A stretch of 64,000 bases of DNA from a phage. The notes beneath the pieces were generated by a model, which worked only from the letters and a program-made list of their open reading frames with translations, did no database searches and had not been told where the DNA came from. Both the position numbers and the translations under genes were made by a program. The DNA is taken from sequence record PZ295659.1. One strand, 5' to 3'. Of the stretch, positions 1-64,000 are shown piece after piece. Positions within the stretch are counted from its first letter, which is position 1. Each line of letters starts with the position of its first letter.

Positions 1-1
1 T

Positions 2-2497
2 GTTATTGCTCTTGCTTCTCAAGAGCAAGCAAATGTCGATTTAGAAAATGCTCCTGGTAAAGAACTGGCTATTACTCCGGAAACATTAGCAAATCGTACA
101 GCAACTGAAACTCGTCGTGGTATTGCTCGTATTGCAACAACTGCACAAGTTAACCAGAATACCGATTTTGCATTCCAAGACGACTTGATTATTTCTCCTA
201 AGAAATTGAACGAACGTACAGCAACTGAAACCCGTAGAGGTGTTGCTGAAGTTGCAACTCAGGCTGAAACTAATGCTGGAACAGATGACACCACTATTAT
301 TACTCCTAAGAAATTGGATGCCCGTCAAGGTTCTGAAGTTTTATCCGGTATTGTAAAATACACATCTACGACTGGTACTACAGCTGCTACTATTCGCGGT
401 AATGCTGGGACTAACGTTTATAACAAAGCCGTAGATAATTTAACTATTTCTCCAAAGGCTCTTGACCAGTATAAAGCTACCCCTACTCAGCAGGGTGCAG
501 TAATTCTTGCTATTGAAAGTGAAGTTATCGCTGGCGAATCACAAGCCGGTTGGGCTAATGCTGTAGTGACCCCTGAAACTCTGCATAAGAAAACTTCTAC
601 TGATGGACGTATTGGTTTAATTGAAATTGCTACGCAAGCAGAAACTAACACTGGAACTGATTATACTAGAGCAGTAACGCCTAAGACGTTAAATGATAGG
701 AGAGCGACGGAAGGATTATCCGGCATAGCCGAAATTGCTACGCAAGTTGAATTTGATACTGGAACTGACGATACTCGTATCTCGACTCCACTGAAAATTA
801 AAACTCATTTTGATTCTTCTGACCGTACCAGTGTTAATTCTGATTCCGGACTTATTGAAGAAGGAACCTTGTGGAACCATTATACTCTTGATATTTCTAA
901 AGCAAATGAAACACAACGTGGTACACTTCGCGTAGCGACCCAGGCAGAATCTAATGCGGGAACTTTAGATGATGTTCTTATTACTCCTAAAAAGCTTTTA
1001 GGGACTAAGTCCACTGAAACGTCTGAAGGCGTGATTAAGGTTGCTACTCAGGCTGAAACTGTAACAGGAACTTCTGCTAATACTGCTGTATCACCTAAGA
1101 ATTTAAAATGGATTGTTCAATCGGAACCATCCTGGACTGCTACTACGGCAATTCGTGGATTCGTTAAAACTTCATCTGGTTCTATTACATTTGTCGGTGA
1201 CGATACTCAAGGTAATACCCAGGATTTGAATCTTTATGAGAAAAATAGTTATGCTATTTCTCCATATGAATTAAACCGTGTACTTGCTAACTACTTACCG
1301 TTGAAAGCTAAAGCAGCTGATAGTAATTTGTTAGATGGTCTAGATTCTCTTCAGTTCATCCGTAGAGACATCGACCAGACGGTTAATGGTTCTTTAAGTT
1401 TTACTAAACAGACCAACCTGAGTGCTCCTTTAGTATCTACAAGCACTGCTTCTTTTGGTTCCGAAGCATCTGTTACTCGTAGATTAACTCTTAATGACTC
1501 TAGCGGTTCCGAAATAATTTTCACTAAAGGAACCCAATCTCTTAGTAATAAAGAGAATTTCGTTGTTAGAGCATGGGGTAATAGCGCTACAGATGGTGCC
1601 CGTGACACAGTATTTGAAGCGGGTGACGAAACCGGATACCATTTCTATTCTCAGCGCGCTGCTGATAATAGAGTATCATTCAATATTAATGGAACACTTT
1701 ATTCAACAGGTATTGTTTCTACAAATGGATTAAATGTTACAGGTGTTTCTACCTTTACCGGGCCTATTAGTGCTACAGGCGAAATTGTTTCTAGTTCTCC
1801 TATTGCATTCAGAGCTATTAACGGTAACTATGGTGTTATGCTTTATAATGCTGGTAACAGTTCTTATATTGCATTAACTAACTCAGGTGACCAGACCGGG
1901 ACGTTTAATAACTTACGCCCGATCACGATTAACAATGCCACAGGATTAGTTCGTCTTGACAACGGTGTTCAAATCACAAGTGGTGCAACAATAACTACCG
2001 GTGGGTTAACTGTAAATAACAGAATTATTTCTAATGGCGTTAAAACTGCCACTGTTTATACCGATAAACCAACAGCTTCTACTGTAGGTTTTTGGTCTAT
2101 TGACATTAACGATTCTGCTGTATATAGCCAATTCCCTGGATACTGGACGCGTGATAACAAAGGTAACCGTGACCAAGAAATTAAATATCCTGGTACTTTG
2201 ACTCAATTCGGTAATAGCTTAGATTCGCTTTATCAGGATTGGATTTGTTATCCTACAGGTGCAAATGGCGGTAGTATTCGTTATACTCGTACCTGGCAGA
2301 AAAATAAAGATGCTTGGACTTCATTTGCAATGGTATTTGATAGTGGCAACCCACCTTCACCTAGCGATGTCGGTGCTATCCCATCTGATAATGCTGTTAT
2401 TGGAAACCTTACTATTCGAGACTTCTTACAATTAGGAAATGTGAGAATTGTTCCAGACCCGGTTAACAAAACAGTTAAATTTATATGGGTTGAATAA
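2..2497 (+). CDS. 34: Long tail fibre proximal subunit gp34, C-terminal part; frame is open from the window edge so the 5-prime end lies upstream
   Basis: No stop from nt 2 in this frame; degenerate ~35-aa repeats (ATQAE-N-GTDD...ITPKKL); followed by 35-36-37-38-t in T4 order. Confidence 0.8.
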   Translation, partial: VIALASQEQANVDLENAPGKELAITPETLANRTATETRRGIARIATTAQVNQNTDFAFQDDLIISPKKLNERTATETRRGVAEVATQAETNAGTDDTTIITPKKLDARQGSEVLSGIVKYTSTTGTTAATIRGNAGTNVYNKAVDNLTISPKALDQYKATPTQQGAVILAIESEVIAGESQAGWANAVVTPETLHKKTSTDGRIGLIEIATQAETNTGTDYTRAVTPKTLNDRRATEGLSGIAEIATQVEFDTGTDDTRISTPLKIKTHFDSSDRTSVNSDSGLIEEGTLWNHYTLDISKANETQRGTLRVATQAESNAGTLDDVLITPKKLLGTKSTETSEGVIKVATQAETVTGTSANTAVSPKNLKWIVQSEPSWTATTAIRGFVKTSSGSITFVGDDTQGNTQDLNLYEKNSYAISPYELNRVLANYLPLKAKAADSNLLDGLDSLQFIRRDIDQTVNGSLSFTKQTNLSAPLVSTSTASFGSEASVTRRLTLNDSSGSEIIFTKGTQSLSNKENFVVRAWGNSATDGARDTVFEAGDETGYHFYSQRAADNRVSFNINGTLYSTGIVSTNGLNVTGVSTFTGPISATGEIVSSSPIAFRAINGNYGVMLYNAGNSSYIALTNSGDQTGTFNNLRPITINNATGLVRLDNGVQITSGATITTGGLTVNNRIISNGVKTATVYTDKPTASTVGFWSIDINDSAVYSQFPGYWTRDNKGNRDQEIKYPGTLTQFGNSLDSLYQDWICYPTGANGGSIRYTRTWQKNKDAWTSFAMVFDSGNPPSPSDVGAIPSDNAVIGNLTIRDFLQLGNVRIVPDPVNKTVKFIWVE
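100..1090 (+). repeat. Degenerate tandem coding repeats (~105-120 nt units, at least 6 copies) inside gp34
   Basis: Recurring peptide blocks RRGIARIATTAQ / RGVAEVATQAETNAGTDD / IEIATQAETNTGTD / IAEIATQVEFDTGTDD / LRVATQAESNAGT / IKVATQAETVTGT each followed by (I/V)(T/S)PK-L. Confidence 0.7.
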
Positions 2498-2505
2498 GAG
2501 GTTAT

Positions 2506-3630
2506 ATGGAAAAATTTATGGCAAGGTTTGGACAGGGATACGTCCAAACGCCGTTTTTATCGGAAAGCAATTCAGTTAGATTTAAGCTAAGTATAGCGGG
2601 TTCATGCCCGCTTTCAACAACTAATCCGTATATTTTGTTCCAAGACGAGCCTTTAGGGTTGCAGTCTTTTGGTATTGGACTAAATGTTAGGGTGATAAAT
2701 CCGGAAAATGGAACTATAGTTGATAGTAAATTATACAATTTTGCGCCTACAAATAATGCAACTTCAGCTGCATTTATTTCGTTTGTTAATACATACGCAG
2801 ATAATTTCATTTTCGCATTTATTTCTAATAACAAATTTAATTTGCCGCCAGAAATAATTGAATGGTTTAAAGCTGCTGGGAGTTCAGTTATACCGTCAAT
2901 TGAAGTTGCTAGTCTTGTTGATATTTCATATTCAGCGTTTTATGTTTCAGGTAAAAATACTATTGCATTAGAACACATAAAATACAGTAATAAGAAAACA
3001 ATTTCTGATTACGCAACTCCATTAGATATTGTATATGACTCTATTGCTGATATAGGTGCTACCGGCTATCCTAGACGTACATATGAAGCTCTAGAAACGT
3101 TTTTATCTCCTGTTGGAAGAACTAACAATGAAATAAAAAGGATGCCTACATCATCCCTTGTTACTCCTATCGCAAACTATGGATTAAAGCCTACGGATTT
3201 TCTTTATTTGAAATTTCAATTAACGGCTGATGAAGAATTATTAGAGGAAGGAACCACAAGACTTTCAATTCGTTTCTTTAAGTCTCCATCTAGCTCTCCT
3301 ATATCATCTAAAGATATAAACTTTGATGGAACTGCCGGGGAGTGGAAGCTATATGAAGAATACGTTGAAATACCGGCTGAAGCTGATGGCTTTACAGTAT
3401 ATTGTTACCGTACGGCCTCAGTCGGTCAAGGTGGGCTAAGAAATGTTATTTTCACTGAAGTATCATGTAACGGAAGTATAGCAAAACCAGCCGAGTTTGG
3501 TATAAACGGTATTCGTGCTAATTACATTGATGAATCATTAACCGGTAATGATATAATGGACTTGCCTACTCAGTTATCTAACGACACAGGTAAGGTATTT
3601 GGGCAGGAATTTAAAGAGTACACAGAATAA
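2506..3630 (+). CDS. 35: Tail fibre hinge connector gp35
   Basis: 374 aa; N-terminus MEKFMARFGQGYVQTPFLSESNSV matches remembered T4 gp35; SD aagagg before ATG; synteny. Confidence 0.85.
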   Translation: MEKFMARFGQGYVQTPFLSESNSVRFKLSIAGSCPLSTTNPYILFQDEPLGLQSFGIGLNVRVINPENGTIVDSKLYNFAPTNNATSAAFISFVNTYADNFIFAFISNNKFNLPPEIIEWFKAAGSSVIPSIEVASLVDISYSAFYVSGKNTIALEHIKYSNKKTISDYATPLDIVYDSIADIGATGYPRRTYEALETFLSPVGRTNNEIKRMPTSSLVTPIANYGLKPTDFLYLKFQLTADEELLEEGTTRLSIRFFKSPSSSPISSKDINFDGTAGEWKLYEEYVEIPAEADGFTVYCYRTASVGQGGLRNVIFTEVSCNGSIAKPAEFGINGIRANYIDESLTGNDIMDLPTQLSNDTGKVFGQEFKEYTE

Positions 3631-3648
3631 AGGAGACTTCGGTCTCCT
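3631..3648 (+). terminator. Stem-loop AGGAGAC-UUCG-GUCUCCU followed by UUUU, directly after the gp35 stop
   Basis: Perfect 7-bp inverted repeat with UUCG tetraloop on the plus-strand transcript, then T-run. Confidence 0.55.
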
Positions 3649-3655
3649 TTTCGCG

Positions 3656-3663
3656 TATAAATA
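3656..3663 (+). promoter_or_regulatory. T4-type late promoter TATAAATA upstream of gp36
   Basis: Exact TATAAATA about 27 nt upstream of the gp36 ATG, with SD taaggag in between. Confidence 0.65.
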
Positions 3664-3689
3664 CTTTAATATTAATAAGGAGACACGAA

Positions 3690-4346
3690 ATGGCCGATTT
3701 AAAAGCCGGAAGTACAGTTGGTGGTTCCGTCATATGGCATCAAGGCAATTTTCCTTTAATGCCAGCTGGCGACGACATTCTATATAAAACATTTAAATTA
3801 TACACTGAATATAACAAGCCAAAAGCGGCTGATAACGATTTCGTATCTAAAGCAAATGGCGGGACATATCTCAAAAAGGTAATCTTTAACGAAGGTGTTG
3901 CAGTCAAAACAGCAGATGACCAAACGAATGGTATTTTTTCTGGTGGTGGTGACGCCGCGACATTCGACCAAACAAACATGGATATTGTTTCGTGGTATGG
4001 TATTGGGTTTAAAACATCTCAAGGTACAGGTGAAAGAACTGTTGTAATTGATACTCGCACCGGTAATATAAGTTCTAAAGGCGTTATTGAAGCATCTCAA
4101 TTCAGAGCCACAACGTTAGCACCTTTAAATAATTACGACCTTACTCGCAAAGATTATGTTGATAGTCAAATAAATACAGTTAATGCTAATGCAAACAGTC
4201 GTGTACTCCGTTCAGGAGATACGATGACCGGCGCGCTAACCGCCCCAAATTTTTTCTCACAGAATCCTGCATCTCAACCATCGCATGTTCCACGATTTGA
4301 CCAAATTGTTATTAAGGATTCTGTTCAAGATTTCGGCTATTATTAA
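3690..4346 (+). CDS. 36: Long tail fibre distal connector gp36
   Basis: 218 aa; MADLKAGSTVGGSVIWHQGNFPL... and C-terminal ...SQPSHVPRFDQIVIKDSVQDFGYY match remembered T4 gp36. Confidence 0.9.
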   Translation: MADLKAGSTVGGSVIWHQGNFPLMPAGDDILYKTFKLYTEYNKPKAADNDFVSKANGGTYLKKVIFNEGVAVKTADDQTNGIFSGGGDAATFDQTNMDIVSWYGIGFKTSQGTGERTVVIDTRTGNISSKGVIEASQFRATTLAPLNNYDLTRKDYVDSQINTVNANANSRVLRSGDTMTGALTAPNFFSQNPASQPSHVPRFDQIVIKDSVQDFGYY

Positions 4347-4354
4347 GAGGACTT

Positions 4355-7300
4355 ATGGCTACTTTAAAACAAATACAATTTAAAAGAAGCAAAACTGCAG
4401 GAGCACGTCCTGCTGCTTCAGTATTAGCCGAAGGTGAATTGGCTATAAACTTAAAAGACCGTGTACTTTTTACCAAAGATGACCAAGGAAATATTATTGA
4501 TCTGGGTTTTGCTAAAGGTGGTAGTATTGACGGGAATGTTATTCATACTGGCAATTATAACCAGACTGGCGATTATACTTTAAATGGCACCTTCACTCAG
4601 ACAGGTAATTTTAATTTAACTGGTATTGCTCGAGTAACTCGCGATATTATTGCCGCCGGGCAGATTATGACCGAAGGCGGAGAACTTATTACAAAAAGTT
4701 CAGGTACAGCACATGTTCGTTTTCATGATTCAGCTGATCGTGAACGTGGCATTATTTACGCACCGGCTAATGATGGATTAACTACGCAAGTAGTTAATAT
4801 CCGCGTTCAAGACTACGCCGCTGGTGATGAAAGCACCTATGCATTTTCAGGCAGTGGTCAATTTACTTCACCTGAAGTATCGGCATGGAAATCTATGTCA
4901 ACTCCTCAGATTTTGACTGACAAAGTCATTACAGACGGGAAGAAGGCCGGTGATTATGACATCTATTCATTAGCAAATAATAATTCTAACACAGATAAAA
5001 ATAATTTACGTGTCGTACGTACCGACCCAGCGGCCGCAATGCTCCATGAAATTTGTGAAAATAACGGTATCAGTTGGTATTCCGGTTCAACCCCTACTGA
5101 TTATATGTTGTCTTTTGCTTATTCCGGTGGTTTTCAAGCAGGTCATTCGATTGCAGTAGGTATGGAATCAGGGCCTTTGACATATTCAACCTTAGGTAAA
5201 GGTTCTATTGTTCTTGGTGATAATGATACTGGGCTAAAATGGCATCAGGATGGATATTATTTCAGCGTCAATAATGGAACGAAAACATTTTTATTTAGCC
5301 CTAGCGAAACAACTAGCCTAAGAAAATTTGTAGCTGGATATTCTACTAGCGGAACCGATTTAACGACTCCTCCGACAGAAAACTACGCATTAGCCACTGT
5401 TGTTACTTACCATGATAATAACGCGTATGGAGATGGTCAGACTCTTTTAGGATATTATCAAGGCGGTAATTATCATCACTATTTCCGCGGTAAAGGTACC
5501 ACAAACATTAATACTCATGGCGGTTTGTTAGTGACTCCTGGTAATATTGATGTTGTTGGTGGTTCGGTTAATATTGACGGCCGCAACAATGCATCTACTC
5601 TGATGTTCAGAGGAAATACAACAGGATGGAGTTCAGTTGATAATATGACTATCAGCGTTTGGGGTAATACCTTTACTCATATTGATAGCGTCCGTAAAAA
5701 CGTAATGGAAATATCTGATGCCACTAGCTGGATGAGCTATATTCAAAGACTTACTACTGGTGAAGTAGAAATGAACGTCAATGGTTCATTTGAATCATAC
5801 GGTGTTACTGCTGGAAATAGTGGAGTTCACACAACAGGCGAAATTTCATCTGGAGCAGTGAATGCTCTTCGTATTTGGAACGCAGATTATGGAGCCATTT
5901 TTAGACGTTCAGAAGGAAGTCTTCATATTATTCCAACTGCTTATGGTGAAGGTAAACATGGTGATATCGGTCCACTTCGCCCGTTTAGTATGGCTTTAGA
6001 TACCGGTAAAGTTACTATTCCAGATTTACAATCAAGTTATAATACGTTTGCTGCTAACGGTTATATTAAATTTACTGGTCATGGCGCAGGCGCTGGTGGT
6101 TATGACATTCAATATGCTCAAGCGGCTCCTATTTTCCAGGAAATTGATGATGATGCTATAAGCAAATATTATCCTATTGTTAAACAGAAGTTTTTAAATG
6201 GTAAAGCCGTTTGGTCTTTAGGTACTGAGATTAGTTCAGGTACATTCGTTATTCATCATCTGAAAGAAGATGGTTCACAAGGCCATACGTCTCGTTTTAA
6301 TCAAGACGGTACTGTTAACTTCCCGGGTAATGTTCTGGTCGACGGTGATATTAACATGAAAGGCGTGATGACTTTTGACGCCGGACGTTTAGGATCACGA
6401 GATTATTTTAAATTTAACCATTGGGGTGATAGTAATAATGCTCGTGATAACATCATCCAGTTAGAAGATAGTCAAGGCGCTCATTTTTCCACTGAACGTA
6501 CTTTAGCGACAGGTGCAATTAAAACTCGTTTCTTTGGCGAAACATTTACTGATGGTACATTATACCTAAATCAGATGAATAATAGCTCTGAACGATTCCA
6601 TATCAATAATTGGGGAAATTCAGAAGCTGGTCGCGCGGCAGTGATGGAAGTCGGTGATTCCAAAGGTTATCACTTCTATACTGAACGCAGGACAGATAAC
6701 AGTTTGAATTTTGATGTTGGTGGCAATTTTACTGTGCATGGACCTAGCGGGATCACTATCAAAAACTCTGCTGGCGCTCGCCACATCTGGTTTAGAGATG
6801 ATAGCGATGCAGAAAAGGCTGTTATCTGGGCTACAGATGATGGTATTTTACATATACGAAATAATCATGGGGGTCCATTTAGTCATCACTTCCAGGGTGC
6901 AATGATTCTAGCGGGAGAGCGTGTTCCATATAATAGTGAATACGCTCTTATCCGTGGTAATATTTCCGGTGGTGCATGGGTAGACTGGCGAGATCGTCCG
7001 GCTGGATTGTTGGTAGACTGTCAGGACTCACGAAATCAAGCATATAACATTTGGAAAGCTACTCATTGGGGCGAACAGCACATTGCGGCGATGGGTGTTC
7101 ATGCTGGTGGCGGTAATCCTCATGTTGTATTGCATGTTGGTGGGAGTGATTATGCATTTGGATTTAACGGTGATTTTACTGCTGGCGCTGCTGTATATTG
7201 TAACGACGTTTATATTCGTTCTGACCGTCGTCTGAAAATTAATGTTGAAGACTACGAAGAGAATGCGGTAGATAAGGTAAATAAACTCAAAGTTAAAACC

Positions 7301-7573
7301 TATGATAAAGTTAAATCTCTTTCTGACCGCGAAGTTATCGGCCATGAGATTGGTATTATCGCACAGGATTTGCAAGAAGTATTACCGGAAGCTGTTAGCA
7401 CTTCTAGTGTCGGATCTCAGGATAACCCAGAAGAAATTTTAACAATTTCTAACTCTGCTGTGAACGCGCTTTTAATTAAGGCCATTCAGGAAATGAGCGA
7501 AGAAATTAAAGAATTGAAAACGCCTCTCTTTACTAAAATTGCTCGCAAAATTAGTAAATATTTTAAATTCTAA
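4355..7573 (+). CDS. 37: Long tail fibre distal subunit gp37 with C-terminal intramolecular chaperone domain
   Basis: 1072 aa; N-terminus MATLKQIQFKRSK...AASVLAEGELAINLKDR as in T4 gp37; C-terminus carries SDRRLKINVEDY and GIIAQDLQEVLPEAV. Confidence 0.9.
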   Translation: MATLKQIQFKRSKTAGARPAASVLAEGELAINLKDRVLFTKDDQGNIIDLGFAKGGSIDGNVIHTGNYNQTGDYTLNGTFTQTGNFNLTGIARVTRDIIAAGQIMTEGGELITKSSGTAHVRFHDSADRERGIIYAPANDGLTTQVVNIRVQDYAAGDESTYAFSGSGQFTSPEVSAWKSMSTPQILTDKVITDGKKAGDYDIYSLANNNSNTDKNNLRVVRTDPAAAMLHEICENNGISWYSGSTPTDYMLSFAYSGGFQAGHSIAVGMESGPLTYSTLGKGSIVLGDNDTGLKWHQDGYYFSVNNGTKTFLFSPSETTSLRKFVAGYSTSGTDLTTPPTENYALATVVTYHDNNAYGDGQTLLGYYQGGNYHHYFRGKGTTNINTHGGLLVTPGNIDVVGGSVNIDGRNNASTLMFRGNTTGWSSVDNMTISVWGNTFTHIDSVRKNVMEISDATSWMSYIQRLTTGEVEMNVNGSFESYGVTAGNSGVHTTGEISSGAVNALRIWNADYGAIFRRSEGSLHIIPTAYGEGKHGDIGPLRPFSMALDTGKVTIPDLQSSYNTFAANGYIKFTGHGAGAGGYDIQYAQAAPIFQEIDDDAISKYYPIVKQKFLNGKAVWSLGTEISSGTFVIHHLKEDGSQGHTSRFNQDGTVNFPGNVLVDGDINMKGVMTFDAGRLGSRDYFKFNHWGDSNNARDNIIQLEDSQGAHFSTERTLATGAIKTRFFGETFTDGTLYLNQMNNSSERFHINNWGNSEAGRAAVMEVGDSKGYHFYTERRTDNSLNFDVGGNFTVHGPSGITIKNSAGARHIWFRDDSDAEKAVIWATDDGILHIRNNHGGPFSHHFQGAMILAGERVPYNSEYALIRGNISGGAWVDWRDRPAGLLVDCQDSRNQAYNIWKATHWGEQHIAAMGVHAGGGNPHVVLHVGGSDYAFGFNGDFTAGAAVYCNDVYIRSDRRLKINVEDYEENAVDKVNKLKVKTYDKVKSLSDREVIGHEIGIIAQDLQEVLPEAVSTSSVGSQDNPEEILTISNSAVNALLIKAIQEMSEEIKELKTPLFTKIARKISKYFKF

Positions 7574-7579
7574 CAACAA

Positions 7580-7597
7580 GGGGGAAATGCCCCCTTT
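7580..7597 (+). terminator. GC stem-loop (GGGGG-AAAUG-CCCCC) plus UUU after the gp37 stop
   Basis: 5-bp G/C stem with 5-nt loop and trailing TTT between gp37 and gp38; function (terminator or RNA stabiliser) not established. Confidence 0.35.
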
Positions 7598-7609
7598 GGA
7601 GTATAAATT

Positions 7610-8389
7610 ATGGCAGTAGTTGGAGTTCCTGGCTGGATTGGAAGTTCAGCCGTAAATGAAACGGGCCAGCGCTGGATGAGTCAAGCAGCTGGTCAATTAA
7701 GATTGGGTGTTCCTTGCTGGATGAGTCAATTTGCAGGTCGCTCAAGAGAAATTATTCACACACTTGGAGCAGACCATAACTTCAATGGTCAATGGTTCCG
7801 AGATAGATGTTTTGAGGCAGGTAGTGCACCTATAGTGTTTAATATCACCGGAAATTTAGTATCATATAGTAAAGATGTTCCTTTATTCTTTATGTATGGC
7901 GATACACCAAATGAATATGTTACTTTGAATATTCATGGTGGAGTTCATATGTGGGGACGAGGTGGTAACGGTACTGTAAACGGAAACCCGGGCACAAATG
8001 GCGGCGACGTAATCCAAAATGATATTGGCGGAAGACTTCGTATTTGGAACTATGGCGTTATTGCATCAGGTGGTGGCGGTGGCGGTGCAGTGTCATTACA
8101 GAATAGCTGGGCGCCAAATGCTACAGCAGGGGGCGGTGGTGGTAGACCATTTGGCATCGGCGGTGGCGGCGTTAATTGGCCGGGTGGTAATGCTAGTTAT
8201 GACTCCCCAGGCGGTGCCGGTTACACTTCCCAATTCGGCGGAGGCAATGGCGGTGATGCTGGAGGTCGTGGCGGAGATGGATGGGGTAATCACTTATCTA
8301 GATCTGGTGGTGGTGCTCCTGGCAGAGCAGTATTCGGAAGTTCACCGTCATGGGGTGCTACAGGCACAATCTACGGCTCCTGGATTTAA
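7610..8389 (+). CDS. 38: T2/T6-type tail fibre adhesin gp38 with glycine-rich motifs
   Basis: 259 aa; N-terminus [22 protein letters not shown]... and several poly-Gly blocks characteristic of T2-type gp38; SD ggag before ATG. Confidence 0.85.
7954..8323 (+). repeat. Simple-sequence GGN (glycine codon) tracts within gp38
   Basis: Runs such as ggtggtggcggtggcggt and ggcggtggcggc encoding [20 protein letters not shown]; locally GC-rich in an AT-rich genome. Confidence 0.7.
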
Positions 8390-8407
8390 ACGATAATACC
8401 TCTCAAT

Positions 8408-8415
8408 TATAAATA
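8408..8415 (+). promoter_or_regulatory. T4-type late promoter TATAAATA upstream of holin t
   Basis: Exact TATAAATA 22 nt upstream of the ATG at 8437, SD gggagagg in between. Confidence 0.65.
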
Positions 8416-8436
8416 TTGATAAATGGGAGAGGTAAT

Positions 8437-9096
8437 ATGGCAGCACCAAAAGTATCATTTTCGCCTAGTGATATTTTATTTGGGTTGCTAGACCGCATTT
8501 TCAAAGATAACGCCTCTGGAAATATTCTTATTTCAAGAGTTGCTGTTGTAGTTCTTTTGTTCCTAATGGCACTAATATGGTACAAAGGGAATATTTTTAT
8601 GGATTATTATGTGAGGTCTAAATATGATACTTACACAGAAGTAATTCAAAAAGAAAGAAATACACGATTTGAATCTGCGGCTTTAGAGCAACTACAAATA
8701 GTCCACGTCACATCAAGGGCGGATTTTAGTTCGGTGTATTCTTTCAGACCTAAAAATCTAAATTATTTCGTCGACCTTATTGCGTATGAAGGTAAGTTAC
8801 CTAGCACAGTAACTGAAAAATCTATGGGAGGATTTCCTGTTGATAAAACGACAGCAGAATATTCGGTCCATTTAAGTGGACTTCACTTTACTTCTAAAAC
8901 AGATTTTGCTTTCTTACCTACCAAATCAAAAACTCCGGAACTGGCGTATATGTATAGTTGTCCTTACTTCAATTTGGATAACATATATGCGGGAACTGTT
9001 TCTATGTATTGGTATAAGGGGTCGGATGTGTTAAATGAAGAACGCTTGGCTGCAATATGCAACCAAGCAGCAAGGATATTAGGGCGGGCTAAATAA
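8437..9096 (+). CDS. t: Holin t
   Basis: MAAPKVSFSPSDILFG..., single TM segment, C-terminus AARILGRAK matching remembered T4 holin; ATG at 8437 preferred over the upstream TTG at 8416. Confidence 0.9.
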   Translation: MAAPKVSFSPSDILFGLLDRIFKDNASGNILISRVAVVVLLFLMALIWYKGNIFMDYYVRSKYDTYTEVIQKERNTRFESAALEQLQIVHVTSRADFSSVYSFRPKNLNYFVDLIAYEGKLPSTVTEKSMGGFPVDKTTAEYSVHLSGLHFTSKTDFAFLPTKSKTPELAYMYSCPYFNLDNIYAGTVSMYWYKGSDVLNEERLAAICNQAARILGRAK

Positions 9097-9369
9097 TTAG
9101 TTGTTAGAATACATCGTCAAATGGCGATAAATATTTTCAAAACCTTCATTGAATTCACTAATCAGTGTTTTCTTTTCTTCGGCAGTTAAATTTGTAATTA
9201 GTTTTCTGAACGAATTCTGATTTAGCTGCCGACCATCTTTTTTAATTCCAATCTCATTCAAGAAACCGATGAAACTTGCTCGGTCTTCAACAATATCTTC
9301 CCTAGAGAATTTAATCAAAATAGAAGCAATAGTAATAATTTCACGTACGATTTCAATGTCTTTATTCAT
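9097..9369 (-). CDS. asiA: Anti-sigma70 factor AsiA
   Basis: 90 aa; MNKDIEIVREIITIASILIKFSREDIVE... closely matches remembered T4 AsiA. Confidence 0.9.
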   Translation of the reverse strand: MNKDIEIVREIITIASILIKFSREDIVEDRASFIGFLNEIGIKKDGRQLNQNSFRKLITNLTAEEKKTLISEFNEGFENIYRHLTMYSNN

Positions 9370-9415
9370 AACGTTTTATTCATTCCACTTAGTTGATATG
9401 GATATAGTACCATTA

Positions 9416-9577
9416 TCAGTGTTGATTGTAAACGGCTTTTTCTACGCTTTTAACGTAATTGGTGTAGTCTTCCTGTTCGTACGAGTGTAAGGCCAAGAAC
9501 GGAACTAATAGTTCATTATAGACTAAAGCCTCACGCTCACATTCGGCCTCTACTACGTTCTGAAGATTATGACTCAT
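9416..9577 (-). CDS. Hypothetical small protein (start taken at internal ATG with SD aagga)
   Basis: Six-frame ORF 9416..9631 trimmed to the ATG at 9577 to limit overlap with the upstream gene. Confidence 0.3.
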   Translation of the reverse strand: MSHNLQNVVEAECEREALVYNELLVPFLALHSYEQEDYTNYVKSVEKAVYNQH

Positions 9578-9866
9578 ATCGTTCCTTATAACTATCAATA
9601 TAATCCTGTATGTCGAAGAACGACATTTCATATTCTAGGGCATTAAGAGCCCGTTCTTCAGTATAGTCAGAACCAAAGACGATAGTGATTTCACCAGGCT
9701 TCATGTGATTGAAATCAACACTAAAAGGAATACGAGAACATACTTCGTCTGCCATATCTGCAACAACACTACGATATACTTCTCGGTTAACCTGATAAAG
9801 CTCTGCAAGTTCTTCGCATCGAATAACAAGTTCAGTGGCAGGATTTTCTTTGATTTTAGTAAACAT
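9567..9866 (-). CDS. arn: Acidic small protein in the position of Arn (anti-restriction)
   Basis: 99 aa, strongly acidic, immediately upstream of asiA as arn is in T4; SD aaggg; assignment by position and composition only. Confidence 0.4.
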   Translation of the reverse strand: MFTKIKENPATELVIRCEELAELYQVNREVYRSVVADMADEVCSRIPFSVDFNHMKPGEITIVFGSDYTEERALNALEYEMSFFDIQDYIDSYKERYES

Positions 9867-9940
9867 AGTCTTTACCCTTATGTTTTTGTTTGCGTTTAGA
9901 TTGAAGTTCTGATTTCTTCTTGTCCTTATGAACAGAAGCC

Positions 9941-10168
9941 TTATTGAAATCGTGTTTTGCTACAAGATTGTTCATAATGATTTATAACCTCATTTAAACA
10001 TTTATCGGTAAAAGAAAACTTTTTAGCCACAGAACATTCGATAATGTGCTCTTTCAAATCTTTAGAGTCGGTATATCCCATCTCAGTAATAAAGTGGCGA
10101 ATTAAAGCTTTATTCTTATCATTAACAGAATTAAAATAATCTGCTTTAGAATCAATTATTCTCATCAT
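9941..10168 (-). CDS. Hypothetical protein (arn.x region)
   Basis: 75-aa ORF in a co-directional gene run. Confidence 0.4.
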   Translation of the reverse strand: MMRIIDSKADYFNSVNDKNKALIRHFITEMGYTDSKDLKEHIIECSVAKKFSFTDKCLNEVINHYEQSCSKTRFQ

Positions 10169-10433
10169 CTAATTTCCTTAATTGATATTGCAACGAGCTA
10201 ATAATTTCTTCATTCATTTTAATATACATGTCACGCAAGAAAGGTTTTAACCCATCACGAATAATTGCTAACGTATCACCTTTACATAAATTAACCAAAT
10301 AAGGATGGTCTAAAGCGTCCCAACCAGGCTGATTAGCATACATACCATAGTTTTCTTCCATCATATGATTAAGACGTTTGATATCTTGGATACGTGATTC
10401 AATAGCATCTTTCTGGAGTTGTTTAATATTCAT
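10152..10433 (-). CDS. Hypothetical protein
   Basis: 93-aa ORF, 17-nt overlap with the downstream ORF. Confidence 0.45.
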   Translation of the reverse strand: MNIKQLQKDAIESRIQDIKRLNHMMEENYGMYANQPGWDALDHPYLVNLCKGDTLAIIRDGLKPFLRDMYIKMNEEIISSLQYQLRKLDDENN

Positions 10434-10894
10434 TAATAAAGGTCCTCTGAATAAAGTTCTTTCTCACTTCCGCCACGTTCAATACGTACCTGTCCAGCAT
10501 ACGTTGCAATAATCATTGCTTCTTCACGAGTCCAGTAATTAGAGTATTGGTCGATAAAGCCTTGGTCATCACCACAAACTTGTTGCGAGACTAATTGAGG
10601 ACCAACTATATCAAGTACTTCAGCCATATCTTTAGAGTAATGACGAACTCCAGGAATAACCAGAGTTCCACCGCTCTTCAATTTAAACCTATTAGCTGCA
10701 CATACTATAACACGTTGAACTTTTTGGTCATTATTCCAATAGCACGTTTGCCAACAGATTTCAGGAACTTCATTCACTATATCATCAGCAGAATAATTAT
10801 AACCGTAGGACTGGAATTTTTCTGCTAGACTTTCAGGAGTCTCACGAGACAAGGCCAAATCTAATAGCTCTAAACGTTCTTTAAATGATTTCAT
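10433..10894 (-). CDS. Hypothetical protein
   Basis: 153-aa ORF, start/stop overlap with neighbours. Confidence 0.5.
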
Positions 10895-11220
10895 TTAAAC
10901 CATTCCTTAATACGTTGCCAAATAGATTTTTGTGCTTGTTTATTTACACCAATCGAACGAATAACCGGTTGTGACTGCTGGTATTCTTTATAATCTTCTT
11001 TATAGATTTCGTAAGCTGCATCAACAAATGAACTGATCGCTGACATGTAGTTTTTGCGAAGGCCAAATGGTGCGTCATTATTTTCACGAATAACCATATA
11101 TTGGCCTGCTTTAATCTTTACAATTGTCCCTAAATAAGCCCCGTGGTACCAAATATCCCATCCTTCCTGAGTAGGTTCTGCACATTTACGAAGTTCGTTA
11201 ATAATATTCAGCTTATTCAT
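10891..11220 (-). CDS. Hypothetical protein
   Basis: 109-aa ORF directly downstream of motA. Confidence 0.5.
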
Positions 11221-11230
11221 TATGTATTCC

Positions 11231-11863
11231 TCACAGTACGTTAGTTACAAGGGTAATGATTTCTTTGGACACATTAGGGAAGTCAATGTAAGTATATTTA
11301 CCACCGATCTTAATCTTAACATCATTTTCAAGAGAAGTAAACAGCTTTGATTCAGTTTCTGACATGTTGTATGCAAATATTCTAAGACAACCATCTCGAC
11401 GAATTTCGATCTGACGAATACCTAGAACTCGTTTTGCAAATCGAACTTCCAAGTTACTACGGTTTTCACCAATTTCTTTAACTTCAACTTTATCTTTAAT
11501 ATTTTCAAAAACAAAGTTTGCTAGTTCATGCATTTCAGGAGTAACTCCACGTGCTTTTCTGGTGTTACGTTTCTGAAGAAGTTCTGGAGCATTTTCTTGG
11601 GCAAAGAGGTCTGCAGCTTTTTGGATAATATCCATTGCTTCGCCTGTTGCTATAAGTCCATCACCAGATTTTTCGACTAAACCTTTCTTAATCAATACAC
11701 CAATGTTAGAGTTAACAACCGATGCATTGTATTCCGCTTCCAGAGCTTCACGGACATTGGCAGCAGTGGTGAAGTTGTTCTTAATGATATAAACCATTAT
11801 TGCGGCAGTTTTTTCATTCAGAGCGTTTTCAGAAGCTTTGATGATGTAAGTAACTTTAGACAT
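11231..11863 (-). CDS. motA: Middle transcription activator MotA
   Basis: Start at internal ATG 11863 (MSKVTYIIKAS...), about 210 aa as in T4 MotA; SD ggaga; early promoter just upstream. Confidence 0.85.
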   Translation of the reverse strand: MSKVTYIIKASENALNEKTAAIMVYIIKNNFTTAANVREALEAEYNASVVNSNIGVLIKKGLVEKSGDGLIATGEAMDIIQKAADLFAQENAPELLQKRNTRKARGVTPEMHELANFVFENIKDKVEVKEIGENRSNLEVRFAKRVLGIRQIEIRRDGCLRIFAYNMSETESKLFTSLENDVKIKIGGKYTYIDFPNVSKEIITLVTNVL

Positions 11864-11900
11864 TTTATTTCTCCAAATTAGTATTTGTTTTGATAGGTCT

Positions 11901-11929
11901 ATAATATCATGTTTGAAGCACATGTAAAC
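11901..11929 (-). promoter_or_regulatory. Early promoter for motA
   Basis: Minus-strand reading GTTTACA-N17-TATTAT about 40 nt upstream of the motA ATG. Confidence 0.55.
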
Positions 11930-11954
11930 TGTTTTGTGAGAAAAATGCACAAAA

Positions 11955-11970
11955 GGGAGCCGAAGCTCCC
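11955..11970 (-). terminator. UUCG-tetraloop hairpin (GGGAGC-UUCG-GCUCCC) with U-rich tail
   Basis: Plus-strand gggagccgaagctccc; on the minus transcript a UUCG hairpin followed by UUUUGUGCAUUUUU, between gp52 and the motA promoter. Confidence 0.5.
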
Positions 11971-12046
11971 TAATCATGTTTGTCCAACCAATACAGCCAA
12001 ATCACTAGTGCGGCTATTGCACCGAGAAATCCTAAGGCTAGGGCAC

Positions 12047-13372
12047 TCAAAGTGCCTCCAAGTCTTTAGTGTACTCTGTCACAACATCAGTAGACTTCCA
12101 ATACTCATTTTCTTCTTTCTTAGCTTTAGCTTCTTCTGCTAGTTTACGTGCTTCGTCGGAAGTGATATGGAAGATGTTAAGACCCACCAGTTTATCGACA
12201 TGTTCTTTATACATTTCGATTTGTGCTAGCTCTTCAGTCAAAGCTTTACGAGTCTTGCCTTGAATCACAATTTCACCGTTGATAACTTTTTTGATGAAGT
12301 GTGCCTTAGCAAAAGCCAGTTTAAATGCTTTTTCAGATTCAAGGATTTTGTTGTCAATACGTTTCTGAACGTAAGTCTTACGGACTTCAACAAAATCTTT
12401 GATTAAGTCCACTACGTTATCGTAGACCGCTAATTTACCCTTTTCATTAATCACTGTGATGTTTTGTGAACGACGTTCGATGAGACTAAAATCTTTCATG
12501 ATTTTTTCATGACGTAGCTCTTCATCATCAGGAAGCGAGTACTCTTTACGGAACTTCACCTTAAACCCAAAGCCGTGTTCACCGCAATCATCTTCCCATG
12601 AGATTAGACCTTTGTCTTCCAATGGGTCAAGAACCTTACTCACATACGTTTCACGGTCGAATTTATATGGGATTTCAGTTATCTGCATTTGAGTGCGAGA
12701 TGTGAACTTATATGTTCCGTGAATCTCATAACGCCCATCAACTTCATGTACTTCACCACGGAATTCCGGGAATTCAACTTTTGGCTTAGTGACATTTTTA
12801 CCTTGAAGAGCTTGTAATACAGCCTTTTTGACTGATTTAAAACTATGGGGCAGAATATTTGTTGCGTAACCGGTTGCAATACCAGAGACGCCATTCAAAA
12901 GAACTGTCGGAATAATAGGAAGATAGAATTTTGGTGGAATGTGTTCTTTATCTTCATGAGCTGGAGCATATTCAGTATCTTTATATACGTTATAGAAATT
13001 TTTACTTACACGAGCAAAAATATAACGAGATGCTGCAGCTTTTTGGACTGTTCGAGAACCAAAGTTGCCTTGGCCATCTAACAGTGGATAGTTGTTGTTC
13101 CACGTGTTAGCCATCAATGCACCTGCATCTTGTGCAGAAGATTCACCATGGTGATAACCTAAATCTGCAACACCACCTGCAATTGACGCAAGTTTATGAA
13201 ATTTTTCTTTATTACCACGAGCCAAATCTAACGCACGATGAACCACAAAACGTTGAACCGGCTTAAATCCATCAATCATGTTTGGGATTGCACGGTTTTC
13301 GACGGTGTACATCGCATATGCTAAGGCTTCGTTATCAATAATACTTTTTAGATTACGAGAATTCAATTGCAT
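12047..13372 (-). CDS. 52: DNA topoisomerase II medium subunit gp52 (GyrA-like)
   Basis: 441 aa; MQLNSRNLKSIIDNEALAYAMYTVENRAIPNMIDGFKPVQRF... as in type IIA topoisomerase A subunits; T4 position. Confidence 0.9.
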   Translation of the reverse strand: MQLNSRNLKSIIDNEALAYAMYTVENRAIPNMIDGFKPVQRFVVHRALDLARGNKEKFHKLASIAGGVADLGYHHGESSAQDAGALMANTWNNNYPLLDGQGNFGSRTVQKAAASRYIFARVSKNFYNVYKDTEYAPAHEDKEHIPPKFYLPIIPTVLLNGVSGIATGYATNILPHSFKSVKKAVLQALQGKNVTKPKVEFPEFRGEVHEVDGRYEIHGTYKFTSRTQMQITEIPYKFDRETYVSKVLDPLEDKGLISWEDDCGEHGFGFKVKFRKEYSLPDDEELRHEKIMKDFSLIERRSQNITVINEKGKLAVYDNVVDLIKDFVEVRKTYVQKRIDNKILESEKAFKLAFAKAHFIKKVINGEIVIQGKTRKALTEELAQIEMYKEHVDKLVGLNIFHITSDEARKLAEEAKAKKEENEYWKSTDVVTEYTKDLEAL

Positions 13373-13376
13373 ATTT

Positions 13377-13517
13377 TCACCATATTAATGAACGAATATC
13401 CATTATAACATCTGAAATGAAAAGCACTACTTGGATTAGTCCAAACATCACACCATAGTACAGAACCGTAAGCAACAACAAGAGCCCGAAGGCTCCTGCT
13501 AAGATTTTCTTAATCAT
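13377..13517 (-). CDS. Possible small hydrophobic protein (46 aa); overlaps a UUCG-type hairpin so may not be coding
   Basis: ATG overlaps the upstream stop as TAATG; MIKKILAGAFGLLLLLTVLYYGVMFGLIQVVLF...; region where T4 has ac/stp. Confidence 0.3.
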   Translation of the reverse strand: MIKKILAGAFGLLLLLTVLYYGVMFGLIQVVLFISDVIMDIRSLIW

Positions 13518-13663
13518 TACTCGCCTTTTAATACGTTAAAAAGAGCTAAGACCGCTAAGGTACCTTGTGACACCGCCTGTTGAAATACTGATGTTTCGCC
13601 TGTAACTAAAGTGTTAATGAATAAAAACGACCAACACAACAATGCAATGATCCATGTTACCAT
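13517..13663 (-). CDS. Possible small membrane protein (48 aa)
   Basis: ATG with SD gaggt; MVTWIIALLCWSFLFINTLVTGE...; below the 60-aa cutoff of the six-frame track. Confidence 0.4.
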   Translation of the reverse strand: MVTWIIALLCWSFLFINTLVTGETSVFQQAVSQGTLAVLALFNVLKGE

Positions 13664-13684
13664 TTTAATTACCTCAAAAATAAA

Positions 13685-14131
13685 TTAATAACTCTGCAGA
13701 ATGAATTTGAAATTATCTGCCAGAAGACGGTTCATTTCAGTGAGTGTTTGATATTCTGATGTATGATTGCGAGTGAATGCCAGAGCCAATTGTCCTTTAC
13801 CATAACCAGTAGTCAGGGGTTTCATGTTCTTAGCTGCAACAAAGATTACATCATATTCGATATTGTTAGTGCCCATGGTACGGGCTAGTTGCGAACGGCC
13901 TTGACGAATGTGAGAAAGAATTGCATCCAACCCTTGTTTAGAACGTTGACGTCCTACAAAGAATCGTGCTGCTACTTGACGCCAATCAGATGAACCTTTA
14001 ACAAAGAAGTAAAAACCTTCACGAGAACGAAACTCTTTAGAAACTTCAGAACCGTATTCGCCATTACGAACTACTGCAACAACTTCACCGCCAACTGCCA
14101 GAAGGTCTTTACGAGTTAAATATTTGGACAT
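13685..14131 (-). CDS. ndd: Nucleoid disruption protein Ndd
   Basis: 148 aa; [29 protein letters not shown] and [20 protein letters not shown] resemble remembered T4 Ndd; synteny. Confidence 0.7.
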
Positions 14132-14174
14132 GCTAATTTCCTCAATTGATTAATGTTTTGTAATCCATGAGAGC

Positions 14175-14204
14175 ATTATACTCTGCTCTCAAGAGTTTGT
14201 ACAA
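14175..14204 (-). promoter_or_regulatory. Early promoter for ndd
   Basis: Minus-strand TTGTACA-N17-TATAAT, with the -10 inside a 7-bp inverted repeat (gagagca / tgctctc). Confidence 0.55.
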
Positions 14205-14206
14205 TT

Positions 14207-14407
14207 TTATTCGGCCATATCAGAACGTTCAAAAAGCTCTTCAACAGTTAAACATTCGGTGTCATCCTCAATAAAGAATCGGGTCCAACACGTTGGGGCG
14301 ATGCAGTTATGAGTTTGACCAGCTATAGAAGCTACACGAATAAGCTGCTGGCCATTATTCAGGACAAATTTTTCACCAATTTCAACATCTTTAAAAAGCT
14401 TAGCCAT
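14207..14407 (-). CDS. Hypothetical protein
   Basis: 66-aa ORF with SD gagga and its own early promoter upstream. Confidence 0.5.
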   Translation of the reverse strand: MAKLFKDVEIGEKFVLNNGQQLIRVASIAGQTHNCIAPTCWTRFFIEDDTECLTVEELFERSDMAE

Positions 14408-14435
14408 TTTGTATTCCTCATGTTTTGATAGGACT

Positions 14436-14465
14436 ACTATACCATAATCCTACCTTGATGTAAAC
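14436..14465 (-). promoter_or_regulatory. Early promoter (GTTTACA-N17-TATAGT) for ORF 14207..14407
   Basis: Consensus -35/-10 on the minus strand; -10 lies within the inverted repeat aggatta / taatcct. Confidence 0.55.
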
Positions 14466-14657
14466 AATTAAATTACATTAAAATATGTTAAAGCCAACCA
14501 TGTTCCAGTGAACGAACATGCGATGTAAAAACCCGTATCGCAAATTGTTCTTAGTACAATAAGAAGTGCATTTTTCATAAGTACCTCAATACAATTGAAA
14601 ATATTATACAAATCATAGGGATACTAAGCAACCATATTCCGATCCACATTTTAGAGC

Positions 14658-14921
14658 TCATATCTCAACTTCCGCGAGTTCCATATATCCTTTGTTGATA
14701 ACCTCTTTAAGGTCTTTAGAAAGAATAACATCAAAATGGTCGTTCATATGTCCATTAACCAGACGAGTTATTTCGGCTTCAGATGACATATAAGGCACGT
14801 CTGAGTCCCAATGAGATAGACCTAAATGGGTATAAATCATCCCTTCGTCATCTGCAGTGTTGTACATTGAAACAAATTCGCCTGTTACTTTATGTTTTGC
14901 GTAGAAAAATTTAAATTTCAT
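14658..14921 (-). CDS. Hypothetical protein
   Basis: 87-aa ORF with SD and early promoter. Confidence 0.5.
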   Translation of the reverse strand: MKFKFFYAKHKVTGEFVSMYNTADDEGMIYTHLGLSHWDSDVPYMSSEAEITRLVNGHMNDHFDVILSKDLKEVINKGYMELAEVEI

Positions 14922-14947
14922 GATGTTATCCTCTTTTAGATAGGACT

Positions 14948-14977
14948 ACTATATCATAGTCCTACTTAGTTGTAAAC
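14948..14977 (-). promoter_or_regulatory. Early promoter (GTTTACA-N17-TATAGT) for ORF 14658..14921
   Basis: Consensus elements on the minus strand; -10 embedded in the 8-bp palindrome taggacta / tagtccta. Confidence 0.55.
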
Positions 14978-14989
14978 ACTTTTATGAAA

Positions 14990-15547
14990 TTAAAGATGAA
15001 GATACCACCCGTTGTAGTTGCTCTTGCGGACGATTTTCTTTAGGTCTTCATGGTCTCCCACGAACTTTATAGAATAAGAGAAGACGTCAGGTGAGGTTTC
15101 TTTGACATCTAATATAATAATGCAATCTGCGACTCGATGGTTCAAGAAGGGCCCTATATTGATTCCATTACCACCCGGATAATCACCACTGTATCCTGTG
15201 GTAACCGAAATCCATTTAGAATCTATCTGGTGTGTCTTGACTTCTACACGAATTCCACAATACTTGGGATGGGCTAACACGTCCCATGCATACGTGTACG
15301 GGTCTTCTACGTCTTCAATACCTTTATTAACATATCCGTCTAGCCAATTTGCTACTACATACTCTGCAAAGACCGCAACCTTACAACGTCGAACTACATC
15401 TTCTTTGTTTTGGCCAGGATTTTGGCTCAGGGAATACCGAGCAGTATCAGCGATCTTCACCTTCATTTCACTAGTCAAAAACTCATTCGACAGGATAAAT
15501 GTCGGAAGATTCTTCAGTCTCAACAGTCCCAAGTTCGTCTTTACCAT
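14990..15547 (-). CDS. denB: Hypothetical protein in the position and size range of endonuclease IV (DenB)
   Basis: Start taken at internal ATG 15547 (SD agagg), giving about 185 aa as T4 DenB; assignment by synteny between ndd and rIIB only. Confidence 0.4.
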   Translation of the reverse strand: MVKTNLGLLRLKNLPTFILSNEFLTSEMKVKIADTARYSLSQNPGQNKEDVVRRCKVAVFAEYVVANWLDGYVNKGIEDVEDPYTYAWDVLAHPKYCGIRVEVKTHQIDSKWISVTTGYSGDYPGGNGINIGPFLNHRVADCIIILDVKETSPDVFSYSIKFVGDHEDLKKIVRKSNYNGWYLHL

Positions 15548-15770
15548 AGATACCTCTGATGTGTAGTTCGCCAAAATAAATGCGGTCACCTTCTTCAAGA
15601 TATTCTGCATCTACAGGCGGAATTTCAATAACAACTTCGTCACATTCTAACCAGCCGTAGTGTGCATCACCAGGATGTTTTACCAATTTAGCACAATAAA
15701 CTGATTTACACTTATGATGACCACGAAGATTAGCAATTTTGGATTCTGATACGTCAAATGGATGAATCAT
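15483..15770 (-). CDS. Hypothetical protein (start moved to internal ATG with SD agggg)
   Basis: The first 17 codons of the six-frame ORF overlap the rIIB stop and a terminator hairpin; ATG at 15770 follows the hairpin. Confidence 0.4.
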   Translation of the reverse strand: MIHPFDVSESKIANLRGHHKCKSVYCAKLVKHPGDAHYGWLECDEVVIEIPPVDAEYLEEGDRIYFGELHIRGIYGKDELGTVETEESSDIYPVE

Positions 15771-15789
15771 AATTACCCCTAAAGAAAAA

Positions 15790-15805
15790 GGGGACCGAAG
15801 TCCCC
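15790..15805 (-). terminator. UUCG-tetraloop hairpin (GGGGAC-UUCG-GUCCCC) + U-run after rIIB
   Basis: Plus-strand ggggaccgaagtcccc 5 nt downstream of the rIIB stop; minus transcript ends ...GUCCCCUUUUUCUUU. Confidence 0.6.
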
Positions 15806-15810
15806 AATTA

Positions 15811-16746
15811 TTATTCTGCAAATAATTCAGTAACGTCTGAAATTACTTCATAACGACAAGTACGCATCTTAGCATCACCATAGTCAACTGGGATAGATAC
15901 AACATCACGTGGATGAACTTTAACCTTAACAACTTTATCTGAGCTAGAACCAAAGTAACGAATATATGATTTAGCACAAACATGTAGACCACGGGAACAA
16001 GTTTGTGTATCATCATCGTTAACACGAGTACGAGGCATTGAAACAACTTTACCAGGCGAGTTATCAAATGTGCCGCTATAGCAATCTAAATAGTCCTTAC
16101 GAACTACTTTCCATGCGTAGAAATGTCCGTCTTCAGTGATTTCAATATCATTTGCAACCAAGAAGTCGAATAAACGTTGTACAGCTTTTTCGCTTGGGTT
16201 TTCTAACAGGTTTTCAAGGAACGGCAGATAGAATTTAAAGTCTTCGCCTTTTTCCATGGAATCAATAATACGGTTAACCAGTCCTGAACGAATTTCTATA
16301 CCTTGATAAAATAAACTACCACCTTCAATAGTAACATTACCATCAACAAACTTAGTAATAGCTTTCTTGATGTTAATAAGTTCGACAGCTTTACTAAGGT
16401 TTCCTGCGACCAAATTAGCTTTAATTTCTTCAAAATTTGCATGACTTGATGGGGTCGCATTGTATGCTACGCGTCCTTCAATGATTGAAATAAATTTAGA
16501 TGACGCGTTCCATACGATTTCTGGACGATGACCTGTAATAATAGGTTCATTATTTTCTGGGATCTGTTCTTCGTCTTCAAATTCAGCTGCTTTCTCTTCA
16601 GCTTTAAAATTCTTAACAATCTTACGAAGAGTATCTGTTGAAATGTCAAAGTAATCGGCAATTTCTTTACGGGTCCATTTGCCTGATTTGACCAGGTCGT
16701 AAGCTTCTAACTGTTCTTCTTGGGACAAGCATTTGATATTGTACAT
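15811..16746 (-). CDS. rIIB: rIIB protein
   Basis: 311 aa; MYNIKCLSQEEQ...; size and position as T4 rIIB. Confidence 0.9.
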   Translation of the reverse strand: MYNIKCLSQEEQLEAYDLVKSGKWTRKEIADYFDISTDTLRKIVKNFKAEEKAAEFEDEEQIPENNEPIITGHRPEIVWNASSKFISIIEGRVAYNATPSSHANFEEIKANLVAGNLSKAVELINIKKAITKFVDGNVTIEGGSLFYQGIEIRSGLVNRIIDSMEKGEDFKFYLPFLENLLENPSEKAVQRLFDFLVANDIEITEDGHFYAWKVVRKDYLDCYSGTFDNSPGKVVSMPRTRVNDDDTQTCSRGLHVCAKSYIRYFGSSSDKVVKVKVHPRDVVSIPVDYGDAKMRTCRYEVISDVTELFAE

Positions 16747-16755
16747 AATGTTTCC

Positions 16756-18969
16756 TTATTTGGCCGCTTCCACGGCCTTCATGAATTTAACGATTTGAGC
16801 GACCTGTTCTTTAGAAAGAGTACCACGTCGTCCCATGTATTCTGACACAATATGATAATTGGTTTCAAATTCAATAACCATTTTATCATCATTATCGTAA
16901 GCATTATCTTTAAGCTTATCGAAAATTTTAGCACACAATTCTAACTTCCTGTTTAAGTCTCTGTTATCAGCACCTGCGAATCGATTCCATCCCCAACGAT
17001 TATTTACTGTTGAAAGTTTTGCAAAATCTTTACTGATTTCTTTGTTCTTAGAGCTAAAATACTTACTAAGGAAGTTAAGCTCTTCATTACGAGTAATATG
17101 ATTCAAATAAGGCTGTGCTCTACGACTTGGTGATACATACTCATCATAATCCACTTTATCAATTAGCGTAATATAGTCATTAATTGATTTTTCGAACAAG
17201 CATTCTACTTCACCAAGTTTACGAACTTTCTTAGCAATCTGTGGACGGACTACAGTGAACTCTTTAATACCTGATAAATCGGCAATACGAGTCAAGAAAC
17301 TAGAATCGTAGTTCAACCAACCTTTATTTGCGTCAAGACATTCAGCGTTAGAACGATTACGAATTACAACATAACCTTGGATTTCATCAGCTTTACCGGC
17401 TGGAATAAAGAGATCTTCTGATACCCAAACATCGTTTTCATTCTTAAAGAACCGATGAGCACTCGGTGATTTAGGACGAGGCTGTGATGAACGTTCTTTA
17501 ACTTCAATCCACGGTTTAACTAATGCAAGAATTTCAGAGGTCTTATAGAATTTAAGGCTATCACCAGCGAAAATAACCTTTAATCGTTCTAGAAGTTTCA
17601 TTGCAACTTCATCTTCCGGGTTAATGAATAATACACTACTACCACGTCCGGAAGGAACCTTATCAACGAGTGTTGATGCATCGGCGGAAGCCAAAGCATC
17701 GTTCAGAGCACGCATCATTGGTACGCGGCCTTTCACATCGTCAATAACAATATCAATATGCTTACGACTAATACCTAGCAGGCTATTAATTGAAATAGTT
17801 GCAGACGAGCTTCCGCTTTCACGAATACGACGAAGTCGTGGGTCTGAAACGATATCATATACAACGCCGAGGTTGCACCATTCAGGTCCCATTTTAAAAC
17901 GTTTGTACAACTCAGAATAAGTTAGCTGTTCTTTAGAATATTTCAGTGATTCAATATTAGAACCAGCTTTTTCCATGTATTTACGAGCAGAGTAACCAAG
18001 AGAATCGATTTCACGGAATACATGACGTGGATATTCACAATCAATCCATTTCTTAGAATCTTCAGCAAATAATTTTGCATCGATTTCTGCAACACGTTTA
18101 TGGATATTTGCTACTGTACGTTTATCAAATGACAACGCTTCACGAGACGGGGCTACATCTAGTTCACCCATAGGGAATTTAATATAAGCTGTAGTGCATC
18201 GCGTCATCATCCATGTTTGTTCTTTAATAACACTTCCGATTGGATATACAATACCACCGTAAACAGCCATGATATTACCACGTTCACCCCATGGAGCTTC
18301 CTTGGCTAAATAAACATCATCGAATTCCGGGAAGTATTTGATATCTTTAACACCACGAACTTCTGCAATGTCACCCAGAGGACGCATAACATAAGCAATT
18401 TCGGATGCGAACTTTTCAAAATCTTCTGGGTTAACAGGCACAACTACTTCAACGCCGGTCCGGTCATCAGGGCCCATCTTATCTACGAAGGTTGGCTTAA
18501 TCTGTGGACCTGTGTCATCTTGGTAGATTACGTAACCACGAACTTCACCGTTGTGATAAGACGTAAGGTTAAACGTATCGGTATATGCTAGTGGAGCTTT
18601 AGAGCCGAGTCCGAATCCACCAATGAAATCGTTACTCGATGTTTTAGTTGAAGCAAAATATGAATTATAGATTCCTGGCTCTTCGTCATTACCTCGAATG
18701 GTGAAATCACTCATACCAGGACCAAAGTCTCGAACTACAAAACGTGGGTCTAAACGACCTGGAGCCTGAACAATAAACTTATCAGTGCAACCATTAAGAA
18801 TTTGACCGTCGATACAGTTTGTGATTAATTCACGTACACAAGCCAATTCTTTGTTTGTATAAAGGTCATTAGACAAAATCTTATAAACTTTGCTATTGCC
18901 TTGAATAGTAAATGCTGTGCTCTTACCGCCTGAACCAATAATCGTTTCTTTAGCCGTTTCAATAATCAT
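16756..18969 (-). CDS. rIIA: rIIA protein
   Basis: 737 aa; size and position as T4 rIIA, adjacent to rIIB. Confidence 0.9.
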   Translation of the reverse strand: MIIETAKETIIGSGGKSTAFTIQGNSKVYKILSNDLYTNKELACVRELITNCIDGQILNGCTDKFIVQAPGRLDPRFVVRDFGPGMSDFTIRGNDEEPGIYNSYFASTKTSSNDFIGGFGLGSKAPLAYTDTFNLTSYHNGEVRGYVIYQDDTGPQIKPTFVDKMGPDDRTGVEVVVPVNPEDFEKFASEIAYVMRPLGDIAEVRGVKDIKYFPEFDDVYLAKEAPWGERGNIMAVYGGIVYPIGSVIKEQTWMMTRCTTAYIKFPMGELDVAPSREALSFDKRTVANIHKRVAEIDAKLFAEDSKKWIDCEYPRHVFREIDSLGYSARKYMEKAGSNIESLKYSKEQLTYSELYKRFKMGPEWCNLGVVYDIVSDPRLRRIRESGSSSATISINSLLGISRKHIDIVIDDVKGRVPMMRALNDALASADASTLVDKVPSGRGSSVLFINPEDEVAMKLLERLKVIFAGDSLKFYKTSEILALVKPWIEVKERSSQPRPKSPSAHRFFKNENDVWVSEDLFIPAGKADEIQGYVVIRNRSNAECLDANKGWLNYDSSFLTRIADLSGIKEFTVVRPQIAKKVRKLGEVECLFEKSINDYITLIDKVDYDEYVSPSRRAQPYLNHITRNEELNFLSKYFSSKNKEISKDFAKLSTVNNRWGWNRFAGADNRDLNRKLELCAKIFDKLKDNAYDNDDKMVIEFETNYHIVSEYMGRRGTLSKEQVAQIVKFMKAVEAAK

Positions 18970-18981
18970 ATTTTTCTCTCA

Positions 18982-19182
18982 TCACAAGTTACGTTTAAAA
19001 ATTTCTGCTACTTCAAGAAGTTCTTCTTTAGTAGCTGTATCGGTTTGTATTTTATATCGAATTTCTTTAAAGCGTTCTTTAAAAGACTCTGCCGACTCGA
19101 TATCAAAAAATCTTTGGATAAGCCGGAATTCCCGGAGCACCGCTTTATCAAAAAGGTCCAAGTCCACGTTATATGTTCTCAT
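18982..19182 (-). CDS. Small protein rIIA.1-like
   Basis: 66-aa ORF immediately upstream of rIIA. Confidence 0.5.
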   Translation of the reverse strand: MRTYNVDLDLFDKAVLREFRLIQRFFDIESAESFKERFKEIRYKIQTDTATKEELLEVAEIFKRNL

Positions 19183-19207
19183 AATATTCTCTTCAGTAGA
19201 TTCCTAG

Positions 19208-19258
19208 GGCACTATTACTAAAGACCATATAATCTATCATCTTATGTGTAATAGTGCC
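19208..19258 (-). other. Long inverted repeat (11-bp stem ggcactattac / gtaatagtgcc, 29-nt loop containing TATAAT-like sequence)
   Basis: Perfect 11-bp arms in the intergenic space between the glycosyltransferase gene and rIIA.1. Confidence 0.5.
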
Positions 19259-19274
19259 TCAGGCTATTCAGGAT

Positions 19275-20375
19275 TTACGCTGTGAAGATTTTATCCCACA
19301 TCGCAACAACTGCATCTCGATTATACTTCTTCCATACTGCTTCAGCACGTTTAACTCGAGCTTCGTATGTGTCAGTGAATTCTAATACAGCTTTTGTGTA
19401 AAGCGCAACTACTTCTTTCTTAGGAGTAGAGGAATCAATTTCTACACGCACAGTATCTGGGTCGTATTCGAATGTCGCATGAGGATAATCCTTAAAAACT
19501 AACTGGATTACGGGGACACCTTTAGAGATGGCTTCAATAGAACTATTCTCTACTGTACCTGTGTCAGGACACGTATTAATAAGTGCTTTAGCTGTTTTAA
19601 GGCGTTCCATGATTTCACTGTGTGGAGCATCAATAATAACAGGATATTTAGCTGGTGGAGCCCATTTACTAGGACAGTATCCTACACCATTTTCGCCTAG
19701 TGCTTTAATCGCTTCAAGAGCAACATCGGTACGACGCATTTTAGTGTCATAACGTTGTGCACTAATAATCAGATCAGTCGCCGGAAGAACTTCAGGTTTC
19801 TCATTCAAACAAATAACCGGATAATCTTCGGCTTCAAACAACGGATTTGCTCGCCAATAATCATAATCAATTTTGTCAGTCAGAGCTGAAGTCATATGGC
19901 AATATTTACGTTCAAATTCACGGAAGGCTTTAGTAGGAGCATAACTCTTACCACCATTCTTATGAATTTGAATAGTCTGGTCCCAAATTTGAACAATGCC
20001 ACGAGATACCGGTTCAAATGGTGTTGCCATAAAATTCTTATGAACTTTAGAGAGACCTGCGTCTTTAATTGCCTGAACGGTTAGTTTAGTCGGTTCCATA
20101 GTAACAACAAAATCGTATTCATTGATGCCGGCTAGTTCAACAATCTTACGAGCCATAGTATAACTCATACCTAGACTGAATTTAGTCAGATGACCAACAG
20201 GATGGTGTGTAACTTTCCAGTCACCAAACGTGTCATTATCAAAGCCGATATAATCAATATCAGCACCGATGGACACAAGATATTTCAACACATTTAAATG
20301 TACTGCTTCAAGGCCACCTTGTACACGGTCAGGATTAAATGGGACTGCACGAGATGGGATAAACATAACTTTCAT
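19275..20375 (-). CDS. GT-B fold glycosyltransferase (candidate DNA sugar transferase)
   Basis: 366 aa; N-terminal MKVMFIPSRA... Rossmann-like start and C-terminal ENSSIEAISKGVPVI resembling the GT4 E-x7-E motif; sits between rIIA.1 and gp39. Confidence 0.65.
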   Translation of the reverse strand: MKVMFIPSRAVPFNPDRVQGGLEAVHLNVLKYLVSIGADIDYIGFDNDTFGDWKVTHHPVGHLTKFSLGMSYTMARKIVELAGINEYDFVVTMEPTKLTVQAIKDAGLSKVHKNFMATPFEPVSRGIVQIWDQTIQIHKNGGKSYAPTKAFREFERKYCHMTSALTDKIDYDYWRANPLFEAEDYPVICLNEKPEVLPATDLIISAQRYDTKMRRTDVALEAIKALGENGVGYCPSKWAPPAKYPVIIDAPHSEIMERLKTAKALINTCPDTGTVENSSIEAISKGVPVIQLVFKDYPHATFEYDPDTVRVEIDSSTPKKEVVALYTKAVLEFTDTYEARVKRAEAVWKKYNRDAVVAMWDKIFTA

Positions 20376-20401
20376 AATTAAGCCTTATTAAAATTAAAAT
20401 G

Positions 20402-20419
20402 AAGCTCCAGAAGGAGCTT
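20402..20419 (-). terminator. Hairpin AAGCUCC-UUCU-GGAGCUU overlapping the gp39 stop
   Basis: 7-bp inverted repeat aagctcc/ggagctt with 4-nt loop. Confidence 0.4.
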
Positions 20420-22235
20420 AGGACATCCATTCTTTACGAAGTTCTGAATCATCACCCAACAACATTTCAAAGAGTTCTTTCCAATTTTCAGGAAGTTTAA
20501 CTACGTCGTACACAGGGTTCTGAATCATTTCACGATATTCTGACTTTTCAAGGGAGCCTAATCCCTTGATGTATCGAATACTATGCTTAGGAAGTGTATC
20601 TTTAGCTTCTTCATACTCAGCTACAGTATAAAACCATTTTTGAGTTTTGCCAATTTGTGCAATAATTACAGGCGTTTTAACAAAGCGAATACGTCCTTGT
20701 TCAAACAATTCAGGCCAATTACTAAAGAAAGCAAGCAAAGCTGGATAAATACTTCCAAGACCGTCATGATCGGCATCGGTCATAATTGCAATATTACGAT
20801 AGTTTGTATTCTCTGCCTTTTCACCAAGAATAAGACCTGTGATAGCACAGATATCAAAGAGCTCTTTATTCTTCATCATATCAGCATATGACATACCCCA
20901 GCTATTCATCACCTTACCACGTAATGGGAATCCGCCGTGTAGTTCACGGTCACGAACATCAATGAGATAACCAATTGCCGAATCACCTTCTGTTAAAAAC
21001 AATGTCGTATCTGCATCTTTACCACATTGGTTAGCTTTAATATGCTTATGAACCTTAGCTTTAGTTGCCTTTTTAGCTGCTTTAGTTTCTGCAGCTTTTT
21101 CTGCCGCCAATTTACGAGCTAATGCTGCTTCAACAATAGGCATAATCAAGGCTTCGTTTTTAAGAAGTGCCTGAGCAATTTTCTTAGCATCTAATTGGAT
21201 ATGATTACGAATATCACCATACGTTGACGTTAAACGTTCTTTAGTCTGAGAATCAAAACGCATGTTGCTCATGTCTCTAATAAACATCAACATTGTGAGA
21301 CATTCTTTAACACGAGCTTTAGTGACTTCAATACCCTTATATTTCTTTTTAATACCTGGCAAAAGATGTTCGCAGATATCATCCATTACACATTCAACAT
21401 GATGACCACCATTTTTAGTATGGATGTTATTCACATAAGTTAAATGACGGAAGCCATCTGGTGATGTTGTGAATGCTATAGAGACTTTATCATTTTCTTG
21501 AATGATGTTATCTTCGCCAAATTGTTTAGCAAATCGTTTAAAATTACCATCAACCTTTTTACCGTTAAATGTGAACTTGATATCAGGATAAACGACTGCC
21601 AATGTTTGAAGTCGGTCTAAAGTAATATCTAAATAAATTTGAGATAAATTATGTTCTTCAAATGAAGAGAAATCAGGAGTGAAGATTACTTTAGTGCCTT
21701 TACCTTTAGATTTCTTAGAAGACCATGATTTGTTTTCCATTCCGTTTGAACAGTTAACAGTGATTTCATTTTCGCCATCTGATGTGATGCCTGTAAACAA
21801 CGTAGAGAAGATATTAGTTAAACTACTCCCGACGCCGTTCATACCACCAGTCTTGCGTTCAGAGTCATCACCAAAGTTACCACCAGCCTTTGGAATAGTC
21901 CAGGCTGCTACAGGACCTGGAATCTGTTCACCATTTTGGTCGGTGACCATTGCTTGAGGAATACCACGTCCGTTATCTTCCACTGAGACTTGATTATTTT
22001 TAATTTGCACATCAATTTTATTTGCAAACTTAAACGATGTACGAATAGCTTCATCAACCGAGTTGTCAATAATCTCATCGATTAATTTAACCAGACCAGG
22101 AACATATTCAACTTGTTGATATTTACCAAACAAAAAACGCTCGTGGGCTTCTTTAGCCGAAGAACCAATATACATACCACTTCGTTTCTTAATATGTTCT
22201 ACATCTGACAGTACCTTAATTTCATTTTTAATCAT
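20418..22235 (-). CDS. 39: DNA topoisomerase II large subunit gp39, uninterrupted GyrB-like form
   Basis: 605 aa continuous ORF MIKNEIKVLSDVEHIKKRSGMYIGS... covering the ATPase and Toprim regions. Confidence 0.9.
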   Translation of the reverse strand: MIKNEIKVLSDVEHIKKRSGMYIGSSAKEAHERFLFGKYQQVEYVPGLVKLIDEIIDNSVDEAIRTSFKFANKIDVQIKNNQVSVEDNGRGIPQAMVTDQNGEQIPGPVAAWTIPKAGGNFGDDSERKTGGMNGVGSSLTNIFSTLFTGITSDGENEITVNCSNGMENKSWSSKKSKGKGTKVIFTPDFSSFEEHNLSQIYLDITLDRLQTLAVVYPDIKFTFNGKKVDGNFKRFAKQFGEDNIIQENDKVSIAFTTSPDGFRHLTYVNNIHTKNGGHHVECVMDDICEHLLPGIKKKYKGIEVTKARVKECLTMLMFIRDMSNMRFDSQTKERLTSTYGDIRNHIQLDAKKIAQALLKNEALIMPIVEAALARKLAAEKAAETKAAKKATKAKVHKHIKANQCGKDADTTLFLTEGDSAIGYLIDVRDRELHGGFPLRGKVMNSWGMSYADMMKNKELFDICAITGLILGEKAENTNYRNIAIMTDADHDGLGSIYPALLAFFSNWPELFEQGRIRFVKTPVIIAQIGKTQKWFYTVAEYEEAKDTLPKHSIRYIKGLGSLEKSEYREMIQNPVYDVVKLPENWKELFEMLLGDDSELRKEWMS

Positions 22236-22284
22236 GTTGTCTCCTCGTTATGAAGGTATTCTATCATCCGAAATCTAAAGCAAA

Positions 22285-22300
22285 AAGGGCCGAAGCCCTT
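22285..22300 (-). terminator. UUCG-tetraloop hairpin (AAGGGC-UUCG-GCCCUU) + U-run upstream of gp39
   Basis: Plus-strand aagggccgaagccctt between ORF 22299..22724 and gp39. Confidence 0.55.
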
Positions 22301-22724
22301 ATTTAAATTTAATTTTCTGAAGTGCATCAATTGCGGCCAAACGCCCTTGTTCACTTTTAACTGTAATGACCACATCACCTGATACGATCACCGAACCATC
22401 AACGAATTCTATAGAGCCTTTTTTGAAATCGACAGTTGTATCTGGTTCCGGAACTTCTTCAAAGAATTTAAATTCTGCACCATAAAGCAAAATATCACCT
22501 TGCATACTATGAATAGTTCGGCCATAATCGCCTACGGCTTCTACAGCAATAATCGAAACGCCGTAACCAATCATCTCTTCCACAATAAAATCTTTGGACA
22601 ATAAAGTAGTATGCAAATTAGTATTAAGACGTTTACCGGTCGTATTAAGCATTCTCAAGAAATTATCTTCCTGACCTTTGATAATACGATATTTCTTACC
22701 AACTTCAAAACCTTTAAAAGCCAT
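22299..22724 (-). CDS. Hypothetical protein
   Basis: 141-aa ORF. Confidence 0.5.
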   Translation of the reverse strand: MAFKGFEVGKKYRIIKGQEDNFLRMLNTTGKRLNTNLHTTLLSKDFIVEEMIGYGVSIIAVEAVGDYGRTIHSMQGDILLYGAEFKFFEEVPEPDTTVDFKKGSIEFVDGSVIVSGDVVITVKSEQGRLAAIDALQKIKFK

Positions 22725-22726
22725 AA

Positions 22727-22906
22727 TTAACCCTTCTTAAGTAAGTCGTAAAAACCGCCGTTCACATGTTTAGGAGCAGAAACCCGACGAGTAGACAGAC
22801 GATGACATTCAGGGCAAACATCGTTTTCTCGTTCAGAAATTCTTTTAATTTTTTCATATTCATGGCCACAATCTTCAGATTGACATTTATAGTCGTATAA
22901 TGGCAT
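22727..22906 (-). CDS. Zinc-ribbon small protein (59 aa, two CxxC pairs)
   Basis: MPLYDYKCQSEDCGHEYEK...CPECHRLSTRR; fills the gap between two annotated ORFs; absent from the six-frame track because it is under 60 aa. Confidence 0.55.
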   Translation of the reverse strand: MPLYDYKCQSEDCGHEYEKIKRISERENDVCPECHRLSTRRVSAPKHVNGGFYDLLKKG

Positions 22907-22908
22907 TA

Positions 22909-23337
22909 TTATTCCTTAAAATGTGCTTTCAACATTTGATACAAAGACCATGCCTGGTCATTATTTTCGATAGTAATCGTCATCACAGGAAATTCAGACA
23001 ATTCGTCAAGTTCATCAGAATCTTGCTCTTCGGACGCTTGATATGGATTTTCAACTTCGTCAAAGAACTCTGCTTCATTCGTGGAGAGCCAGATAAAGTT
23101 TTCATCAAGGATATCACCGCCTGTTGCGTATCCAACCGTGCCAGTAGATGTCACAATTTTAGTAGGACGTCCAAGATGGTCAACATCTAATACTTTAAAT
23201 GGTTCCATGCCAAGACGTCGTGCATAAATCCCATTATCAGTGTGGTCTTTAATAAACTCTTCTTGGGCACGTTTATCTATAAATTGGTACCATGAGTTAA
23301 CGCGGAATTTATTAGCCATTAGTAAGTTTCCTTCCAA
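22909..23337 (-). CDS. Hypothetical acidic protein
   Basis: 142-aa ORF. Confidence 0.5.
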
Positions 23338-23546
23338 TAAGTTGTACCATTTTCAGTGATTTCACGGAAGATACCATAGATAGGCATTTCATCGCCGAGT
23401 TTTTCGTAAACGTAAACCACTTCGGTGTAGCATAAAAATTCGGTCCAGTTTTTCTGTACAACAACTAAATCAGGATTAAACAGAACATCTTCAAACTCAT
23501 CGATGTTTGAATCAGTAGTTACGTTTTTAATGATTTGACGTTTCAT
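23319..23546 (-). CDS. Hypothetical protein (start at internal ATG with SD aggag)
   Basis: Six-frame ORF 23319..23591 trimmed; promoter-like cassette lies between 23570 and 23605. Confidence 0.4.
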
Positions 23547-23603
23547 AATATTCTCCTCTTGTTTTGATAGGTCTATAGTATCATAGACCATAGTTGTTGT
23601 ACA

Positions 23604-24128
23604 TCATTTTAGCAAAATAAAATCAACTTGTTCTGCCAATGAACGTCTAAACATTAATTGACAACTTCCGAGGATGAAATCAGGTGCTTCATAGACCGCG
23701 ATGTAGTATCCTTTAGCTTTCAAGAGTTCAACATCCACCTGGTCGTCAAACCATGCATAAACCGCGTCAACACTTTCAAATCCAAAATAGAACCCTTGGG
23801 CCCAATCTTCACTCAATTCAAATGTGTGCCCAATTCTATAGTATCTTAAGATATTTTGTTCAAGGAGTTTATCTTCATTTACTGTAGGACGATTAGGAAC
23901 ATTATAGTTGTCGCCGTGATGGTAGAAGTTACCTGAGATTATTCCATGTTTATCAAGGAACTCCCATGTTTCTTCAGAGTTGTCGGTGCCCGACCAACCG
24001 TATGGCGAACGAGGTTCTTTATTCCAAGAGGTTTCCCAAATTCTGACCGCTTTACCGTCTTCGATAGCAATTCCTGGTAATGATTCACGTTGAGTACAAA
24101 AACTACGTTCTACGCGGTAAACTAACAT
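23604..24128 (-). CDS. Hypothetical protein (start at internal ATG with SD ggaga)
   Basis: About 174 aa after trimming the six-frame ORF 23604..24185. Confidence 0.45.
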   Translation of the reverse strand: MLVYRVERSFCTQRESLPGIAIEDGKAVRIWETSWNKEPRSPYGWSGTDNSEETWEFLDKHGIISGNFYHHGDNYNVPNRPTVNEDKLLEQNILRYYRIGHTFELSEDWAQGFYFGFESVDAVYAWFDDQVDVELLKAKGYYIAVYEAPDFILGSCQLMFRRSLAEQVDFILLK

Positions 24129-24154
24129 ATTATTCTCCTCTGGTTGATATGGGT

Positions 24155-24183
24155 ATAATATCAAAACCAGAGGAGAAGTAAAC
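24155..24183 (-). promoter_or_regulatory. Early promoter (GTTTACT-N16-TATTAT) inside an 11-bp inverted repeat
   Basis: ctcctctggtt...aaccagaggag arms flank the -10 region. Confidence 0.5.
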
Positions 24184-24187
24184 AACT

Positions 24188-24607
24188 TTATGCGAAAGCA
24201 GCTGGGGTATATTTTTTAATTTGGAATTCAGGAACTACCATGAACTGTCCAGCGAAAACGATGTTATAAAGCTTAACACCATCTTCTACCCAACGGTCGC
24301 TAATAAATCCGGCGATTTGCTTAGTTTTCCATGGTGTTCCATCAGTTGCCGCAGCAATAGTGAATTCATGGTCTTTTTCAACAGAAACTGATCTGCATAG
24401 TCCCCATTTGAACGCTTTTTCTTCCGGTTCAATGAATTGGCTTGAGACGTAGCCAATATTACCATTAGCATCACGAACTTTAACTTGGTTACGACCAAAA
24501 ACCGGATCACTCACAGAAAGAACTTCAACCAACTTCCCGGCAACTTTAGAGCGAGAAGCAACAGATACATATACATAATCACCTGTAGAGAGATTTACAA
24601 TATTCAT
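24188..24607 (-). CDS. Hypothetical protein, paralog A of a tandem pair
   Basis: 139 aa; shares FKWGLC...GFISDRWVEDGVKLYNIVFAGQF with the adjacent ORF. Confidence 0.55.
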   Translation of the reverse strand: MNIVNLSTGDYVYVSVASRSKVAGKLVEVLSVSDPVFGRNQVKVRDANGNIGYVSSQFIEPEEKAFKWGLCRSVSVEKDHEFTIAAATDGTPWKTKQIAGFISDRWVEDGVKLYNIVFAGQFMVVPEFQIKKYTPAAFA

Positions 24608-24616
24608 AATAATTCC

Positions 24617-25072
24617 TTAAGCTTTACGAGGAGACACATAGCGAGTGATTTCAGATTCTTTAACAACTCGGAAGTCACCTAAGAATACGATATTGTATAA
24701 CTTTTCACCATCTTCAACCCATTGGTCACTAATGAAGCCACACATAGTATCAGTTTTGCTTGGATAACCGTATTCGTCGATGAAGTCAAATTCTTTATCA
24801 GTCTGGAATTCAACACCTTTACACAAGGCCCATTTGAACTGTACATTAGGTTCAGTAGAAGCAGATGGAGCGCTCACACGAGTTTCCAGGAATTTAGGAC
24901 TTACGTAAGCGTACTGAGTATCCTGACGTCCAAAACTAGGAATGATTCGAACTTTAACTTCTTTAATACGTCCCATGCCATTTGTGCGAAGTCCGACAAC
25001 TTCAACCAGACGACCAGCGGCTTTAGACCGGGATGCAGTTGATACACGCTTAATTTCACCAATAGTAATCAT
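24617..25072 (-). CDS. Hypothetical protein, paralog B of a tandem pair
   Basis: Start at internal ATG 25072 aligning with paralog A; shares FKWALC...GFISDQWVEDGEKLYNIVFLGDF. Confidence 0.55.
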   Translation of the reverse strand: MITIGEIKRVSTASRSKAAGRLVEVVGLRTNGMGRIKEVKVRIIPSFGRQDTQYAYVSPKFLETRVSAPSASTEPNVQFKWALCKGVEFQTDKEFDFIDEYGYPSKTDTMCGFISDQWVEDGEKLYNIVFLGDFRVVKESEITRYVSPRKA

Positions 25073-25137
25073 ATTTTTTCTCTCTTTGTTTAAGTTGAAT
25101 TCATTATACTCCATCCATCCTTGGATGTAAACTGTTT

Positions 25138-25815
25138 TTATCGCTGTTTTACACTTAACGGGTCAGGATTCTCAGGGACATCTTCAAGACCAAGCGCATA
25201 ACGCTGAGCATATTTTAACATCAAAATATCTTTAGCACAATCATGAATACTATCATGGGCAACGAATCCTTTTAGCGTACCCATTGGTAATGGACACATA
25301 CTTAATCCTCGTGTCAACGAGTAAGCTTCGATTGCCGTACGAATATCACGTTGAGCCCAGAATTTAACCGGTTCTAATTTATCAGTATCAATCTCTGGTT
25401 CAGGAACACCTTCATCACGATAGAGGTCACGAATCAAATCGACCAATATCGGGAAGTCAAAGCTCATACCACGACACCACATCTGTGATTTCCATTGGTC
25501 AACTTTATTAGCTCGGCAATAATCTAAAAAGATTTTAATGCCTTCAAGCGTAGTGACATCGTCTTCAGACGGAGCCAAGTTTTTACGCGCTTCGGCCGAT
25601 TGTTCTTTCCACCATTTCATAGTGGATTTAGCGAAAACTCGCTTACCTTTCTGAGAAGCTAAATTAAATTTAATTCGCTTACCTCGTTGAACAAGTTCTT
25701 CAAATGATTCAACAACTTCAGGGTCGGAATTATACGCAATAACCGCAAGGTCAATAACAGCCGCTTTTGATGTATTGCCGAATGTTTCAAAATCTATAAT
25801 AACATCAGTGCTCAT
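25138..25815 (-). CDS. dexA: Exonuclease A (DexA), DEDD-type
   Basis: 225 aa; MSTDVIIDFETFGN...; adjacent to dda as in T4. Confidence 0.8.
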   Translation of the reverse strand: MSTDVIIDFETFGNTSKAAVIDLAVIAYNSDPEVVESFEELVQRGKRIKFNLASQKGKRVFAKSTMKWWKEQSAEARKNLAPSEDDVTTLEGIKIFLDYCRANKVDQWKSQMWCRGMSFDFPILVDLIRDLYRDEGVPEPEIDTDKLEPVKFWAQRDIRTAIEAYSLTRGLSMCPLPMGTLKGFVAHDSIHDCAKDILMLKYAQRYALGLEDVPENPDPLSVKQR

Positions 25816-25824
25816 AATTTTCTC

Positions 25825-27138
25825 TCAAATAAAATGGACGTCAAACCGGCCACGAGTTGTGCCGACATACAATAACTGTTTAGCTAATTCTGAATCGGCA
25901 TAATGGATACACGGTGTATAAACAAAGGCCGTGTCAACAGACATACCCTGGGCCTTATGGAAGGTTGATACTGGTAGTGCCTTCACCTTAGTGAACATAC
26001 GTTTAGCATCCCAGAATTCGCTCCATGGAGCTTTACCACCTTTATTCCAAAATTTGTATGTTTCTGCGGTCTTAGCCAAAAACAAATTGAATTTATAAAG
26101 CTCTTCTTCAGAAGAAATAACCTTTATATCTTCGCGGATGTATTCTTCATCATCCCCATATGTTTCTACTGTAAGATTCCAGTATCGTATCATATATTCG
26201 CCTGAAACACCACGTGCTTTAACGAATGTAGACGTTTCTACAGCATCTCGAATACGAACGAATTGGCCGTTATTGAAAAGCATTTCGGTCATATTTTTAC
26301 CATCTAGCTTATATGTCTTAGTAAACGGCTCTTGTAGAACAATGACTTCGTCTTTAATAAATGGTTTTTCTGTTTCAAGAAGTTTTCGGCGAATAATTGA
26401 ATTTAACTTGTCCACCGACTTATTTGTGAATGCCATCATTCGATTTTCGAAAAGGTCTTCAGGAGTTTTAACGACGTTAAAATAGTTCATCATATACGAT
26501 TTAAGGTCTGTATATCCATGAACACCATGCCCATCAACTACTTTATCGTAAATCCATTTGCCGTTACGAATATCAGTCGCAACATCAATAATTGGTGCAT
26601 TGCTACGTTTAACTTCTGTAAGGTTGCATTGCACGAAGTCTTTGTGAGTGAAGAAAGGACTTAGATACGCAGTTGATTCGCCTGGGTCTACCGGACGAAT
26701 CTGGCATCGGTCGCCGATTCCAATTACTGTACACCATTTAGGGATACTAGCTAACATTATTTTAAACAGAGAACGGTCGCACATTGACGCTTCATCAAAT
26801 AACAGTACACGGCACAAGGCTAAGTCGGGAACCTTTTTCTGTTCAAACAATATGTTTTCTTCGTATGTAGTTGGGTTGATTTTAAGAATGCTATGAATAG
26901 TCGATGCTTCTTGACCCGCAAGTTTGCTTAGAACCTTTTTAGCAGCATGTGTAGGGGCTGCTAAAATAATACCTGATTCTCCAGAAGAAATAAGGGCTTC
27001 AACGATGAATCTAGTAAGGGTTGTTTTACCTGTACCAGCAGGCCCATTAATAGTTACGTGATGTTTCTTTTCTTTAATAGCGTTCATAACAACGTTGAAG
27101 GCGTTTTTCTGGCCTTCAGTCAAATCATCAAATGTCAT
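25825..27138 (-). CDS. dda: DNA helicase Dda (SF1)
   Basis: 437 aa; MTFDDLTEGQKNAFN...INGPAGTGKTT Walker A; matches remembered T4 Dda. Confidence 0.9.
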   Translation of the reverse strand: MTFDDLTEGQKNAFNVVMNAIKEKKHHVTINGPAGTGKTTLTRFIVEALISSGESGIILAAPTHAAKKVLSKLAGQEASTIHSILKINPTTYEENILFEQKKVPDLALCRVLLFDEASMCDRSLFKIMLASIPKWCTVIGIGDRCQIRPVDPGESTAYLSPFFTHKDFVQCNLTEVKRSNAPIIDVATDIRNGKWIYDKVVDGHGVHGYTDLKSYMMNYFNVVKTPEDLFENRMMAFTNKSVDKLNSIIRRKLLETEKPFIKDEVIVLQEPFTKTYKLDGKNMTEMLFNNGQFVRIRDAVETSTFVKARGVSGEYMIRYWNLTVETYGDDEEYIREDIKVISSEEELYKFNLFLAKTAETYKFWNKGGKAPWSEFWDAKRMFTKVKALPVSTFHKAQGMSVDTAFVYTPCIHYADSELAKQLLYVGTTRGRFDVHFI

Positions 27139-27446
27139 CGTAAAGTCCCTGCAATTGGAATACTAACAATACGGCCTGTATCCAGGATTCGTTGATACAA
27201 TTTTTGCGTCTCCGCATCTAGTTTAAAGCGTTTCATTTCAAGCTTATTAAACCAGAACTTACGCGGAGTTTCGACCATTCTTAGAACTCCCATTTTTAAA
27301 TCTGTTTTATACTGTGTTTTCAAAGTATCGAAAACTTTATCTGCAATATCCTTTCTAAAAAATACTGCAGGACGATGCTCATCAAGTGGAACCGGGACAG
27401 TAAATCCTTCCATATCTCGATAAACTATTGCATATACATAAACCAT
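27135..27446 (-). CDS. Hypothetical protein (dda.1 position)
   Basis: 103-aa ORF with start/stop overlap to dda. Confidence 0.5.
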   Translation of the reverse strand: MVYVYAIVYRDMEGFTVPVPLDEHRPAVFFRKDIADKVFDTLKTQYKTDLKMGVLRMVETPRKFWFNKLEMKRFKLDAETQKLYQRILDTGRIVSIPIAGTLR

Positions 27447-27448
27447 AA

Positions 27449-28195
27449 TTAACCTTTAATCAGTTGGAATAATGATGCGCTAAGTGGTAAGCCACGTTTC
27501 AATTTTAATTTACCAATGAAACCGATCTTTTCAAAACGTTGCAGACCTTGGATAACTTTATCATATGTATCGAAAAGCGATTCAGCGTCAGTTAATTTAG
27601 TTTTAGTTTTCCAGTCAGAGCCTTTAAGAAGAACGTTGAGTTTAGTAAGTTCATGGCCTTCTGCTTGATGTGAGCCATTAATGCGTGCTTTCAAAGCAAC
27701 AATTCTAAGTTTAGATTCGTTAGATAAAGGTTGATTTTTCATCATGTTCGCCATATGCTTAACACGATTTTCACGTTTTGCTCGGATTTTTAAAATAGTG
27801 CCATAAATCTTTTTAATTTGGGCCCATTTCTTCTCGTCGAGATTAAGTTTCTCTACTTTACGAGCAGAAGGATTAGCGATACGTCTTGCAATGGCATCAC
27901 GTTTCTCAATAAGTTCTTCTAATGTTAAATCAGAACGAGCTGTGTTATATTTTTTCTTAACTGGGATAACATTACCTTTAATGTAGCCGATATCGTTATT
28001 AAAACGTTCTAAGGATAATTTCTCACCTTCAACAGAGTTATTGAAAGATTCACCTGAGTAAGCGCAGACCTTTTGATCAAGAATGTTTTTAAGGTAATTA
28101 AAATCTAAGTTAAAATCCTTAGAGCGTCTCTTCGCAGAAGCTCTGGTGTGGTCAAGACGACGATTGATTTTGTTAATTTTATTATTTGATAACAT
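27449..28195 (-). CDS. Hypothetical basic protein (position of T4 srd); degenerate HNH-like stretch without catalytic His/Cys
   Basis: 248 aa, lysine/arginine rich; ERFNNDIGYIKGNVIPV segment; no confident family assignment. Confidence 0.45.
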   Translation of the reverse strand: MLSNNKINKINRRLDHTRASAKRRSKDFNLDFNYLKNILDQKVCAYSGESFNNSVEGEKLSLERFNNDIGYIKGNVIPVKKKYNTARSDLTLEELIEKRDAIARRIANPSARKVEKLNLDEKKWAQIKKIYGTILKIRAKRENRVKHMANMMKNQPLSNESKLRIVALKARINGSHQAEGHELTKLNVLLKGSDWKTKTKLTDAESLFDTYDKVIQGLQRFEKIGFIGKLKLKRGLPLSASLFQLIKG

Positions 28196-28245
28196 AATAT
28201 TTTCCTCTGTCTTACGGACGTTAGGTCATTTAGCTGATATGTCCT

Positions 28246-28274
28246 ATAATATCATGCCCTCAGGTAGTGTACAC
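28246..28274 (-). promoter_or_regulatory. Early promoter (GTGTACA-N16-TATTAT)
   Basis: Upstream of ORF 27449..28195. Confidence 0.5.
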
Positions 28275-28348
28275 TCTTTTTTCGTAAAATGCTTTAATTT
28301 TTTATGTGTTATAATGGTTCTGAGTTCCATCCGGTTATTCCAATCCAG

Positions 28349-28957
28349 TCAGTAACCGACAATAGACAGATTCCAGATTGTATAACTTCCATCTTGAATA
28401 ATAGAATCTACACGCAGTGTAGTCCCTATAGGGAGCATAAATTCACATTCGTCAGATATAAGTCTAGCATTAGACCGTCTTGTCGCTTCAGGGAAAGCTC
28501 CATTGAACTCACAAGATGGCGCAGCCAGAATCATGTTAAGCATATGTTCACGGAAGTTGAAAGCAAATGGTGCATCTTTGATGCAGAACATATTAAATGT
28601 TCCGTAAAAATTATACGAAGCAAAGTTACGTGCTACACTGAACACTGGGCTGAAGCTCATTACTCTGTCAAATTTAATAATACTACCAACGCCTTTATCA
28701 TCGAGTGTGGCCATAGTTTTCTTAGAGATTCCACGATACATTGTCTCAGGAACAGAAGACGTCCAATTTCTACGAACGATTGAACTTAACTCCTGTTGGA
28801 TGCTATCAGGCTTGTTTTCCATACATTGCCATAGTACACTTTGTTCAATGTCGCTGAATTGCTCATCGATTTTGTACTGAAGCATATCTTGATAATCCGG
28901 GCATTGAGCACGACGAACCATTTCTTCAATTTCACATTCATTATACGGCATAAACAT
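28349..28957 (-). CDS. modA: ADP-ribosyltransferase, ModA/ModB-like
   Basis: 202 aa; R-S-ExE elements: YRGISKK, FSPVFSVA and SDECEF; position between dda and soc as T4 mod genes. Confidence 0.6.
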   Translation of the reverse strand: MFMPYNECEIEEMVRRAQCPDYQDMLQYKIDEQFSDIEQSVLWQCMENKPDSIQQELSSIVRRNWTSSVPETMYRGISKKTMATLDDKGVGSIIKFDRVMSFSPVFSVARNFASYNFYGTFNMFCIKDAPFAFNFREHMLNMILAAPSCEFNGAFPEATRRSNARLISDECEFMLPIGTTLRVDSIIQDGSYTIWNLSIVGY

Positions 28958-28985
28958 TTAGGTTTCTCCTGTGGTTGATAAAAGT

Positions 28986-29015
28986 ATAGTATCATCGTCG
29001 GTAGAGTTTGTACAC
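28986..29015 (-). promoter_or_regulatory. Early promoter (GTGTACA-N17-TACTAT) for the ADP-ribosyltransferase gene
   Basis: Consensus elements about 30 nt upstream of the ATG. Confidence 0.5.
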
Positions 29016-29304
29016 TAAAAATTCAACATTTTCAAATGAATGATTTTGTTAGGTATTCGCGTTCTTGAAGTTCAGATTGACATGTCATGATAGACCTCCA
29101 TTTAAAGATAAGCCTATCATAACACGAGAGGAGGGAATGTAAACTACTTTTTAAGCTTTCCTACTAAAGGTCCATCAGGTCCAGGTTGTTCTAACATGAA
29201 TAAGGATGCTTTAAAAAGCAATGCCAACCCTTTCACCATTCGATACCATGTCTCAAAGTCTTTTTCCTTGATTTCTAGTAAGAATTTCTCTTTAAATTTC
29301 TCTT

Positions 29305-29493
29305 TCATTTCCAAGGACTCCATGGTGGAGGGTCGTCATAATAAGAGGCAAGGTCTTTCAGGGCTTCAACAGGTAAACTAAAGCCGTGTCGTTGTATAAT
29401 ACTATCTAGTTCATCAACAAGTTCACTACGATGCACTTTAGGAGCCTCAACTTCAGGCTCATCAAACATACTCATCAAGTCCATATTATTCAC
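29305..29493 (-). CDS. Hypothetical acidic small protein
   Basis: 62-aa ORF. Confidence 0.35.
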   Translation of the reverse strand: MNNMDLMSMFDEPEVEAPKVHRSELVDELDSIIQRHGFSLPVEALKDLASYYDDPPPWSPWK

Positions 29494-29950
29494 CGAGATA
29501 AAAACTAGCAGGTTCAGAGAATGTTTCTAGTGCTACACCTTTTGTCTTAAAAAATTTCCAAATAGCTCGTTGCAAATGGGTTAAATCTGCTAATGATGTA
29601 ATAAAGTATTTTTTGGCAAAATACTTATGGTCTCGCTTTTCAAACAAGTCTAAACGCTTTTCAGGATTCACATAAACTGCATTTTCCGTAGATTCATAAC
29701 CTAAGTCCTTTATGCCTTCTTCAAGACTAAACGGAGAATTTTTAGAATGAGTAATAGCTCCAACTCGCTCTACACGAATTTTGTAACCTTTAGGAATCTG
29801 CAATTTACAGAATTCTTCTACGATATATTGCGGATTATTTAGACTTTTGTTAATGAGAATAGCTATTTCTAGTGGAGTCTTATCTTCTACTGGTATATGT
29901 TTAAACGATTTGGCTTCAAGCAAATACATTTTAAATAACATAGCATCCAT
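29486..29950 (-). CDS. Hypothetical protein
   Basis: 154-aa ORF. Confidence 0.5.
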   Translation of the reverse strand: MDAMLFKMYLLEAKSFKHIPVEDKTPLEIAILINKSLNNPQYIVEEFCKLQIPKGYKIRVERVGAITHSKNSPFSLEEGIKDLGYESTENAVYVNPEKRLDLFEKRDHKYFAKKYFITSLADLTHLQRAIWKFFKTKGVALETFSEPASFYLGE

Positions 29951-30339
29951 TATAATTTCCTCGATGGTTCACCCATATAAAGTTTTACAATACGTTCGCC
30001 TTCATCTTCGATGAGTTTCTCTTCGTGTTTCTGGAATTCTTTAGCCATATTCTCTTCAAGAACATCCAGCCAATCTTCTGGTTCGACTCCATCATTCAAG
30101 CTTTTAAACCATTTTACTATTTTGTTCATTCACAGCTCCCTGAGCTTGAACCACAATCAGAATAACTTGACCCAGAATCACCAGGCCAAGACGATACGTA
30201 TGAATGATTATAATCGGAAGAGCTTGAAGCATTAACCTGTTTTGTTTTTGGACGAACAACTTCTTCCATCATTCCGTCACCGATATATTCCCAACTTTTT
30301 TCGTGTGTATCAGGAATAGGCATCATACCTTCGCCTGGT

Positions 30340-30567
30340 TTAACAGCAAACAACTTCTTCAGCATCGTAAGCATTAATTGTTCCTCGAACAAAACGAACA
30401 CCACCGTCATCCCAACGGATTTCGGCATTAAATTTGACGTCTTCACCATCCATCATGAACGAGTGTACGACTACATCATCATAATATCCAAGGCCGTATT
30501 TCAATGAAACTTCTTGAGCAATCAAAGCACCTAATGTGTTATTAGGTTTAATCCAACGATTTAACAT
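30340..30567 (-). CDS. Hypothetical protein (start at internal ATG with strong SD gaggag)
   Basis: Six-frame ORF 30340..30636 trimmed. Confidence 0.45.
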   Translation of the reverse strand: MLNRWIKPNNTLGALIAQEVSLKYGLGYYDDVVVHSFMMDGEDVKFNAEIRWDDGGVRFVRGTINAYDAEEVVCC

Positions 30568-30595
30568 ATTGTTCTCCTCTTGAGTAAGTAAGAAT

Positions 30596-30625
30596 ATCTT
30601 AACACAGTTTTTAGCGGTTGTAAAC
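30596..30625 (-). promoter_or_regulatory. Early promoter (GTTTACA-N17-TAAGAT) downstream of the soc terminator
   Basis: Consensus -35 with weaker -10. Confidence 0.4.
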
Positions 30626-30642
30626 TGTAGAAACAAAAAAAA

Positions 30643-30662
30643 AGGAATCCCGAAGGATTCCT
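30643..30662 (-). terminator. UUCG-tetraloop hairpin (AGGAAUCC-UUCG-GGAUUCCU) + U9 after soc
   Basis: 8-bp stem, UUCG loop, nine-U tail on the minus transcript, 8 nt after the soc stop. Confidence 0.7.
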
Positions 30663-30669
30663 TAAATTA

Positions 30670-30906
30670 TTAACCACTTACTGCTGTAGGCGTGAACATT
30701 GCTGCGTTCTTGGTCTTCCAGTCAGCAGCATCAGTTACTACCGTTGTATAAGCAGCTTTTTCAGACGGGAAAGTCTGATAATGAGAATCTGCAATCCGAT
30801 GTTCGTTTGAATAAATCTCAAACGGTACAGAAACTTCCATACCTTTAACTTCTTTGCCTTCACCAGCAGGATGCGTAAAGGTTTTGATGTTTACATAACC
30901 ACCCAT
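30670..30906 (-). CDS. soc: Small outer capsid protein Soc
   Basis: 78 aa; GYVNIKTF...HYQTFPSEKAAY matches remembered T4 Soc; late promoter upstream; strong SD aaaggag. Confidence 0.85.
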   Translation of the reverse strand: MGGYVNIKTFTHPAGEGKEVKGMEVSVPFEIYSNEHRIADSHYQTFPSEKAAYTTVVTDAADWKTKNAAMFTPTAVSG

Positions 30907-30937
30907 AATTAACTCCTTTGTTGTTTAATTACAGGTG

Positions 30938-30945
30938 TATTTATA
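30938..30945 (-). promoter_or_regulatory. T4-type late promoter TATAAATA for soc
   Basis: Exact TATAAATA on the minus strand 32 nt upstream of the soc ATG. Confidence 0.65.
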
Positions 30946-30951
30946 ACTTAA

Positions 30952-31473
30952 TTAGTAACCATTATCCTGGCGTTCAAAGTTGTGTTGGTTTTTCAGGTAA
31001 TACAGTTTGAAGATTTCTTCAGCAGAAAGTCCTAGACCTTGGAACATATTTAGAACGAAATGCAGAATATCAATCATTTCAAATTTAATTTCAAGCTGGT
31101 CTTCAGGAGACAGTTCATCGATACGACGATTTCGATATTCAGCATGTTGTGCCTTCCACGGCTTCCATACAGAGCTAGCGGCTTTTTCACCATTGCTCAT
31201 ACCACCAAGTGAAGTCAGCAGTTCACGGAATTCATCATCAATATAATCTTTCTGATTACGCAGCCAGTCAACAACATCACCAGCAGTAGCCAATTCATCA
31301 GGATGTTTGTTATGTTCAGGCTTGTCATTTGCCAGACGAACCTGTAAAGATTTCTGCATATCAAGCATTACCTGCAGAGGGTCTTTATCTTCGTGAATCA
31401 GAGCATTAAAATAAGCTTCTTCTGCTTTATCAACACCAGAAATAAGTTGTGAACATTCGTTAAAGTGCGCCAT
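30952..31473 (-). CDS. 56: dCTP pyrophosphatase gp56
   Basis: Start at ATG 31473 (MAHFNEC...), SD aaagga; MazG-like; between soc and gp61 as in T4. Confidence 0.75.
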   Translation of the reverse strand: MAHFNECSQLISGVDKAEEAYFNALIHEDKDPLQVMLDMQKSLQVRLANDKPEHNKHPDELATAGDVVDWLRNQKDYIDDEFRELLTSLGGMSNGEKAASSVWKPWKAQHAEYRNRRIDELSPEDQLEIKFEMIDILHFVLNMFQGLGLSAEEIFKLYYLKNQHNFERQDNGY

Positions 31474-31563
31474 TATTTTTCCTTTCAATTCAGTATAAGA
31501 GAAGTTAATTCTAACATTAATTTTATAAAGCGTAATAAATAATAAGGTAACTAAGGAGATATT

Positions 31564-31761
31564 ATGTTTAAACTTCCATCGTTAATCAACGCTATTAAAG
31601 GCAATAAAAAGAAAACTGCTATCGCTGCAATAGTTGTAGGTGGCATTATTTCATGGAACTTTGGGATTGCACCATTGTTAGTTGCCCATGGTGTTATGGT
31701 TCCTTCTGTTCCATTGGATACTGTAGTTGATTTGGCCTTTGCTATTATAGGGCTTGTTTAA
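31564..31761 (+). CDS. Small membrane protein on the opposite strand (65 aa, two predicted TM segments)
   Basis: Strong SD taaggag 7 nt before ATG; hydrophobic IAAIVVGGIISW and VDLAFAIIGLV; the only plus-strand candidate gene inside the minus-strand run. Confidence 0.45.
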   Translation: MFKLPSLINAIKGNKKKTAIAAIVVGGIISWNFGIAPLLVAHGVMVPSVPLDTVVDLAFAIIGLV

Positions 31762-32780
31762 ATCTTAGAATAACGAGATAATCTCATTTTAGCATGCAAC
31801 CCACTTGAAATATTCTGTTTCATATATTCTAAAATTTCTTGTGGTGTTGCATTTTCTTTCATTACCATATCATTCACATCCTTTGATCTCCATGGAGCTC
31901 GGTCCCAGAACATGACACGTTCGCCTGCATCAACTAATCGCTTCATGCGAGCTATAGTATCCGGATGCCTAGGTTCATTATCCATTACCCATACCCGACG
32001 TTCTTTAAATGGTACCACATCTAAATCTATTGAGCCGCCTGTAATAGCGATTGCATTGGGTATGAATAAACTATCAATAGGGCCTTCCATTACCCAGACG
32101 TCTCCTTCCTTAACACGTTCAACACCATAAATTTTTGTTGCAGACTCAAACGCTTTAATAGTGATATATTTCTGAGGAGCATCTTTACGAAGTGCACGTC
32201 CTTGGAATGACTCGGCCTTCCCATCTTTATTAAAAATAGGAATCACTAAACGTGGTTCTGGAATCTCTTTCTTATACGTACCAGGTTGAATCTTGTTGAC
32301 CAATTTGGGCCATTCTAATGTGAACCATAATCTGTTCCATGATTCTTTAGGAATGCATCGAGACTTAACATATTTCACAATAGGATGCTCTTCAGGCAGC
32401 TTGTCCAGACGAGAACAAGACGGCAAAGAATTTATAGTCTTTTTCTCCGGTTCTGGTTTATGTTCAGGAACCTTTTCAATCTTTGGTTCCATTCTAGCTT
32501 TTTCTTTACGAACTTCCATTAGATATTCGCGGTAAAGCTCTTCATCATACTCTTTTAAGTATCCGGAAATTGTATTGTGGTATTGACAATTATAGCAATG
32601 TACATTACCAGGAGTACCGCCATAATACCATCCACGAGCTTTCATTACATCTGTCTGGGAGTCGCCACAAACTGGACAACGAAATGTTAATTTAAATGTG
32701 CTTGAATTATTGATTTGTCTAAAACGAGGTAGGTGAGAAAACGCACGATAAGCAAATTCATTATCTATCCATTCAGCCAT
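31758..32780 (-). CDS. 61: DNA primase gp61
   Basis: 340 aa; N-terminal zinc-binding CPVCGDS...CYNCQYH and Toprim region; size as T4 gp61. Confidence 0.9.
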   Translation of the reverse strand: MAEWIDNEFAYRAFSHLPRFRQINNSSTFKLTFRCPVCGDSQTDVMKARGWYYGGTPGNVHCYNCQYHNTISGYLKEYDEELYREYLMEVRKEKARMEPKIEKVPEHKPEPEKKTINSLPSCSRLDKLPEEHPIVKYVKSRCIPKESWNRLWFTLEWPKLVNKIQPGTYKKEIPEPRLVIPIFNKDGKAESFQGRALRKDAPQKYITIKAFESATKIYGVERVKEGDVWVMEGPIDSLFIPNAIAITGGSIDLDVVPFKERRVWVMDNEPRHPDTIARMKRLVDAGERVMFWDRAPWRSKDVNDMVMKENATPQEILEYMKQNISSGLHAKMRLSRYSKI

Positions 32781-32793
32781 AGTATTCTCCAGA

Positions 32794-32813
32794 GGCCTTA
32801 AATTAATAAGGCC
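32794..32813 (-). terminator. Hairpin GGCCUUA-(6 nt)-UAAGGCC upstream of gp61
   Basis: 7-bp inverted repeat in the 39-nt intergenic gap. Confidence 0.4.
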
Positions 32814-32819
32814 ATCATA

Positions 32820-33314
32820 TCACAACTTATTAATATTTACTTTAATTCGCTTTCTTTTCTTGGAAGGAATTTGTTCTGGACCTTTATTTACGACTGCACC
32901 TGTAGTTGTTCCTGATGCAATAGCTTGAGGACTACCGCCTGAATCACCAGCAACCATATCCTCAAATAAAGGGAGTTCTTTAAATATTTCTTTCTGTTGT
33001 TCTTCCGTAATGTTATAGCGTGAAGCTACAGCACTCCAGGCAGACATCATTGAGGCCATTCCATTAAGACCTGGAACAGTGCTCATCATTCGCTTCATTG
33101 AACGAACTGAAGCATGAAAAGGTGTATAAGCCGCTTTCTCTTCGGGAGTAGAAGGACGTTTAAGAACACTTCCACGTTCATCGATGATTTTGGCTTCGTA
33201 TGCTTTCCATTCGGTAAAAGGTTTTTGCATTAGTCGAATAAACTTATATGCATAAACAGAATCTATTGCAGTGTTAATAATACCCATAGGTACCTCCTGA
33301 GTATATTTAATCAA
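32820..33314 (-). CDS. Hypothetical protein
   Basis: 164-aa ORF. Confidence 0.5.
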   Translation of the reverse strand: MIKYTQEVPMGIINTAIDSVYAYKFIRLMQKPFTEWKAYEAKIIDERGSVLKRPSTPEEKAAYTPFHASVRSMKRMMSTVPGLNGMASMMSAWSAVASRYNITEEQQKEIFKELPLFEDMVAGDSGGSPQAIASGTTTGAVVNKGPEQIPSKKRKRIKVNINKL

Positions 33315-33504
33315 TTACAAAGATTGCTTTGTCACCATTTATATCTGTGACTTCATATGTAGTGCCTTCATACTGTGGAATATTCCAAATTACACCATCA
33401 TTAGCTTTTACGCTAATATGGTATTGGTGTTTTGAAACAACTTCATAATCTTCAAAACTTGTAAAAACACTAATTTTAGAACCAGTGCAAATTGCAGTAG
33501 TCAT
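33307..33504 (-). CDS. Hypothetical protein
   Basis: 65-aa ORF. Confidence 0.4.
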   Translation of the reverse strand: MTTAICTGSKISVFTSFEDYEVVSKHQYHISVKANDGVIWNIPQYEGTTYEVTDINGDKAIFVID

Positions 33505-33505
33505 T

Positions 33506-34165
33506 TTAACCTCGATTCATAAATGCATTAAATATTTGGTCATCAACAGAAATTTCTAATTCGACTTCAATTGTTTCAGCCTTTTCTTCAGGTGGTAATT
33601 CGTATCCACACACTACAATTTTTTCATCGATATCAAAATACACAGAAGCAATACGATTAATGTTATTTTCGGTTAAGTCTAAATCAACATCAACATCTTT
33701 TTGACCTACACTTAAAGGATAACTAATACGGGTTATTTTATTATCTTTAACAAAGAGACCACCAACATACTCTGTACTACGTTTGAAGTTTACACGTTTC
33801 CGAAATGAAAGATATGATGCATCTTTACCGTGAGCTCGGCTCATAGGACATAATGAATAGCTAGAATAAGAGATGTCAAATCCTACACCTTCAATATGAG
33901 CCAACGCGTCATGATTAAACCAATTATAATCATATGCCAAATCCATTATATTGTAATATGTGAAAGGCACCGGATTAACATCATACGTTGTACCTTTAAA
34001 ATCTGCCCAGGCAACGATTTCGTTATCTTTAACAATTACAAAAATTACACCAATATGATATCCGTTATTATTTTCATTCGGCGTTATATTATAACATTGT
34101 GCATTAGGAAATTTACCATATTTAAACGGCGCATTTTTGTGCATATAATAAATCATATTATTCAC
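33506..34165 (-). CDS. Hypothetical protein
   Basis: 219-aa ORF. Confidence 0.5.
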   Translation of the reverse strand: MNNMIYYMHKNAPFKYGKFPNAQCYNITPNENNNGYHIGVIFVIVKDNEIVAWADFKGTTYDVNPVPFTYYNIMDLAYDYNWFNHDALAHIEGVGFDISYSSYSLCPMSRAHGKDASYLSFRKRVNFKRSTEYVGGLFVKDNKITRISYPLSVGQKDVDVDLDLTENNINRIASVYFDIDEKIVVCGYELPPEEKAETIEVELEISVDDQIFNAFMNRG

Positions 34166-34451
34166 CTGTGATTTCGGTTACGATATCTTTGTTATCGAAA
34201 TTAGGGTCACAATACAAGACATAATTGTACTGCATGATACCACCGGACTTAAGTTGTTCAACAACTTTATTAACCATATTAGGACGGTCTCGTTTAGTGA
34301 TGTTCATGATATCAGAGAAAATTTGTTGTTCAACATCTTCTTGATTTGCAGTCATTGACCACTCACAGAGGTCTTTATCATAACCTGCCGTAACTGGAGC
34401 CGGTGCACATGATACTGCAAGTAAGATTGCTGCCAATGATAACTTTTTCAT
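34158..34451 (-). CDS. sp: Periplasmic protein Spackle (Sp)
   Basis: 97 aa; signal peptide MKKLSLAAILLAVSCAPAPVTA then GYDKDLCEWSMTA...MQYNYVLYCD as remembered for T4 Sp. Confidence 0.7.
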   Translation of the reverse strand: MKKLSLAAILLAVSCAPAPVTAGYDKDLCEWSMTANQEDVEQQIFSDIMNITKRDRPNMVNKVVEQLKSGGIMQYNYVLYCDPNFDNKDIVTEITGE

Positions 34452-34480
34452 TTTAACTCCTTAGTTGATTTGATAGGACT

Positions 34481-34510
34481 ACTATACTATAGTCCATCTA
34501 TAATGTAAAC
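34481..34510 (-). promoter_or_regulatory. Early promoter (GTTTACA-N17-TATAGT) for sp
   Basis: Consensus elements; -10 inside the aggactac / atagtcc inverted repeat. Confidence 0.55.
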
Positions 34511-34514
34511 AAGT

Positions 34515-34763
34515 TTATTCTTTTTCGCGAATAATAATTACTTGTTGAGGCTGCTGAGCAGATTTCTTTTCGGCAACGATAGACCAAATTAAAGTTCCAA
34601 TCCAACCAACCATCGTCCAGTTAAAGAGTAAAGATACAAAGAAGATTGCTGTTGTGCTTTTTGTGCCACGAATAAGTGCGATTACCCAAGGCAACATGTA
34701 AATGATGATTGAACCAATACCTGCGATTAAAACCGCTACTGAACTAGCTACGAATAATTCCAT
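34515..34763 (-). CDS. Small inner-membrane protein (two TM segments)
   Basis: 82 aa, hydrophobic throughout. Confidence 0.55.
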   Translation of the reverse strand: MELFVASSVAVLIAGIGSIIIYMLPWVIALIRGTKSTTAIFFVSLLFNWTMVGWIGTLIWSIVAEKKSAQQPQQVIIIREKE

Positions 34764-34824
34764 GTTAATTTCCTCTTGATTTGTTATGTTTATAATATCT
34801 TATTTTAACTTTGGCGTAAACCAA

Positions 34825-35193
34825 TTAATTAAATTTGTTTAAACGTTCAATACACTGGACGTAGTTATTTGCGATTTGTTTCTGGGTAGGCTCTTTACCA
34901 GTTGTTTCAATATAGCGAATGAATGCGATTTCAGTAGCCTGTAAGCAATGTTCTTTAACGCGCTGTTCTTTTGACATAGCTACGGTATCAGAATCACGAT
35001 AACGTTGAGCATGAGCATCAGCTTGAATCATTCGATTACCTACAGTAACCGGGTCTTCCACTTCAACTTTAGGTTGGTCATACTGTTTAACATTCGGATT
35101 GTAAATCAGTTGGCCAACGTTATTAGGGATAAAGCCGTGGGCACCACATCCGGTTAATCCAAATACCATTGCTAAAGCGATTAATTTTTTCAT
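34825..35193 (-). CDS. Putative lipoprotein
   Basis: 122 aa; signal peptide with lipobox LTGC. Confidence 0.55.
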   Translation of the reverse strand: MKKLIALAMVFGLTGCGAHGFIPNNVGQLIYNPNVKQYDQPKVEVEDPVTVGNRMIQADAHAQRYRDSDTVAMSKEQRVKEHCLQATEIAFIRYIETTGKEPTQKQIANNYVQCIERLNKFN

Positions 35194-35221
35194 TTCAATT
35201 TCCTCTGTAGTTGATAGAAAG

Positions 35222-35251
35222 ATAGTAACACAGTATGCGATGCTTGTAAAC
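35222..35251 (-). promoter_or_regulatory. Early promoter (GTTTACA-N17-TACTAT) for the lipoprotein gene
   Basis: Consensus elements about 30 nt upstream of the ATG. Confidence 0.5.
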
Positions 35252-35253
35252 AG

Positions 35254-35511
35254 CTATTTTAAACTTTTGCGAAATTTGCGTTTTTCTTGACGAATCTGTC
35301 GTTTAGTCGGACGTACAGCAAATTTAACGAAGTCCACTTTACCGTGTGGAAACTTTTCAGATGCTTCACAGTCCATCATTAGTTCCCATCCTTCCAGAAT
35401 AAGAGCTTTCCATTGTGTAGTTGATGCAAATTCGTATGTTGATGGTTTAAACACAGTTGAATACATATTATCCTCTGAAATCAGCTTCGAAAACTTTCTC
35501 GTCATTAACAA
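35254..35511 (-). CDS. Hypothetical basic protein
   Basis: 85-aa ORF. Confidence 0.4.
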   Translation of the reverse strand: MLMTRKFSKLISEDNMYSTVFKPSTYEFASTTQWKALILEGWELMMDCEASEKFPHGKVDFVKFAVRPTKRQIRQEKRKFRKSLK

Positions 35512-35659
35512 ACGCTTTAACTAATGCGTTGTTCACTTCAGCAAGTTGTACCGCAACCCACTCGATTTCTTCGCTATCACCTGATAACATGATATCTTTA
35601 GTGAACATCTCGCCGCTTTTAAACCAACCGATAAAAGTAACTTTAGTTAATTTGCTCAT
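35468..35659 (-). CDS. dmd: Dmd-like antitoxin
   Basis: Start at internal ATG (MSKLTKVTFIGWFKSGEMFTKDIMLSGD...), about 63 aa; resembles remembered T4 Dmd; between sp and gp41. Confidence 0.55.
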   Translation of the reverse strand: MSKLTKVTFIGWFKSGEMFTKDIMLSGDSEEIEWVAVQLAEVNNALVKAFVNDEKVFEADFRG

Positions 35660-35973
35660 ATTTCCTCGCAAAATGCCCATTCAGCGTGATAAACTGTAGC
35701 ACCTTTAGTATTATTCATTTGAACTACGTCTACCGGAGAAATTACTCGATAGAGACGTGGTTCACCTCCATAAGAGCGTGCTGCTCGTCCTGCATAAATC
35801 TTTGCTAAACCGATATCTTCAGTAAAGAATACACGATCCAAGTTTTTCTTACGTCCAGTTTCAGACAGAACTCCTGTTTCTTCAGGAGGACAAAGTATAT
35901 TTTCGATGTTAGCTGAACTACTTGAACCGTGATAAAAAATCTTAAATTCTGCTTTACAATCGATGGTTTTCAT
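35656..35973 (-). CDS. Hypothetical protein
   Basis: 105-aa ORF with SD and early promoter. Confidence 0.5.
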   Translation of the reverse strand: MKTIDCKAEFKIFYHGSSSSANIENILCPPEETGVLSETGRKKNLDRVFFTEDIGLAKIYAGRAARSYGGEPRLYRVISPVDVVQMNNTKGATVYHAEWAFCEEI

Positions 35974-36002
35974 TTTGTTCTCCTCTTGGTTGGTGTAAGT
36001 AC

Positions 36003-36032
36003 ATCATATCATGCCTAGAGGAAGATGTAAAC
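36003..36032 (-). promoter_or_regulatory. Early promoter (GTTTACA-N17-TATGAT)
   Basis: Immediately downstream of the gp41 terminator hairpin. Confidence 0.5.
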
Positions 36033-36036
36033 CCCG

Positions 36037-36058
36037 AAAGGAGACCGAAGTCTCCTTT
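36037..36058 (-). terminator. UUCG-tetraloop hairpin (GGAGAC-UUCG-GUCUCC) + U-run after gp41
   Basis: Plus-strand aaaggagaccgaagtctccttttt 4 nt after the gp41 stop. Confidence 0.65.
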
Positions 36059-36061
36059 TTA

Positions 36062-37504
36062 TTAAAATTTTAACTCATTGGCTAAGCTATCTAGGTCAGC
36101 ACGTGTTGTTTTGGCTTTACCTACGCGTTCCGTACGATTCATCTCTGCCTGACGCATCTGAGCACCTGCGTTTTCATTTACTGTGTTAGGTGTGTTCATG
36201 CCTTCTTGCTCAATCTCAACCCATTTCTGGTTGCCTTTACGTACACCCATCAGGAATTTATTCCACTTATTCTTATCACCGTATCGTGATTTGATTTGTT
36301 TGATAAGTTGTTGTTCAGCTTGTGCAAGTTCTTCGGTTTCAATTACGGCCAACATGAAATCTGCCGTTGCTGGTAAACCTGCTGATTCTGCAATATCGCT
36401 CATGTTCATATCCGAAGCATCCCATGCTGCACGTCCTACTTGAGCTGCAGTCCATAGAACTGTTTCAGATTCTACTGCTAATGCACGAAGTTCTTCTGCG
36501 ATAGCTTTAACTAATGTGTAGCTATTTTCAGTGTAAACTCTGATACGACAAGACCCACAAATACCTAAGTAATCAACCATGATTACAGATGGCACAAAGT
36601 TCTTCTTGAGTTTCAATTCATTAAGCAATGCACGGAATGTATTAGCATTAGCTCCACCAGTAGGATACTGTTTAACTACTAAACGTCCTAATGTGGATTT
36701 TGAACGCCATTTTTCCATCTTGGCTTTATATTCAGCATAAGATACGTTACCATCATCGATATCATCAAGTGATACGTCAAGCATGTTTGCATCTATACGC
36801 TTAGCACAAACTTCTTCAGCCATTTCCATGGAAATATAAAGAACATTATGACCTGTTTGAAGATAATCTGCAGCAAGTGAACAAAGGCCTAAAGATTTAC
36901 CAACGTTAACACCGGCCATTAAAACATTCAGTGTACCGGTTTCAGCACCACCTTTAGTGATTTTATTCAGAATGTTTAATTTGAACGGGACCTTACGTGC
37001 TTTGTTCAGATAAGAAAGCCAGCGGGCTTCATAGTCTTCCATCCAGTCGTGTCCAACATAACTATCAAACGAAATTGAAAGTGCTTGACGCATAATATCA
37101 GGAATAGCTCCTACGTCAGGCATTTTCTTGTTACGTTGTTCTGGAGGTAGTTCAGCATTAGACTGAATCTCAATGATTTTGGATGTAGCATTATACATCG
37201 CTTTTTGCTGGACATATTTCTCAGTTTCTTTAACCAACCATTCGTGGTCTTCAGGAGTATCAGCCAATTTTTCAATTAGGTCTGAAGTTCCTTTATATTC
37301 GGCTTCAGTTAAAGAACTGTTATCTAAAGCCACCTTTAATGCGTTGATAGACGGCATTGCATTATATTCGTTAACGTGGCTCTTTATAATTTTAAAGACG
37401 TTTTTTGCCGGTCCACGCTCAAAATACTCAGAATCCATATAAGGCCAAACCTTAGAAAAATAAGCCTGGTCATATACTAGATGAGACAAAATAATTTCTA
37501 CCAC
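36062..37504 (-). CDS. 41: Replicative DNA helicase gp41 (DnaB-like), GTG start
   Basis: 480 aa; MVEIILSHLVYDQAYFSKVWPYMDSEYF...; first codon is GTG preceded by SD aaggag. Confidence 0.9.
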   Translation of the reverse strand: MVEIILSHLVYDQAYFSKVWPYMDSEYFERGPAKNVFKIIKSHVNEYNAMPSINALKVALDNSSLTEAEYKGTSDLIEKLADTPEDHEWLVKETEKYVQQKAMYNATSKIIEIQSNAELPPEQRNKKMPDVGAIPDIMRQALSISFDSYVGHDWMEDYEARWLSYLNKARKVPFKLNILNKITKGGAETGTLNVLMAGVNVGKSLGLCSLAADYLQTGHNVLYISMEMAEEVCAKRIDANMLDVSLDDIDDGNVSYAEYKAKMEKWRSKSTLGRLVVKQYPTGGANANTFRALLNELKLKKNFVPSVIMVDYLGICGSCRIRVYTENSYTLVKAIAEELRALAVESETVLWTAAQVGRAAWDASDMNMSDIAESAGLPATADFMLAVIETEELAQAEQQLIKQIKSRYGDKNKWNKFLMGVRKGNQKWVEIEQEGMNTPNTVNENAGAQMRQAEMNRTERVGKAKTTRADLDSLANELKF

Positions 37505-37513
37505 GATAACTCC

Positions 37514-37855
37514 TTAAAAGAATTTAAATTTTTTCTTGGTCCGTTCATTAAAAGCTTGTTGTACTTGCATTGTAACACATTTTTCAACATGTGGTGCAAG
37601 TTCTGCTTTTCTGTCCTGGTCAAGAACTGCAAAGTCCATTACGATTTTACCATCAACCCAGTCTAGTTTTGTAATATAGACTATATGATGAGAACCATCT
37701 TCAAGCGTAATCAGAATCTCTTGAATGACATTTTCCATTGCTGAACGGATAATTTTAAGAGATTCATTAAACACTCGTTCTTTGCGAATGTCTTCCCCTT
37801 CCGAAGAAGGGGATTCATCAACGATTTCTAGATTTAAATCATCGAGATTATTCAT
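37514..37855 (-). CDS. 40: gp40-like small protein
   Basis: Start at ATG 37855 overlapping the uvsX stop by 8 nt; the alternative TTG at 37876 gives 120 aa; position as T4 gene 40. Confidence 0.5.
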   Translation of the reverse strand: MNNLDDLNLEIVDESPSSEGEDIRKERVFNESLKIIRSAMENVIQEILITLEDGSHHIVYITKLDWVDGKIVMDFAVLDQDRKAELAPHVEKCVTMQVQQAFNERTKKKFKFF

Positions 37856-39020
37856 CGAAATCTTCCATTTCGTCAAGGTCGTTTTCTATATCTGCTGCAG
37901 ACGGAGCATCAGAAGTTTTAACCGGAACTTTAGTTGTTGCTTTGCAATTAATAAGGTCGTTAACAGCGTCATCAACTTCTTTAATAGAAGAGATAGCACC
38001 TAGTTTATATTTAGTTTCAATTGCATCTCGGAAAGGTTTGTGTTTAAACAACGGTCCCCAGAATTCTACACAATCAGTAGCTTTAGCACGCCATGATTTT
38101 TCTTCACGAATCATTTCACCTGTTTCTTCGTCAAGGAATTCACGAGCATACCAACCAGCTTTAGGCTTAACTACAAAACCAATTTCAGTTGCCATTTCTA
38201 ACAAGCCACTGAATGGGTCAATACCACCATCAAAATTAACTGTGATCGGAAAAGTAGATTTCTCTTTAACCGTACGAGATTTTTCTGCTTTCAACGTGAA
38301 GTCATAACCGGTCAATTCTGTACCTTCTTTAACCTGACGTTTAGAGATAAAGAATACAGTGTTAGCAGAGTAAAGAATACCTGTACCACCACCCATAATC
38401 TCTTTAGGATACAATCCGCCAATTTCCATTGCGGTATGGTTAATTGCAACACACGGAATATCTTTAATAGTCAGATACGGGGTCACAATGCGGAACAGAG
38501 ATTTAAGTGCCTTAGCACGAGACATATCACCTACAACTTTCTCGTTCAATGCATCTTCGGTTTCTTTCTTAGATGCAGTATTACCGATTGAATCGATAAA
38601 GATAATAACTTTATCACCGCGTTCAATCGCGTCAAGCTGATTAGTCATATCAACTTTAAGTTGTTCGACAGATTGAATCGGAGTATGAACTACACGGTCT
38701 AAATCAACACCCATTGAACGAAAATAAGATTCTGAAGCACCAAATTCTGAATCATAGAACAAACAAATTGCATCTTTATATTTCTTCATATATGCTGCAA
38801 CCATGGTCAGACCAAACAACGTTTTAAAGTGTTTAGAAGGAGCAGCAAAAATAGTTAAGCCTGATTGCAACCCGGCATTCAGTGCACCACCTAATGCAAT
38901 ATTCAACATCGGAATACGAGTAGGGACTTCATCACGATTATTAAACAGCTTAGACTTAGTCAAGTCTGCAGTCATTTTAGAAGTAGAAGCTTTAATCAGA
39001 CGAGATTTTAAATCAGACAT
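37848..39020 (-). CDS. uvsX: Recombinase UvsX (RecA-like)
   Basis: 390 aa; MSDLKSRLIKASTSKMTADLTKSKLFNNRDEVPTRIPMLNIALGG...; matches remembered T4/RB69 UvsX. Confidence 0.9.
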   Translation of the reverse strand: MSDLKSRLIKASTSKMTADLTKSKLFNNRDEVPTRIPMLNIALGGALNAGLQSGLTIFAAPSKHFKTLFGLTMVAAYMKKYKDAICLFYDSEFGASESYFRSMGVDLDRVVHTPIQSVEQLKVDMTNQLDAIERGDKVIIFIDSIGNTASKKETEDALNEKVVGDMSRAKALKSLFRIVTPYLTIKDIPCVAINHTAMEIGGLYPKEIMGGGTGILYSANTVFFISKRQVKEGTELTGYDFTLKAEKSRTVKEKSTFPITVNFDGGIDPFSGLLEMATEIGFVVKPKAGWYAREFLDEETGEMIREEKSWRAKATDCVEFWGPLFKHKPFRDAIETKYKLGAISSIKEVDDAVNDLINCKATTKVPVKTSDAPSAADIENDLDEMEDFDE

Positions 39021-39120
39021 TGTATTTTTTCCATAGGCATCATTATATTTTACTCATGTTTAAAAGATAAGACGATTATATACTAAGGGTTATACAGCAT
39101 TTAAAACTTTAAACAGGCTC

Positions 39121-39669
39121 TTAACGAGCCCATTTGATAATTTCTGTAATCAAATTATTACGTTCGCTTGCATTAAATCCTATAACTTTGTTAGCACCAT
39201 CATGATTAAGTAATTGATACGTTTGGATTTCGTTATGAATTGCAAACTCTTCAAAATATGAAATGACTGTATTAAAACCGAACGAAGACAAAGTAATAAG
39301 GTCGTCTTCAAAACTTTCAGTCATTTCGTTACGTGTTAAAATAATTGTGAACACATCATGGTTTTGGCAAAGACGAACATAATCCTGTTCATAAACGTCA
39401 AGAACCGAGTCCGCATCTTGTCGAATACGTCCATAAACCCAGTTACTAATATATCCACGGTCTAACAGATAAATCTTAGTAGGGTCTAAATAATTCAACA
39501 TCGTTTCGAAACAGCCAACTTCATTTCGAGACTTAACATCGAAACGTCCATCAACTGTTCGTTTAGGGAAATCAATCTTTACATATCTTTCGCTAATTTC
39601 CATTATGTCATTAATGAAAGTTGTTTTACCAGCATTATCCGGGCCATCTACTAAAATAATTTTAGCCAT
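39121..39669 (-). CDS. P-loop NTPase, nucleoside/nucleotide kinase-like
   Basis: 182 aa; Walker A ILVDGPDNAGKTTF; no direct T4 counterpart at this position. Confidence 0.5.
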   Translation of the reverse strand: MAKIILVDGPDNAGKTTFINDIMEISERYVKIDFPKRTVDGRFDVKSRNEVGCFETMLNYLDPTKIYLLDRGYISNWVYGRIRQDADSVLDVYEQDYVRLCQNHDVFTIILTRNEMTESFEDDLITLSSFGFNTVISYFEEFAIHNEIQTYQLLNHDGANKVIGFNASERNNLITEIIKWAR

Positions 39670-39670
39670 T

Positions 39671-40570
39671 TTATTCCTCGATTACGACATCTTCATATTT
39701 AGGTATATTATACGGCGAAGAAATTAAAGCATTAAAGTAGATGAACTCACCAAGACCTGGATGGAATACTTCTTCAGGATTTTCGAAATATTGAATCTTC
39801 GGTCGTCCTTTAAGAATTTGATAGTACTCAGTTTTAGTTGGGTTAAAAATTCGAATCAGCGCTTCTTCAGGATACTTATTTCTGTCGAAGCTATTATTTG
39901 GATCGGTTATATAAAGCGGTTGGCCTAATTGAATTGCACATTCAACCACTTGTTCAAAACGATAACACGGGTCACTAATTCGAAATGGATGAAAAATACC
40001 ATCTAGATGAATAGGAGCCAAATCACCTACAAGACGCTGCATGATGGAAGGACGTATAACTTTCTGCGTTACGATAATCTTATTACCATCTGCACCTGCG
40101 TTAACCAGCACTTCTTTTTGACGTTCATTCAACACAGTAGTTTGAAGTGAACGATTAACCGACAACATGTCGGTTTTTAAGAATTCGTCAATATAAAAAC
40201 GTGGTTTATTAGGGTCCGCAGTGATATTGAAATTGAATTCCACATCAAAAGCGCCGTCATATCCAGTGATATCTGTGATTAGAAAATCACAATCATAATA
40301 AGCAATTAATGAATCAACCACAAATTCATTTTCAGACCAGAAATATTTACGAGTGTTATATGCGTTATCTTTATACCATAATGGAACAAACTTAAATTCT
40401 GGGAAAAGACGTTCACATTCTTTAATATCAGATGCATTACGTGGATATGTAATCACATCACCCGGATTAGCACGGTGCAAATGAAGTTGGAAGTTGCCAT
40501 CCTTAAGGATAGCATACTGTCCAGTTTCATAAGACCGCATACTCAAGATAGGTACGCGGAAAATAGCCAT
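39671..40570 (-). CDS. Protein of unknown function at the beta-glucosyltransferase locus; candidate DNA sugar transferase
   Basis: 299 aa between uvsX and gp42; no recognisable similarity to remembered T4 beta-gt; no motifs identified. Confidence 0.35.
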   Translation of the reverse strand: MAIFRVPILSMRSYETGQYAILKDGNFQLHLHRANPGDVITYPRNASDIKECERLFPEFKFVPLWYKDNAYNTRKYFWSENEFVVDSLIAYYDCDFLITDITGYDGAFDVEFNFNITADPNKPRFYIDEFLKTDMLSVNRSLQTTVLNERQKEVLVNAGADGNKIIVTQKVIRPSIMQRLVGDLAPIHLDGIFHPFRISDPCYRFEQVVECAIQLGQPLYITDPNNSFDRNKYPEEALIRIFNPTKTEYYQILKGRPKIQYFENPEEVFHPGLGEFIYFNALISSPYNIPKYEDVVIEE

Positions 40571-41286
40571 TAGTCAAGGAATCCTTTAACATAATCAAAA
40601 TCACGTTCAAACACATGGGCACTTACCATGGTATGAGTATAATCACCAACTTCTACACCACATTCGTTAGCGATATAATGAAGTAATTTTCCTTGGAGAT
40701 AAAAATCCAACTGCATAACAACAGCACAGTTCTGAGAACGCATATGACAGTGGGTATAAAGCTTACCATCACGAATATAATAAGTCACTGAGTCAGTACA
40801 TGGATATTCAAGTGTTTCGTCCGAATCAAGCAAAGCCTGATCTGAACTTTCTAGAATTTGGAACACAACTCTTCGGGAGTTAGGCTTCTCTTTAAGTTCT
40901 TTTAGAAGAGCTGGTAATTGAGCCGCAATGCGAGGACCGTAGAAAGTGTTGAAGTTTGCAGGCAAAGCGTCTGATTTAGGTTTAGAAATAAATTTAGCGA
41001 CATTAGGATATGCCTTAAATGCTTCTTCTGCATCAGTACCACCAGAAATCATAAACTTCCAGAAGTCTTCGGCATATTCATAAGAGATGCGATTAATACG
41101 TGGATCGGTCATTTTGAATGATGAAGGGGTATCAACAACTACTGTCATAGACCCAATTTCATTACAACGTCCAATACGAGAATCAGTAACGAACTGTGGA
41201 TTTTCTAAAATTTCACGATTAACAGCTTTAAATGCGGATTGAAAATCTGCGGCTTTAATATATTTCATTGTGTTATGTTTTCCCAT
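40570..41286 (-). CDS. 42: dCMP hydroxymethylase (thymidylate synthase family)
   Basis: 238 aa; PCTDSVTYYIRDGKLYTHCHMRSQN aligns with the T4 gp42 active-site region CTNTVQYLIRD; SD gaggt; N-terminus diverged from my recollection of T4. Confidence 0.65.
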   Translation of the reverse strand: MGKHNTMKYIKAADFQSAFKAVNREILENPQFVTDSRIGRCNEIGSMTVVVDTPSSFKMTDPRINRISYEYAEDFWKFMISGGTDAEEAFKAYPNVAKFISKPKSDALPANFNTFYGPRIAAQLPALLKELKEKPNSRRVVFQILESSDQALLDSDETLEYPCTDSVTYYIRDGKLYTHCHMRSQNCAVVMQLDFYLQGKLLHYIANECGVEVGDYTHTMVSAHVFERDFDYVKGFLD

Positions 41287-41304
41287 GTTTACCTCAATAC
41301 AGTT

Positions 41305-41328
41305 ATTATATACTCAATTCATAAAGCT
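41305..41328 (-). promoter_or_regulatory. Candidate MotA-dependent middle promoter for gene 42
   Basis: Minus-strand AGCTTTA (one mismatch to the TGCTTTA MotA box) 11 nt upstream of TATAAT. Confidence 0.35.
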
Positions 41329-41406
41329 TATTTGAATTTCTTAGCAATGTTGATATAACGTAAAGCTTCAGCATCGATACTTCCAAGAACACTATGAAGA
41401 AATGCA

Positions 41407-41568
41407 TCAGCGTAGTATTCTAGTTGAACAGGTTTCTTTAATCACTTTAGCCGCTTTAGTTTCAAACAGGCCCATAAGGGCCTTTTTAAGAATTTGTTCG
41501 TTGCTGTTAATTTTCGTAGTCAAAATCTCTTCATTAAGTTGGTGGTTAAAAGTTTTTCTAGAAATCAT
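41407..41568 (-). CDS. Possible small protein (53 aa) coupled by ATGA to the Cys-rich gene
   Basis: ATG overlaps the upstream TGA; region also contains a GGCCC/GGGCC hairpin, so coding status is uncertain. Confidence 0.3.
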   Translation of the reverse strand: MISRKTFNHQLNEEILTTKINSNEQILKKALMGLFETKAAKVIKETCSTRILR

Positions 41569-42725
41569 TCCGGGTACCTCAAAGCGTCGTCAGAGTTAGT
41601 TATATCAATAATAGATATAGAGTTTTCTGCTAACCCATTTTTAGATAACTGACGTTTATAATATCTTTCACAATATGTACACGTCGTCCCGCAGATTTCA
41701 TTAGCACAATCGAAATCTGGATGTCTGAACCACCTTTTTTCTAAAAAGCCATCTAACAAAGAGGTTTCAATATTTACCGTATGTGAAAACTCGGTCTCAT
41801 TTTCAAGAGTGAAAATAGTCTCTAAAGGCTTCCACAATTCCAACAAATTACCTTCAAATTTTTCAGAAGCATAAGCTTCAAGAACTTTCAAAATGTAGTC
41901 TGTGCTACCTGTACGTCCTGAAACTTTGAATTGAGTGATACCAATATCATTATAAAGTTTCAAATCTTGAGGACGAACAAAACGAGTTCTCAACCAGTTA
42001 AATGGGTCTGTATCACGAGCTTTAATACAGTGTTGCATTGGATAGCCATTTAAGGATTTGGCATCATCTACTGTAACGTCGGTGCTATGGAAAATATAGC
42101 AAGAGTCACGATAGCTACAATGTGTTGTATACCCTTTACCAGCATTAGAACAGAACTCATTTACAAGAACTTCAAATATTATATTGTTCTTATTGCAAAA
42201 CTCTGCTGCACGCTTCAGGAAAGAAACTGAACGGTTCTTATGAATTCCACAGCAGACCTTTTTGATATTATATTGGTCATGCAAGTATTTGATTTGAGTT
42301 ACAGCATCGACATGTAGAATTGTTGAAACTTCAATCTCAATGTCTTTATTAACTTCACGAACAATTTCCATAACAACAGGGTTAGCGATAGTAATACGCC
42401 ATACGCCTATTGACCAAAGATACTGAACATAATCCTGAATAGCTTTCTTCTTCCACTCAACTAGTTCTCTTTTTGAACCAGGATTTATCGTGTTGAGTGT
42501 ATAGTTAAAGCAAATACCTAATTCGTTACAACGTTTAACATAATCTTCTAACATCTTTTTGTCAACGTCAGGAAGCCTAAAATCAGGTCTGGCTGCTACA
42601 AAAGCCATTTCTCTTGTAGAGCCGTATACTTCATTTATCAAGCTATTAGGATAAGTTTTATTGAGCTCTACGATTTTATCAAGAAGAGCTAAATCAAAAT
42701 TCGTTCCGATTTTAAAAGTATTCAT
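41565..42725 (-). CDS. Cys-rich protein of unknown function, possible metal or Fe-S binding, in the sugar-nucleotide module
   Basis: 386 aa; C-terminal CANEICGTTCTYC (C-x4-C-x3-C-x2-C) plus further Cys pairs; weak resemblance to U32-type Cys-rich segments not confirmed. Confidence 0.5.
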   Translation of the reverse strand: MNTFKIGTNFDLALLDKIVELNKTYPNSLINEVYGSTREMAFVAARPDFRLPDVDKKMLEDYVKRCNELGICFNYTLNTINPGSKRELVEWKKKAIQDYVQYLWSIGVWRITIANPVVMEIVREVNKDIEIEVSTILHVDAVTQIKYLHDQYNIKKVCCGIHKNRSVSFLKRAAEFCNKNNIIFEVLVNEFCSNAGKGYTTHCSYRDSCYIFHSTDVTVDDAKSLNGYPMQHCIKARDTDPFNWLRTRFVRPQDLKLYNDIGITQFKVSGRTGSTDYILKVLEAYASEKFEGNLLELWKPLETIFTLENETEFSHTVNIETSLLDGFLEKRWFRHPDFDCANEICGTTCTYCERYYKRQLSKNGLAENSISIIDITNSDDALRYPE

Positions 42726-42779
42726 TTTTACATCTCGCGTTAATTGATGCGATGGTTTTTGCAGGTCTTACTTAAATTA

Positions 42780-43181
42780 TTATAGATTCGGTTTATATGA
42801 TTTAAATGTTTCGAATTCGCCTTTATTCATAAGAGCTTTGAATTCGTCAGGACGCATAGCTTTGTCGTCGATAATCCAATCATATACTGGTTTATGTGTT
42901 AGCAAATTATGGTACTTCAAGCCAATGTTTGCCAAGTTCTGAATCAGACTTGGGAGAATGTCAATTGCTATACGACCAGGACCTACTGACTTCATACCGC
43001 GAGCAGTGTAAAGCGTTATTGTATGCCCTGCATCATACAGGGCATTAATGGCAGACACCATTTCGACGTCTGGTTTGAAGTTCACGTAATCACGATTGTT
43101 ATTCCACTCGGTTATACAATCATCGACATCAAAACAAAGATTAAGCATGTTTTCTACACGGTGCATTAGATTCGTTCCCAT
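42780..43181 (-). CDS. HAD-superfamily phosphatase (small, capless)
   Basis: 133 aa; motif I-like FDVDDCIT, then LYTAR and KP...WIIDDKA; an alternative ATG at 43166 overlaps the upstream stop as TAATG. Confidence 0.55.
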   Translation of the reverse strand: MGTNLMHRVENMLNLCFDVDDCITEWNNNRDYVNFKPDVEMVSAINALYDAGHTITLYTARGMKSVGPGRIAIDILPSLIQNLANIGLKYHNLLTHKPVYDWIIDDKAMRPDEFKALMNKGEFETFKSYKPNL

Positions 43182-44851
43182 TGATGAGTGATATCGCCAC
43201 CGATTGGACGATAGGAAACACCAGTTTCTTTATCAGTTAGTACCCATTTACCAGGATTTTTTGTAATCAGAGTAGCCGTTACAGGTTCTGCTACGTCATA
43301 ACTAATAGAGCCGTCTTGAAGTACACGGCCCATGTTACGTAATTGCTTAGTCAGAAGTTCCATACCTTTATAATATGCGGCTACCGCTTTAAGTGGATTA
43401 TTCTTGAAATAACCACCTAATGCAATCCAGATAATTGCTACAGCCAAATGATGATACTCGTTAAACGAACTCATCTTTCCATATTTGTAAACTAATGGAT
43501 TGATGTTAATAGTCACATTACAAGTTGTTTCATCAATAGTAAACTGACCCCAGGTCGGATTAGCGTTGAATTCATCATAACCTGAAACAGCGTAAAGCAC
43601 TTTAGCTTCATCATACAATTTTGGCCCGTAAATCTTGGTTTCACCAAAATATCCACGAGGGTCGATAAACTTGACTTCACCATTATCAGTAATCATAGTA
43701 TTACTGAAGTTCGGGTCACCATGAATAACAGAGTACTGTCCCTGAGAACGGTTATGATAACGAATAAGGTGTTCTAAAGCTTGTTTCAACATTGGCTTCA
43801 GACGTCCAATCTTAGTGTAGTTCACATGTGTGATTTTACCAAATGAATCAATCAATGGTTGAATACTTTCACAACGATCAATAACTTTCGTATAGAATTC
43901 TTTAGTGAAATCACGACGAACAGTTTCAGGACTTACAAAATAAGTGTCTGTGCTGAATTTCAGTGCATCTAAAATTGCATCAACAATTTGTGGACGAGCA
44001 AGACTCGATTTGGATTTAATATATTCAAATGCCGGCTTACCTTTAATGCGTTCCATTTCAAAGTTATTTTCATTAACAGAAACTAACTGAGGAACTGAAT
44101 CTGATTTCACTTTAAGATACCATGAAATCTCATCTTTCTGAAGAGCTCGACCCTGTTCGGTTAATGCGAATTTAGTTACAGTTTCTTCACCAATTTCAAC
44201 TGCATTAAAACTACGATTAAGTTCACGAACTTCATGAGCTTTTTCAAGTTTAGGCATATCACCTAAATCAATTAGATTCATAAGCTCTGATTTATTGAAT
44301 GCGCTGCCGTAAAGGAATTCTACGAAATCACGCCCTTTGCAGTATTCATGAATTTCCTCATCAGTAGAACCCATATAGAATTCCCAGTCTTTGAACTGAT
44401 AAATTCCTACAACATTACCACCTGTTGAACCTACGTTAGTGATATTTTCACCGTCGAAATTATATCGACATTCGTCACCCTTAACATAGATTGCGTTAAC
44501 ATTCCAAGACCATGAACCAAAATCAGGAATAATATCGCACCAGTTAACAATTACATTATGGCTGTCTAAATCTTTGTGTAATTTAGCAAGAGCATAAGCA
44601 GAACCATACGCTTCATCAACTGTACGAATAGTCACATTGAACCCTTCTTGCTCACAATAAGCTCGAACAGTTTCAGCAAATTTTGAATGAACTACTACAA
44701 TAATTTCATCTGCGCCAAGGTCAGAATAAATTGTATACAAATTGCTCAGAATAGTGTCTTGTTTATAGTTAACAAGCACCTTAGGAATATGATGCGTTAT
44801 TGGATACAAACGAGTTGCCAGTCCAGCACCAAGAATAACAGCTTTTTTCAT
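43166..44851 (-). CDS. Bifunctional sugar-1-phosphate nucleotidyltransferase / APH-fold sugar kinase fusion
   Basis: 561 aa; N-terminal AVILGAGLATRLYP (RmlA-type G-x-G-T-R-L), C-terminal VIHGDPNFSNTMI...FIDPRG (Brenner and D-x-x-G motifs of choline/aminoglycoside kinase fold). Confidence 0.65.
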   Translation of the reverse strand: MKKAVILGAGLATRLYPITHHIPKVLVNYKQDTILSNLYTIYSDLGADEIIVVVHSKFAETVRAYCEQEGFNVTIRTVDEAYGSAYALAKLHKDLDSHNVIVNWCDIIPDFGSWSWNVNAIYVKGDECRYNFDGENITNVGSTGGNVVGIYQFKDWEFYMGSTDEEIHEYCKGRDFVEFLYGSAFNKSELMNLIDLGDMPKLEKAHEVRELNRSFNAVEIGEETVTKFALTEQGRALQKDEISWYLKVKSDSVPQLVSVNENNFEMERIKGKPAFEYIKSKSSLARPQIVDAILDALKFSTDTYFVSPETVRRDFTKEFYTKVIDRCESIQPLIDSFGKITHVNYTKIGRLKPMLKQALEHLIRYHNRSQGQYSVIHGDPNFSNTMITDNGEVKFIDPRGYFGETKIYGPKLYDEAKVLYAVSGYDEFNANPTWGQFTIDETTCNVTININPLVYKYGKMSSFNEYHHLAVAIIWIALGGYFKNNPLKAVAAYYKGMELLTKQLRNMGRVLQDGSISYDVAEPVTATLITKNPGKWVLTDKETGVSYRPIGGDITHQWERI

Positions 44852-44892
44852 GTTGTGGTCCTCATTGGTAAGTAGGAGTATTGTACACTATT

Positions 44893-45036
44893 CTAGTTAA
44901 AGCATTCATACTTTGCTTGTAGTCCAATCATAATCCATCCGATTACAAGTGTTGGAATCATTACTGGAGCCGTTAAGCTCCAGTAGATAGTCATGACAAG
45001 CATCAATAGTAAAAGTCCTATTGTTATTGCTTTCAT
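44893..45036 (-). CDS. Small hydrophobic peptide (47 aa) coupled by ATGA to the isomerase gene
   Basis: MKAITIGLLLLMLVMTIYWSLTAPVMIPTLVIGWIMIGL...; ATG overlaps the TGA of the SIS gene. Confidence 0.4.
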   Translation of the reverse strand: MKAITIGLLLLMLVMTIYWSLTAPVMIPTLVIGWIMIGLQAKYECFN

Positions 45037-45668
45037 TGTTCGCCTCGTAACATGGCACCTAGTGCACCGCCAGGGTGGAACTTAAGGAAGTCATTAGAGG
45101 TAAATCCACGTTCAGACGAAAGGTTGATAGCAAACGTATCGATAAGCGCTAACAACAATGTAGTGGACATGGTCGGAGCCAGAGAATTCTCATCAACCTC
45201 TACTGCGATGCCTGTACAGAACGTATAATCAAAAAGAGCTTCATATTCTTGTGGAATGTCTGGGTTACAATGCAACAGAATCTGTTTGACGTTCGGACGA
45301 ATCATTTTAAGATGCTTAGCCACGCCTATCATTTCTTCAGTTTTACCAGAACGACTAATATGAATCAACACATCATTAGGCGCAATGAATCCTGCATCAC
45401 CGTGAGAATAATGCCCGGTGTTCAAGTACATACTAGGGATACCGAGTGAAGCAAATGTTTCAGAAGCTTTAGTTGCAATATTAGCATTCTTACCAACACC
45501 TGTAATAATTACTCGGCTTTCATAATTACTAAGCCCTGGGCGTCGAAGAGTTTCTAGAATAGCATTATAACGAGCAGGGTTTTGACTAATTACTTTGGCC
45601 ATAGCGGCCAAAGAAGAAGCTTGTTTTATGATTGCGTCAATAGCGATAGTAATAGGAGTAGTTTTCAT
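45033..45668 (-). CDS. SIS-domain sugar-phosphate isomerase, KdsD/GutQ-like (arabinose-5-phosphate isomerase type) without CBS domains
   Basis: 211 aa; ITGVGKNANIATKASETFASLGIPSMYLNTGHYSHGDAGFIAPNDVLIHISRSGKT parallels the KdsD SIS core GMGKSGHIG...HGDLG...ISNSGES. Confidence 0.7.
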   Translation of the reverse strand: MKTTPITIAIDAIIKQASSLAAMAKVISQNPARYNAILETLRRPGLSNYESRVIITGVGKNANIATKASETFASLGIPSMYLNTGHYSHGDAGFIAPNDVLIHISRSGKTEEMIGVAKHLKMIRPNVKQILLHCNPDIPQEYEALFDYTFCTGIAVEVDENSLAPTMSTTLLLALIDTFAINLSSERGFTSNDFLKFHPGGALGAMLRGEQ

Positions 45669-45708
45669 ATTTCTCTCATTTAATTAGTTTACCGTCCATG
45701 ACATTATA

Positions 45709-48420
45709 TCAAAAATCGAACATATCGAAAAGAGATGCTTTCTTCTCGTAATCGAGTTTCGCTGCTGATGTGAATCCTTCAAGTGGTTTAATAAATGTCT
45801 TCTCAAGGAGAACAGTGTAGTCCATCCAATGAAGTACGTCGTCTTTAATTAAATCTGTGATTTCAGTACCAGAAGGCCATGCGATACATTTATCACCGAA
45901 TGGGTTTCCTTCACGTAAAGGCAGAACATATACTTTTTCACCTTCTACAACTTGCGGTGCATCGATATTACCTTTGATGGCCCGGTTATATGTCAGAATT
46001 CCACGAATATGGAACGGACATTTAGGACCAGGGAATCCACCTACGTCATATTTAGCGATGTTATTCGCAGAAGATACCGACGCGATGCTAATATAATTCA
46101 ATTGACGGAATTCTTTTTCAAACTCTTTAAAATATTCTTGTAATGATTCTTCACCTTCTTGAAGCATACGACGAATACATTCTTTAAGAGCTTTCTGTAC
46201 GGCTTTAGGAGTCGAAGATTTCTGCGTCTCTAGACCCATGATTTTGAGTTTAGGCTCAGCGTAACGAGTACCTTCCATATCCCACACGTTTAATGCATAA
46301 CGTTTCTTACCAGTCCAGAATCCACCAATACCTTTAGAACCAAGTGGAGGCCCAGCGATAGCTTCTCGGTCCATGAACATTAAGTGTTGTTTATTGTTCA
46401 TGTATTCACACATTTCACGGAAACCTCTATCAATAGCTGGTTCCATACGTTCACGTGCAAACTTATCTAAGAAGTCTACCCAGTGGTTGGTATCACGGAA
46501 TTTAGATTCACCAACCTTATCGATAATTTTATCAGCAGATACGTAAATAGAGTCTGTATCACCATAAAGAACGAAAGCTTCACCTTCTGTACCACAAACT
46601 TCGTTCAGATATTCATTAACTTTACGTTCAATCCACTGTAAAGCCATTTGCCCAAATGTTGTGATTGCAGTAGCATTACGCAAATCATAATAACGGAACC
46701 AAACGTTGCCAAGTGCACCATAAAGTGAGTTGATAAGCAATTTACGGTTAATTTGAGCAGTCATACCTGCAACTTCGGTACGTTGAGCTCTAAACAACAT
46801 TTCATTAAGAGATTTAGCAGACAACTTTTTAATCTTTTCTTTAATCTCATCACTGAAGTCGAAACGATAATCAACATCTAATGGTTCGTCAACAGAAAGA
46901 TTAGGATTATGCAATGCCTCTTTAATTATTTCACCGTTACGTTGAGCTGCAAGCATGTAACCTTTATGTTCTTTACGTTGATTAAAGACCTTAGTGATTT
47001 CAGTTGGAACTACACCATCACGGTCTTTATAATACATCATGCCGTTAGGAGAGCAACTGTACACATCTGAAGGACGTTCAGCAACAGCGTTAATATAATC
47101 ATGCAATGGAGCTACTTTAAACGTTCCTGCTATTGTTTCCGGGCTAATATTCACTTGGCGAATAATACTTGGATACAGAGATGTAAGGTCGAAACTCATT
47201 ACATATTTGTATCGATTTGGAATAGGTTCCTTAACAAAAGCACCAGGATAAGGTTGAACCGGGTGAGAACGACCTTGTGGAATCACCTTGTTCTGCTCTT
47301 TAAGGCTATTAAAAATAATAGCATCCCATGTTTTAATTGGGCTAAACACAGATTGAATCTGTATCTTAGCATAATAACCCATGTCCAAACTCAAGTTGAT
47401 GAACTGACGCTTAGCATCAATTTGCAATACACGATACACGTCGATAATGTTATAAGAAATATATCGTTGGTGATTGCTTTCACGAAGCTTAGAAATAGGG
47501 CCGTCATATTTCAGTTTACCAACGTTCAATTCAAATTCTGAAATGTAATCCAGAGAATATGACGGCTGATTGGTAAAAGAGAATTTTTTGTAAAGGTCAA
47601 TGTAATCAAGAACAGAGATACCGAACAATGTAATGATTTCACGAGAACCATACATGTTTTCGATAACTTTAACACGAGTTTTACGATGTGGTGATAAACG
47701 TTTCGCAGTAGATTCGCCAAAAATATTCTTGATTCGGTTATACACATATGGAATATCAAATGACTCAACGTTCCATCCAGTCAAAATGACAGGAGTTTTC
47801 TGTTGCCAGAAGTTGAGATATTCCATCAACAATTCTTTTTCGTTATCGAACGGCATATAAATGATTTTATCGATAATTTCGGATGGAACTTCATCACCGC
47901 CTTGTTCTTGAAGCTTGGCCGCAATTTCGATAGACCATTCTTCTACATTACCATATGGAGAATTCAATAGATCAAATACGTAGAACCTGTCGTCAATTGA
48001 GTCATAATGGGTGATAGCATCAATCGGATGTTTTGCTTGTGACGGCTCAGGGAACCCATCCGGGGATGTTACTTCGATGTCGAAGTTAGCCACACGAATT
48101 TTTGTATGGTCGTATTTGATTTCATAGTTATAAGTGTCAGACAAATACGCCAATTTGAAATCGTCCATGCCAAGTGCTTCAAGTCCGATATCTTCCATGC
48201 GTTTAATCCATTGGGAGGCATCACGCATATTGGCGAACAACTTACGAGTACACGGCTTACCATAGATATCAAAATATTTCGTGGCCTGACTTTCAGGACA
48301 ATGTGCAAACAATGATGGTTTATACTCTACTTCACGAGTACGTTCACGGCCGTTAGAATCGATGTAACGTTCAAAAATTGAATCACCAATCTGTTCAACC
48401 GTTAAGTAAAATTCTTTCAT
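45709..48420 (-). CDS. 43: DNA polymerase gp43 (family B), RB69-type
   Basis: 903 aa; MKEFYLTVEQIGDSIFERYIDSNGRERTREVEYKPSLF... matches my recollection of RB69 gp43; exonuclease and polymerase motifs (YGDTDS) present. Confidence 0.95.
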   Translation of the reverse strand: MKEFYLTVEQIGDSIFERYIDSNGRERTREVEYKPSLFAHCPESQATKYFDIYGKPCTRKLFANMRDASQWIKRMEDIGLEALGMDDFKLAYLSDTYNYEIKYDHTKIRVANFDIEVTSPDGFPEPSQAKHPIDAITHYDSIDDRFYVFDLLNSPYGNVEEWSIEIAAKLQEQGGDEVPSEIIDKIIYMPFDNEKELLMEYLNFWQQKTPVILTGWNVESFDIPYVYNRIKNIFGESTAKRLSPHRKTRVKVIENMYGSREIITLFGISVLDYIDLYKKFSFTNQPSYSLDYISEFELNVGKLKYDGPISKLRESNHQRYISYNIIDVYRVLQIDAKRQFINLSLDMGYYAKIQIQSVFSPIKTWDAIIFNSLKEQNKVIPQGRSHPVQPYPGAFVKEPIPNRYKYVMSFDLTSLYPSIIRQVNISPETIAGTFKVAPLHDYINAVAERPSDVYSCSPNGMMYYKDRDGVVPTEITKVFNQRKEHKGYMLAAQRNGEIIKEALHNPNLSVDEPLDVDYRFDFSDEIKEKIKKLSAKSLNEMLFRAQRTEVAGMTAQINRKLLINSLYGALGNVWFRYYDLRNATAITTFGQMALQWIERKVNEYLNEVCGTEGEAFVLYGDTDSIYVSADKIIDKVGESKFRDTNHWVDFLDKFARERMEPAIDRGFREMCEYMNNKQHLMFMDREAIAGPPLGSKGIGGFWTGKKRYALNVWDMEGTRYAEPKLKIMGLETQKSSTPKAVQKALKECIRRMLQEGEESLQEYFKEFEKEFRQLNYISIASVSSANNIAKYDVGGFPGPKCPFHIRGILTYNRAIKGNIDAPQVVEGEKVYVLPLREGNPFGDKCIAWPSGTEITDLIKDDVLHWMDYTVLLEKTFIKPLEGFTSAAKLDYEKKASLFDMFDF

Positions 48421-48480
48421 TTAATTTCCTTTAGACGAGTTATTGTCTTTTGTTTGTTGATGAACTTATTATACTCCAAA

Positions 48481-48496
48481 TGGGACCGAAGTCCCA
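48481..48496 (-). terminator. UUCG-tetraloop hairpin (UGGGAC-UUCG-GUCCCA) between regA and gp43
   Basis: Plus-strand tgggaccgaagtccca 6 nt after the regA stop, about 60 nt upstream of the gp43 ATG. Confidence 0.55.
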
Positions 48497-48501
48497 TTGC
48501 T

Positions 48502-48870
48502 TTAATTACCAATTGTATATTTTGCTTTCAAAGTCCAGTCATCTTTCTGTTTAAAAGAGATAACTCGGAAGTTATTAGTCAGGCTAAATAGATCTTCACG
48601 AGCAGAGTCTTCAATAATAATCAATCCCCAGTCTTCAAGCAACTGAGCAATCGAATCACGTCGCTGATAGTCTTCACCATCAATATCAACCTGACGTCCG
48701 TCCATACGCAGCATTTCTTTAAAGTGGACGATATAGTACTTACCTTGCTTTTGGAGGATATGACAAGACTGGTAAAGGACTTTATCCTTGTTATTAGCGA
48801 TGCCCATACGGGTCAAAGTCTCTTTGACTTTCAGAAAATCTTCAGGGTTCTTCAATTTAATTTCAATCAT
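48502..48870 (-). CDS. regA: Translational repressor RegA
   Basis: Start at ATG 48870 (MIEIKLKNPEDFLKVKETLTRMGIANNKDKVLYQSCHILQK...), 122 aa as T4 RegA. Confidence 0.9.
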   Translation of the reverse strand: MIEIKLKNPEDFLKVKETLTRMGIANNKDKVLYQSCHILQKQGKYYIVHFKEMLRMDGRQVDIDGEDYQRRDSIAQLLEDWGLIIIEDSAREDLFSLTNNFRVISFKQKDDWTLKAKYTIGN

Positions 48871-48872
48871 TT

Positions 48873-49436
48873 TTACCATTCCAATGCTAATTTTTTAAAT
48901 TGTTTTTGTTCTTTCACATTTTTTGTAACTTCTTTGAGAAACTCATCGGTGACCATGGCCTTCAGTTCTTTAAGGACTATTGGCAACTTGTTATTTTTTT
49001 CAAGGAGCCGCTTATACTCAGTAGCATCATTCATGTTGATTGTGTAATGTTTCATCAACAGTTTGATAACTAGTAACTCTGAAGTGTCTTCGACTAGTTT
49101 AGCCCATTTAGAGAATCGACGACCACGTGGAATTGCCGCCATCATATAGTTGAAGTGCGCTTCATCACTTAATTCAGAACCGACTAAGTTCATCATGTAA
49201 ACAGCTGGCATACATTCTGGGAACTGGGATAATGAGTTCTCAACCATAAATTTTGAGTAGTCGACCTGAGCAATTGACATAGATTTCTTTTCATTAATAG
49301 CATTAATGATTTTAAAGAATTCATTCTCAGGTTTTTCTTTAAACATATCAGCACATTTTTGAATCGCATCAGCGTCATTAGACTTCCATGCAATTTGGTG
49401 CTCGTTAAGCCGGACGTCATCATCGAATAAGTTCAT
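48873..49436 (-). CDS. 62: Clamp loader small subunit gp62
   Basis: 187 aa immediately after gp44; size and position as T4 gp62. Confidence 0.85.
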
Positions 49437-49437
49437 A

Positions 49438-50400
49438 TTATTTCCAAGTCAGTTCGCAGGTCAGTTGAAGAAGCATATACATAACATGTAATTCAATATT
49501 ACTTGCTAATCCATGAAACTTATTGTTTTCGCCTGCAATTTCATAAAGCGAAATAATACTTTTACCAGGTGCAACTTGGTCATAACATTCTGAAACTAAT
49601 TTATCGATGAACCATGAATAATCTGCGGCATATTTTGGAGCTAATGCACGAAGCTGTTTGATATCTTTGTTCTTCATTGCTTCGATAACATCAGAGACTG
49701 TGCCACGGTCATTAGTTACGATAGACAAAATACCCGCATCAAGAACACCTTTAGACGAGTACTGGTCTAATTGACCAATTGTACGACGAAAGTCCGGGAA
49801 GTTCTTTTTAACCAGAGCTGCAACAACTTTCATATCAGCGATTTCGATATTTTCGTTCTTACAGATTTCAACCATACGATGAATCATTTTCTTCATCATC
49901 GAGATTTTATCTTCTTCGGTTGGACGTCCGAATTCGATAACTCGACAACGACTACGTAACGGTTCGATAATTCCATCGATGTTGTTGGCAGTAATAATAA
50001 TAGAACAGTTACTAGAGAATTCTTCCATGAATGTACGAAGGTGTCGTTGTGATTCGGCAAGGCCACTACGGTCAAATTCATCAATAACAATAACTTTCGG
50101 CTTGCCTTCCATTGAGACTGAACGAGCAAATGCAGTTAACGGTCCACGTACAAAATCAATCTTACAATCAGAACCGTTGACGAACATCATTTCGGCATTG
50201 ATATCATTACATAATGCTTTTGCTACGGTTGTTTTACCTGTACCAGGAGAAGGAGAGTGCAAAATAATATGAGGAAGTTTTCCTTTAGATACTAAAGACT
50301 TGAATGTTTCATGGTCATACGCAGGCAGAATACATTCGTCAATGGAAGAAGGACGATATTTCTGTTCTAGAATGTGTTCTTTGGAATTGATAGTAATCAT
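49438..50400 (-). CDS. 44: Clamp loader ATPase gp44
   Basis: 320 aa; [27 protein letters not shown]...[10 protein letters not shown] Walker A; matches remembered T4 gp44. Confidence 0.9.
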
Positions 50401-50475
50401 GTAATTTTCCTCATTATCATTAAACTGGAGGATTTCTCCTCCATAATCGTATCACAATAAACGTAAAGCTTTGAC

Positions 50476-51162
50476 TTAGAAGTCGTGAGTAGAATCAGCT
50501 TCCATCGCAATAACATAACTTACTTGAGAGCTTTCAAACTTAGCTGCAACTTTATCACCAGCTCCCCACAACATTACTTTATAGTTACCTGGCTGGATTT
50601 TCATATTAGCCATATTGATTACGAAGTTAAAGTTATTAGAACCATCATAATCGGTAAGAGTCAAAGAATACTTAGGACGGGTTAGTCTAGAATCTTCAAC
50701 TTTATTATAGCCATTGATAACAATTTTACCATCTTTATTTGTAATAGCAATTGTATCAATCTGAAGACCACGTGAAACTCGAAGCAATTGTTGAAGGTCT
50801 TCAGCTTTAATTTCAGTAATCACAGAAGCCACTGGGAATTGAATTGGCTTATTAGGAAAAACAATGGTGCTCTTGTCAGCGGCAGGCCAATAAACCGTGG
50901 AACGTGTATCTGCAATTTTAATATTGCCATCAGTGTGCATTGAAATTTCAGCATCATCAGACACTAGACTCAAAATGCTTAAGAAGCTATTCAAATCATA
51001 AAGTGCTACGTCAAAATCAATTTCATCAGAGATATTTGCTTCTGCATAAGTGGTGCCATTAACTGCACGAGTCATAATAAATTTACCTTGACTCAGCAGA
51101 ATGCCGGAGTTAATAGAGGCAAAGTTTTTCAGAATAGCGATAGTATCTTTAGACAGTTTCAT
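50476..51162 (-). CDS. 45: Sliding clamp gp45
   Basis: Start at ATG 51162 (MKLSKDTIAILKNFASINSGILL...), SD aagga; the upstream TTG of the six-frame ORF is not needed. Confidence 0.9.
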   Translation of the reverse strand: MKLSKDTIAILKNFASINSGILLSQGKFIMTRAVNGTTYAEANISDEIDFDVALYDLNSFLSILSLVSDDAEISMHTDGNIKIADTRSTVYWPAADKSTIVFPNKPIQFPVASVITEIKAEDLQQLLRVSRGLQIDTIAITNKDGKIVINGYNKVEDSRLTRPKYSLTLTDYDGSNNFNFVINMANMKIQPGNYKVMLWGAGDKVAAKFESSQVSYVIAMEADSTHDF

Positions 51163-51202
51163 TTTATTTCCTTTCAAGACAATTCAAAGTTTAACAAATT
51201 TA

Positions 51203-51619
51203 TTATGCAGCAGCCATTTGCTTTTTAATAGCTTCAGGCAGTGATTCAATATATTCTGGAATTTTAGAAGCAACAATTTCGCCAGCTGCAATTAGTTGTT
51301 CGTCGGCATCAACACAGTAGAAATCTTCCAGACGCTCAGAACCATCTTTATCAAGAACGATTTTTCCGCCGGCTTCAATAGAATCTTTATAGTGCTTACG
51401 CATCAGATGAATCCACATATCAGATACATCGTTATCAATAAAACCATAAATCATAAAACGAGTTTCTTGTGGCAAAGATTGGAGTTTTTTAGCACTTGCG
51501 TCATCACAATGCAGGACCCATGCTTTACGAACACGATTATGGTTATGTGGGTTAGCGTCAGTACGGATAGAAGTAACTTTCAGATCAGCAGCAGTGAAAC
51601 CTTTAGCAGTAGTAAACAT
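51203..51619 (-). CDS. rpbA: RNA polymerase binding protein RpbA-like
   Basis: 138-aa ORF between gp45 and gp46 as in T4. Confidence 0.55.
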   Translation of the reverse strand: MFTTAKGFTAADLKVTSIRTDANPHNHNRVRKAWVLHCDDASAKKLQSLPQETRFMIYGFIDNDVSDMWIHLMRKHYKDSIEAGGKIVLDKDGSERLEDFYCVDADEQLIAAGEIVASKIPEYIESLPEAIKKQMAAA

Positions 51620-51631
51620 ATTATTTCTCTC

Positions 51632-51832
51632 TTATTCGTAGAAGTCGGTAACTGTCCATGCGGAATTGCGATTAGACATTATTTTATTATACTCATCTTT
51701 AAAAGCAGATTTGAGCATTTGTTCAGTAACAATATGTTCTTCACCTGAAAACGTATTGGTCAAAACATATTTTTTAATTTCAGGGACAACGAGAAGATGT
51801 TGGCCAGTTGAATACTCCATGTTGTTCTCCAT
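51632..51832 (-). CDS. Small protein (45.2 position)
   Basis: 66-aa ORF. Confidence 0.45.
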   Translation of the reverse strand: MENNMEYSTGQHLLVVPEIKKYVLTNTFSGEEHIVTEQMLKSAFKDEYNKIMSNRNSAWTVTDFYE

Positions 51833-51874
51833 TTAATTTGATGTGGTCATTATAACCACATCGTGTTAAAGCAT

Positions 51875-53563
51875 TTATGAAACAGTCATTACAGTAAATC
51901 GTCCAACTTTGCTCATCTGAAGATGTTGTCCATAACGTTGAGGGTCATGGTCTCGATGAGAGATAATGAACACGTTAGTATTTTGTAAACTTCCAAGAAT
52001 GGTATCTATAGCCTTAACAGCCTCAGAATCGACAGCACCATCAAAAACCTCATCAAGAATCAGAGTGTTGATTTTAACACCAGAGACCTTTTCAGCAATA
52101 TCTCGCCATGTAAACAACAATGCGATATCGATACGTGCCTTTTCACCTTGACTAAATGAAGCATAACTGAAATCTTCACGGCCACGTGATTTTATAGATT
52201 CATTGAATTCTTCGTCAATAGAAAACACGTAATCAGCTTCCATGATTTTAAGATAATAGTTAATCTGCTTGTTGAACAGAGGCACATATTTTTTAATGAT
52301 AGCACCTTTAATACCAGAATCTTTTAACATATCTGTGATAATACCACGATGGTATTTTTCAAGAACGATATCCGATTTTGTTTTAATGATTTTATCAAGT
52401 TCTTTTTGAAGCAAAGCTATCTCATCGGCATGGTCGATAAATTCCGCCGAGGCTTGTTCTATTGCAGCTTTAACTTTCTTAGCTTTATCAATAGTGGCAA
52501 TCATTGCTTGTTTCTTGGTACGAATATCAGATGCAAGGTCCTGTTTAGTCTTAACATTAGCTCTATATTCGTCCACTAGGACACTCAGATTATCTCTGTG
52601 ACATGTAAGTTGCTCGAATGAGTGATTACATTCATGAAGCTTATCGGTAATCTTAGAGACAATAGGGTCACCCTGGTGCAACTGTGACGCACAAGTAGGA
52701 CATGTGCCACCGTCATGATACATCTTAATAACTTTGTTATATGAGTCGATTTTAGATTTAATCAAGAATGCTTCTTGTCCGATCTTGTTGAATGCCTCAG
52801 TAGGGTCTTCATCAAGAACGATATTAAGTAGTCGCTCATTAGCTTCTTCGATTTCTGCTTTTAATGAACGAGCTTCTTTGGCTAGGTCGTCATACATATT
52901 CTGTAGACGCGCTACATTATCACCAGATAATTTCTTTTGACGTTCGATATTCTCGTTATAAATCTTAATTTGTTGGATAATACCATCTTTCTTGGCATCG
53001 AGAACTTGTCCCTGGGAATTAAGTTCTCGAACTTGAGACTTATTGATTTTATCCATTTCAGCGAGTGTGCCGACTTCTAAAAGGTCTTCGACAAGTTTTC
53101 TACGAGCAGGGGTGCTAAGAGCCATGAAAGGGGTATACCCTGCCGTCCCAAGCACAACGATTTGTTTAAAAGACGCGTATGACATTCCGATGCTACGTTC
53201 AAATTCTTCTTGGAAGTCACGACTGCTGGCAGATTCATCAAGACGAACACCGTCAACGGAGATTTCGAAAATATTGGGCTTTTGGCCACGTTTAATGAAG
53301 TATTTTTTACCATCGAATTCCATCCAAAGCTCAACTAAGAGCTCTTTCTTGTTCGTGCTATTAATGATTTGCCCTTTCTTAACATCACGAAATGGTTTAC
53401 CGAAAAGTCCGAAAGTAATGGCTTCTAACATCGTAGATTTACCACCGCCGTTTTTACCAGTGATTAATGTCTTTTGGACTTTATCTAATTGGATGTCAAT
53501 AGGATTCCCACCTACCGACATGATGTTTTGATAACGAACACGATTTAATTTAAATGATTTCAT
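51875..53563 (-). CDS. 46: Recombination endonuclease subunit gp46 (Rad50/SbcC-like)
   Basis: 562 aa; MKSFKLNRVRYQNIMSVG...ITGKNGGGKST Walker A, coiled-coil middle, CPTC zinc hook, C-terminal ABC signature. Confidence 0.9.
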   Translation of the reverse strand: MKSFKLNRVRYQNIMSVGGNPIDIQLDKVQKTLITGKNGGGKSTMLEAITFGLFGKPFRDVKKGQIINSTNKKELLVELWMEFDGKKYFIKRGQKPNIFEISVDGVRLDESASSRDFQEEFERSIGMSYASFKQIVVLGTAGYTPFMALSTPARRKLVEDLLEVGTLAEMDKINKSQVRELNSQGQVLDAKKDGIIQQIKIYNENIERQKKLSGDNVARLQNMYDDLAKEARSLKAEIEEANERLLNIVLDEDPTEAFNKIGQEAFLIKSKIDSYNKVIKMYHDGGTCPTCASQLHQGDPIVSKITDKLHECNHSFEQLTCHRDNLSVLVDEYRANVKTKQDLASDIRTKKQAMIATIDKAKKVKAAIEQASAEFIDHADEIALLQKELDKIIKTKSDIVLEKYHRGIITDMLKDSGIKGAIIKKYVPLFNKQINYYLKIMEADYVFSIDEEFNESIKSRGREDFSYASFSQGEKARIDIALLFTWRDIAEKVSGVKINTLILDEVFDGAVDSEAVKAIDTILGSLQNTNVFIISHRDHDPQRYGQHLQMSKVGRFTVMTVS

Positions 53564-53799
53564 ATGTATTCTCTTCGAATGAAGTCCTCTACATATTTTA
53601 ACATGTTATCTCTATCAGCAAAATATTCATCTAGTTCTGCATACATAACAACACCTGGTGCGTACTCACAGGTAACATACATTGTTCCAAAGAAACGAGG
53701 AGTTGATTCCTCGTAATTCTCGGTCCATTCAACGATACCAATATAACCGTCACCAATACTAAATTCATGACGATGGATTTCATAATCAGTCTTCGTCAT
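53560..53799 (-). CDS. Hypothetical small protein (46.x position)
   Basis: Start at internal ATG with SD gagga. Confidence 0.45.
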   Translation of the reverse strand: MTKTDYEIHRHEFSIGDGYIGIVEWTENYEESTPRFFGTMYVTCEYAPGVVMYAELDEYFADRDNMLKYVEDFIRREYI

Positions 53800-54043
53800 T
53801 ATACGCGTCCTCAATACACGCTTCAGCCATTTTAAGAATAGAGCCAGGAGTATCGTTGTCCATTATATTAAAGCTAAATTCAATAGCCCAGTCTGTGCAG
53901 ACATGAACTGCTTTAACTTCATTGCCTTCAACGCGTAATGGCTCAATCCAATACTTGATAGTGTTCTCGAATCCATCATCATCTTTAACGTCCATTTCAA
54001 CTTCAAGCCCAAGCCCAGCATTGTTAAATTCATCTAAAGTCAT
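53786..54043 (-). CDS. Hypothetical small acidic protein (46.x position)
   Basis: 85-aa ORF. Confidence 0.45.
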   Translation of the reverse strand: MTLDEFNNAGLGLEVEMDVKDDDGFENTIKYWIEPLRVEGNEVKAVHVCTDWAIEFSFNIMDNDTPGSILKMAEACIEDAYNDED

Positions 54044-55059
54044 TGTGTTGCCTCAATATAAAGTTCATTGGAATATTTGACCAGCGCTTCTCTTTCTTCG
54101 TCTGAGATATCTGGAATCGCGTCAATATATTCTTTAATGATATCTTGAAGTGATTTAATCTCGATTTCCTGGTCATCATCAGATTCAACACTGTTATCAA
54201 CTTTAGAAACCATACGAAGAGAGTGAACTACTTTTTCAAGTTCAGATTCAAACTTAGTCAACTCTGAATCAATTTCTGATACTATAACACGTACGGCTAG
54301 ATTAGTATAATCAGAATAATTGATTTTGCCTTTAAACGGATAAGTGATTCGTCGATGCCATGTTGTTTCATTAGGAATAAATTCCATACGTTCAACATCA
54401 GTGTCAAATACCCAGAATCCGCGCGGGTCGTTCTCATCGCCTGCAGTAAGGGTCCATGGTGTCCCAATATATTTAACGTTAGCAGCTTCAGAGATTGTGT
54501 GGAAGTGGCCAGACCAGACTTGTTTATAGGTCTTTAAGAAATCAGGTTCAAGCCCATGAGACTTCATTCCTTTATAGAAATAAAAGCCATTCAGTTCCCA
54601 GTGACCAACACAATACGCCGCAGAAGAAGTCTTGATGTGCTCTAAGATTTCACCTGTATTTTCTTCACACATCCATGGAACGATATCAATAAGACATCCG
54701 TCAAAATCTACAGTAGTTGGATGTTCGTAAATAGTAAAGTTTTCAAATTGAGTTAACAATTCAGAAACAGTGTTAGGTGTTATTGTATTCTTAAACGCCA
54801 TGTCATGATTTCCTATCGTGACATGAACGTGAATGCCTGCTTTAGAAATCATATCAACGATTTCACGATTGAATTCCATTGTACGATGTGTTATTGCTTT
54901 ACGGACGTCAAACCAATCACCGTACTGAATCCAAGTTTTAATCCCGTGTTTCTTAGAGTATTCAATTGCTTGACGAATACCATCACGTTGAATATCTTGA
55001 ACCCATGGGTCGTCTTGTTTGACTCCGATATGGAAGTCGCCTAAGTGCAAAATTTTCAT
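54040..55059 (-). CDS. 47: Recombination endonuclease subunit gp47 (Mre11/SbcD-like)
   Basis: 339 aa; MKILHLGDFHIG phosphoesterase motif I and further calcineurin-like motifs. Confidence 0.9.
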   Translation of the reverse strand: MKILHLGDFHIGVKQDDPWVQDIQRDGIRQAIEYSKKHGIKTWIQYGDWFDVRKAITHRTMEFNREIVDMISKAGIHVHVTIGNHDMAFKNTITPNTVSELLTQFENFTIYEHPTTVDFDGCLIDIVPWMCEENTGEILEHIKTSSAAYCVGHWELNGFYFYKGMKSHGLEPDFLKTYKQVWSGHFHTISEAANVKYIGTPWTLTAGDENDPRGFWVFDTDVERMEFIPNETTWHRRITYPFKGKINYSDYTNLAVRVIVSEIDSELTKFESELEKVVHSLRMVSKVDNSVESDDDQEIEIKSLQDIIKEYIDAIPDISDEEREALVKYSNELYIEATQ

Positions 55060-55112
55060 ATTATTTCCTCATTAGTTAATTCATTCTATCATCCGTTTAT
55101 AAAGCAAAAAAA

Positions 55113-55132
55113 AAGGAACTCCGAAGAGTTCC
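55113..55132 (-). terminator. UUCG-tetraloop hairpin (AGGAACUC-UUCG-GAGUUCCU) + U8 upstream of gp47
   Basis: 8-bp stem, UUCG loop, eight-U tail; overlaps the stop of the small ORF 55131..55289. Confidence 0.7.
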
Positions 55133-55289
55133 TATCCACATAGTACACCGTACAGAGGCTCACGGTTCGATTTGAACTTGATCGGCCTACGGGTAATAGT
55201 ACCTTCTGCTTTAGCTTTTTCATATGATGCGTTAAAACGCTTAATCATATTAGTTTTGCTTTCTCTAATCTTGTTGAAATCGATGTCCA
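55131..55289 (-). CDS. Possible small basic protein (52 aa)
   Basis: ATG with SD aagga; not in the six-frame track (under 60 aa); followed by the terminator hairpin. Confidence 0.35.
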
Positions 55290-55344
55290 TAGGAGTCCTT
55301 AGAAATCTGGATGTTCGTCATTCATTAACCAGCGGTCCATGTTA

Positions 55345-55545
55345 TCACCGTTGCCACCATTTTTTAAGTTGATGTGAATCTACCCACACCTTCGCTACAG
55401 GTTCAATCTGAAAAATACCATCAGACGTACGTCCAATCATTTTGTATTCGGTCTCAGATTGTTTGACACAAATATCACCGTAAGAGCGAAGTCTAAAAGC
55501 GGCTCCTACTAGAAGCCGTTTAAATGGTTTATTTACTAGCGCCAT
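55345..55545 (-). CDS. Hypothetical small protein
   Basis: Start at internal ATG 55545. Confidence 0.4.
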   Translation of the reverse strand: MALVNKPFKRLLVGAAFRLRSYGDICVKQSETEYKMIGRTSDGIFQIEPVAKVWVDSHQLKKWWQR

Positions 55546-55852
55546 TAATGATGTCCTCAATAGCCTGACGAGTAGTAACCCACTGAATTTTAATCAATTC
55601 GTCAGTGTAGGGTTGACGCAGAATATCACGAGATTTTTTAATAGCGTATTCGTAAGCTTCGAAGTTATTTTGAATTGCAGCTTCTTGCGCGTGAGCATAA
55701 AGACGATTAAGTTCGCTACGATTCTTTTTAAGAATCTTTTCGGCTTTCTTAACCGCTTCTGCTTCATTTTTCTTTTGAATTTCTTGTAGCATTTTAGCTA
55801 CTTTATCTTCGGCTTCTTTGTTTTCAGCTCTTTCAATAATCTCAGTATTCAT
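55529..55852 (-). CDS. Hypothetical protein
   Basis: 107-aa ORF, charged, helical-looking. Confidence 0.5.
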   Translation of the reverse strand: MNTEIIERAENKEAEDKVAKMLQEIQKKNEAEAVKKAEKILKKNRSELNRLYAHAQEAAIQNNFEAYEYAIKKSRDILRQPYTDELIKIQWVTTRQAIEDIINGASK

Positions 55853-55853
55853 A

Positions 55854-56069
55854 TTATCTCATTAAATTAAAATAAAAACGTCCGTCCTCTTCAATACAGA
55901 ACTCATACTCAACCGGAGTCCCATTTATCGAAAATGACACGTCATGTGGGTTCAAAGGGTCGATGTCAAAATTAATTTTAAATTCTCGACCCAACAGTTT
56001 TACCAAATAAGGGATTGCTTCGTCAAAAGGTTCTTCTAAGTAGTTAGAGATGTCAATTGTCATCCTCAT
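55854..56069 (-). CDS. Hypothetical small protein downstream of gp55
   Basis: Six-frame ORF trimmed to an internal ATG to limit overlap with gp55. Confidence 0.4.
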
Positions 56070-56610
56070 ATAAAAAATCCAAACTAGGCGAATCGCTAAC
56101 AACTTCCTTCTTTTCAGCCCCAGGAGCTTTATAAGCGGATTCTTCATAATGCGTCATTTTATCGTAGATGTCTTGAATAAACGTTTCATCTACCAACGCT
56201 ACCATATCATCGTCATGACTGTCGTAGACATTATGAACGAAGTAACTATATTTCTTTGCAACTTCCTTACGTTCTTTTTTGATACGTTGGACAAAAGCAT
56301 TAAAACAAGCTCGAGTTATGTATGCATGTGGGTTATTGTACTTAGTTTCGTCGAAATTATGAAGTCCCTTAATAGAGGCTTCAATCCCATCTGCAATCAT
56401 CTCCTGCTTCCAAGACTGGGTATATCCTGAAAAGTTGAAACGTTTGGACAGGCCTTCGGCGATAAGCATAATTGCTAAACCGATGGTATCATTCTGACGA
56501 ATAATTTTGTTTGGGTCTTTATTATTTAAGAGCTCCTTTTTCCACTCGATTATAGCGGCGAGAAGCTCTTTATTATTCACATAGTTATTTTTAGGTTTTT
56601 GTTCAGTCAT
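56053..56610 (-). CDS. 55: Late-transcription sigma factor gp55
   Basis: 185 aa; [28 protein letters not shown]...; size and sequence as remembered for T4 gp55. Confidence 0.9.
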
Positions 56611-56682
56611 AAGTACCTCTTAGCTCAATTCATAGGTCTATTATATCATAATATTTAGAGACCTATCTTAAAGCACGAGATA

Positions 56683-56952
56683 CTATCGGAGCAAACAATA
56701 AGCCTGAAACACTTTTTCCATTAAACGTTTGAACTCATGGATATCGATATAAAGCTCAGTAAGACCGGCATTATAAAGAAAATCTAAAAAGTTCTCATGT
56801 GTTTCATTATAGTCGCCTTCGTTTAATTGAGATACATGAGTTTCCCAAAAACCAACACCTTTAACAAATGGAAAATACGTGACTTTCATGTATTCGTCAA
56901 CATAAAATTCGCCCAGCTTTTCTTCAGTTATACTGATTCGAGTTAATTTCAT
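56683..56952 (-). CDS. Hypothetical protein (55.x region)
   Basis: 89-aa ORF. Confidence 0.45.
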   Translation of the reverse strand: MKLTRISITEEKLGEFYVDEYMKVTYFPFVKGVGFWETHVSQLNEGDYNETHENFLDFLYNAGLTELYIDIHEFKRLMEKVFQAYCLLR

Positions 56953-57176
56953 TCTAGTTCCTTTGCTGCTTCAAGAGCAGCATCCAGCGAATCAAATTGG
57001 TCAACGAAATCAATATTCAACGCATCGTCAACCGTAGCATATAACCACCATTGTTTGAATTCATATTCTAGGATAAATCCAGGACCTTCAATCTGAGGAA
57101 GACCTAGGCTATTTGTACCAACTTCGTAACCAGCTAGACGCAGGTCGTTAATCAAAGTTTCTGTTAATACGCTCAT
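56949..57176 (-). CDS. Hypothetical acidic protein (55.x region)
   Basis: 75-aa ORF with stop/start overlap. Confidence 0.45.
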   Translation of the reverse strand: MSVLTETLINDLRLAGYEVGTNSLGLPQIEGPGFILEYEFKQWWLYATVDDALNIDFVDQFDSLDAALEAAKELE

Positions 57177-57505
57177 TTTACCGCCTTAACAATTTTCAGG
57201 TCAACGAATTTTTTCTTACGTTGATTTTTCATACGACGGATAGTCTTTTCAGAGATTTCATGTTTCTGATAAGCTTTAGATTCAACACCAAATGCAGCAA
57301 CGTCAAATTCAGAAAGAATATATTGTACTAGAATTTCACGAATAGAATTACGTCCAATTTTCTGGTCGTGTTTTTGCATGATTTCATAAAGACGGAATTC
57401 CCACGCGTCAAGAACTTGAGGAGTAACAATATTGCCGGATTCCAGAAGAGCAACAACTTTATCGAAAGCGAAAGAATTAACTACGTTTTTGATTTTAGTA
57501 GACAT
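57173..57505 (-). CDS. Hypothetical protein (55.x region)
   Basis: 110-aa ORF with early promoter upstream. Confidence 0.5.
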   Translation of the reverse strand: MSTKIKNVVNSFAFDKVVALLESGNIVTPQVLDAWEFRLYEIMQKHDQKIGRNSIREILVQYILSEFDVAAFGVESKAYQKHEISEKTIRRMKNQRKKKFVDLKIVKAVK

Positions 57506-57542
57506 ATTATTTTCCTAGGTTATTTTATTATCCAATGAGAGA

Positions 57543-57572
57543 ATTATACTTTGCTCTCAAGAGTTTGTATAC
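57543..57572 (-). promoter_or_regulatory. Early promoter (GTATACA-N17-TATAAT), near-identical copy of the ndd promoter cassette
   Basis: gagaattatactttgctctcaagagtttgtatac vs gagcattatactctgctctcaagagtttgtacaa at 14171..14204. Confidence 0.5.
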
Positions 57573-57811
57573 TATTTTTTAAGCATGAAAAGTAAGTAAT
57601 TTGTATCACGTGGAGTAATATCAACACCCATATCAAAGATGCCTTTATAGATTGGGTATTTGTTTTCGGTTGTATCGAAGCTGAAACTATTTCCATCGCA
57701 TCTAACAGTAATAGCATCTGTTAAAATGTCATACTCAATCCTAACAATTGAATCCCCAATTTTAACGTCGAGGTGTTTTTTGAATTTGATAAAATCTAAT
57801 TCTTGGGCCAT
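57572..57811 (-). CDS. Hypothetical protein
   Basis: 79-aa ORF; 10-bp inverted repeat gataggaaga/tcttcctatc upstream. Confidence 0.45.
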   Translation of the reverse strand: MAQELDFIKFKKHLDVKIGDSIVRIEYDILTDAITVRCDGNSFSFDTTENKYPIYKGIFDMGVDITPRDTNYLLFMLKK

Positions 57812-57874
57812 GATATTTTCCTCGTTTTAAGACGATAGGAAGACATGTTATTATCTTCCTATCGTTGTACATTA

Positions 57875-58075
57875 TTAACCGAACTTTTTAGCGCCTTTCC
57901 AGCCTTCGTACATAACTGCACAAGTCAGTAGTACAGCGTGCTGGCATTCTTTGTATTTGTAAATCCAGAACCAGCGTAAGAAGTCTTCGTCCTCAACGCC
58001 GTTGAGTTTCATATTGGCAAAGAATTCGGCACGTTCTTCACGAAGTTGCCATGACACAATATTTTCAGGATTCAT
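57875..58075 (-). CDS. Hypothetical small protein
   Basis: Start at ATG overlapping the upstream stop (ATGA). Confidence 0.4.
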   Translation of the reverse strand: MNPENIVSWQLREERAEFFANMKLNGVEDEDFLRWFWIYKYKECQHAVLLTCAVMYEGWKGAKKFG

Positions 58076-58206
58076 TTTGTGTTCCACGCCCCGTTTTCGT
58101 CGATGAACTTAATCCAGTCATTTACAGACCATTTAGTTGTATCATCCTTTGGATTAACATTTAAAGTATATAATCCCTGCTTAAAAAGCATTCGTTTGAT
58201 ATTCAT
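58072..58206 (-). CDS. Hypothetical small protein (44 aa)
   Basis: Start at internal ATG with SD gagga. Confidence 0.35.
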   Translation of the reverse strand: MNIKRMLFKQGLYTLNVNPKDDTTKWSVNDWIKFIDENGAWNTK

Positions 58207-58213
58207 AATTTCC

Positions 58214-58507
58214 TCAACTGTAACGATAACATTCGTTAGCTTTACGTTTGGCTTCAGTATGAGAAGTATTATAATCATAATCTTCTTTACTGTAAACATC
58301 TTTTTTCAACTTACGAACTTCTTTGCGAAGTTGTCGATTCATTTCGTTCTTGACTTCAGAATCAACCCCGCTCATACGCTTCCATTTATCTGAGCGGAAT
58401 ATGTTTTCAACCATGTCTTTGTGGCTAACACCGTCAGGAGCTTTACGTTTACCAAAATAGTCGTAATCACGAACTTTCAAATCTTTACGACGATACGTTT
58501 TACCCAT
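58214..58507 (-). CDS. Hypothetical basic protein
   Basis: Start at internal ATG with SD gaggt; lysine/arginine rich. Confidence 0.45.
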   Translation of the reverse strand: MGKTYRRKDLKVRDYDYFGKRKAPDGVSHKDMVENIFRSDKWKRMSGVDSEVKNEMNRQLRKEVRKLKKDVYSKEDYDYNTSHTEAKRKANECYRYS

Positions 58508-58514
58508 AAGTACC

Positions 58515-58763
58515 TCAGAGGTTGATTGATACAATGCGTTTGATAAAATTCACTTCACTTACTGAAAGGTCTTTGAGACCGATTGATTCTAAACGTTGAG
58601 TAAGCGTCAACATTGGGATATAGTCCCATTGTGTTTTAGACGTTTGATAAGTACGGACGCCATTAGCAATTTCAACATGCAAATCGGAAATGGTAACGAA
58701 TACTGGACGCTCATCATTAACTTTAAGGGTTAGAACAACTTTCTTTGAATCTAAACTAATCAT
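58515..58763 (-). CDS. Hypothetical protein
   Basis: 82-aa ORF. Confidence 0.45.
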   Translation of the reverse strand: MISLDSKKVVLTLKVNDERPVFVTISDLHVEIANGVRTYQTSKTQWDYIPMLTLTQRLESIGLKDLSVSEVNFIKRIVSINL

Positions 58764-59062
58764 GGCTTAATTTCCTTTGCAATTGAACAGAAGATACCAC
58801 GGTCACAAAGCATTTCACCAATTTCTGGATATTTGATTGAACGGTACCAAACATCCAGGCTTGAAACTCTGGTTATCTGTACTGCATTACCGTTGACAGA
58901 ATAGTACTGGTCGACCTTAATTTCTTTATCTTCAATTGTCATTTTATTTTCCTCTATAGTAGATGGCTTAATCTTAACACATCTATTGAGGATGTAAACT
59001 GTTTTATGAAAATATTTTCGATTTGAGAGGGGCACAAGGAGATAGTGAAGTGAAGATTCCAA
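58760..59062 (-). CDS. Hypothetical protein
   Basis: 100-aa ORF. Confidence 0.45.
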   Translation of the reverse strand: MESSLHYLLVPLSNRKYFHKTVYILNRCVKIKPSTIEENKMTIEDKEIKVDQYYSVNGNAVQITRVSSLDVWYRSIKYPEIGEMLCDRGIFCSIAKEIKP

Positions 59063-59107
59063 TGGATTATATTAGAAATGAGATAAAGAAGACCAGGCGG
59101 CACCTGG

Positions 59108-59431
59108 TCAATCTTCTATAATATCAGAGTCATATCCTAATGAAATCAAGGACTTTTTAAACTCTGCAATATTCTTTTGTTTCTTATCATTTAAAAATAT
59201 GACAGGATAACGAATATTAAGTGAAGTGAATCCTGCACGTTTAGCAAGAGATACGATTAAAGGACGGTCATATTCAATCTTACCATTATTAGTGAGGACT
59301 TTATAAAATGTATAAGGAGCATTGAGCTCCTTTAAAAGTTTTGTAACAGTATAACATCCCGGACAACGTCCTACTTCTTCAGGGATGCCGTAAATTTCAA
59401 TCTTATTCTTTAAGTTCGAGTTTTGTTCCAC
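59108..59431 (-). CDS. nrdH: Glutaredoxin/NrdH-like redoxin (start uncertain, possibly GTG)
   Basis: KIEIYGIPEEVGRCPGCYTVTKLL with CxxC active site; no in-frame ATG near the start, GTG at 59431 preceded by aagga. Confidence 0.45.
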   Translation of the reverse strand: MEQNSNLKNKIEIYGIPEEVGRCPGCYTVTKLLKELNAPYTFYKVLTNNGKIEYDRPLIVSLAKRAGFTSLNIRYPVIFLNDKKQKNIAEFKKSLISLGYDSDIIED

Positions 59432-59714
59432 GAGAAATAATTCCTTGGTAAGCCCAATAAGGAGGATTAACAGAATCCTCGCCAGAGTTTTCTTCAGGAA
59501 AATAAACCTGGATAACAAATCCAGATTCATCAAAGGTAAAATAAACTGTAGGCAGTTCACCTAACAATTCGGCACGAGCATTAATTTCTTCGAGATCTCG
59601 TTCACGTCCAGCCCAAAAACTAGGATTTAGATTACATTCGTAAAAATAATAGTCATTACCGAACATATCAAAACCTTTCCAACTCTCTACCACATACCGC
59701 TCAAAACTAATCAT
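59403..59714 (-). CDS. Hypothetical acidic protein
   Basis: 103-aa ORF. Confidence 0.45.
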   Translation of the reverse strand: MISFERYVVESWKGFDMFGNDYYFYECNLNPSFWAGRERDLEEINARAELLGELPTVYFTFDESGFVIQVYFPEENSGEDSVNPPYWAYQGIISRGTKLELKE

Positions 59715-59716
59715 AA

Positions 59717-59956
59717 TTAAGCCTTTTTATCAAGAACAGAATTCAGTTTATTAGTAATTTTGTCCAAACGTTCATTGAATTCGCTGGAGGATAATCCCTT
59801 TTCCGGAGAAATTAAACTAATCACGAAAAATACACCAGTAAAAGGAATAAGAAAAATAGCTCCAACTGCCATAAACAAAAAGAATGTTACGGTTGTAAGA
59901 AAATCAGCTAAACCTTTACGAAATTTATACATATTTACCCTTAATTGATTAACCAA
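59717..59956 (-). CDS. Small membrane protein
   Basis: 79 aa with one long hydrophobic segment. Confidence 0.5.
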   Translation of the reverse strand: MVNQLRVNMYKFRKGLADFLTTVTFFLFMAVGAIFLIPFTGVFFVISLISPEKGLSSSEFNERLDKITNKLNSVLDKKA

Positions 59957-60046
59957 GCATTGATAAGCACTAAACTATATTGCGAATAAAATTCTGGACC
60001 AAAATGAAAAATCATATCATTTATAGTATCCATAATATAATTCAAT

Positions 60047-60517
60047 TTAATCATGTTTCCACACCCCATCGGTATTTGACCAAAGTCGCTGATTATCTGA
60101 TCCTCGCCACAGTTTTTTGGTCGGAAGATTTTTCTCATACTTCCCATCAATAATAACATCAACATATTTAAGCATTTCTAGTTGTTTAATATCTTCAAAC
60201 TTATATCCTGTCCACAACCAAATGCTTTTATTGGGATAAAGATTTTTTACTGTTTGAACAATGCAATGAACAACATCTCGGTTATCAGGATAGAGAGGGT
60301 CTCCTCCAGTTATAGTTAATCCTTCTATATAATCATTATTCAAACATTCAATTAATTGTTCTAGCGTTTCACCAGTGAATGGAACGCCATTTCTAGCATT
60401 CCATGTTGATTTATTATAACACCCTTCGCATTTATGCAAACAACCGGTAACGAAAAGAACGACCCTGCAACCAGGGCCATTCACAAAATCACAGGGATAA
60501 AATCTATCATAATTCAT
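60047..60517 (-). CDS. nrdG: Anaerobic ribonucleotide reductase activating enzyme NrdG (radical SAM)
   Basis: 156 aa; cysteine cluster CLHKCEGC; ATG overlaps the nrdD stop as ATGA. Confidence 0.9.
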   Translation of the reverse strand: MNYDRFYPCDFVNGPGCRVVLFVTGCLHKCEGCYNKSTWNARNGVPFTGETLEQLIECLNNDYIEGLTITGGDPLYPDNRDVVHCIVQTVKNLYPNKSIWLWTGYKFEDIKQLEMLKYVDVIIDGKYEKNLPTKKLWRGSDNQRLWSNTDGVWKHD

Positions 60518-62331
60518 TGGTGTTTAACCCTATGCATGATTTCTTTATTTTTGCCGAGATTAAATCCACGTTCGTTCGGATTTCCAAGATAACCGCATGT
60601 TCTTCTTATGGTGTTCATCTTTTTAGGATCAGTTTCTCCACAAATAGAACAAACAAATCCGTTTTCAGTAGGAGTCATTTCATGGGTACTTCCACACGTA
60701 AAACATTTATCTACTGGCATATTAACACCAAAATAATCTAAATGTTGCGCAGCATAATCCCATACAGCCTCAAGACCTTTTAGGTTATTTTTCATATCAG
60801 GAAGTTCAACATAAGAAATGTGACCGCCAGTCGCAATGAAATGATATGGGGCTTCGCGAGAAATCTTTTCAAACGGAGTAATATTTTCTTCTACTGAAAC
60901 ATGGAAACTATTAGTGTACCATCCTTTATCAGTAACATCTTTTACACTTCCATATTTTTCAGTATCGAGTTTACAGAAGCGATAGCACAGGTTTTCAGCA
61001 GGAGTAGAATACAAGCTAAAAGCAAAACCGGTTCTTTCAGTCCACTGCTTAAGACGAGCATTCATTTTAGTTAAAATTTCTTGTCCAATATCACGACCGA
61101 CAAGAATATTCAATTCGTGAATACCAATGTATCCTAGGGACACTGAACTTCTACCGTTTTTAAATAACTCAATTATGTCGTCGTCAGGTTTAAGACGAAC
61201 CCCGAATGCACCTTCTTGGTAAAGAATAGGAGCAACAGTCGCTTTAACTCCTTTTAAGGAACTAATTCTACACATCAAAGCTTCAAAACATAAATCCATT
61301 CGTTCATTGAACAATTCGGTAAATTTCTGTTCATTGAACTGTGTTCCAATATAAGAATCTAACGCAATACGAGGAAGATTCAGTGTTACAACACCAAGAT
61401 TATTACGTCCATCAAGAATTTCATTACCAGTCGAATCTTTCCATACACTCAAGAAACTACGACAACCCATTGGAGAAACAGGAATAGATGAACCGGTGAT
61501 AGCTTTATTATTCTTAACTGAAATAATATCAGGATACATTCTTTTGCTTGCACACTCTAGAGCAAGCTGCTTAATATCATAGTTCGGGTCGTCTTTATAA
61601 AGATTGACACCCTCTTCAACGAACATAACAAGTTTAGGGAAAATAGGAGTTATTCCATCACGACCAAGGCCTTTAATACGGTTTTTAAGAATTGCCTTCT
61701 GAATAATTCGTTCAGTCCAGTCAGTTCCAGTACCAAATGTAATTGTTACAAAAGGCGTTTGCCCGTTTGAACTAAAGAGAGTATTTACTTCGTATTCATA
61801 CGCTTGGAATGCATCGTATACGTCTTTTTCTGTTTTAGATTGGGCATAATTCAACGCATCAGCGATTTGCCATTTTTCTGCATCCTCAATATGTTTTGCA
61901 TAGGTGCGTTTAACATAAGGAGAAAGTACTTTATCTACATTCGCAAAAGTCGTTCCGCCATATTGATGGGAAGCAACCTGTGCAGTAATTTGTGCCATAA
62001 TTGCAGTAGCAACGCCGATTGATTTAGGAGTTTCAATCTGTGCATTACCTAGCTTAAATCCGTTTTCAAGCATTCCTTTTAAATCTACTAAACAGCAATT
62101 AGTAAATGGAAGAGCAGGGGAATAATCAATATCATGGAAATGGATAATTCCGCTTTCATGTGCTTTCATAATAAAAGACGGGACCATATTTTTGGCAATG
62201 TGCTTAGACACAATACCAGCCATAAGGTCCCGTTGAGTTGGAAAAACACGAGAATCTTTATTAGCATTCTCGTTCAAAAGATCTTTATTAGTTTTATGAA
62301 TTAATCCTTCAATTTCTTTTTCAATTTTCAT
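60514..62331 (-). CDS. nrdD: Anaerobic ribonucleoside-triphosphate reductase NrdD, uninterrupted
   Basis: 605 aa continuous; C-terminal zinc-ribbon cysteines CFTCGS...CSICG and glycyl-radical region RRTCGYLG. Confidence 0.95.
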   Translation of the reverse strand: MKIEKEIEGLIHKTNKDLLNENANKDSRVFPTQRDLMAGIVSKHIAKNMVPSFIMKAHESGIIHFHDIDYSPALPFTNCCLVDLKGMLENGFKLGNAQIETPKSIGVATAIMAQITAQVASHQYGGTTFANVDKVLSPYVKRTYAKHIEDAEKWQIADALNYAQSKTEKDVYDAFQAYEYEVNTLFSSNGQTPFVTITFGTGTDWTERIIQKAILKNRIKGLGRDGITPIFPKLVMFVEEGVNLYKDDPNYDIKQLALECASKRMYPDIISVKNNKAITGSSIPVSPMGCRSFLSVWKDSTGNEILDGRNNLGVVTLNLPRIALDSYIGTQFNEQKFTELFNERMDLCFEALMCRISSLKGVKATVAPILYQEGAFGVRLKPDDDIIELFKNGRSSVSLGYIGIHELNILVGRDIGQEILTKMNARLKQWTERTGFAFSLYSTPAENLCYRFCKLDTEKYGSVKDVTDKGWYTNSFHVSVEENITPFEKISREAPYHFIATGGHISYVELPDMKNNLKGLEAVWDYAAQHLDYFGVNMPVDKCFTCGSTHEMTPTENGFVCSICGETDPKKMNTIRRTCGYLGNPNERGFNLGKNKEIMHRVKHQ

Positions 62332-62801
62332 TTTAAACTCTTTCTAAGCTGCTTTTTGAATGAAGCTATTAATTGTGTTTTGGTATCAGATTCATTATAT
62401 TCAAATCCTCTTTGAAGCATCTCAGCCATCATTTCCTCTTTACCTAGTCTTGAGAACTCTTTAGTTTTGTCTGGAACAAAATTAGGATGGATATTATTAT
62501 CAGAATAATCTTGTTTCAAATAAGCAAGAAGAGCTTCAAGCCATTCGAGGTAGTCGACATCACGTCCTTTAAGACCGGAACGGTTGAACTTATGCTTCAT
62601 TTGACCTTCTGCTGCGTTGCACAGATTACAGAGTAACCCACGAACTCTACCTGCTTTTGGCCCGTTTAATTCGTGGTCGTGGTCAAGATGGTTACCTTGA
62701 ACATCAGGGTCTAATTCACGGTGGCAAATAGGACACTTACCATTCTGTGCATCATAAAATTTTTGTTTTTCTTCTTTATATTTTGTGCCTGATAATAACA
62801 T
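62328..62801 (-). CDS. 49: Endonuclease VII (gp49), Holliday junction resolvase
   Basis: 157 aa; CPICHRELDPD...HLDHDHELNGPKAGRVRGLLCNLCNAAEG matches remembered T4 endonuclease VII. Confidence 0.9.
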   Translation of the reverse strand: MLLSGTKYKEEKQKFYDAQNGKCPICHRELDPDVQGNHLDHDHELNGPKAGRVRGLLCNLCNAAEGQMKHKFNRSGLKGRDVDYLEWLEALLAYLKQDYSDNNIHPNFVPDKTKEFSRLGKEEMMAEMLQRGFEYNESDTKTQLIASFKKQLRKSLK

Positions 62802-62836
62802 GATAAACCCTTACCTTAAATAGATAAGGGTATTTA

Positions 62837-63247
62837 TTAACTTAAACGTCTTTCTAAATATTCAATGTATTCTGCGGCTGCTTGCATCAGGTTACCTTCA
62901 TAGCCGTCGTTATTTTCTTGTCCGGCTAATTTAGCTAATGCATAAGAAATTCGTTCACCTTCGAATTCACCAAGTTTACTGCCACAAACTACTTGATCAA
63001 TTTCTTCGAGTTCATCTATTGAATTGGATTCCCAGAAACACCAAAAACCAATATCACGGTCGTGAATGCAAAGTTTCTCGCCGGTAGACAACATCACTTC
63101 AACGATGCCGCCGTCAAGGTCAGCCGTTGTTGAAATACCAATTACCTTGATTATTGTTCCTTTCTTTAATTCAGGAAACTTGACTTGTAGTTCTTCATCT
63201 TCTTTAACAATCTTGAACCATTTACCGCGAGTTTCAGAAATATTCAT
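62837..63247 (-). CDS. Hypothetical acidic protein (start at internal ATG)
   Basis: Six-frame ORF 62837..63385 trimmed to ATG 63247, immediately after the stop of ORF 63249..63446. Confidence 0.4.
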   Translation of the reverse strand: MNISETRGKWFKIVKEDEELQVKFPELKKGTIIKVIGISTTADLDGGIVEVMLSTGEKLCIHDRDIGFWCFWESNSIDELEEIDQVVCGSKLGEFEGERISYALAKLAGQENNDGYEGNLMQAAAEYIEYLERRLS

Positions 63248-63248
63248 A

Positions 63249-63446
63249 TCAATATTCTCTATAAAAGTTACGATGAGAACGTTTAGCTTTGCGAAGCTGA
63301 CGTTTAGTAGGACGAACTGTAAACGGTTGTCCAGAGAAAAAATTCGGATCGGTTTTAATAAGCAAATACCAATCATGCTTGCCATTTTTTAATAAACGGT
63401 ACAATAATTTAACTTGCATAATAATCTCTTCCCATTTCCATATCAA
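63249..63446 (-). CDS. Hypothetical basic small protein
   Basis: 65-aa ORF. Confidence 0.4.
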   Translation of the reverse strand: MIWKWEEIIMQVKLLYRLLKNGKHDWYLLIKTDPNFFSGQPFTVRPTKRQLRKAKRSHRNFYREY

Positions 63447-63547
63447 TTAATTCATTTATTGAAGGTTCATCATAACATGGTTCTTCGTAGTTGTAAACCG
63501 TTTCGACGTCTGGCTCGACAGTTTCCCATCGAGCCGAATACCATGGT

Positions 63548-63904
63548 TTAACCCCGGAGTTTATTGAGCTCTTCATAATCAATCCAGGATTCTAGCCCTG
63601 ATGGCAAATCAGATTCAACATCCCACAGAAGCTCTTCAATGGCTTGCAGGCGATTATATTCTTCAACGGTAATGGTAACCATTGGTGCAACCGGTTCCGC
63701 CTTTTTAACCATCATATCGTTCATCAGGACGTAAAGGTCATCACGAACGACAGTGTCGTTCCAACCCCATGATTTGGCTTCGTAAGCTAACGATGAAGGG
63801 AGCACATTTAAAACTTCAATAATAGTTGGAGCATCAGGACCAAGTTCATTGGCACAAACTTCGTATACATCTTGGAAATCTTTAAGATTTAATGAATATG
63901 TCAT
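63548..63904 (-). CDS. Hypothetical acidic protein
   Basis: 118 aa; ATG overlaps the nrdC stop as ATGA. Confidence 0.5.
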   Translation of the reverse strand: MTYSLNLKDFQDVYEVCANELGPDAPTIIEVLNVLPSSLAYEAKSWGWNDTVVRDDLYVLMNDMMVKKAEPVAPMVTITVEEYNRLQAIEELLWDVESDLPSGLESWIDYEELNKLRG

Positions 63905-64000
63905 TTAAAATATTCTCGTAGTTGGTCAAATCCACCAATGTGACTTCCGTCAGGAGCAAACACTTGAGGCATAGTCAATCCGACTTGTGATTCACGTCCA
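63901..64000 (-). CDS. nrdC: Glutaredoxin/thioredoxin NrdC, C-terminal end only (gene starts beyond the window)
   Basis: Minus-strand translation ends ...QVFAPDGSHIGGFDQLREYFK, matching the remembered T4 NrdC C-terminus. Confidence 0.7.
   Translation of the reverse strand, partial: GRESQVGLTMPQVFAPDGSHIGGFDQLREYFK

Follow-up and report, generated by a model that had tools for sequence, protein, structure and literature searches.

A 59-codon minus-strand frame in a T4-like coliphage is gene 39.2, which very probably encodes a small FmdB-type zinc-ribbon modulator of GroEL

Does a reading frame of fewer than 60 codons, lodged between two longer phage genes, encode a protein, and what might that protein do? 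The question arises in the window analysed here, a stretch of 64,000 nucleotides of phage DNA (sequence record PZ295659.1). Direct reading of the minus strand and a listing of open reading frames (ORFs) of at least 30 amino acids (aa) both give a 59-aa frame at 22727..22906, with its ATG at 22906–22904 and its TAA at 22729–22727; the product is MPLYDYKCQSEDCGHEYEKIKRISERENDVCPECHRLSTRRVSAPKHVNGGFYDLLKKG. Only 2 nt remain on either side, before the TAA of the upstream goF-like gene (22911–22909) and the downstream ATG (22724), so the frame fills the intergenic gap, as the initial annotation had claimed for a 59-aa ORF on this strand. Because an in-frame TAA lies four codons 5′ of the ATG, there is no longer form. 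An AAGGA element (Table 1) would serve the frame as its ribosome-binding site, and in the window, RB69, T4 and T2 the block GGAATAAT(A/T)ATG varies at a single base.

Table 1 Features of the 39.2 locus in the window
Feature	Position	Strand	Remark	Basis
Gene 39.2 orthologue, coding sequence	22727..22906	minus	FmdB-type zinc ribbon	ORF, PF09723, TIGR02605, identity to RB69p006, dN/dS
Shine–Dalgarno-like AAGGA	22913..22917	minus	6 nt 5′ of the 39.2 ATG; inside the last codons of the goF-like gene	
First zinc knuckle, Cys8-x4-Cys13 (CQSEDC)	22868..22885	minus	in the turn from predicted strand 1 to strand 2	
Second zinc knuckle, Cys31-Pro-Glu-Cys34 (CPEC)	22805..22816	minus	in the turn from predicted strand 3 to strand 4	
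C-terminal motif, A44-PKHVNGGFY-D54	22745..22777	minus	conserved; not covered by the Pfam zinc-ribbon model	
Hairpin AAGGGC-UUCG-GCCCUU followed by UUUG	22285..22300	minus	scores on both strands	consensus scan, sequence

The frame is short, and at the local composition (37.5% G+C) the probability of 59 open codons in a row is about 1.4%, so that length alone is little proof and a chance frame in an AT-rich spacer, from which no protein is made, has to be weighed. Its conservation argues otherwise. By tblastn, homologues occur in 956 phage records, across which the reading frame is kept, and in 913 of the 956 at least 80% of the protein is covered; conservation in related phages, which the initial annotation had proposed as a check, is thus borne out. 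Comparison of the window with RB69, ST0, T2, T4 GT7, VR7 and JS10 by the Nei–Gojobori method gives dN/dS values of 0.01–0.11, with synonymous sites saturated or nearly so against the more distant phages. The differences fall mainly at third codon positions (positions 1/2/3: 0/0/4 for RB69, 4/2/12 for T2 and 7/5/25 for T4). The product also matches family models at E values of around 1e-12, namely Pfam PF09723 (Zn_ribbon_8; 49.3 bits against a gathering cut-off of 34.4, E = 5e-13, residues 1–42), NCBIfam TIGR02605 (FmdB family zinc ribbon protein; 48.0 bits against a curated cut-off of 31.3, E = 9e-13) and PHROG 1076 (phrog_1076; E = 1.9e-12). The ribosome-binding site is likewise conserved, and the T4 orthologue has genetic phenotypes, according to the passage on it in PMC5153855. 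Judged by this pattern of conservation, the chance reading is already refuted, and we hold it to be close to impossible; the substitutions mark the ORF as a real gene under strong purifying selection. It is a sub-60-aa ORF that a length threshold had missed, yet a real, functional gene.

Intact versions of the protein fall into clusters of 101, 84 and 10 members. An interrupted frame in close relatives had been named beforehand as the refuting observation, and the relatives include only two frameshifted variants, each the single member of its cluster (P0007 and P0008), from Shigella phage vB_SsoM_113 and Salmonella phage Manna. Both are 47 aa long and lose one A in CCT-AAA-TGT, after Cys31-Pro, from where they continue in the frame that matches a 35-aa ORF of the window (22762..22869). 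A further variant, from a metagenomic contig (P0003), has an in-frame deletion of DYKCQS, which includes Cys8. These three variants could be sequencing errors or cases of genuine loss. We dismissed plus-strand ORFs at 22766..22900 (44 aa) and 22611..22730 (39 aa) as chance frames, since the substitutions fall as expected for the minus-strand frame and not for these two.

Which gene is it? By sequence the window comes from a T4-like coliphage, a Mosigvirus, and the 1.6 kb around the ORF shares 98.3% DNA identity with phages DCP548 and ST0. RB69p006 of RB69 and the ST0 and ZQ3 proteins match the encoded protein at every residue (100% identity); identity falls to 93% for T2 gp39.2 and to about 82% for the T4 GT7 frame (82.5% over residues 1–57). 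The order cef–goF–39.2–(39.1 or another small ORF)–39, on the same strand throughout, is common to the window, ST0, T2, RB69, T4, VR7 and JS10, and more distant homologues in Krischvirus ECD7, Moonvirus and the Pseudotevenvirus Miller also lie near the topoisomerase large-subunit gene. Protein identity and conserved position together therefore identify the ORF as gene 39.2 (NwgI), which is already described and was genetically characterised in 2012; it is nothing new. The gene is annotated in RB69, ST0, T2, JS10, VR7 and many others, and indeed in most related records, under labels that range from ‘FmdB-like transcriptional regulator’ (ST0) and ‘zinc ribbon domain-containing protein’ (ZQ3) to ‘gp39.2 conserved hypothetical protein’ (ECD7). 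The novelty that the initial annotation had implied is accordingly lost: the window ORF is the rediscovery of a gene that most related genomes have annotated and whose function is published.

The T4 reference itself (NC_000866.4, 3655–3849) annotates 39.2 as a protein of only 45 aa (‘5.1 kDa’), against 58–59 aa in T4 GT7, T2, RB69 and the window. Relative to these four, the reference carries a 1-nt insertion (GC-TCC to GCTTCC) and several G/A differences, and the shortening looks like the result of old sequencing errors.

The protein had been proposed to be a small zinc-ribbon protein, and its membership of the FmdB family, with PF09723 and TIGR02605 both above their curated cut-offs, supports this. 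The accompanying description of two CxxC pairs needs correcting in one half: C31-P-E-C34 is a true CxxC, whereas the first pair, C8-x4-C13, is Cx4C. In an alignment of 147 family members, collected by exhaustive HMMER searching, Cys8 and Cys34 are conserved in 100% and Cys13 and Cys31 in 99%; an N-terminal M-P-x-Y-x-Y is 90–95% conserved, and about 30% of the aligned matches have the Cx4C form of the first pair. The 39.2 protein begins MPLYDYKC, with 17 residues between C13 and C31. Ligand spacing is unusually plastic for a single family, with Cx4C, CxxC, CxC and CxxH forms of the first knuckle and CPxC, Cx4C, Cx5C and CxC forms of the second. Despite these changes of spacing, the four ligands are always present in phage homologues, and the strands on either side are conserved, as is the GGFYD tail. 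The tail motif, A-P-x-x-(V/I)-x-G-G-(F/Y)-Y-D, is kept in T4-like, Krischvirus, Muldoonvirus and Moonvirus homologues, with Gly51 invariant; its counterpart in FmdB proteins of bacteria is ‘SAPxxxFKGSGWYxTDY’.

An AlphaFold2 (AF2) model built from an alignment of 70 sequences has a pLDDT of 81.8, rising to about 88 over residues 1–40 and falling to 64–72 at the C-terminal motif; that depth of alignment was needed, as a model from four close homologues only reached a pLDDT of 51 and was discarded. The predicted strands span residues 3–8, 16–20, 28–30 and 37–40, with the Cys pairs in both hairpin turns, and the model thus predicts a zinc-ribbon arrangement of two β-hairpins with a ligand pair at each turn. 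In such an arrangement Cys8, Cys13, Cys31 and Cys34 would together hold one zinc and fold the first 40 or so residues, and the conserved tail APKHVNGGFYD would follow the ribbon. A sequence search of the PDB found no close relative with a solved structure, and only weak matches to the bL31 zinc knuckle (E > 0.3). Similarly, a Foldseek search of the PDB with the AF2 model returned nothing below E = 0.1, so we infer no function from fold neighbours. The non-significant list consists of zinc-ribbon proteins: RbpA, the N-terminal domains of MCM, RpoP/Rpb12, S27e and a YdjO–SigA model. Since these are generic zinc ribbons, nothing in the fold by itself indicates GroEL.

The genes that flank 39.2, at 22299..22724 and 22909..23319 (both minus strand), each match phrog_622 (E = 3e-21 and 1.6e-39, respectively) and, more weakly, goF profiles; compared with each other by BLASTP they reach only E = 0.024. 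It thus seems that in the window 39.2 is flanked by two goF-like paralogues that have diverged, whereas T4 has goF upstream and an unrelated gene downstream, so that the place of T4 39.1 is taken in the window by a 141-aa goF-like ORF. A GC-rich hairpin with a UUCG tetraloop (Table 1) overlaps the stop codon of this 141-aa ORF; gene 39 begins about 50 nt further on. The hairpin may act as a terminator or stabilise RNA at the end of a cef–goF–39.2–ORF141 transcription unit. Beyond it, the large subunit of topoisomerase II (20418..22235, minus strand) is a single 605-aa ORF, as in RB69. In T4, by contrast, the topoisomerase gene is split into genes 39 and 60, with a translational-bypass element and mobA.

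The best sigma-70-like match in the region, TTTACA-17 nt-TATAAT (11/12) at 25103..25131 on the minus strand, lies just upstream of a 165-aa motB-like ORF (24617..25114) and is a candidate early promoter for the string of genes that follows. The promoter scan of the region gave 26 matches against a shuffled expectation of 23.4, which is not above chance, and we therefore assign 39.2 no dedicated promoter. TTGAAA/AATAAT at 22932–22905, which overlaps the 39.2 ribosome-binding site, was rejected as a promoter, the scan being at shuffled level. Translation of 39.2 would proceed from a polycistronic early transcript, cef–goF–39.2–ORF141, by way of the gene’s own AAGGA ribosome-binding site. PADLOC gave no meaningful match, and the whole window, scanned for tRNAs and Rfam families, yielded none.

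What the protein does is best approached through its orthologues. The gene was reportedly first picked up as RB69 39.2, in the study that characterised it in 2012; in that study the RB43 and RB49 homologues are said to behave alike, overproduction of the protein is said to be lethal to the host, and suppression is said to be allele-specific for groEL and groES. If RB69 39.2 was indeed the first to be selected, the window protein is presumably the very one originally isolated. T4 39.2 (NwgI) was described by Ang and Georgopoulos (Genetics 2012;190:989; PMC3296260, via PMC5153855), and the passage on it in PMC5153855, restated in PMC4396842, presents it as a 58-aa peptide that subtly modulates GroES/GroEL. 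Genetics and biochemistry, according to the same passage in PMC5153855, suggest that it shifts GroEL towards an open form that binds GroES-type co-chaperones of host or phage, and specific groEL mutant hosts completely block a T4 39.2 deletion but not its parent.

The window ORF is very probably the orthologue of this T4-like 39.2, that is, a small early FmdB-type zinc-ribbon modulator of GroEL. Transferred by orthology from T4, the activity of the window protein would likewise be GroEL modulation: it would act on host GroEL and shift it to an open conformation that binds GroES or phage Gp31. The folding of GroEL-dependent phage proteins would thereby be kept efficient on hosts whose GroEL/GroES works poorly, and the gene would be dispensable on standard hosts and required on particular groEL variants. 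The earlier suggestion of a host-factor binder agrees with the accounts in PMC5153855 and PMC4396842, in the parts concerned with this protein, of a T4 orthologue that acts on the GroEL chaperonin. Literature searches returned no paper combining RB69, 39.2 and GroEL, and none combining 39.2, goF, cef and motB.

The annotation ‘FmdB-like transcriptional regulator’, carried by RefSeq phage records and by PHROG 1076, implies a different role, in which the ribbon has DNA, RNA polymerase or a sigma factor as its binding partner at the switch from early to middle transcription. The neighbours motB, goF and cef, as modulators of transcription and RNA metabolism, would suit such a role, and the top structural neighbours, non-significant as they are, include the sigma-binding RbpA and YdjO and the RNA polymerase subunit Rpb12/RpoP. 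RbpA, Bacillus subtilis YdjO and RpoP/Rpb12 do resemble the 39.2 protein in size and in their generic two-hairpin zinc-ribbon fold, but the matches have E values above 0.4 and identities of 16–25%, with no sign of common ancestry or of common partners. The label, moreover, comes from the family name, and the name FmdB stems from an untested guess on one bacterial gene. We found in the literature neither an experiment behind the label of 39.2 nor a functional study of FmdB zinc ribbons, and we know of no demonstrated function for bacterial FmdB-family proteins. As the sole experimental work on an orthologue, in the accounts given in passages of PMC5153855 and PMC4396842, indicates GroEL, we consider a transcriptional role improbable. 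For phage 39.2, which experiments have tied to the GroEL chaperonin alone, the label is probably misleading.

A broader host target would leave the genetics in place and change their meaning: 39.2 would bind host factors besides or instead of GroEL, for example as a peptide-like ligand through the GGFYD tail, and the GroEL phenotype would be one consequence among others. This possibility arises because the tail motif is common to thousands of bacterial FmdB-family proteins and is therefore not a phage invention aimed at Escherichia coli GroEL specifically; the reported lethality of overproduction is compatible with off-target effects too. The allele specificity for groEL and groES that suppression is said to have speaks against it, however, and no other partner is reported in the literature that we found, so we regard a broader target as unlikely. 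A more speculative extension of the chaperonin link is that the C-terminal motif (APKHVN-GG-FY-D-LL) is a peptide like the GroES mobile loop that docks in the apical groove of GroEL, that the whole FmdB family consists of chaperonin modulators and that the phage gene is a captured, shortened copy. The mobile loop of E. coli GroES contains GGIVL; the resemblance of the 39.2 tail to it is a short pattern only, and the bacterial FmdB counterpart reads KGSGWYxTDY. Neither groES nor groEL lies beside two acidobacterial FmdB genes, the two neighbourhoods that we inspected and too small a sample to argue from. We rate this extension a long shot.

As an FmdB-family member, the window protein shares with its bacterial relatives the MPxYxYxC N-terminus, two Cys pairs 17 residues apart and, beyond the ribbon, a SAP...G.G(F/W)Y.(T)D motif. 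It differs in the first knuckle, which is Cx4C in the window protein and CxxC in the bacterial family, and in its end: it stops at GGFYDLLKKG, whereas most bacterial members add 30–60 Ser/Lys-rich, low-complexity residues. The Ser-rich ‘SSSS’ tail of TIGR02605 (CxxC_CxxC_SSSS) is therefore absent from the 39.2 protein; this tail is optional in the family, so its absence marks a short phage subfamily and is no ground for exclusion. FmdB ORFs resembling 39.2 are not confined to T4-like phages: Serratia phage IME250 (Ackermannviridae), Enterobacter phage F5M1E (Vequintavirinae) and the jumbo phages 7t3 and fHe-Yen9-04 have them too, in genomic surroundings that are unrelated. The annotated 41-aa coding sequence of IME250 is the end of an 81-aa 39.2-like frame.

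Among characterised systems, the closest is Gp39.2 (NwgI) of T4 and RB69, which like the window protein is 58–59 aa long, is encoded between goF and topoisomerase gene 39 and has the MPLYDYKC N-terminus, the four Cys and the GGFYDLLK tail. No substantial difference separates them; the window protein has one extra Lys near its C-terminus in comparison with the T4 and T2 proteins. Read as a GroEL modulator, Gp39.2 joins Gp31 of T4 and CocO of RB49 as a phage-encoded adaptor of the host GroEL machine. Gp31 and GroES are subunits of roughly 100 aa in a heptameric lid that caps GroEL, and Gp39.2 is related to none of these proteins in sequence or fold. The 59-aa zinc ribbon, in the terms in which PMC5153855 describes Gp39.2 in its passage on the protein, modulates the conformational equilibrium of GroEL and does not replace the lid.

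What the first reader, a model, noticed from the sequence alone, without database searches (positions are those of the whole stretch)
24188..25114. Tandem paralogous gene pair upstream of dexA
Two adjacent genes (139 aa and about 151 aa) share long conserved blocks (FKW(G/A)LC...GFISD(R/Q)WVEDG(V/E)KLYNIVF(A/L)G(Q/D)F). This indicates a local duplication followed by divergence; the fold and function are unknown.
Basis: seen in the sequence. Interest (0 to 1): 0.4.

Follow-up and report, generated by a model that had tools for sequence, protein, structure and literature searches.

The report
Two tandem MotB genes, RB69-like phage
The two neighbouring genes are real but anciently diverged copies of motB, a known T4-type phage early gene for a DNA-binding, nucleoid-remodelling protein. 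The pair is already annotated and published for phage RB69, so the finding is correct but ordinary.

Summary
Two adjacent minus-strand genes, 24617-25072 (151 aa, "A") and 24188-24607 (139 aa, "B"), share 43% identity (BLASTP E=1e-32).

- **Family and fold are known.** Both genes pass Pfam PF17613 (MotB) and phrog_1671. A is the ortholog of T4 MotB (48% identity), an early protein that binds DNA non-specifically and perturbs H-NS. AlphaFold2 models (pLDDT 84-85) show two small beta-barrels resembling tandem KOW/Tudor domains.
- **The duplication is not recent.** Nucleotide identity is 54%, dS is about 2.7, and the longest shared run is 13 nt. B branches outside all orthodox T-even MotBs. It shares a short N-domain hairpin with distant relatives, lacks the interdomain linker, and has a neutral rather than basic N-domain.
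- **Both copies are maintained.** Both are intact in all 11 genomes compared, with dN/dS of 0.23 (A) and 0.14 (B).
- **The pair is widespread.** The window is a Mosigvirus (RB69-like). The same pair occurs in 208 of 778 MotB-carrying phage records, including some Tequatroviruses.
- **It is already published.** RB69 ORF010c/motB and Patterson-West et al. 2021 describe two motB copies.
- **The pair lies downstream of dexA, not upstream,** and is probably co-transcribed from a near-consensus early promoter at 25103-25131.

Novelty: already known. Interest is low.

The parts
24617..25072 (-). motB copy A (151 aa), ortholog of T4 MotB: basic KOW-like N-domain, 15-residue linker, acidic beta-barrel C-domain
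   Evidence: PF17613 2.7e-37, 128.6 bits. phrog_1671 1.8e-64. 48% identity to T4 MotB, E=2e-43. 91% identity to RB69 MotB P0046. AF2 pLDDT 83.7, with only the linker residues 67-75 below 50. dN/dS 0.23.
25073..25114 (-). Spurious N-terminal extension (MEYNEFNLNKERKN) obtained by reading from the ATG at 25114. Probably 5' UTR and promoter, not coding.
   Evidence: The ATG sits in the spacer of the promoter at 25131..25103. The extension is absent in PHB12, where the longest ORF is 151 aa. Family alignment A1 starts at M15.
24188..24607 (-). motB copy B (139 aa): compact, linker-less MotB paralog with a neutral N-domain and a short N-domain hairpin
   Evidence: PF17613 2e-20, 73.7 bits. phrog_1671 1.3e-50. 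43% identity to A and 36% to T4 MotB. At least 84% identical orthologs, found in 208 phage records. AF2 pLDDT 85.2. dN/dS 0.14. N-domain net charge -1 to +1, against +3 to +9 in the other T-even-type MotBs and +2 to +7 in the distant relatives.
25103..25131 (-). Candidate sigma-70 / T4-early-type promoter (TTTACA-17-TATAAT) driving A and B. It is a hybrid of two promoter repeats that flank motB.1 in relatives.
   Evidence: Best promoter match in 22000-28500, 11 of 12. Alignment with the two PHB12 intergenic regions shows the hybrid junction. It is a consensus match only; activity was not tested.
24614..24618 (-). Shine-Dalgarno AAGGA for copy B, overlapping the TAA stop of copy A (24617-24619). 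The gap between stop and start is 9 nt, implying co-transcription and possibly coupled translation.
   Evidence: Read directly from the sequence. No promoter or terminator is predicted between A and B. No stable structure there (fourth sequence).
24133..24177 (-). Strong hairpin immediately after the stop of B, marking the downstream edge of the A-B module. Its 3' arm contains the GAGGAG Shine-Dalgarno of the next gene (motB.2-like). A second promoter-like site (24182..24155) overlaps it.
   Evidence: MFE -24.6 kcal/mol, z=-5.4, 0 of 200 shuffles fold as well. Promoter-like TTTACT-16-TATTAT.
23604..24128 (-). Neighbour: motB.2-like gene (174 aa from the ATG at 24128). Unrelated in sequence to MotB despite the name.
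   Evidence: 33% identity to T4 MotB.2, E=3e-16. phrog_1106. Annotated motB.2 in RB69.
25138..25815 (-). Neighbour: dexA exonuclease, transcribed before the motB pair
   Evidence: PF16473 4e-20. phrog_255 exonuclease 9e-82. Annotated as an exonuclease gene at this position in the relatives, named dexA in RB69.

Best explanation
The locus is a two-gene early module of a Mosigvirus (RB69-like T-even phage) that encodes two anciently diverged members of the MotB family.

Copy A (151 aa) is the ortholog of T4 MotB. T4 MotB is an abundant early protein made of a basic KOW-like barrel and a second small beta-barrel. It coats DNA without sequence specificity, reshapes H-NS-DNA complexes, derepresses part of the H-NS regulon and roughly doubles burst size.

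Copy B (139 aa) keeps the same two barrels and every family-invariant residue. These include the SRSK motif and D-x-W-V-E-x-G-x-K-L-Y-N-x-V-F. B has no interdomain linker, a shorter N-domain hairpin and an uncharged N-domain.

Both genes are probably transcribed together from a near-consensus early promoter just after dexA, with B's ribosome-binding site overlapping A's stop codon.

What is shown: paralogy, family membership, predicted fold, purifying selection on both copies, and age of the split.

What is inferred: A acts like T4 MotB. B is a sub- or neo-functionalised partner, for example with weaker or different nucleic-acid binding or working together with A, rather than a dosage copy or a decaying one.
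For: - Paralogy: 43% identity, E=1e-32.
- Family: PF17613 at 128.6 and 73.7 bits against a cut-off of 25, and phrog_1671.
- Orthology of A: 48% identity to T4 MotB.
- Conserved residues: 34 invariant columns across 37 family members, including SRSK and the D.W.E.G.KLYN.VF core, all kept in B.
- Selection: in all 11 genomes compared both genes are intact, with dN/dS 0.23 (A) and 0.14 (B).
- Age of the split: dS about 2.7, 54% nucleotide identity, longest exact run 13 nt. B is the sister of all orthodox T-even MotBs (80-90% bootstrap for the joint clade). B shares the short hairpin with distant relatives.
- Charge: B N-domain -1 to +1, against +3 to +9 in the other T-even-type MotBs and +2 to +7 in distant relatives. 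The A C-domain is -4 to -7 in two-copy phages.
- Expression signals: promoter 11 of 12, 9-nt A-B spacing with AAGGA, and a hairpin after B.
- Function of T4 MotB: PMC6070864 and PMC7827196.
- Prior knowledge of the pair: RB69 annotation, and PMC7827196 section 3.2 with its supplementary file 3.
Against: - No experiment exists for either Mosigvirus protein. DNA binding and H-NS effects are extrapolated from T4 MotB at 48% (A) and 36% (B) identity.
- B's uncharged N-domain argues it may not bind DNA the way T4 MotB does.
- Overall pI is not conserved in the family (5.4 to 9.2), so charge arguments are soft.
- The basal position of B rests on NJ trees of short alignments (65-160 columns) and could be a long-branch effect.
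- The promoter is a consensus match only.
- The structural matches are to a very common small-barrel fold, with modest scores (TM about 0.4, E about 6e-4).
Confidence: 0.8

Rival explanations
1. Recent local tandem duplication in the Mosigvirus lineage, followed by rapid divergence of one copy.
For: - The genes are adjacent, in the same orientation and 9 nt apart.
- B is marginally closer to its neighbour A (43%) than to T4 MotB (36%).
- A and B share GFISD, where most other MotBs have GYITD.
Against: - dS is about 2.7 and third-position identity is 36%.
- B falls outside the clade of all orthodox MotBs from four genera.
- B lacks the IIPKxGxxxTQ-type hairpin insertion shared by all orthodox MotBs, as do distant relatives.
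- B is currently the slower-evolving copy (dN/dS 0.14 against 0.23).
- The same B type, 89% identical, sits in the Tequatroviruses RB10 and Sf23.
Confidence: 0.1
2. Copy B is a redundant dosage copy or a decaying duplicate with no function of its own.
For: - motB lies in a region dispensable in T4 (PMC6070864).
- 570 of the 778 MotB-carrying phage records lack B.
- Single chimeric genes that replace the pair exist in metagenome contigs.
Against: - B is intact in all 11 genomes examined, with dN/dS 0.14.
- All family-invariant residues are retained.
- B orthologs stay at 84% identity or more in 208 records.
- B has a distinctive, conserved charge and linker state.
- 43% identity to A is too low for simple dosage redundancy.
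Confidence: 0.07
3. Copy B modulates or antagonises copy A. It could do so by heteromerising through the shared C-domain, while its uncharged N-domain weakens DNA coating. Alternatively it could bind RNA or a host nucleoid protein instead of DNA.
For: - The charge pattern is complementary: A has a basic N-domain and an acidic C-domain, and B has a neutral N-domain and a mildly basic C-domain. The A C-domain is acidic in the four A-type sequences from two-copy phages that were compared, although one distant relative (P0139) is equally acidic.
- The genes are tightly coupled.
Against: This is purely inferential.
Confidence: 0.25

Closest known systems
Bacteriophage T4 MotB (Pfam PF17613; NP_049626)
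   Same: Both proteins pass the family model. They share the two-domain layout, the SRSK motif and the DxWVExGxKLYNxVF core. They sit in the same genomic neighbourhood (dda-dexA ... cef-goF-39) with early-gene signals. Copy A is the positional and sequence ortholog (48% identity).
   Different: T4 has one motB, whereas this phage has two. Gene order differs: in T4 it is dexA-motB.2-motB.1-motB-cef, and here it is dexA-motB(A)-motB(B)-motB.2-cef. A has an acidic C-domain, where T4's is +2. B has no linker, a shorter hairpin and an uncharged N-domain.
RB69 ORF010c (NP_861700) plus RB69 MotB (NP_861701), and the equivalent annotated pairs in more than 200 Mosigvirus and some Tequatrovirus genomes
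   Same: It is the same two genes in the same order: 91% (A) identity to RB69, and at least 84% identity among B-type orthologs. The locus is 97.6% identical in DNA to phage NHEP10. These pairs are annotated 'MotB-like transcriptional regulator (x2)'.
   Different: The window, like RPN187, lacks the motB.1 gene that RB69, PHB12 and most relatives carry between dexA and motB.
T4 MotB.1 and related 'Category 2-4' proteins (Patterson-West 2021; Kim 2025)
   Same: They share the C-terminal core module (DQWIEDGVELLNVV...).
   Different: They have a different N-domain, which is LSm-like. They are absent from this window. Neither A nor B belongs to this branch.
KOW / Tudor / SH3-like small beta-barrels (NusG, Spt5 KOW6-7, 53BP1 tandem Tudor)
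   Different: No significant sequence match to Pfam KOW. The similarity is at fold level only and says little about function.

Membership tests
MotB family (Pfam PF17613 / phrog_1671) | Sequence match above the curated Pfam gathering score | tested here: met
   A scores 128.6 bits and B 73.7 bits against a cut-off of 25. phrog_1671 gives 1.8e-64 and 1.3e-50.
MotB family (Pfam PF17613 / phrog_1671) | Two-domain architecture: KOW-like N-terminal barrel plus C-terminal beta-barrel | tested here: met
MotB family (Pfam PF17613 / phrog_1671) | Family-invariant residues (SRSK in the N-domain; D-x-W-x-E-x-G-x-K-L-Y-N-x-V-F in the C-domain) | tested here: met
   There are 34 invariant columns in the 37-sequence alignment A1, all present in both window proteins.
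MotB family (Pfam PF17613 / phrog_1671) | Location in the early, dispensable dda-dexA...cef-goF-39 region of a T-even-type genome | tested here: met
   ORF map, compared with the annotated RPN187, PHB12, T4 and RB69 regions.
MotB family (Pfam PF17613 / phrog_1671) | Early expression from a host-type (sigma-70) promoter | tested here: inconclusive
   A TTTACA-17-TATAAT match (11 of 12) lies 31 nt upstream of A's start. It is a consensus match only, with no transcript data.
MotB family (Pfam PF17613 / phrog_1671) | Tight non-specific DNA binding, co-purification with H-NS/StpA, toxicity in E. coli, burst-size benefit | not testable with these tools
   Known only for T4 MotB (PMC6070864, PMC7827196).
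Orthodox T-even MotB clade (orthologs of T4 MotB) | Basic N-domain with the longer IIPKxGxxxTQ-type hairpin, and an interdomain linker | tested here: met
   This row is for copy A: N-domain +7, hairpin present, 15-residue linker. A falls inside the clade.
Orthodox T-even MotB clade (orthologs of T4 MotB) | Same features, tested for copy B | tested here: not met
   B has an N-domain charge of +1 (-1 in orthologs), a hairpin shortened by 6 residues against A in A1, and 5 residues between the domains. It branches outside the clade. B is a MotB-family member but a separate subfamily.
MotB.1 / LSm-like-fold family (Kim et al. 2025) | LSm-like N-domain followed by the MotB.1-type C-terminal core (DPTDLLC...DQWIEDGVELLNVV) | tested here: not met
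   Neither window protein has this N-domain. No third C-domain copy exists in the window. The motB.1 gene present in PHB12, RB69 and T4 is deleted here.

The most novel reading that the evidence does not exclude
The 139-aa 'B-type' protein may be a distinct, ancient MotB subfamily with a function of its own. It has an uncharged KOW-like domain, no linker and a short hairpin, and it always sits directly behind an A-type MotB whose C-domain has turned acidic. It could act as an obligate partner or modulator of A, splitting between two polypeptides what T4 does with one. Alternatively it could bind a different target, such as RNA, StpA/Hha, or modified phage DNA. That would make two-copy phages a natural separation-of-function system for working out how MotB remodels the nucleoid.
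Probability: 0.3. Interest if true: 0.35.

Novelty: already known. Interest (0 to 1): 0.15.

Why it matters
It matters little as a discovery. The gene pair is annotated in hundreds of phage genomes, and the existence of two motB copies in RB69 is in print.

The modest value lies in the refinements. The second copy is an old, strongly constrained, linker-less and uncharged subfamily, not a fresh duplicate. It moves between genera together with its partner, and the two recombine into single chimeric genes.

For anyone studying how MotB reshapes the host nucleoid and H-NS silencing, RB69-type phages offer a natural two-protein version of the system. T4's own motB.1 appears to be a truncated allele, which bears on negative results obtained with it.

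Tried and rejected
- **PDB sequence search** with copy A gave no hit at E<=1, so no solved relative exists.
- **NCBIfam and PADLOC** gave nothing meaningful, so there is no link to a defence or anti-defence catalogue.
- **Pfam KOW** was not recovered by sequence even at E<=1. The KOW assignment rests on fold and on published HHpred results.
- **IMG/VR scan** with copy B returned only 3 loci. Orthologs for dN/dS were therefore taken from GenBank phage records.
- **AlphaFold DB fold library** was unavailable.
- **Son et al. 2021** (NAR 49:9229, MotB as a nucleoid-compacting protein) is not held in the library. It is cited only through the reference list seen and from my own knowledge.
- **First bootstrap script** timed out and was replaced by a lighter NJ/Kimura implementation.
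- **Rejected readings:** pseudogene or decaying copy (dN/dS 0.14, always intact); recent gene conversion between A and B (longest identical run 13 nt); a third hidden copy in the window (none found); the 165-aa reading of A (its ATG lies inside the promoter spacer).
- **Internal repeat:** the weak internal N-domain/C-domain match seen was not pursued.

Full report
**What is in the sequence**

The interval holds two minus-strand ORFs. One runs 24188..24607 (139 aa, here called B). The other runs 24617..25072 (151 aa, called A), or 165 aa if read from an upstream ATG at 25114. BLASTP between them gives 43% identity over 145 columns, E=1e-32. At the DNA level only two short direct repeats betray the relationship: 49 nt at 71% identity and 18 nt at 89% (D1 and D10). 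A six-frame HMM and regex search of the whole 64-kb window finds no third copy of the C-terminal module.

Two details need correcting. The pair lies downstream of dexA (25138..25815, minus strand) in the direction of transcription. The 151-aa start is the credible one, as argued under expression signals below.

**What the genes are**

Both proteins match Pfam PF17613 'motB, modifier of transcription', at 128.6 and 73.7 bits against a gathering score of 25. Both also match phrog_1671, 'MotB-like transcriptional regulator', at 1.8e-64 and 1.3e-50.

The window is a Mosigvirus, that is an RB69-like T-even phage. Region 23600-25900 is 97.6% identical to Escherichia phage NHEP10 and collinear with phage RPN187. 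In these records the two genes are annotated 'modifier of transcription, motB' or 'MotB-like transcriptional regulator (x2)'.

- A is 48% identical to T4 MotB (E=2e-43).
- B is 36% identical to T4 MotB.
- The next gene (23604..24128, 174 aa) is the homolog of T4 MotB.2, an unrelated protein.

In RB69 itself the pair is RB69p011 (motB) and RB69p010, which is annotated as 'similar to T4' motB.

**Prior knowledge**

Patterson-West et al. [quoted passage not shown] Their supplementary table lists NP_861700 (RB69ORF010c) and B-type proteins of Shf125875, SHSML-52-1, RB51 and Sf24.

T4 MotB is an abundant early protein. [quoted passage not shown] It doubles burst size (PMC6070864). It changes the H-NS footprint at proV and up-regulates 75 host genes, about a third of them in the H-NS regulon (PMC7827196). 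A later paper (Son et al. 2021, NAR 49:9229) describes it as a phage nucleoid-associated protein that compacts DNA. I could not read that paper here. I know it from the reference list and from memory.

So 'fold and function unknown' is out of date.

**Structure**

AlphaFold2 with a 37-sequence family alignment gives confident all-beta, two-domain models.
- B: mean pLDDT 85.2, pTM 0.68.
- A: mean pLDDT 83.7, with only the linker residues 67-75 below 50.

The N-domain agrees with the published KOW assignment. The C-domain looks to me more like a second SH3/Tudor-like barrel than the published OB-fold call. The evidence for that is modest.

The family is tiny. A profile search of 1.84 billion cluster representatives finds only 35 at E<=1e-3.

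**How the two copies differ**

In alignment A1, 34 columns are invariant across 37 sequences. These include S-R-S-K in the N-domain and D-x-W-x-E-x-G-x-K-L-Y-N-x-V-F in the C-domain. B keeps all of them.

B differs in three ways.
- It has no interdomain linker: 5 residues, against 15 in A, 23 in T4 and about 47 in Dhakavirus-type proteins, which are acidic.
- It lacks 6 residues of the N-domain hairpin relative to A (KVRDANGNIGYV against KVRIIPSFGRQDTQYAYV).
- Its N-domain is uncharged: net -1 to +1 in four orthologs, against +3 to +9 in the other T-even-type MotBs and +2 to +7 in the distant relatives examined.

In the four A-type sequences from two-copy phages, the A C-domain is acidic (-4 to -7). 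In T4 and the other T-even-type single-copy MotBs it is about -2 to +3, although some distant relatives reach -7. This is compatible with a division of labour. It is an inference only, and whole-protein pI is not conserved in the family anyway (5.4 to 9.2).

**Age and maintenance of the duplication**

Codon-aligned A against B gives 54% nucleotide identity, 36% third-position identity in the C-domain, NG86 dS about 2.7 and a longest exact run of 13 nt. There has been no recent duplication and no recent gene conversion.

In NJ trees with 100 bootstraps, B-type sequences form a 100%-supported clade. That clade is sister to the clade of all orthodox MotBs from Mosigvirus, Tequatrovirus, Dhakavirus and Gaprivervirus. 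The joint clade has 90% support on the N-domain and 80% on the full alignment. The C-domain tree is less resolved.

An independent character agrees. Distant MotB relatives (P0139, P0142-P0162) have the short hairpin like B, while all orthodox MotBs share the longer one. Long-branch attraction cannot be excluded with these short alignments. However, B is currently the slower-evolving copy.

Across 11 genomes (the window and L001, L002, L004-L011) both genes are intact. Pooled dN/dS is 0.24 for A (median 0.23) and 0.14 for B.

**Distribution**

tblastn of B against 50,697 phage records finds 778 records with a MotB-family match. Of these, 208 have a hit of at least 80% identity (B-type present), none falls between 60 and 80%, and 570 have only hits below 60% (orthodox MotB only).

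B-type is not confined to Mosigvirus. The Tequatroviruses RB10 and Sf23 carry the same A-B pair, with B at 89% and A at about 78-85% identity to the window. There it sits in T4-type gene order: dexA-motB.2-motB.1-A-B-orf89-cef. T4, QOTSP, the Dhakavirus E33 and the Marfavirus F48 have a single motB. The pair therefore behaves as a unit that is either ancestral and often lost, or exchanged between genera.

**Expression signals**

The best sigma-70-type match in 22000-28500 is TTTACA-17-TATAAT at 25131..25103 on the minus strand (11 of 12). It ends 31 nt before A's ATG at 25072. The alternative ATG at 25114 lies inside its spacer. In relatives that carry motB.1 upstream, the longest ORF is the 151-aa one. 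T4 MotB aligns from that methionine.

B's ATG follows A's TAA by 9 nt, with AAGGA overlapping the stop codon. No promoter or terminator is predicted between the two.

Directly after B's stop there is a strong hairpin at 24133-24177 (-24.6 kcal/mol, z=-5.4, 0 of 200 shuffles as stable). It overlaps a second promoter-like site, and its 3' arm contains the GAGGAG ribosome-binding site of the motB.2-like gene.

A-B therefore looks like a bicistronic early module bounded by promoter or promoter-plus-stem-loop elements. All of this is sequence inference.

**Plasticity of the locus (side results)**

Most Mosigvirus relatives (PHB12, WFL6982, AV110, RB69) carry a 164-aa motB.1 gene between dexA and A, which the window and RPN187 lack. 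In PHB12 the intergenic regions on both sides of motB.1 contain near-identical copies of the early promoter. The window's junction is a hybrid of the two. The roughly 557-bp deletion therefore arose by recombination between direct promoter repeats, as described for PeSL elements in T4-type phages (PMC2839356, PMC4122927).

Metagenome contigs carry single chimeric MotB genes.
- P0028 has an A-type N-domain and linker fused at FKW to a B-type C-domain, as the only MotB between motB.1 and cef (L016).
- P0029 has a T4-type N-domain and a B-type C-domain, in a Tequatrovirus context (5 contigs read, with at least 3 different samples among the places shown).

One-sample contigs could be assembly chimeras. 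P0029 is unlikely to be.

**Mechanism, with confidence**

- Both genes are MotB-family members: about 0.97.
- A acts like T4 MotB, with non-specific DNA coating by two small barrels and disturbance of H-NS-DNA filaments early in infection: about 0.7, by orthology.
- B has a maintained function different from A's: about 0.6, from constraint, age, and charge and linker state.
- What that function is remains open. The partner/modulator idea is the most interesting reading (about 0.25-0.3).

**Verdict**

This is a correct observation of a known thing. The pair is annotated in hundreds of genomes and published for RB69. The refinements are new in detail but not in kind: an ancient B subfamily, purifying selection, charge pattern, chimeras and promoter-repeat deletion of motB.1.

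Novelty: already known. Interest: 0.15.

Noticed in passing
window 25073-25137 (compare L002 3974-4034 and 4530-4595): The window (and phage RPN187) lacks the 164-aa motB.1 gene that most Mosigviruses carry between dexA and motB. The junction is a hybrid of two near-identical early-promoter repeats (GTTTACATCCAAGGATGGATGGAGTATAAT) that flank motB.1 in PHB12. This indicates a roughly 557-bp deletion by recombination between promoter repeats, of the PeSL type.
   Followed up: yes
L003 (T4 NC_000866) 2722-2820 and 2792-3151, minus strand: The T4 reference motB.1 (119 aa) carries a 1-nt insertion (GATTGGAAG against GATTGAAG in RB10, Sf23, PHB12 and QOTSP) that cuts off the MotB-type C-terminal core. 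The next frame still reads EDGVELLNVVHAGEYSVVPRSAVVAILN without a stop. T4 MotB.1 thus looks like a recently truncated allele, which bears on negative results obtained with it.
   Followed up: partly
L011 (RB69) 3377-3873, minus strand: RB69 motB.1 is split by two 1-nt insertions into a 132-aa ORF and the 29-aa 'Category 3' peptide of Patterson-West 2021. The peptide is simply the broken-off C-terminal core. This is either a real mutation or an old sequencing error.
   Followed up: partly
window 24133-24177, minus strand: A strong hairpin (-24.6 kcal/mol, z=-5.4) lies between the B stop codon and the motB.2-like gene. Its 3' arm contains that gene's GAGGAG ribosome-binding site, and a promoter-like site (24182..24155) lies within it. 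Read-through transcripts would hide the ribosome-binding site, while transcripts started at the internal promoter would expose it.
   Followed up: partly
window 23544-23584 and 24126-24164: Direct repeats D2 and D3 (76-78% identity) show that the leader upstream of the cef-like gene resembles the leader of the motB.2-like gene. They look like repeated promoter/RBS modules along the early region.
   Followed up: no
L016 1373-1894; L017 3001-3492; L018 2199-2690; L019 37-528: Single chimeric MotB genes occur in metagenome contigs. One has an A-type N-domain plus a B-type C-domain (P0028). Another has a T4-type N-domain plus a B-type C-domain (P0029; 5 contigs read). The crossover is at or after the FKW motif, suggesting unequal recombination between the tandem paralogs and domain-level exchange between genera.
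   Followed up: partly
L006 2440-2988 and L007 1479-1988: Copy A is itself mosaic in some Mosigviruses. These have a T4-like N-domain (MNLGIIGEI...SIQLKEGVKDEDSEVKV) joined to the Mosigvirus-type C-domain, and an N-domain charge of +3 instead of +7.
   Followed up: partly
proteins P0143, P0145-P0147, P0155, P0162: Distant MotB relatives combine a KOW-like N-domain with a MotB.1-type C-terminal core (DPTDLLC...DQWIEDGVELLNVV). The MotB.1-type C-domain may therefore be the ancestral state and the T-even MotB C-domain (FKW...KLYNIVF) the derived one.
   Followed up: partly
models m3e7afc631b11 and mdbfaa70b922d: Whole-model matches are to tandem Tudor and tandem KOW proteins, with 124-133 aligned columns. 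This suggests the C-domain is an SH3/Tudor-like barrel rather than the OB-fold proposed from HHpred in the literature. Scores are modest (TM about 0.4).
   Followed up: partly

Follow-up and report, generated by a model that had tools for sequence, protein, structure and literature searches.

The window, by which we mean the whole 64,000-nucleotide stretch of phage DNA analyzed here, is ~98% identical to the Mosigvirus genomes of Shigella phage phi25-307 and Escherichia phages SF, ST0, PhAPEC2, and RB69, and on sequence grounds its source is a Mosigvirus (RB69-like). The gene under study is an ADP-ribosyltransferase (ART) gene of 609 nt on the minus strand, at 28349 to 28957, exactly where the initial annotation had placed it, and encodes a protein of 202 amino acids from an ATG start. 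Its Shine-Dalgarno sequence, GGAG at 28966 to 28969 (minus strand), was read 8 nt 5' of the first ATG in the context ...CACAGGAGAAACCTAAATGTTTATG... The gene is the counterpart of RB69 modA in the srd-adjacent position, termed here the A slot, and its product is 96.5% identical to the A-slot protein of RB69 and SF. A 159-amino-acid ORF antisense to the ART gene (28304 to 28783, plus strand) arises mechanically from the sequence of the coding strand.

Minus-strand transcription passes through gp56 (dCTPase; 30952 to 31488), soc (30670 to 30906), several small ORFs with an mrh/modA.3-like gene (29486 to 29950), the ART gene, srd (27449 to 28195), dda.1 (27135 to 27446), and dda (25825 to 27138), an order that matches the T4 early region and also that of RB69. 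The ART gene thus has the location characteristic of the Mod family, encoding a stand-alone protein of ~200 amino acids within the early region, with mrh/modA.x on one side and srd-dda on the other. RB69 ModA (AAP75920, "ModA RNA polymerase ADP-ribosylase") and its orthologs in SF, PhAPEC2, ST0, and phi25-307 share 96 to 98% amino acid identity with the ART protein and, as in the window, are encoded between the modA.2/mrh block and srd with the same promoter motif and ribosome-binding site. The name modA in RB69 was given by similarity and position, not by experiment.

Deletion of an upstream paralog

Most Mosigvirus genomes carry two tandem ART genes (examples are SF, RB69, ST0, PhAPEC2, ATK47, p000y, and mogra), namely, the 609-nt srd-adjacent gene (RB69 modA) and a 582-nt gene 57 nt upstream of it (RB69 modB, 193 amino acids) in what we term the B slot, whereas the window has only an 18-codon stub in that position. 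Alignment and sequence comparison with SF and phi25-307 place the loss at exactly 508 nt of the upstream paralog, with a 5-nt microhomology (coding-strand ACAAA; 29045 to 29049) at the junction, and BLAST matches to two-gene phages come in two pieces that overlap at query positions 88 to 92. The stub (29032 to 29088, minus strand), delimited by translation and by comparison with the SF paralog (L001:3115-3696), consists of 14 native codons (MTCQSELQEREYLT) and 4 frameshifted codons (KSFI) before a stop, and the orphaned Shine-Dalgarno sequence of the deleted gene, GGAGG, is still readable at 29095 to 29099 (minus strand). Residues 1 to 15 and 184 to 193 of the lost paralog were found by tblastn to be still encoded in the window as short remnants only. 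On this sequence anatomy, codons ~15 to 183 of the B-slot paralog were lost in a microhomology-mediated deletion.

A tblastn search with nine Mod-family proteins and T4 Alt detected no second ART elsewhere in the 64 kb, which bears out the earlier observation that only one copy is visible; the ART gene is single because the 508-nt deletion removed its upstream paralog. A single Mod gene between the mrh block and srd is also found in Gelderlandvirus STP4-a, Karamvirus EnC07, Krischvirus W115, and Klebsiella T4-like phages, with products 29 to 43% identical to the ART protein. No second Mod gene is annotated at the locus in those phages, whereas the window retains the scar of a recent loss.

Early promoter motifs

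The window was scanned for the pattern GT[GT]TAC-N13-15-TGnTAnnnT, which combines the T4 early -35 box with an extended -10 element. The minus strand gave 14 matches and the plus strand none, where shuffled sequences predict 0.54; the matches have their 5' ends at 63498, 58999, 36032, 35251, 30625, 29144, 29015, 28274, 24183, 14977, 14465, 11929, 11342, and 9433 and can serve as a map of where early transcription units lie along the window. The match at 28274 to 28246 (minus strand), which a generic sigma-70 scan also found, is the srd promoter motif.

Two further matches, both of the T4 early type, lie upstream of the ART gene. The first, P2 (28986 to 29015, minus strand; GTGTAC-N15-TGATACTAT), is located 29 nt 5' of the ART start codon, is conserved in phage SF, and in two-gene relatives overlaps the stop codon of the upstream paralog. 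With 8/12 hexamer matches, it was missed by the generic sigma-70 scan at its threshold of 9/12. The proposal of the initial annotation that the gene has its own early promoter is thus supported at the motif level by P2 (29015 to 28986). The second, P1 (29116 to 29144, minus strand; GTTTAC-N14-TGTTATGAT), is the orphaned early promoter motif of the deleted paralog; it shows 10/12 matches and an extended -10 element in the generic promoter scan, is identical in SF, and faces the ART gene from ~160 nt 5' of the retained start codon. The ART enzyme would be made early in infection from P2, as a sigma-70/T4-early-type promoter of its own, and the gene is probably also transcribed from P1. In T4, modB overlaps modA by 4 nt and there is consequently no intergenic spacer for a separate modA promoter, whereas each ART gene of Mosigvirus has its own promoter motif.

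Membership in the T4 Mod family

The assignment of the ART protein to the Mod-type transferases, proposed initially from its motifs, is strengthened by profile, sequence, and structure comparison. The protein matches PHROG 832 ("RNA polymerase ADP-ribosylase") with an E value of 8.7e-39 and aligns by BLASTP with T4 ModB over its full length (33% identity, 112 bits, E value of 5e-36) and with T4 ModA (32% identity, 74 bits, E value of 3e-21). All homologs found carry the precomputed Pfam accession PF26816.1, and full-length homology to both T4 ModA and T4 ModB places the protein within the family represented by PHROG 832 and PF26816. This family is small: an exhaustive search gave only 131 cluster representatives out of 1.84 billion at an E value of ≤1e-3 and 45 at ≤1e-10. 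Homologous-protein searches, even with a profile, returned only 12 and 16 close relatives, and the breadth of the family was therefore taken from the exhaustive search. In the local libraries, NCBIfam gave no match for the ART protein, T4 ModA, or T4 ModB; as both T4 enzymes are likewise without a match, its absence reflects the libraries. The only Pfam-A match of the ART protein in the local library, to MukF_M (E value of 0.049), was rejected as spurious.

Thirteen members of the family, representing 9 genera or lineages (Tequatro-, Mosig-, Dhaka-, Gapriver-, Gelderland-, Karam-, and Krischvirus, with two Klebsiella phages), were aligned, and R75, G76, S101, A109, F112, Y118, R160, E170, and E172 proved invariant. 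Of these, R75, S101, E170, and E172 belong to the predicted catalytic motifs, R75, S101-F-S103, and E170-C-E172, which together conform to the R-S-E (cholera-toxin-like) class of mono-ADP-ribosyltransferases. The NAD-binding arginine, which in this class is on the first core strand, is represented by R75, inside a predicted strand (72 to 76), and R75/G76 align with R73/G74 of T4 ModB, the residues whose replacement in a ModB R73A/G74A mutant abolishes catalysis (PMC10468400). The Ser-x-Ser/Thr motif is represented by S101-F-S103, on a strand (100 to 103) that is followed by a helix (106 to 113) in the predicted structure. The ExE turn of the arginine-specific subclass is represented by E170-C-E172, which aligns with E163/E165 of ModA, E171/E173 of ModB, and E-M-E of Alt; a ModA E165A mutant is catalytically dead (PMC11404850). 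The catalytic glutamates therefore line up with the ExE motif of all three known transferases, the point on which the initial annotation had staked the assignment. The three segments that it had named as the R-S-ExE triad (YRGISKK, FSPVFSVA, and SDECEF) are all present, but the invariant serine is S101, one residue before FSPVFSVA, and because this is the serine conserved across the family, the S-x-S/T motif is S101-F102-S103.

An AlphaFold2 model of the ART protein built on a 16-sequence alignment (mean pLDDT of 94.1, pTM of 0.87) predicts a four-helix N-terminal bundle followed by an ART core, with a match to the ART catalytic fold. Comparison among predicted viral structures gave a TM score of 0.85 against the predicted Tequatrovirus ModA and other phage Mod proteins. 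A sequence search of the PDB with the single ART protein yielded nothing relevant, and one with the family profile yielded marginal matches to XopAI and Vis in the ExE region (E values of 0.035 to 0.6); no solved Mod structure was found there. The arginine-specific R-S-E ART toxins (Tre1, 6drh; Vis, 4xzj; HopU1, 3u0j; iota/VIP2/C3) are 10 to 19% identical to the ART protein, and they are secreted and have different targets, whereas the ART protein would be an early protein of a phage.

Taken as a whole, the locus very probably encodes an active, early T4 Mod-family ART that occupies the A slot and became single through the 508-nt microhomology-mediated deletion of the B-slot copy. The protein would act as a stand-alone arginine-specific mono-ADP-ribosyltransferase. 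NAD+ would be bound through R75 and S101-x-S103, by the mechanism known for this class of enzyme, and, with E172 of the ExE turn as the catalytic residue, ADP-ribose would pass to an arginine in at least one host protein, a modification that may form part of host takeover.

ModA-like or ModB-like function

In T4, ModA (NP_049635) modifies RNA polymerase by ADP-ribosylation of Arg265 in both alpha subunits, and ModB (NP_049636) acts on S1, L2, EF-Tu, and trigger factor by both ADP-ribosylation and RNAylation. Annotation is inconsistent as to which of the two the ART protein resembles, with the RB69 record using modA and other records describing ModB-like proteins. We infer the enzymatic activity, early timing, and target of the ART protein, and no biochemical data on any Mosigvirus Mod protein were found in the literature searched.

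By synteny, the retained gene is the downstream, srd-adjacent copy and so occupies the slot of T4 modA, as expected of a ModA ortholog; it is not the upstream tandem copy, which in T4 is modB. T4 ModA and the ART protein are further alike in size and in the alignment of R72/E163/E165 with R75/E170/E172, in addition to the predicted structural similarity (TM score of 0.85). Their identity is only 32%, however, and they are not reciprocal best matches, as the best T4 match of the ART protein is ModB (112 versus 74 bits). With ModB, the ART protein shares an identical YRGISK around the catalytic arginine; it differs in that modB is in the upstream slot and that the insert preceding the ExE turn is longer in T4 ModB. 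In the other direction, T4 ModA prefers the A-slot over the B-slot protein (74 versus 43 bits), and once its own cluster is set aside, its best match comes from the A clade (P0009; 38% identity).

Neighbor-joining trees with bootstraps were built for 16 and 53 taxa at two gap thresholds, and their deep nodes are weakly supported. The srd-adjacent genes of Mosig-, Dhaka-, and Gaprivervirus form an A clade with 98 to 100% bootstrap support, and the Mosig/Dhaka B clade is supported at 100%. T4 ModA is sister to the A clade in the 53-taxon tree at 20 to 28% and lacks a clear placement in the 16-taxon tree. T4 ModB groups with the A clade in only 2 to 4% of bootstraps (53 taxa) and with the B clade in 0 to 1%. 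The B clade tends to group with the single Mod protein of Gelderlandvirus (60 to 67%). Cross-scoring with hidden Markov models (HMMs) shows the A clade to be central to the family, without specific likeness to ModA or ModB, and the A-clade model scores T4 ModB at 124 bits and T4 ModA at 95 bits. Synteny and the weak tree signal thus favor ModA in these sequence comparisons, and the BLAST score favors ModB. The trees do not discriminate between ModA and ModB orthology, in keeping with the earlier remark that the target cannot be told from sequence. In a roughly drawn estimate, RNA polymerase alpha, the ModA-like target, comes first at somewhat under even chances, and translation proteins, the ModB-like targets, come below it, level with the case of both or other targets.

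It could alternatively be speculated, with an appreciable but clearly minority probability, that the retained enzyme corresponds in function to T4 ModB, acting on S1, EF-Tu, and trigger factor and possibly performing RNAylation with NAD-capped RNA, and that the lost B-slot gene was an accessory extra. The full-length BLASTP match and the A-clade HMM scores both point this way, and a 2026 preprint on Mosigvirus AV110 lists T4 ModA as being without a homolog there (10.64898/2026.09.14.751387). The ModB R73A/G74A replacement cuts the burst size of T4 4- to 12-fold (PMC10468400), and about ten Mosigvirus isolates lack the B-slot gene; an A-slot enzyme equivalent to ModB would explain how this gene could be lost although ModB inactivation cripples T4. 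The higher ModB score may, however, reflect only fast divergence of T4 ModA, and the slot adjoining srd belongs to modA in T4, the bootstrap frequencies are lower for ModB than for ModA with the A clade, and T4 ModA finds its best external match in that clade. The A clade and ModA also have strings in common in the alignment, namely, NKPD, FP[DE], SDExE, and YTI[YW].

The B-slot "modB" protein of Gaprivervirus VR7 (L006:1151-1711) falls outside the Mosig/Dhaka B clade and groups instead with P0014, P0034, and P0035 (93% bootstrap), which indicates that different genera filled or replaced the upstream slot independently. On these tree groupings, the upstream slot is evolutionarily labile and the downstream slot is conserved. 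As used in Mosigvirus, Dhakavirus, and Gaprivervirus records, the names ModA and ModB convey position and weak similarity only, and the sequence data do not support moving the T4 targets (RNA polymerase alpha versus translation factors/RNAylation) to the proteins of these genera.

State of the retained gene

Across 15 Mosigvirus alleles of the retained gene, dN averages 0.023 and dS averages 0.156 (dN/dS of 0.15), and the catalytic residues are unchanged; the gene is intact and under purifying selection. These alleles also showed no amino acid change specific to deletion-bearing phages that might indicate compensation in the retained protein. That the gene is a decaying or catalytically dead relic is accordingly very unlikely. 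Such a view could draw on an internal 17-amino-acid deletion in the retained gene of one isolate, ZQ3, and on the failure of any Pfam or NCBIfam model in the local libraries to recognize the ART protein. The latter is countered by the like failure of NCBIfam with T4 ModA and ModB and by the presence of PF26816.1 on all homologs; the ORF is full length with every family-invariant residue intact, its dN/dS ratio is low, and its fold is predicted with confidence (pLDDT of 94.1).

The case of ZQ3 (Escherichia phage vB_EcoM-ZQ3, MW630116; L013:916-1473) deserves description in its own right. This phage has the same 508-nt B-slot deletion as the window and, in its retained ART gene, an in-frame internal deletion of 51 nt (corresponding to window positions ~28520 to 28570) that leaves 185 amino acids. 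The 17 amino acids lost, FAFNFREHMLNMILAAP, comprise a core strand and helix, and judged from sequence ZQ3 may be without any functional Mod enzyme. It would follow that the A-slot enzyme is not strictly essential, at least in ZQ3.

Distribution of the deletion allele

Base-by-base comparison showed the contiguous 186-nt junction of the window to be identical in eight other isolates (phi25-307, ZQ3, p000v, PHB12, EP02SG, HY126, SSE1, and S143_2). PNJ-9 and PNJ-6 also lack the second gene, as a 2601-nt region matches them in a single piece. Records at ≥90% identity number 153 with the A gene versus 139 with the B gene, and the deletion is, as far as deposited genomes tell, a natural allele in roughly 8 to 9% of sequenced Mosigvirus records. 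An assembly, sequencing, or laboratory-passage artifact of this one genome is next to negligible as an explanation for the missing gene, for although deletions between short repeats can arise in propagation and the microhomology is only 5 nt, the identical junction recurs in eight isolates deposited independently by several laboratories, from at least two host genera (Escherichia and Shigella) and differing named sources (water, lake water, sewage, and piglet intestine; a country is stated for three, all China), and at least two flanking haplotypes carry the deletion, whose bearers are mixed with two-gene phages in the A-gene tree.

Deletion-bearing phages do not separate from two-gene phages in the tree of the retained gene, and a single-nucleotide polymorphism (SNP) ~48 nt from the junction divides the deletion-bearers into two haplotype groups, which argues that the allele either moved by recombination or arose more than once. 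No SNPs diagnostic of the deletion allele were found near the junction. About ten independently deposited isolates carry the deletion, with at least two flanking haplotypes among them, and this could be taken to mean that the deletion is a selectively maintained allele rather than the product of neutral decay, a reading that we regard as doubtful. Were it true, it would fit a scenario in which the A-slot enzyme alone covers both ModA-like and ModB-like jobs, or one in which the B-slot transferase triggers defense in some hosts and its loss represents escape.

The ART gene is a known and widely annotated component of RB69-like phages, and its family is well characterized. The present analysis adds only the anatomy of the deletion, its recognition as a shared natural allele, and the caution against transferring T4 target specificities. 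No paper describing the Mosigvirus deletion allele was found in the literature searched, and the allele is visible in public genomes. The scar, consisting of stub and promoter, shows that Mosigvirus can dispense with the upstream Mod paralog; in contrast, the T4 ModB active-site mutant has a burst size lowered 4- to 12-fold. The deletion isolates provide ready-made natural knockouts for comparison.

Annotation of neighboring genes

A 54-amino-acid ORF at 29305 to 29469 (minus strand) is a homolog of T4 modA.2. In the GenBank records of PHB12, HY126, ZQ3, mogra, PNJ-9, and AV117, this homolog is labeled "molybdenum ABC transporter ModA," a misnomer propagated from the gene symbol modA.2. The mrh/modA.3-like gene is a single 465-nt ORF in the window (29486 to 29950, minus strand) and in other Mosigvirus genomes. 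In the RB69 record (L004:3510-3975), it is broken into two short ORFs, RB69ORF022c and "mrh," which suggests a frameshift or sequencing error in RB69.

Follow-up and report, generated by a model that had tools for sequence, protein, structure and literature searches.

A conserved small membrane-protein gene of T-even phages, encoded opposite genes 56 and 61 and preceded by a candidate late promoter

The T-even phages encode several small, non-essential accessory proteins that are located in the envelope, namely Imm, Sp, RI and Ac; among their genes, imm and sp are early genes. A second useful comparison is with soc and gene 49, which lie inside an early/middle-transcribed region and each have a TATAAATA-type late promoter motif ~20–30 nt upstream of the ATG. 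A third is with the holins, which include the T protein of T4, the class II holins and pinholins such as S21-68. T4-type late genes are recognized by a TATAAATA-type box whose start site falls ahead of the Shine-Dalgarno sequence, and they require no -35 element. In T4 this box occupies positions -13 to -6, with 32 of the 50 listed sites being perfect, and the commonest T4 variant is an A at -13, which is seen in 9 of the 50 listed late promoters (PMC2988020). In RB69 and its relatives the T at -13 is poorly conserved, and either A or T is common at this position (PMC1524935).

Here we analyze a 64,000-nt stretch of phage DNA (PZ295659.1; hereafter the window), in which a small open reading frame (ORF) can be compared with each of these systems. 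The ORF codes for a product that is similar in kind to Imm, Sp, RI and Ac, and imm and sp lie only a few kb away in the same block. However, these two genes are on the early strand, whereas the ORF is on the other strand and is preceded by a late-type promoter candidate. No sequence similarity to Imm, Sp, RI or Ac was seen: the family profile HMM, searched against all six-frame ORFs, has no other match in the window, and no paralog of the ORF was recovered there. The ORF shares with soc and gene 49 the type and placement of the promoter motif, but those genes are on the same strand as their early neighbors, while the ORF is on the opposite strand, converges on gene 61 and is predicted to be transcribed late.

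The ORF spans positions 31564..31761 on the plus strand, begins with an ATG and codes for 65 amino acids followed by a stop codon (translation: MFKLPSLINAIKGNKKKTAIAAIVVGGIISWNFGIAPLLVAHGVMVPSVPLDTVVDLAFAIIGLV), which agrees in every respect with the initial annotation. The strong Shine-Dalgarno sequence that had been reported there is also present, as AAGGAG at 31553-31558, 5 nt 5' of the ATG. The flanking-gene coordinates confirm that it is placed between genes 56 and 61, antisense to the surrounding gene flow: gene 56 (dCTPase, phrog_173; 30952..31473) lies to the left on the minus strand, with its ATG start taken from the RB69 annotation, and gene 61 (DNA primase, phrog_47; 31758..32780), also on the minus strand, lies to the right and is convergent with the ORF. 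The gap between them is real, although with the gene 56 ATG at 31473 it measures 284 nt rather than the 270 nt given earlier. In this gap the ORF is the sole sizeable plus-strand reading frame, and its stop codon overlaps that of gene 61, the two sharing the tetranucleotide TTAA. The program-made list of reading frames starts gene 56 at a TTG at 31488 (178 aa); the ATG at 31473 (173 aa, MAHFNEC...) fits RB69 and all relatives. Elsewhere in the neighborhood, just downstream of soc, the minus strand contains a strong intrinsic-terminator-like hairpin, with a 9 bp stem followed by a T-run (30642-30663).

The source of the window is evidently an RB69-like T-even phage (Mosigvirus), and the ~2 kb surrounding the ORF show 98-99% identity to many Mosigvirus genomes. 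The product matches the phrog_2024 profile over its entire length (E 2.6e-27; residues 1-65 aligned to positions 1-65 of the 65 in the profile), phrog_2024 being a PHROG of unknown function. In RB69 the same gene is annotated at the identical position and strand as RB69ORF029w (NP_861719), and the product is 100% identical to annotated hypothetical proteins from phages mobillu, SF and JK45; indeed, "hypothetical protein" is the label used in most Mosigvirus records. Going by these matches, the ORF is an already catalogued, uncharacterized small membrane-protein gene of T4-like phages. To this the present analysis adds the late-promoter motif, a single-pass reading of the product, the recognition of two paralogous forms, which we term type A (that of the window) and type B, and the identification of unannotated copies in T4 and JS10.

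TBLASTN searches with the type A ORF recovered 693 phage records, including T4, with 686 of these matching at 80% coverage or more. The T4 copy (NC_000866, 17738-17938, plus strand; L002 4239..4439) codes for 66 aa with 55% identity, and lies between dam and gene 61 in a gap of 309 nt, its stop overlapping that of gene 61 as in the window. This gap is unannotated in both T4 references (AF158101.6 and NC_000866.4), while a re-annotated T4 clone labels the homologous ORF as hypothetical. The type B form occupies the same place and strand in Dhakavirus and in Klebsiella T-even phages, with queries of the JS10 and Klebsiella phage Mexia forms recovering 132 and 212 records respectively. The copy in the Dhakavirus JS10 (66 aa; NC_012741, about 15341..15541; L033 2529..2729) lies in a gap of ~300 nt and is omitted from the NC_012741 annotation; that of Mexia is 63 aa long. 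The unannotated T4 and JS10 copies are both intact and have the same arrangement of promoter and Shine-Dalgarno sequence. Profile-profile comparison of types A and B with hhalign aligned a core corresponding to residues 19-58 (Prob 96%, E 2e-9), and the T4, P8, JS10 and Mexia forms all match phrog_2024 at E <= 4e-24.

In VR26-like Gapriverviruses both forms are present in tandem, 8 nt apart (1201..1398 and 1407..1607 in L013 and L017). The B copy is frameshifted or truncated in the VR20- and CJ20-like phages (L018 1465..1605), and in Yersinia phage P8 a 34-aa ORF (L006 2715..2816) corresponds to the C-terminal half of a B copy. This P8 remnant adjoins an inserted homing-endonuclease gene and has been mis-annotated as a "DNA packaging ATPase". 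The strand of the ORF and its place between genes 56 and 61 are retained despite several neighboring insertions in this interval, namely dam in T4 (L002), a homing-endonuclease gene in fPS-2 (L003), another between the ORF and gene 61 in P8 (L006), and an HNH endonuclease gene in Klebsiella phage Mexia (L034). The interval is in effect an insertion hot spot on either side of the ORF, with the ORF itself being spared in all four. A Winklervirus, the Karamvirus Pet-CM3-4, and Aeromonas and Acinetobacter T4-like phages have no such ORF at this site. When 1.8 billion representative proteins were searched exhaustively with a profile, only two 50%-identity clusters matched, indicating that the family is narrow; a word-indexed search recovered only close relatives, and the family is seen solely in T-even phages of enterobacterial hosts. 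The broken copies, namely that of phage a48 (see below) and the type B ones of VR20, CJ20 and P8, along with the absence of the gene from some T4-like phages, suggest that it is dispensable. Conservation combined with occasional duplication, breakage or absence is the usual signature of a non-essential gene involved in host interaction or timing.

To assess coding constraint, 30 related loci were fetched from phage records, IMG/VR and metagenomes. The reading frame is intact in 29 of them. The exception is phage a48 (L008, 2483..2608), with a one-base deletion after an A5 run. No other type A copy in this set is broken, and the deletion could be a sequencing error at the homopolymer, in which case the copy would be no real pseudogene. 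Additionally, one T4 record matches the ORF query in two pieces in TBLASTN. Disruption of the frame in close relatives had been named at the outset as an observation that would speak against the ORF; these two cases are the only breaks seen, and the comparison favors a gene. Variable sites are distributed over the first, second and third codon positions as 6/1/18 in Mosigvirus, 9/3/14 in Tequatrovirus and 13/4/12 in the Gaprivervirus-like group. Summed over Mosigvirus pairs, the pN/pS of the ORF is 0.151, while genes 61 and 56 give 0.021 and 0.070 respectively at the same loci, with pS being ~0.13 for both the ORF and gene 61; the within-clade dN/dS of the ORF is 0.16-0.25. These substitution patterns show purifying selection on the plus-strand frame, weaker than that acting on the essential enzymes encoded by genes 56 and 61, and the ORF is a genuine gene, far more than a chance reading frame. 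The reading of the locus as a real, separately expressed small membrane-protein gene opposite early/middle genes is thus supported by comparative sequence analysis.

Expression from the plus strand in this setting would need a promoter of its own, and the initial annotation reported that none could be found by consensus. This claim does not hold, since a promoter candidate, the T4-type late promoter variant AATAAATA (corresponding to positions -13 to -6), is present at 31534..31541 on the plus strand, 22 nt upstream of the ATG, with an implied start site near 31547. The core heptamer ATAAATA is ~4-fold depleted in the window, occurring at eight sites on both strands against 29.7 +/- 5.1 expected in shuffles (plus strand: 3657, 4170, 8409, 9127, 20745 and 31535; minus strand: 30944 and 62837). 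Five of the eight lie 21-31 nt 5' of a gene start in the correct orientation, and the starts thus served are those of a tail-fiber gene (3690), the holin gene t (8437), soc (30906), gene 49 (62801) and the ORF itself. The site of t is a perfect TATAAATA, while gene 49 (62837, minus strand) has the same AATAAATA variant as the ORF. The three sites at 4170, 9127 and 20745 have no obvious downstream gene.

The motif accompanies the gene across the family. Every family copy that stands first in line has ATAAATA at a distance of 12-22 nt 5' of its ATG, all related loci have GGAG 5-8 nt ahead of the ATG, and the two together are retained across Mosigvirus, T4, the fPS-2-type phages, Gaprivervirus, P8, JS10 and Mexia. 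Further upstream the lineages have unrelated sequences, and the heptamer is also kept in loci with an entirely different upstream neighbor. The second gene of the tandem A/B pair lacks it, which fits with the pair forming an operon. For the Klebsiella form, just 12 nt separate the ATG from the nearest ATAAATA, too few for a leader with a Shine-Dalgarno sequence, so that this form would have to use a second copy located 33 nt upstream. The base at -13 varies between lineages (A, G or C), and as the consensus T occurs in none of them the promoter may be a weak one. With a box of the TATAAATA type lying upstream of the Shine-Dalgarno sequence, as in T4-type late genes, the conserved motif suggests that the gene can be assigned to the late class.

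On the minus strand, a MotA-type middle-promoter-like site for gene 56 (GCTTTA-N12-TAGAAT, 31508..31531) lies ~35 nt upstream of the gene 56 ATG. The corresponding pattern, GCTTYA-N11-13-TANNNT, is ~5-fold enriched in the window (28 occurrences against 5.4 +/- 2.4 expected), and the fPS-2 record has a predicted middle promoter annotated at the same relative place. The spacer thus has the look of two promoters set back to back, of the middle type for the minus strand and of the late type for the plus strand.

It may be asked whether the gene, though real, is not late at all, and is instead transcribed early or in the middle period from an unrecognized promoter, or expressed by read-through only. 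The promoter has been assigned by motif, every lineage departs from the consensus at -13, and the site is not among the 31 late promoters of RB69 identified with the HMM of Nolan et al. Against this, a search upstream of the ORF found no sigma-70-like promoter on the plus strand, and ATAAATA follows the ORF through differing upstream contexts while being otherwise avoided in the genome. We accordingly regard non-late expression as unlikely. A survey of the literature on T4 ribosome profiling, start-site mapping, CRISPRi-ART/HIDEN-SEQ and antisense RNA-seq yielded nothing on this locus, whether on transcript, protein or phenotype.

The predicted protein can be divided into three segments. 1) Residues 1-17 (31564..31614) are predicted to form an amphipathic N-terminal helix ending in the basic cluster KGNKKK, as judged from the hydrophobic moment, the charge and a helix at 3-11 in the AlphaFold2 model. 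2) Residues 18-42 (31615..31689) form the one clear transmembrane (TM) helix, supported by both hydropathy and the AlphaFold2 model, with an invariant W31-N32-F33 and P37. 3) Residues 43-65 (31690..31758) comprise a conserved turn of the form G-(V/I)-x-(V/L)-P-x-V-x-(L/M)-(D/E), followed by a short hydrophobic, acidic helix at 51-62. The hydropathy maximum falls at residues 19-40, and the model as a whole (built from 8 sequences, pLDDT 79) places helices at 3-11, 15-41 and 51-62, residues 42-50 being a loop. A single TM segment, at 21-41, had also been predicted by Nolan et al. 2006. The initial annotation described two hydrophobic segments and proposed a topology prediction; both segments are present and a membrane helix is indeed predicted, but only residues ~18-42 resemble a membrane-spanning helix. 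The second segment (~45-65) contains P47, P50 and the conserved acidic positions D52 and D56, its modeled helix is only 12 residues long and its insertion energy, crudely estimated, is unfavorable. The protein is better read, on the basis of the model, as one TM helix plus a short C-terminal hydrophobic, acidic helix than as a two-TM protein.

Conservation within type A includes K3, L4, L7, A10, K12, G13, K16, W31, N32, F33, P37 and G43, and, in the C-terminal part, P47, V55, D56, A60, G63 and L64; in the N-terminal part K3, K12, G13 and K16 are invariant across the type. Type B likewise retains W31, N32 and P37, and the core common to both types can be written as W-N-x(4)-P-x(4)-[HQ]-G-x(3)-P-x(3)-[LM]-[DE]. 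No basic residue occurs after position 17, and the chain ends in ...DLAFAIIGLV. By the positive-inside rule the N-terminus would be cytoplasmic, and the acidic, proline-rich tail would then lie on the periplasmic side or at the membrane interface. A buried Asn often drives the association of helices with each other, and hence the protein may plausibly form an oligomer or have a partner in the membrane. No match was obtained when three or more members of the family were scanned against Pfam, NCBIfam and PADLOC, a sequence profile search of the PDB returned nothing at E <= 10, and Foldseek found no fold match in the PDB.

The likeness to holins noted at the outset lies in the product being a small membrane protein that is probably late, and the question arises whether it is itself a holin or a pinholin-like lysis protein. 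It has at least one TM domain in a small protein (~residues 18-42), as holins do, and the polar residues in and after this helix (the TM Asn, followed by Asp or Glu) could line a pore. Furthermore, a fold search of BFVD, which returned family members only, had as its best structural match a 63-aa member of the family from phage vB_EcoM_OE5505 that is named "Holin". However, this name is an annotation only, with no experiment found behind it, and no holin family in Pfam or NCBIfam is matched. The protein departs from holins in two defining features. Firstly, its C-terminus is hydrophobic, in place of the hydrophilic, highly charged tail that is expected of them. Secondly, the gene lies outside the lysis cassette, linked to neither an endolysin nor a spanin gene and flanked instead by the dCTPase and primase genes (56 and 61), and it is not the only holin candidate, as the phage already has a T-type holin gene, t, elsewhere (8437), with its perfect TATAAATA. 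The second hydrophobic segment also seems too short and too proline-rich to span the membrane, which would leave one credible TM helix. A holin function is thus improbable.

Given that no plus-strand terminator was found downstream of the ORF up to position 33000, a late transcript would continue into gene 61 as antisense RNA. An alternative is then that the RNA is the main product, acting as a late antisense to the gene 61 mRNA or to the RNA reading through from gene 61 to gene 56, with the peptide being incidental. The convergence with gene 61 and the overlapping stops are in keeping with such a role, and in T4 certain sites are known to be transcribed from both strands, at different times. 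However, selection acts on the protein sequence (pN/pS 0.15, with a third-position bias) and the strong Shine-Dalgarno sequence is conserved. Moreover, the homing-endonuclease gene in P8, and the second paralog in phages with tandem copies, separate the ORF from gene 61, which implies that antisense pairing with gene 61 is not conserved. An RNA function is therefore quite improbable, and transcription into gene 61 may be a side-effect rather than the function of the locus.

The remaining alternative, that this is a chance ORF in a spacer conserved on account of signals on the minus strand (the terminator of gene 61, the promoter of gene 56, or the oriA region), draws on the homologous stretch being unannotated in the canonical T4 records, on the middle-promoter-like site that abuts the ORF and on a minus-strand terminator-like hairpin overlapping codons 6-13 in T4-type sequences (-8.9 kcal/mol, z -2.8), but it is effectively refuted by a substitution pattern that shows purifying selection on the plus-strand frame, with the codon-position bias and a pN/pS well below 1 holding along the whole ORF, by the retention of the frame across clades sharing only 45-55% amino-acid identity, by the existence of tandem paralogs, and by the hairpin being absent from the window (z +0.9) even though the peptide is conserved there. 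A terminator within the ORF as the cause of its conservation is likewise rejected, being present in the T4-type sequences and absent from the window.

The T4-type hairpin, which is followed by a U-run, lies at L002 4225-4290 on the minus strand, the equivalent of 31550-31615 (minus strand) in the window, and is annotated as a terminator in the fPS-2 record. It would be expected to end the transcripts of gene 61, and with no such hairpin in the Mosigvirus window, the genera may differ in their read-through from gene 61 to gene 56.

Taken together, these observations favor the reading of the ORF as an accessory T-even gene that is transcribed late and codes for a single-pass inner-membrane protein with a non-essential role in the envelope late in infection, to which, taken as a whole, we assign a probability of roughly 0.7. 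According to this proposal, the late form of the host RNA polymerase, with gp55, gp33 and the gp45 clamp, would initiate at ~31547 from the variant promoter AATAAATA, yielding a short leader that carries the strong Shine-Dalgarno sequence. The 65-residue product would then insert into the inner membrane in a single pass, with its basic N-terminus in the cytoplasm, the invariant Trp-Asn and the Pro within the TM helix, and the conserved proline-rich, acidic tail at the periplasmic face. The protein might then function in the envelope late in infection by way of contacts made in or close to the membrane, while the late RNA would at the same time be complementary to the primase mRNA at its 3' end. 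The suggestion of a non-essential late envelope role comes from the predicted late timing and membrane location, the combination of conservation with loss and duplication, and the confinement of the family to T-even phages of enterobacteria. As to the specific role, lysis timing, lysis inhibition or late superinfection exclusion are tentative candidates, put forward with low confidence from timing, location and phyletic pattern.

A bolder version of this idea, which we consider rather doubtful, is that this overlooked late gene of T4 codes for a membrane-embedded regulator of the lysis clock or of lysis inhibition, or for a late-acting blocker of superinfection or of host defenses that act at the membrane. 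As a regulator of lysis, its target could possibly be the single TM helix of the holin T. If this were true, such a membrane-embedded regulator would be a missing component of a classic system that is supposed to be complete.

As a sequence feature the ORF is ordinary, and automatic annotation picks it up as a hypothetical gene in most T-even genomes. However, the T4 (AF158101/NC_000866) and JS10 references omit it, with the consequence that studies based on those gene lists would miss a conserved gene of the best-studied phage. The probable assignment to the late class would narrow the search for its function to assembly, lysis control and the exclusion period. It would place the product among the few late, membrane-located T-even proteins that are yet to be assigned a role, and the small size of the gene should make it easy to delete or tag.
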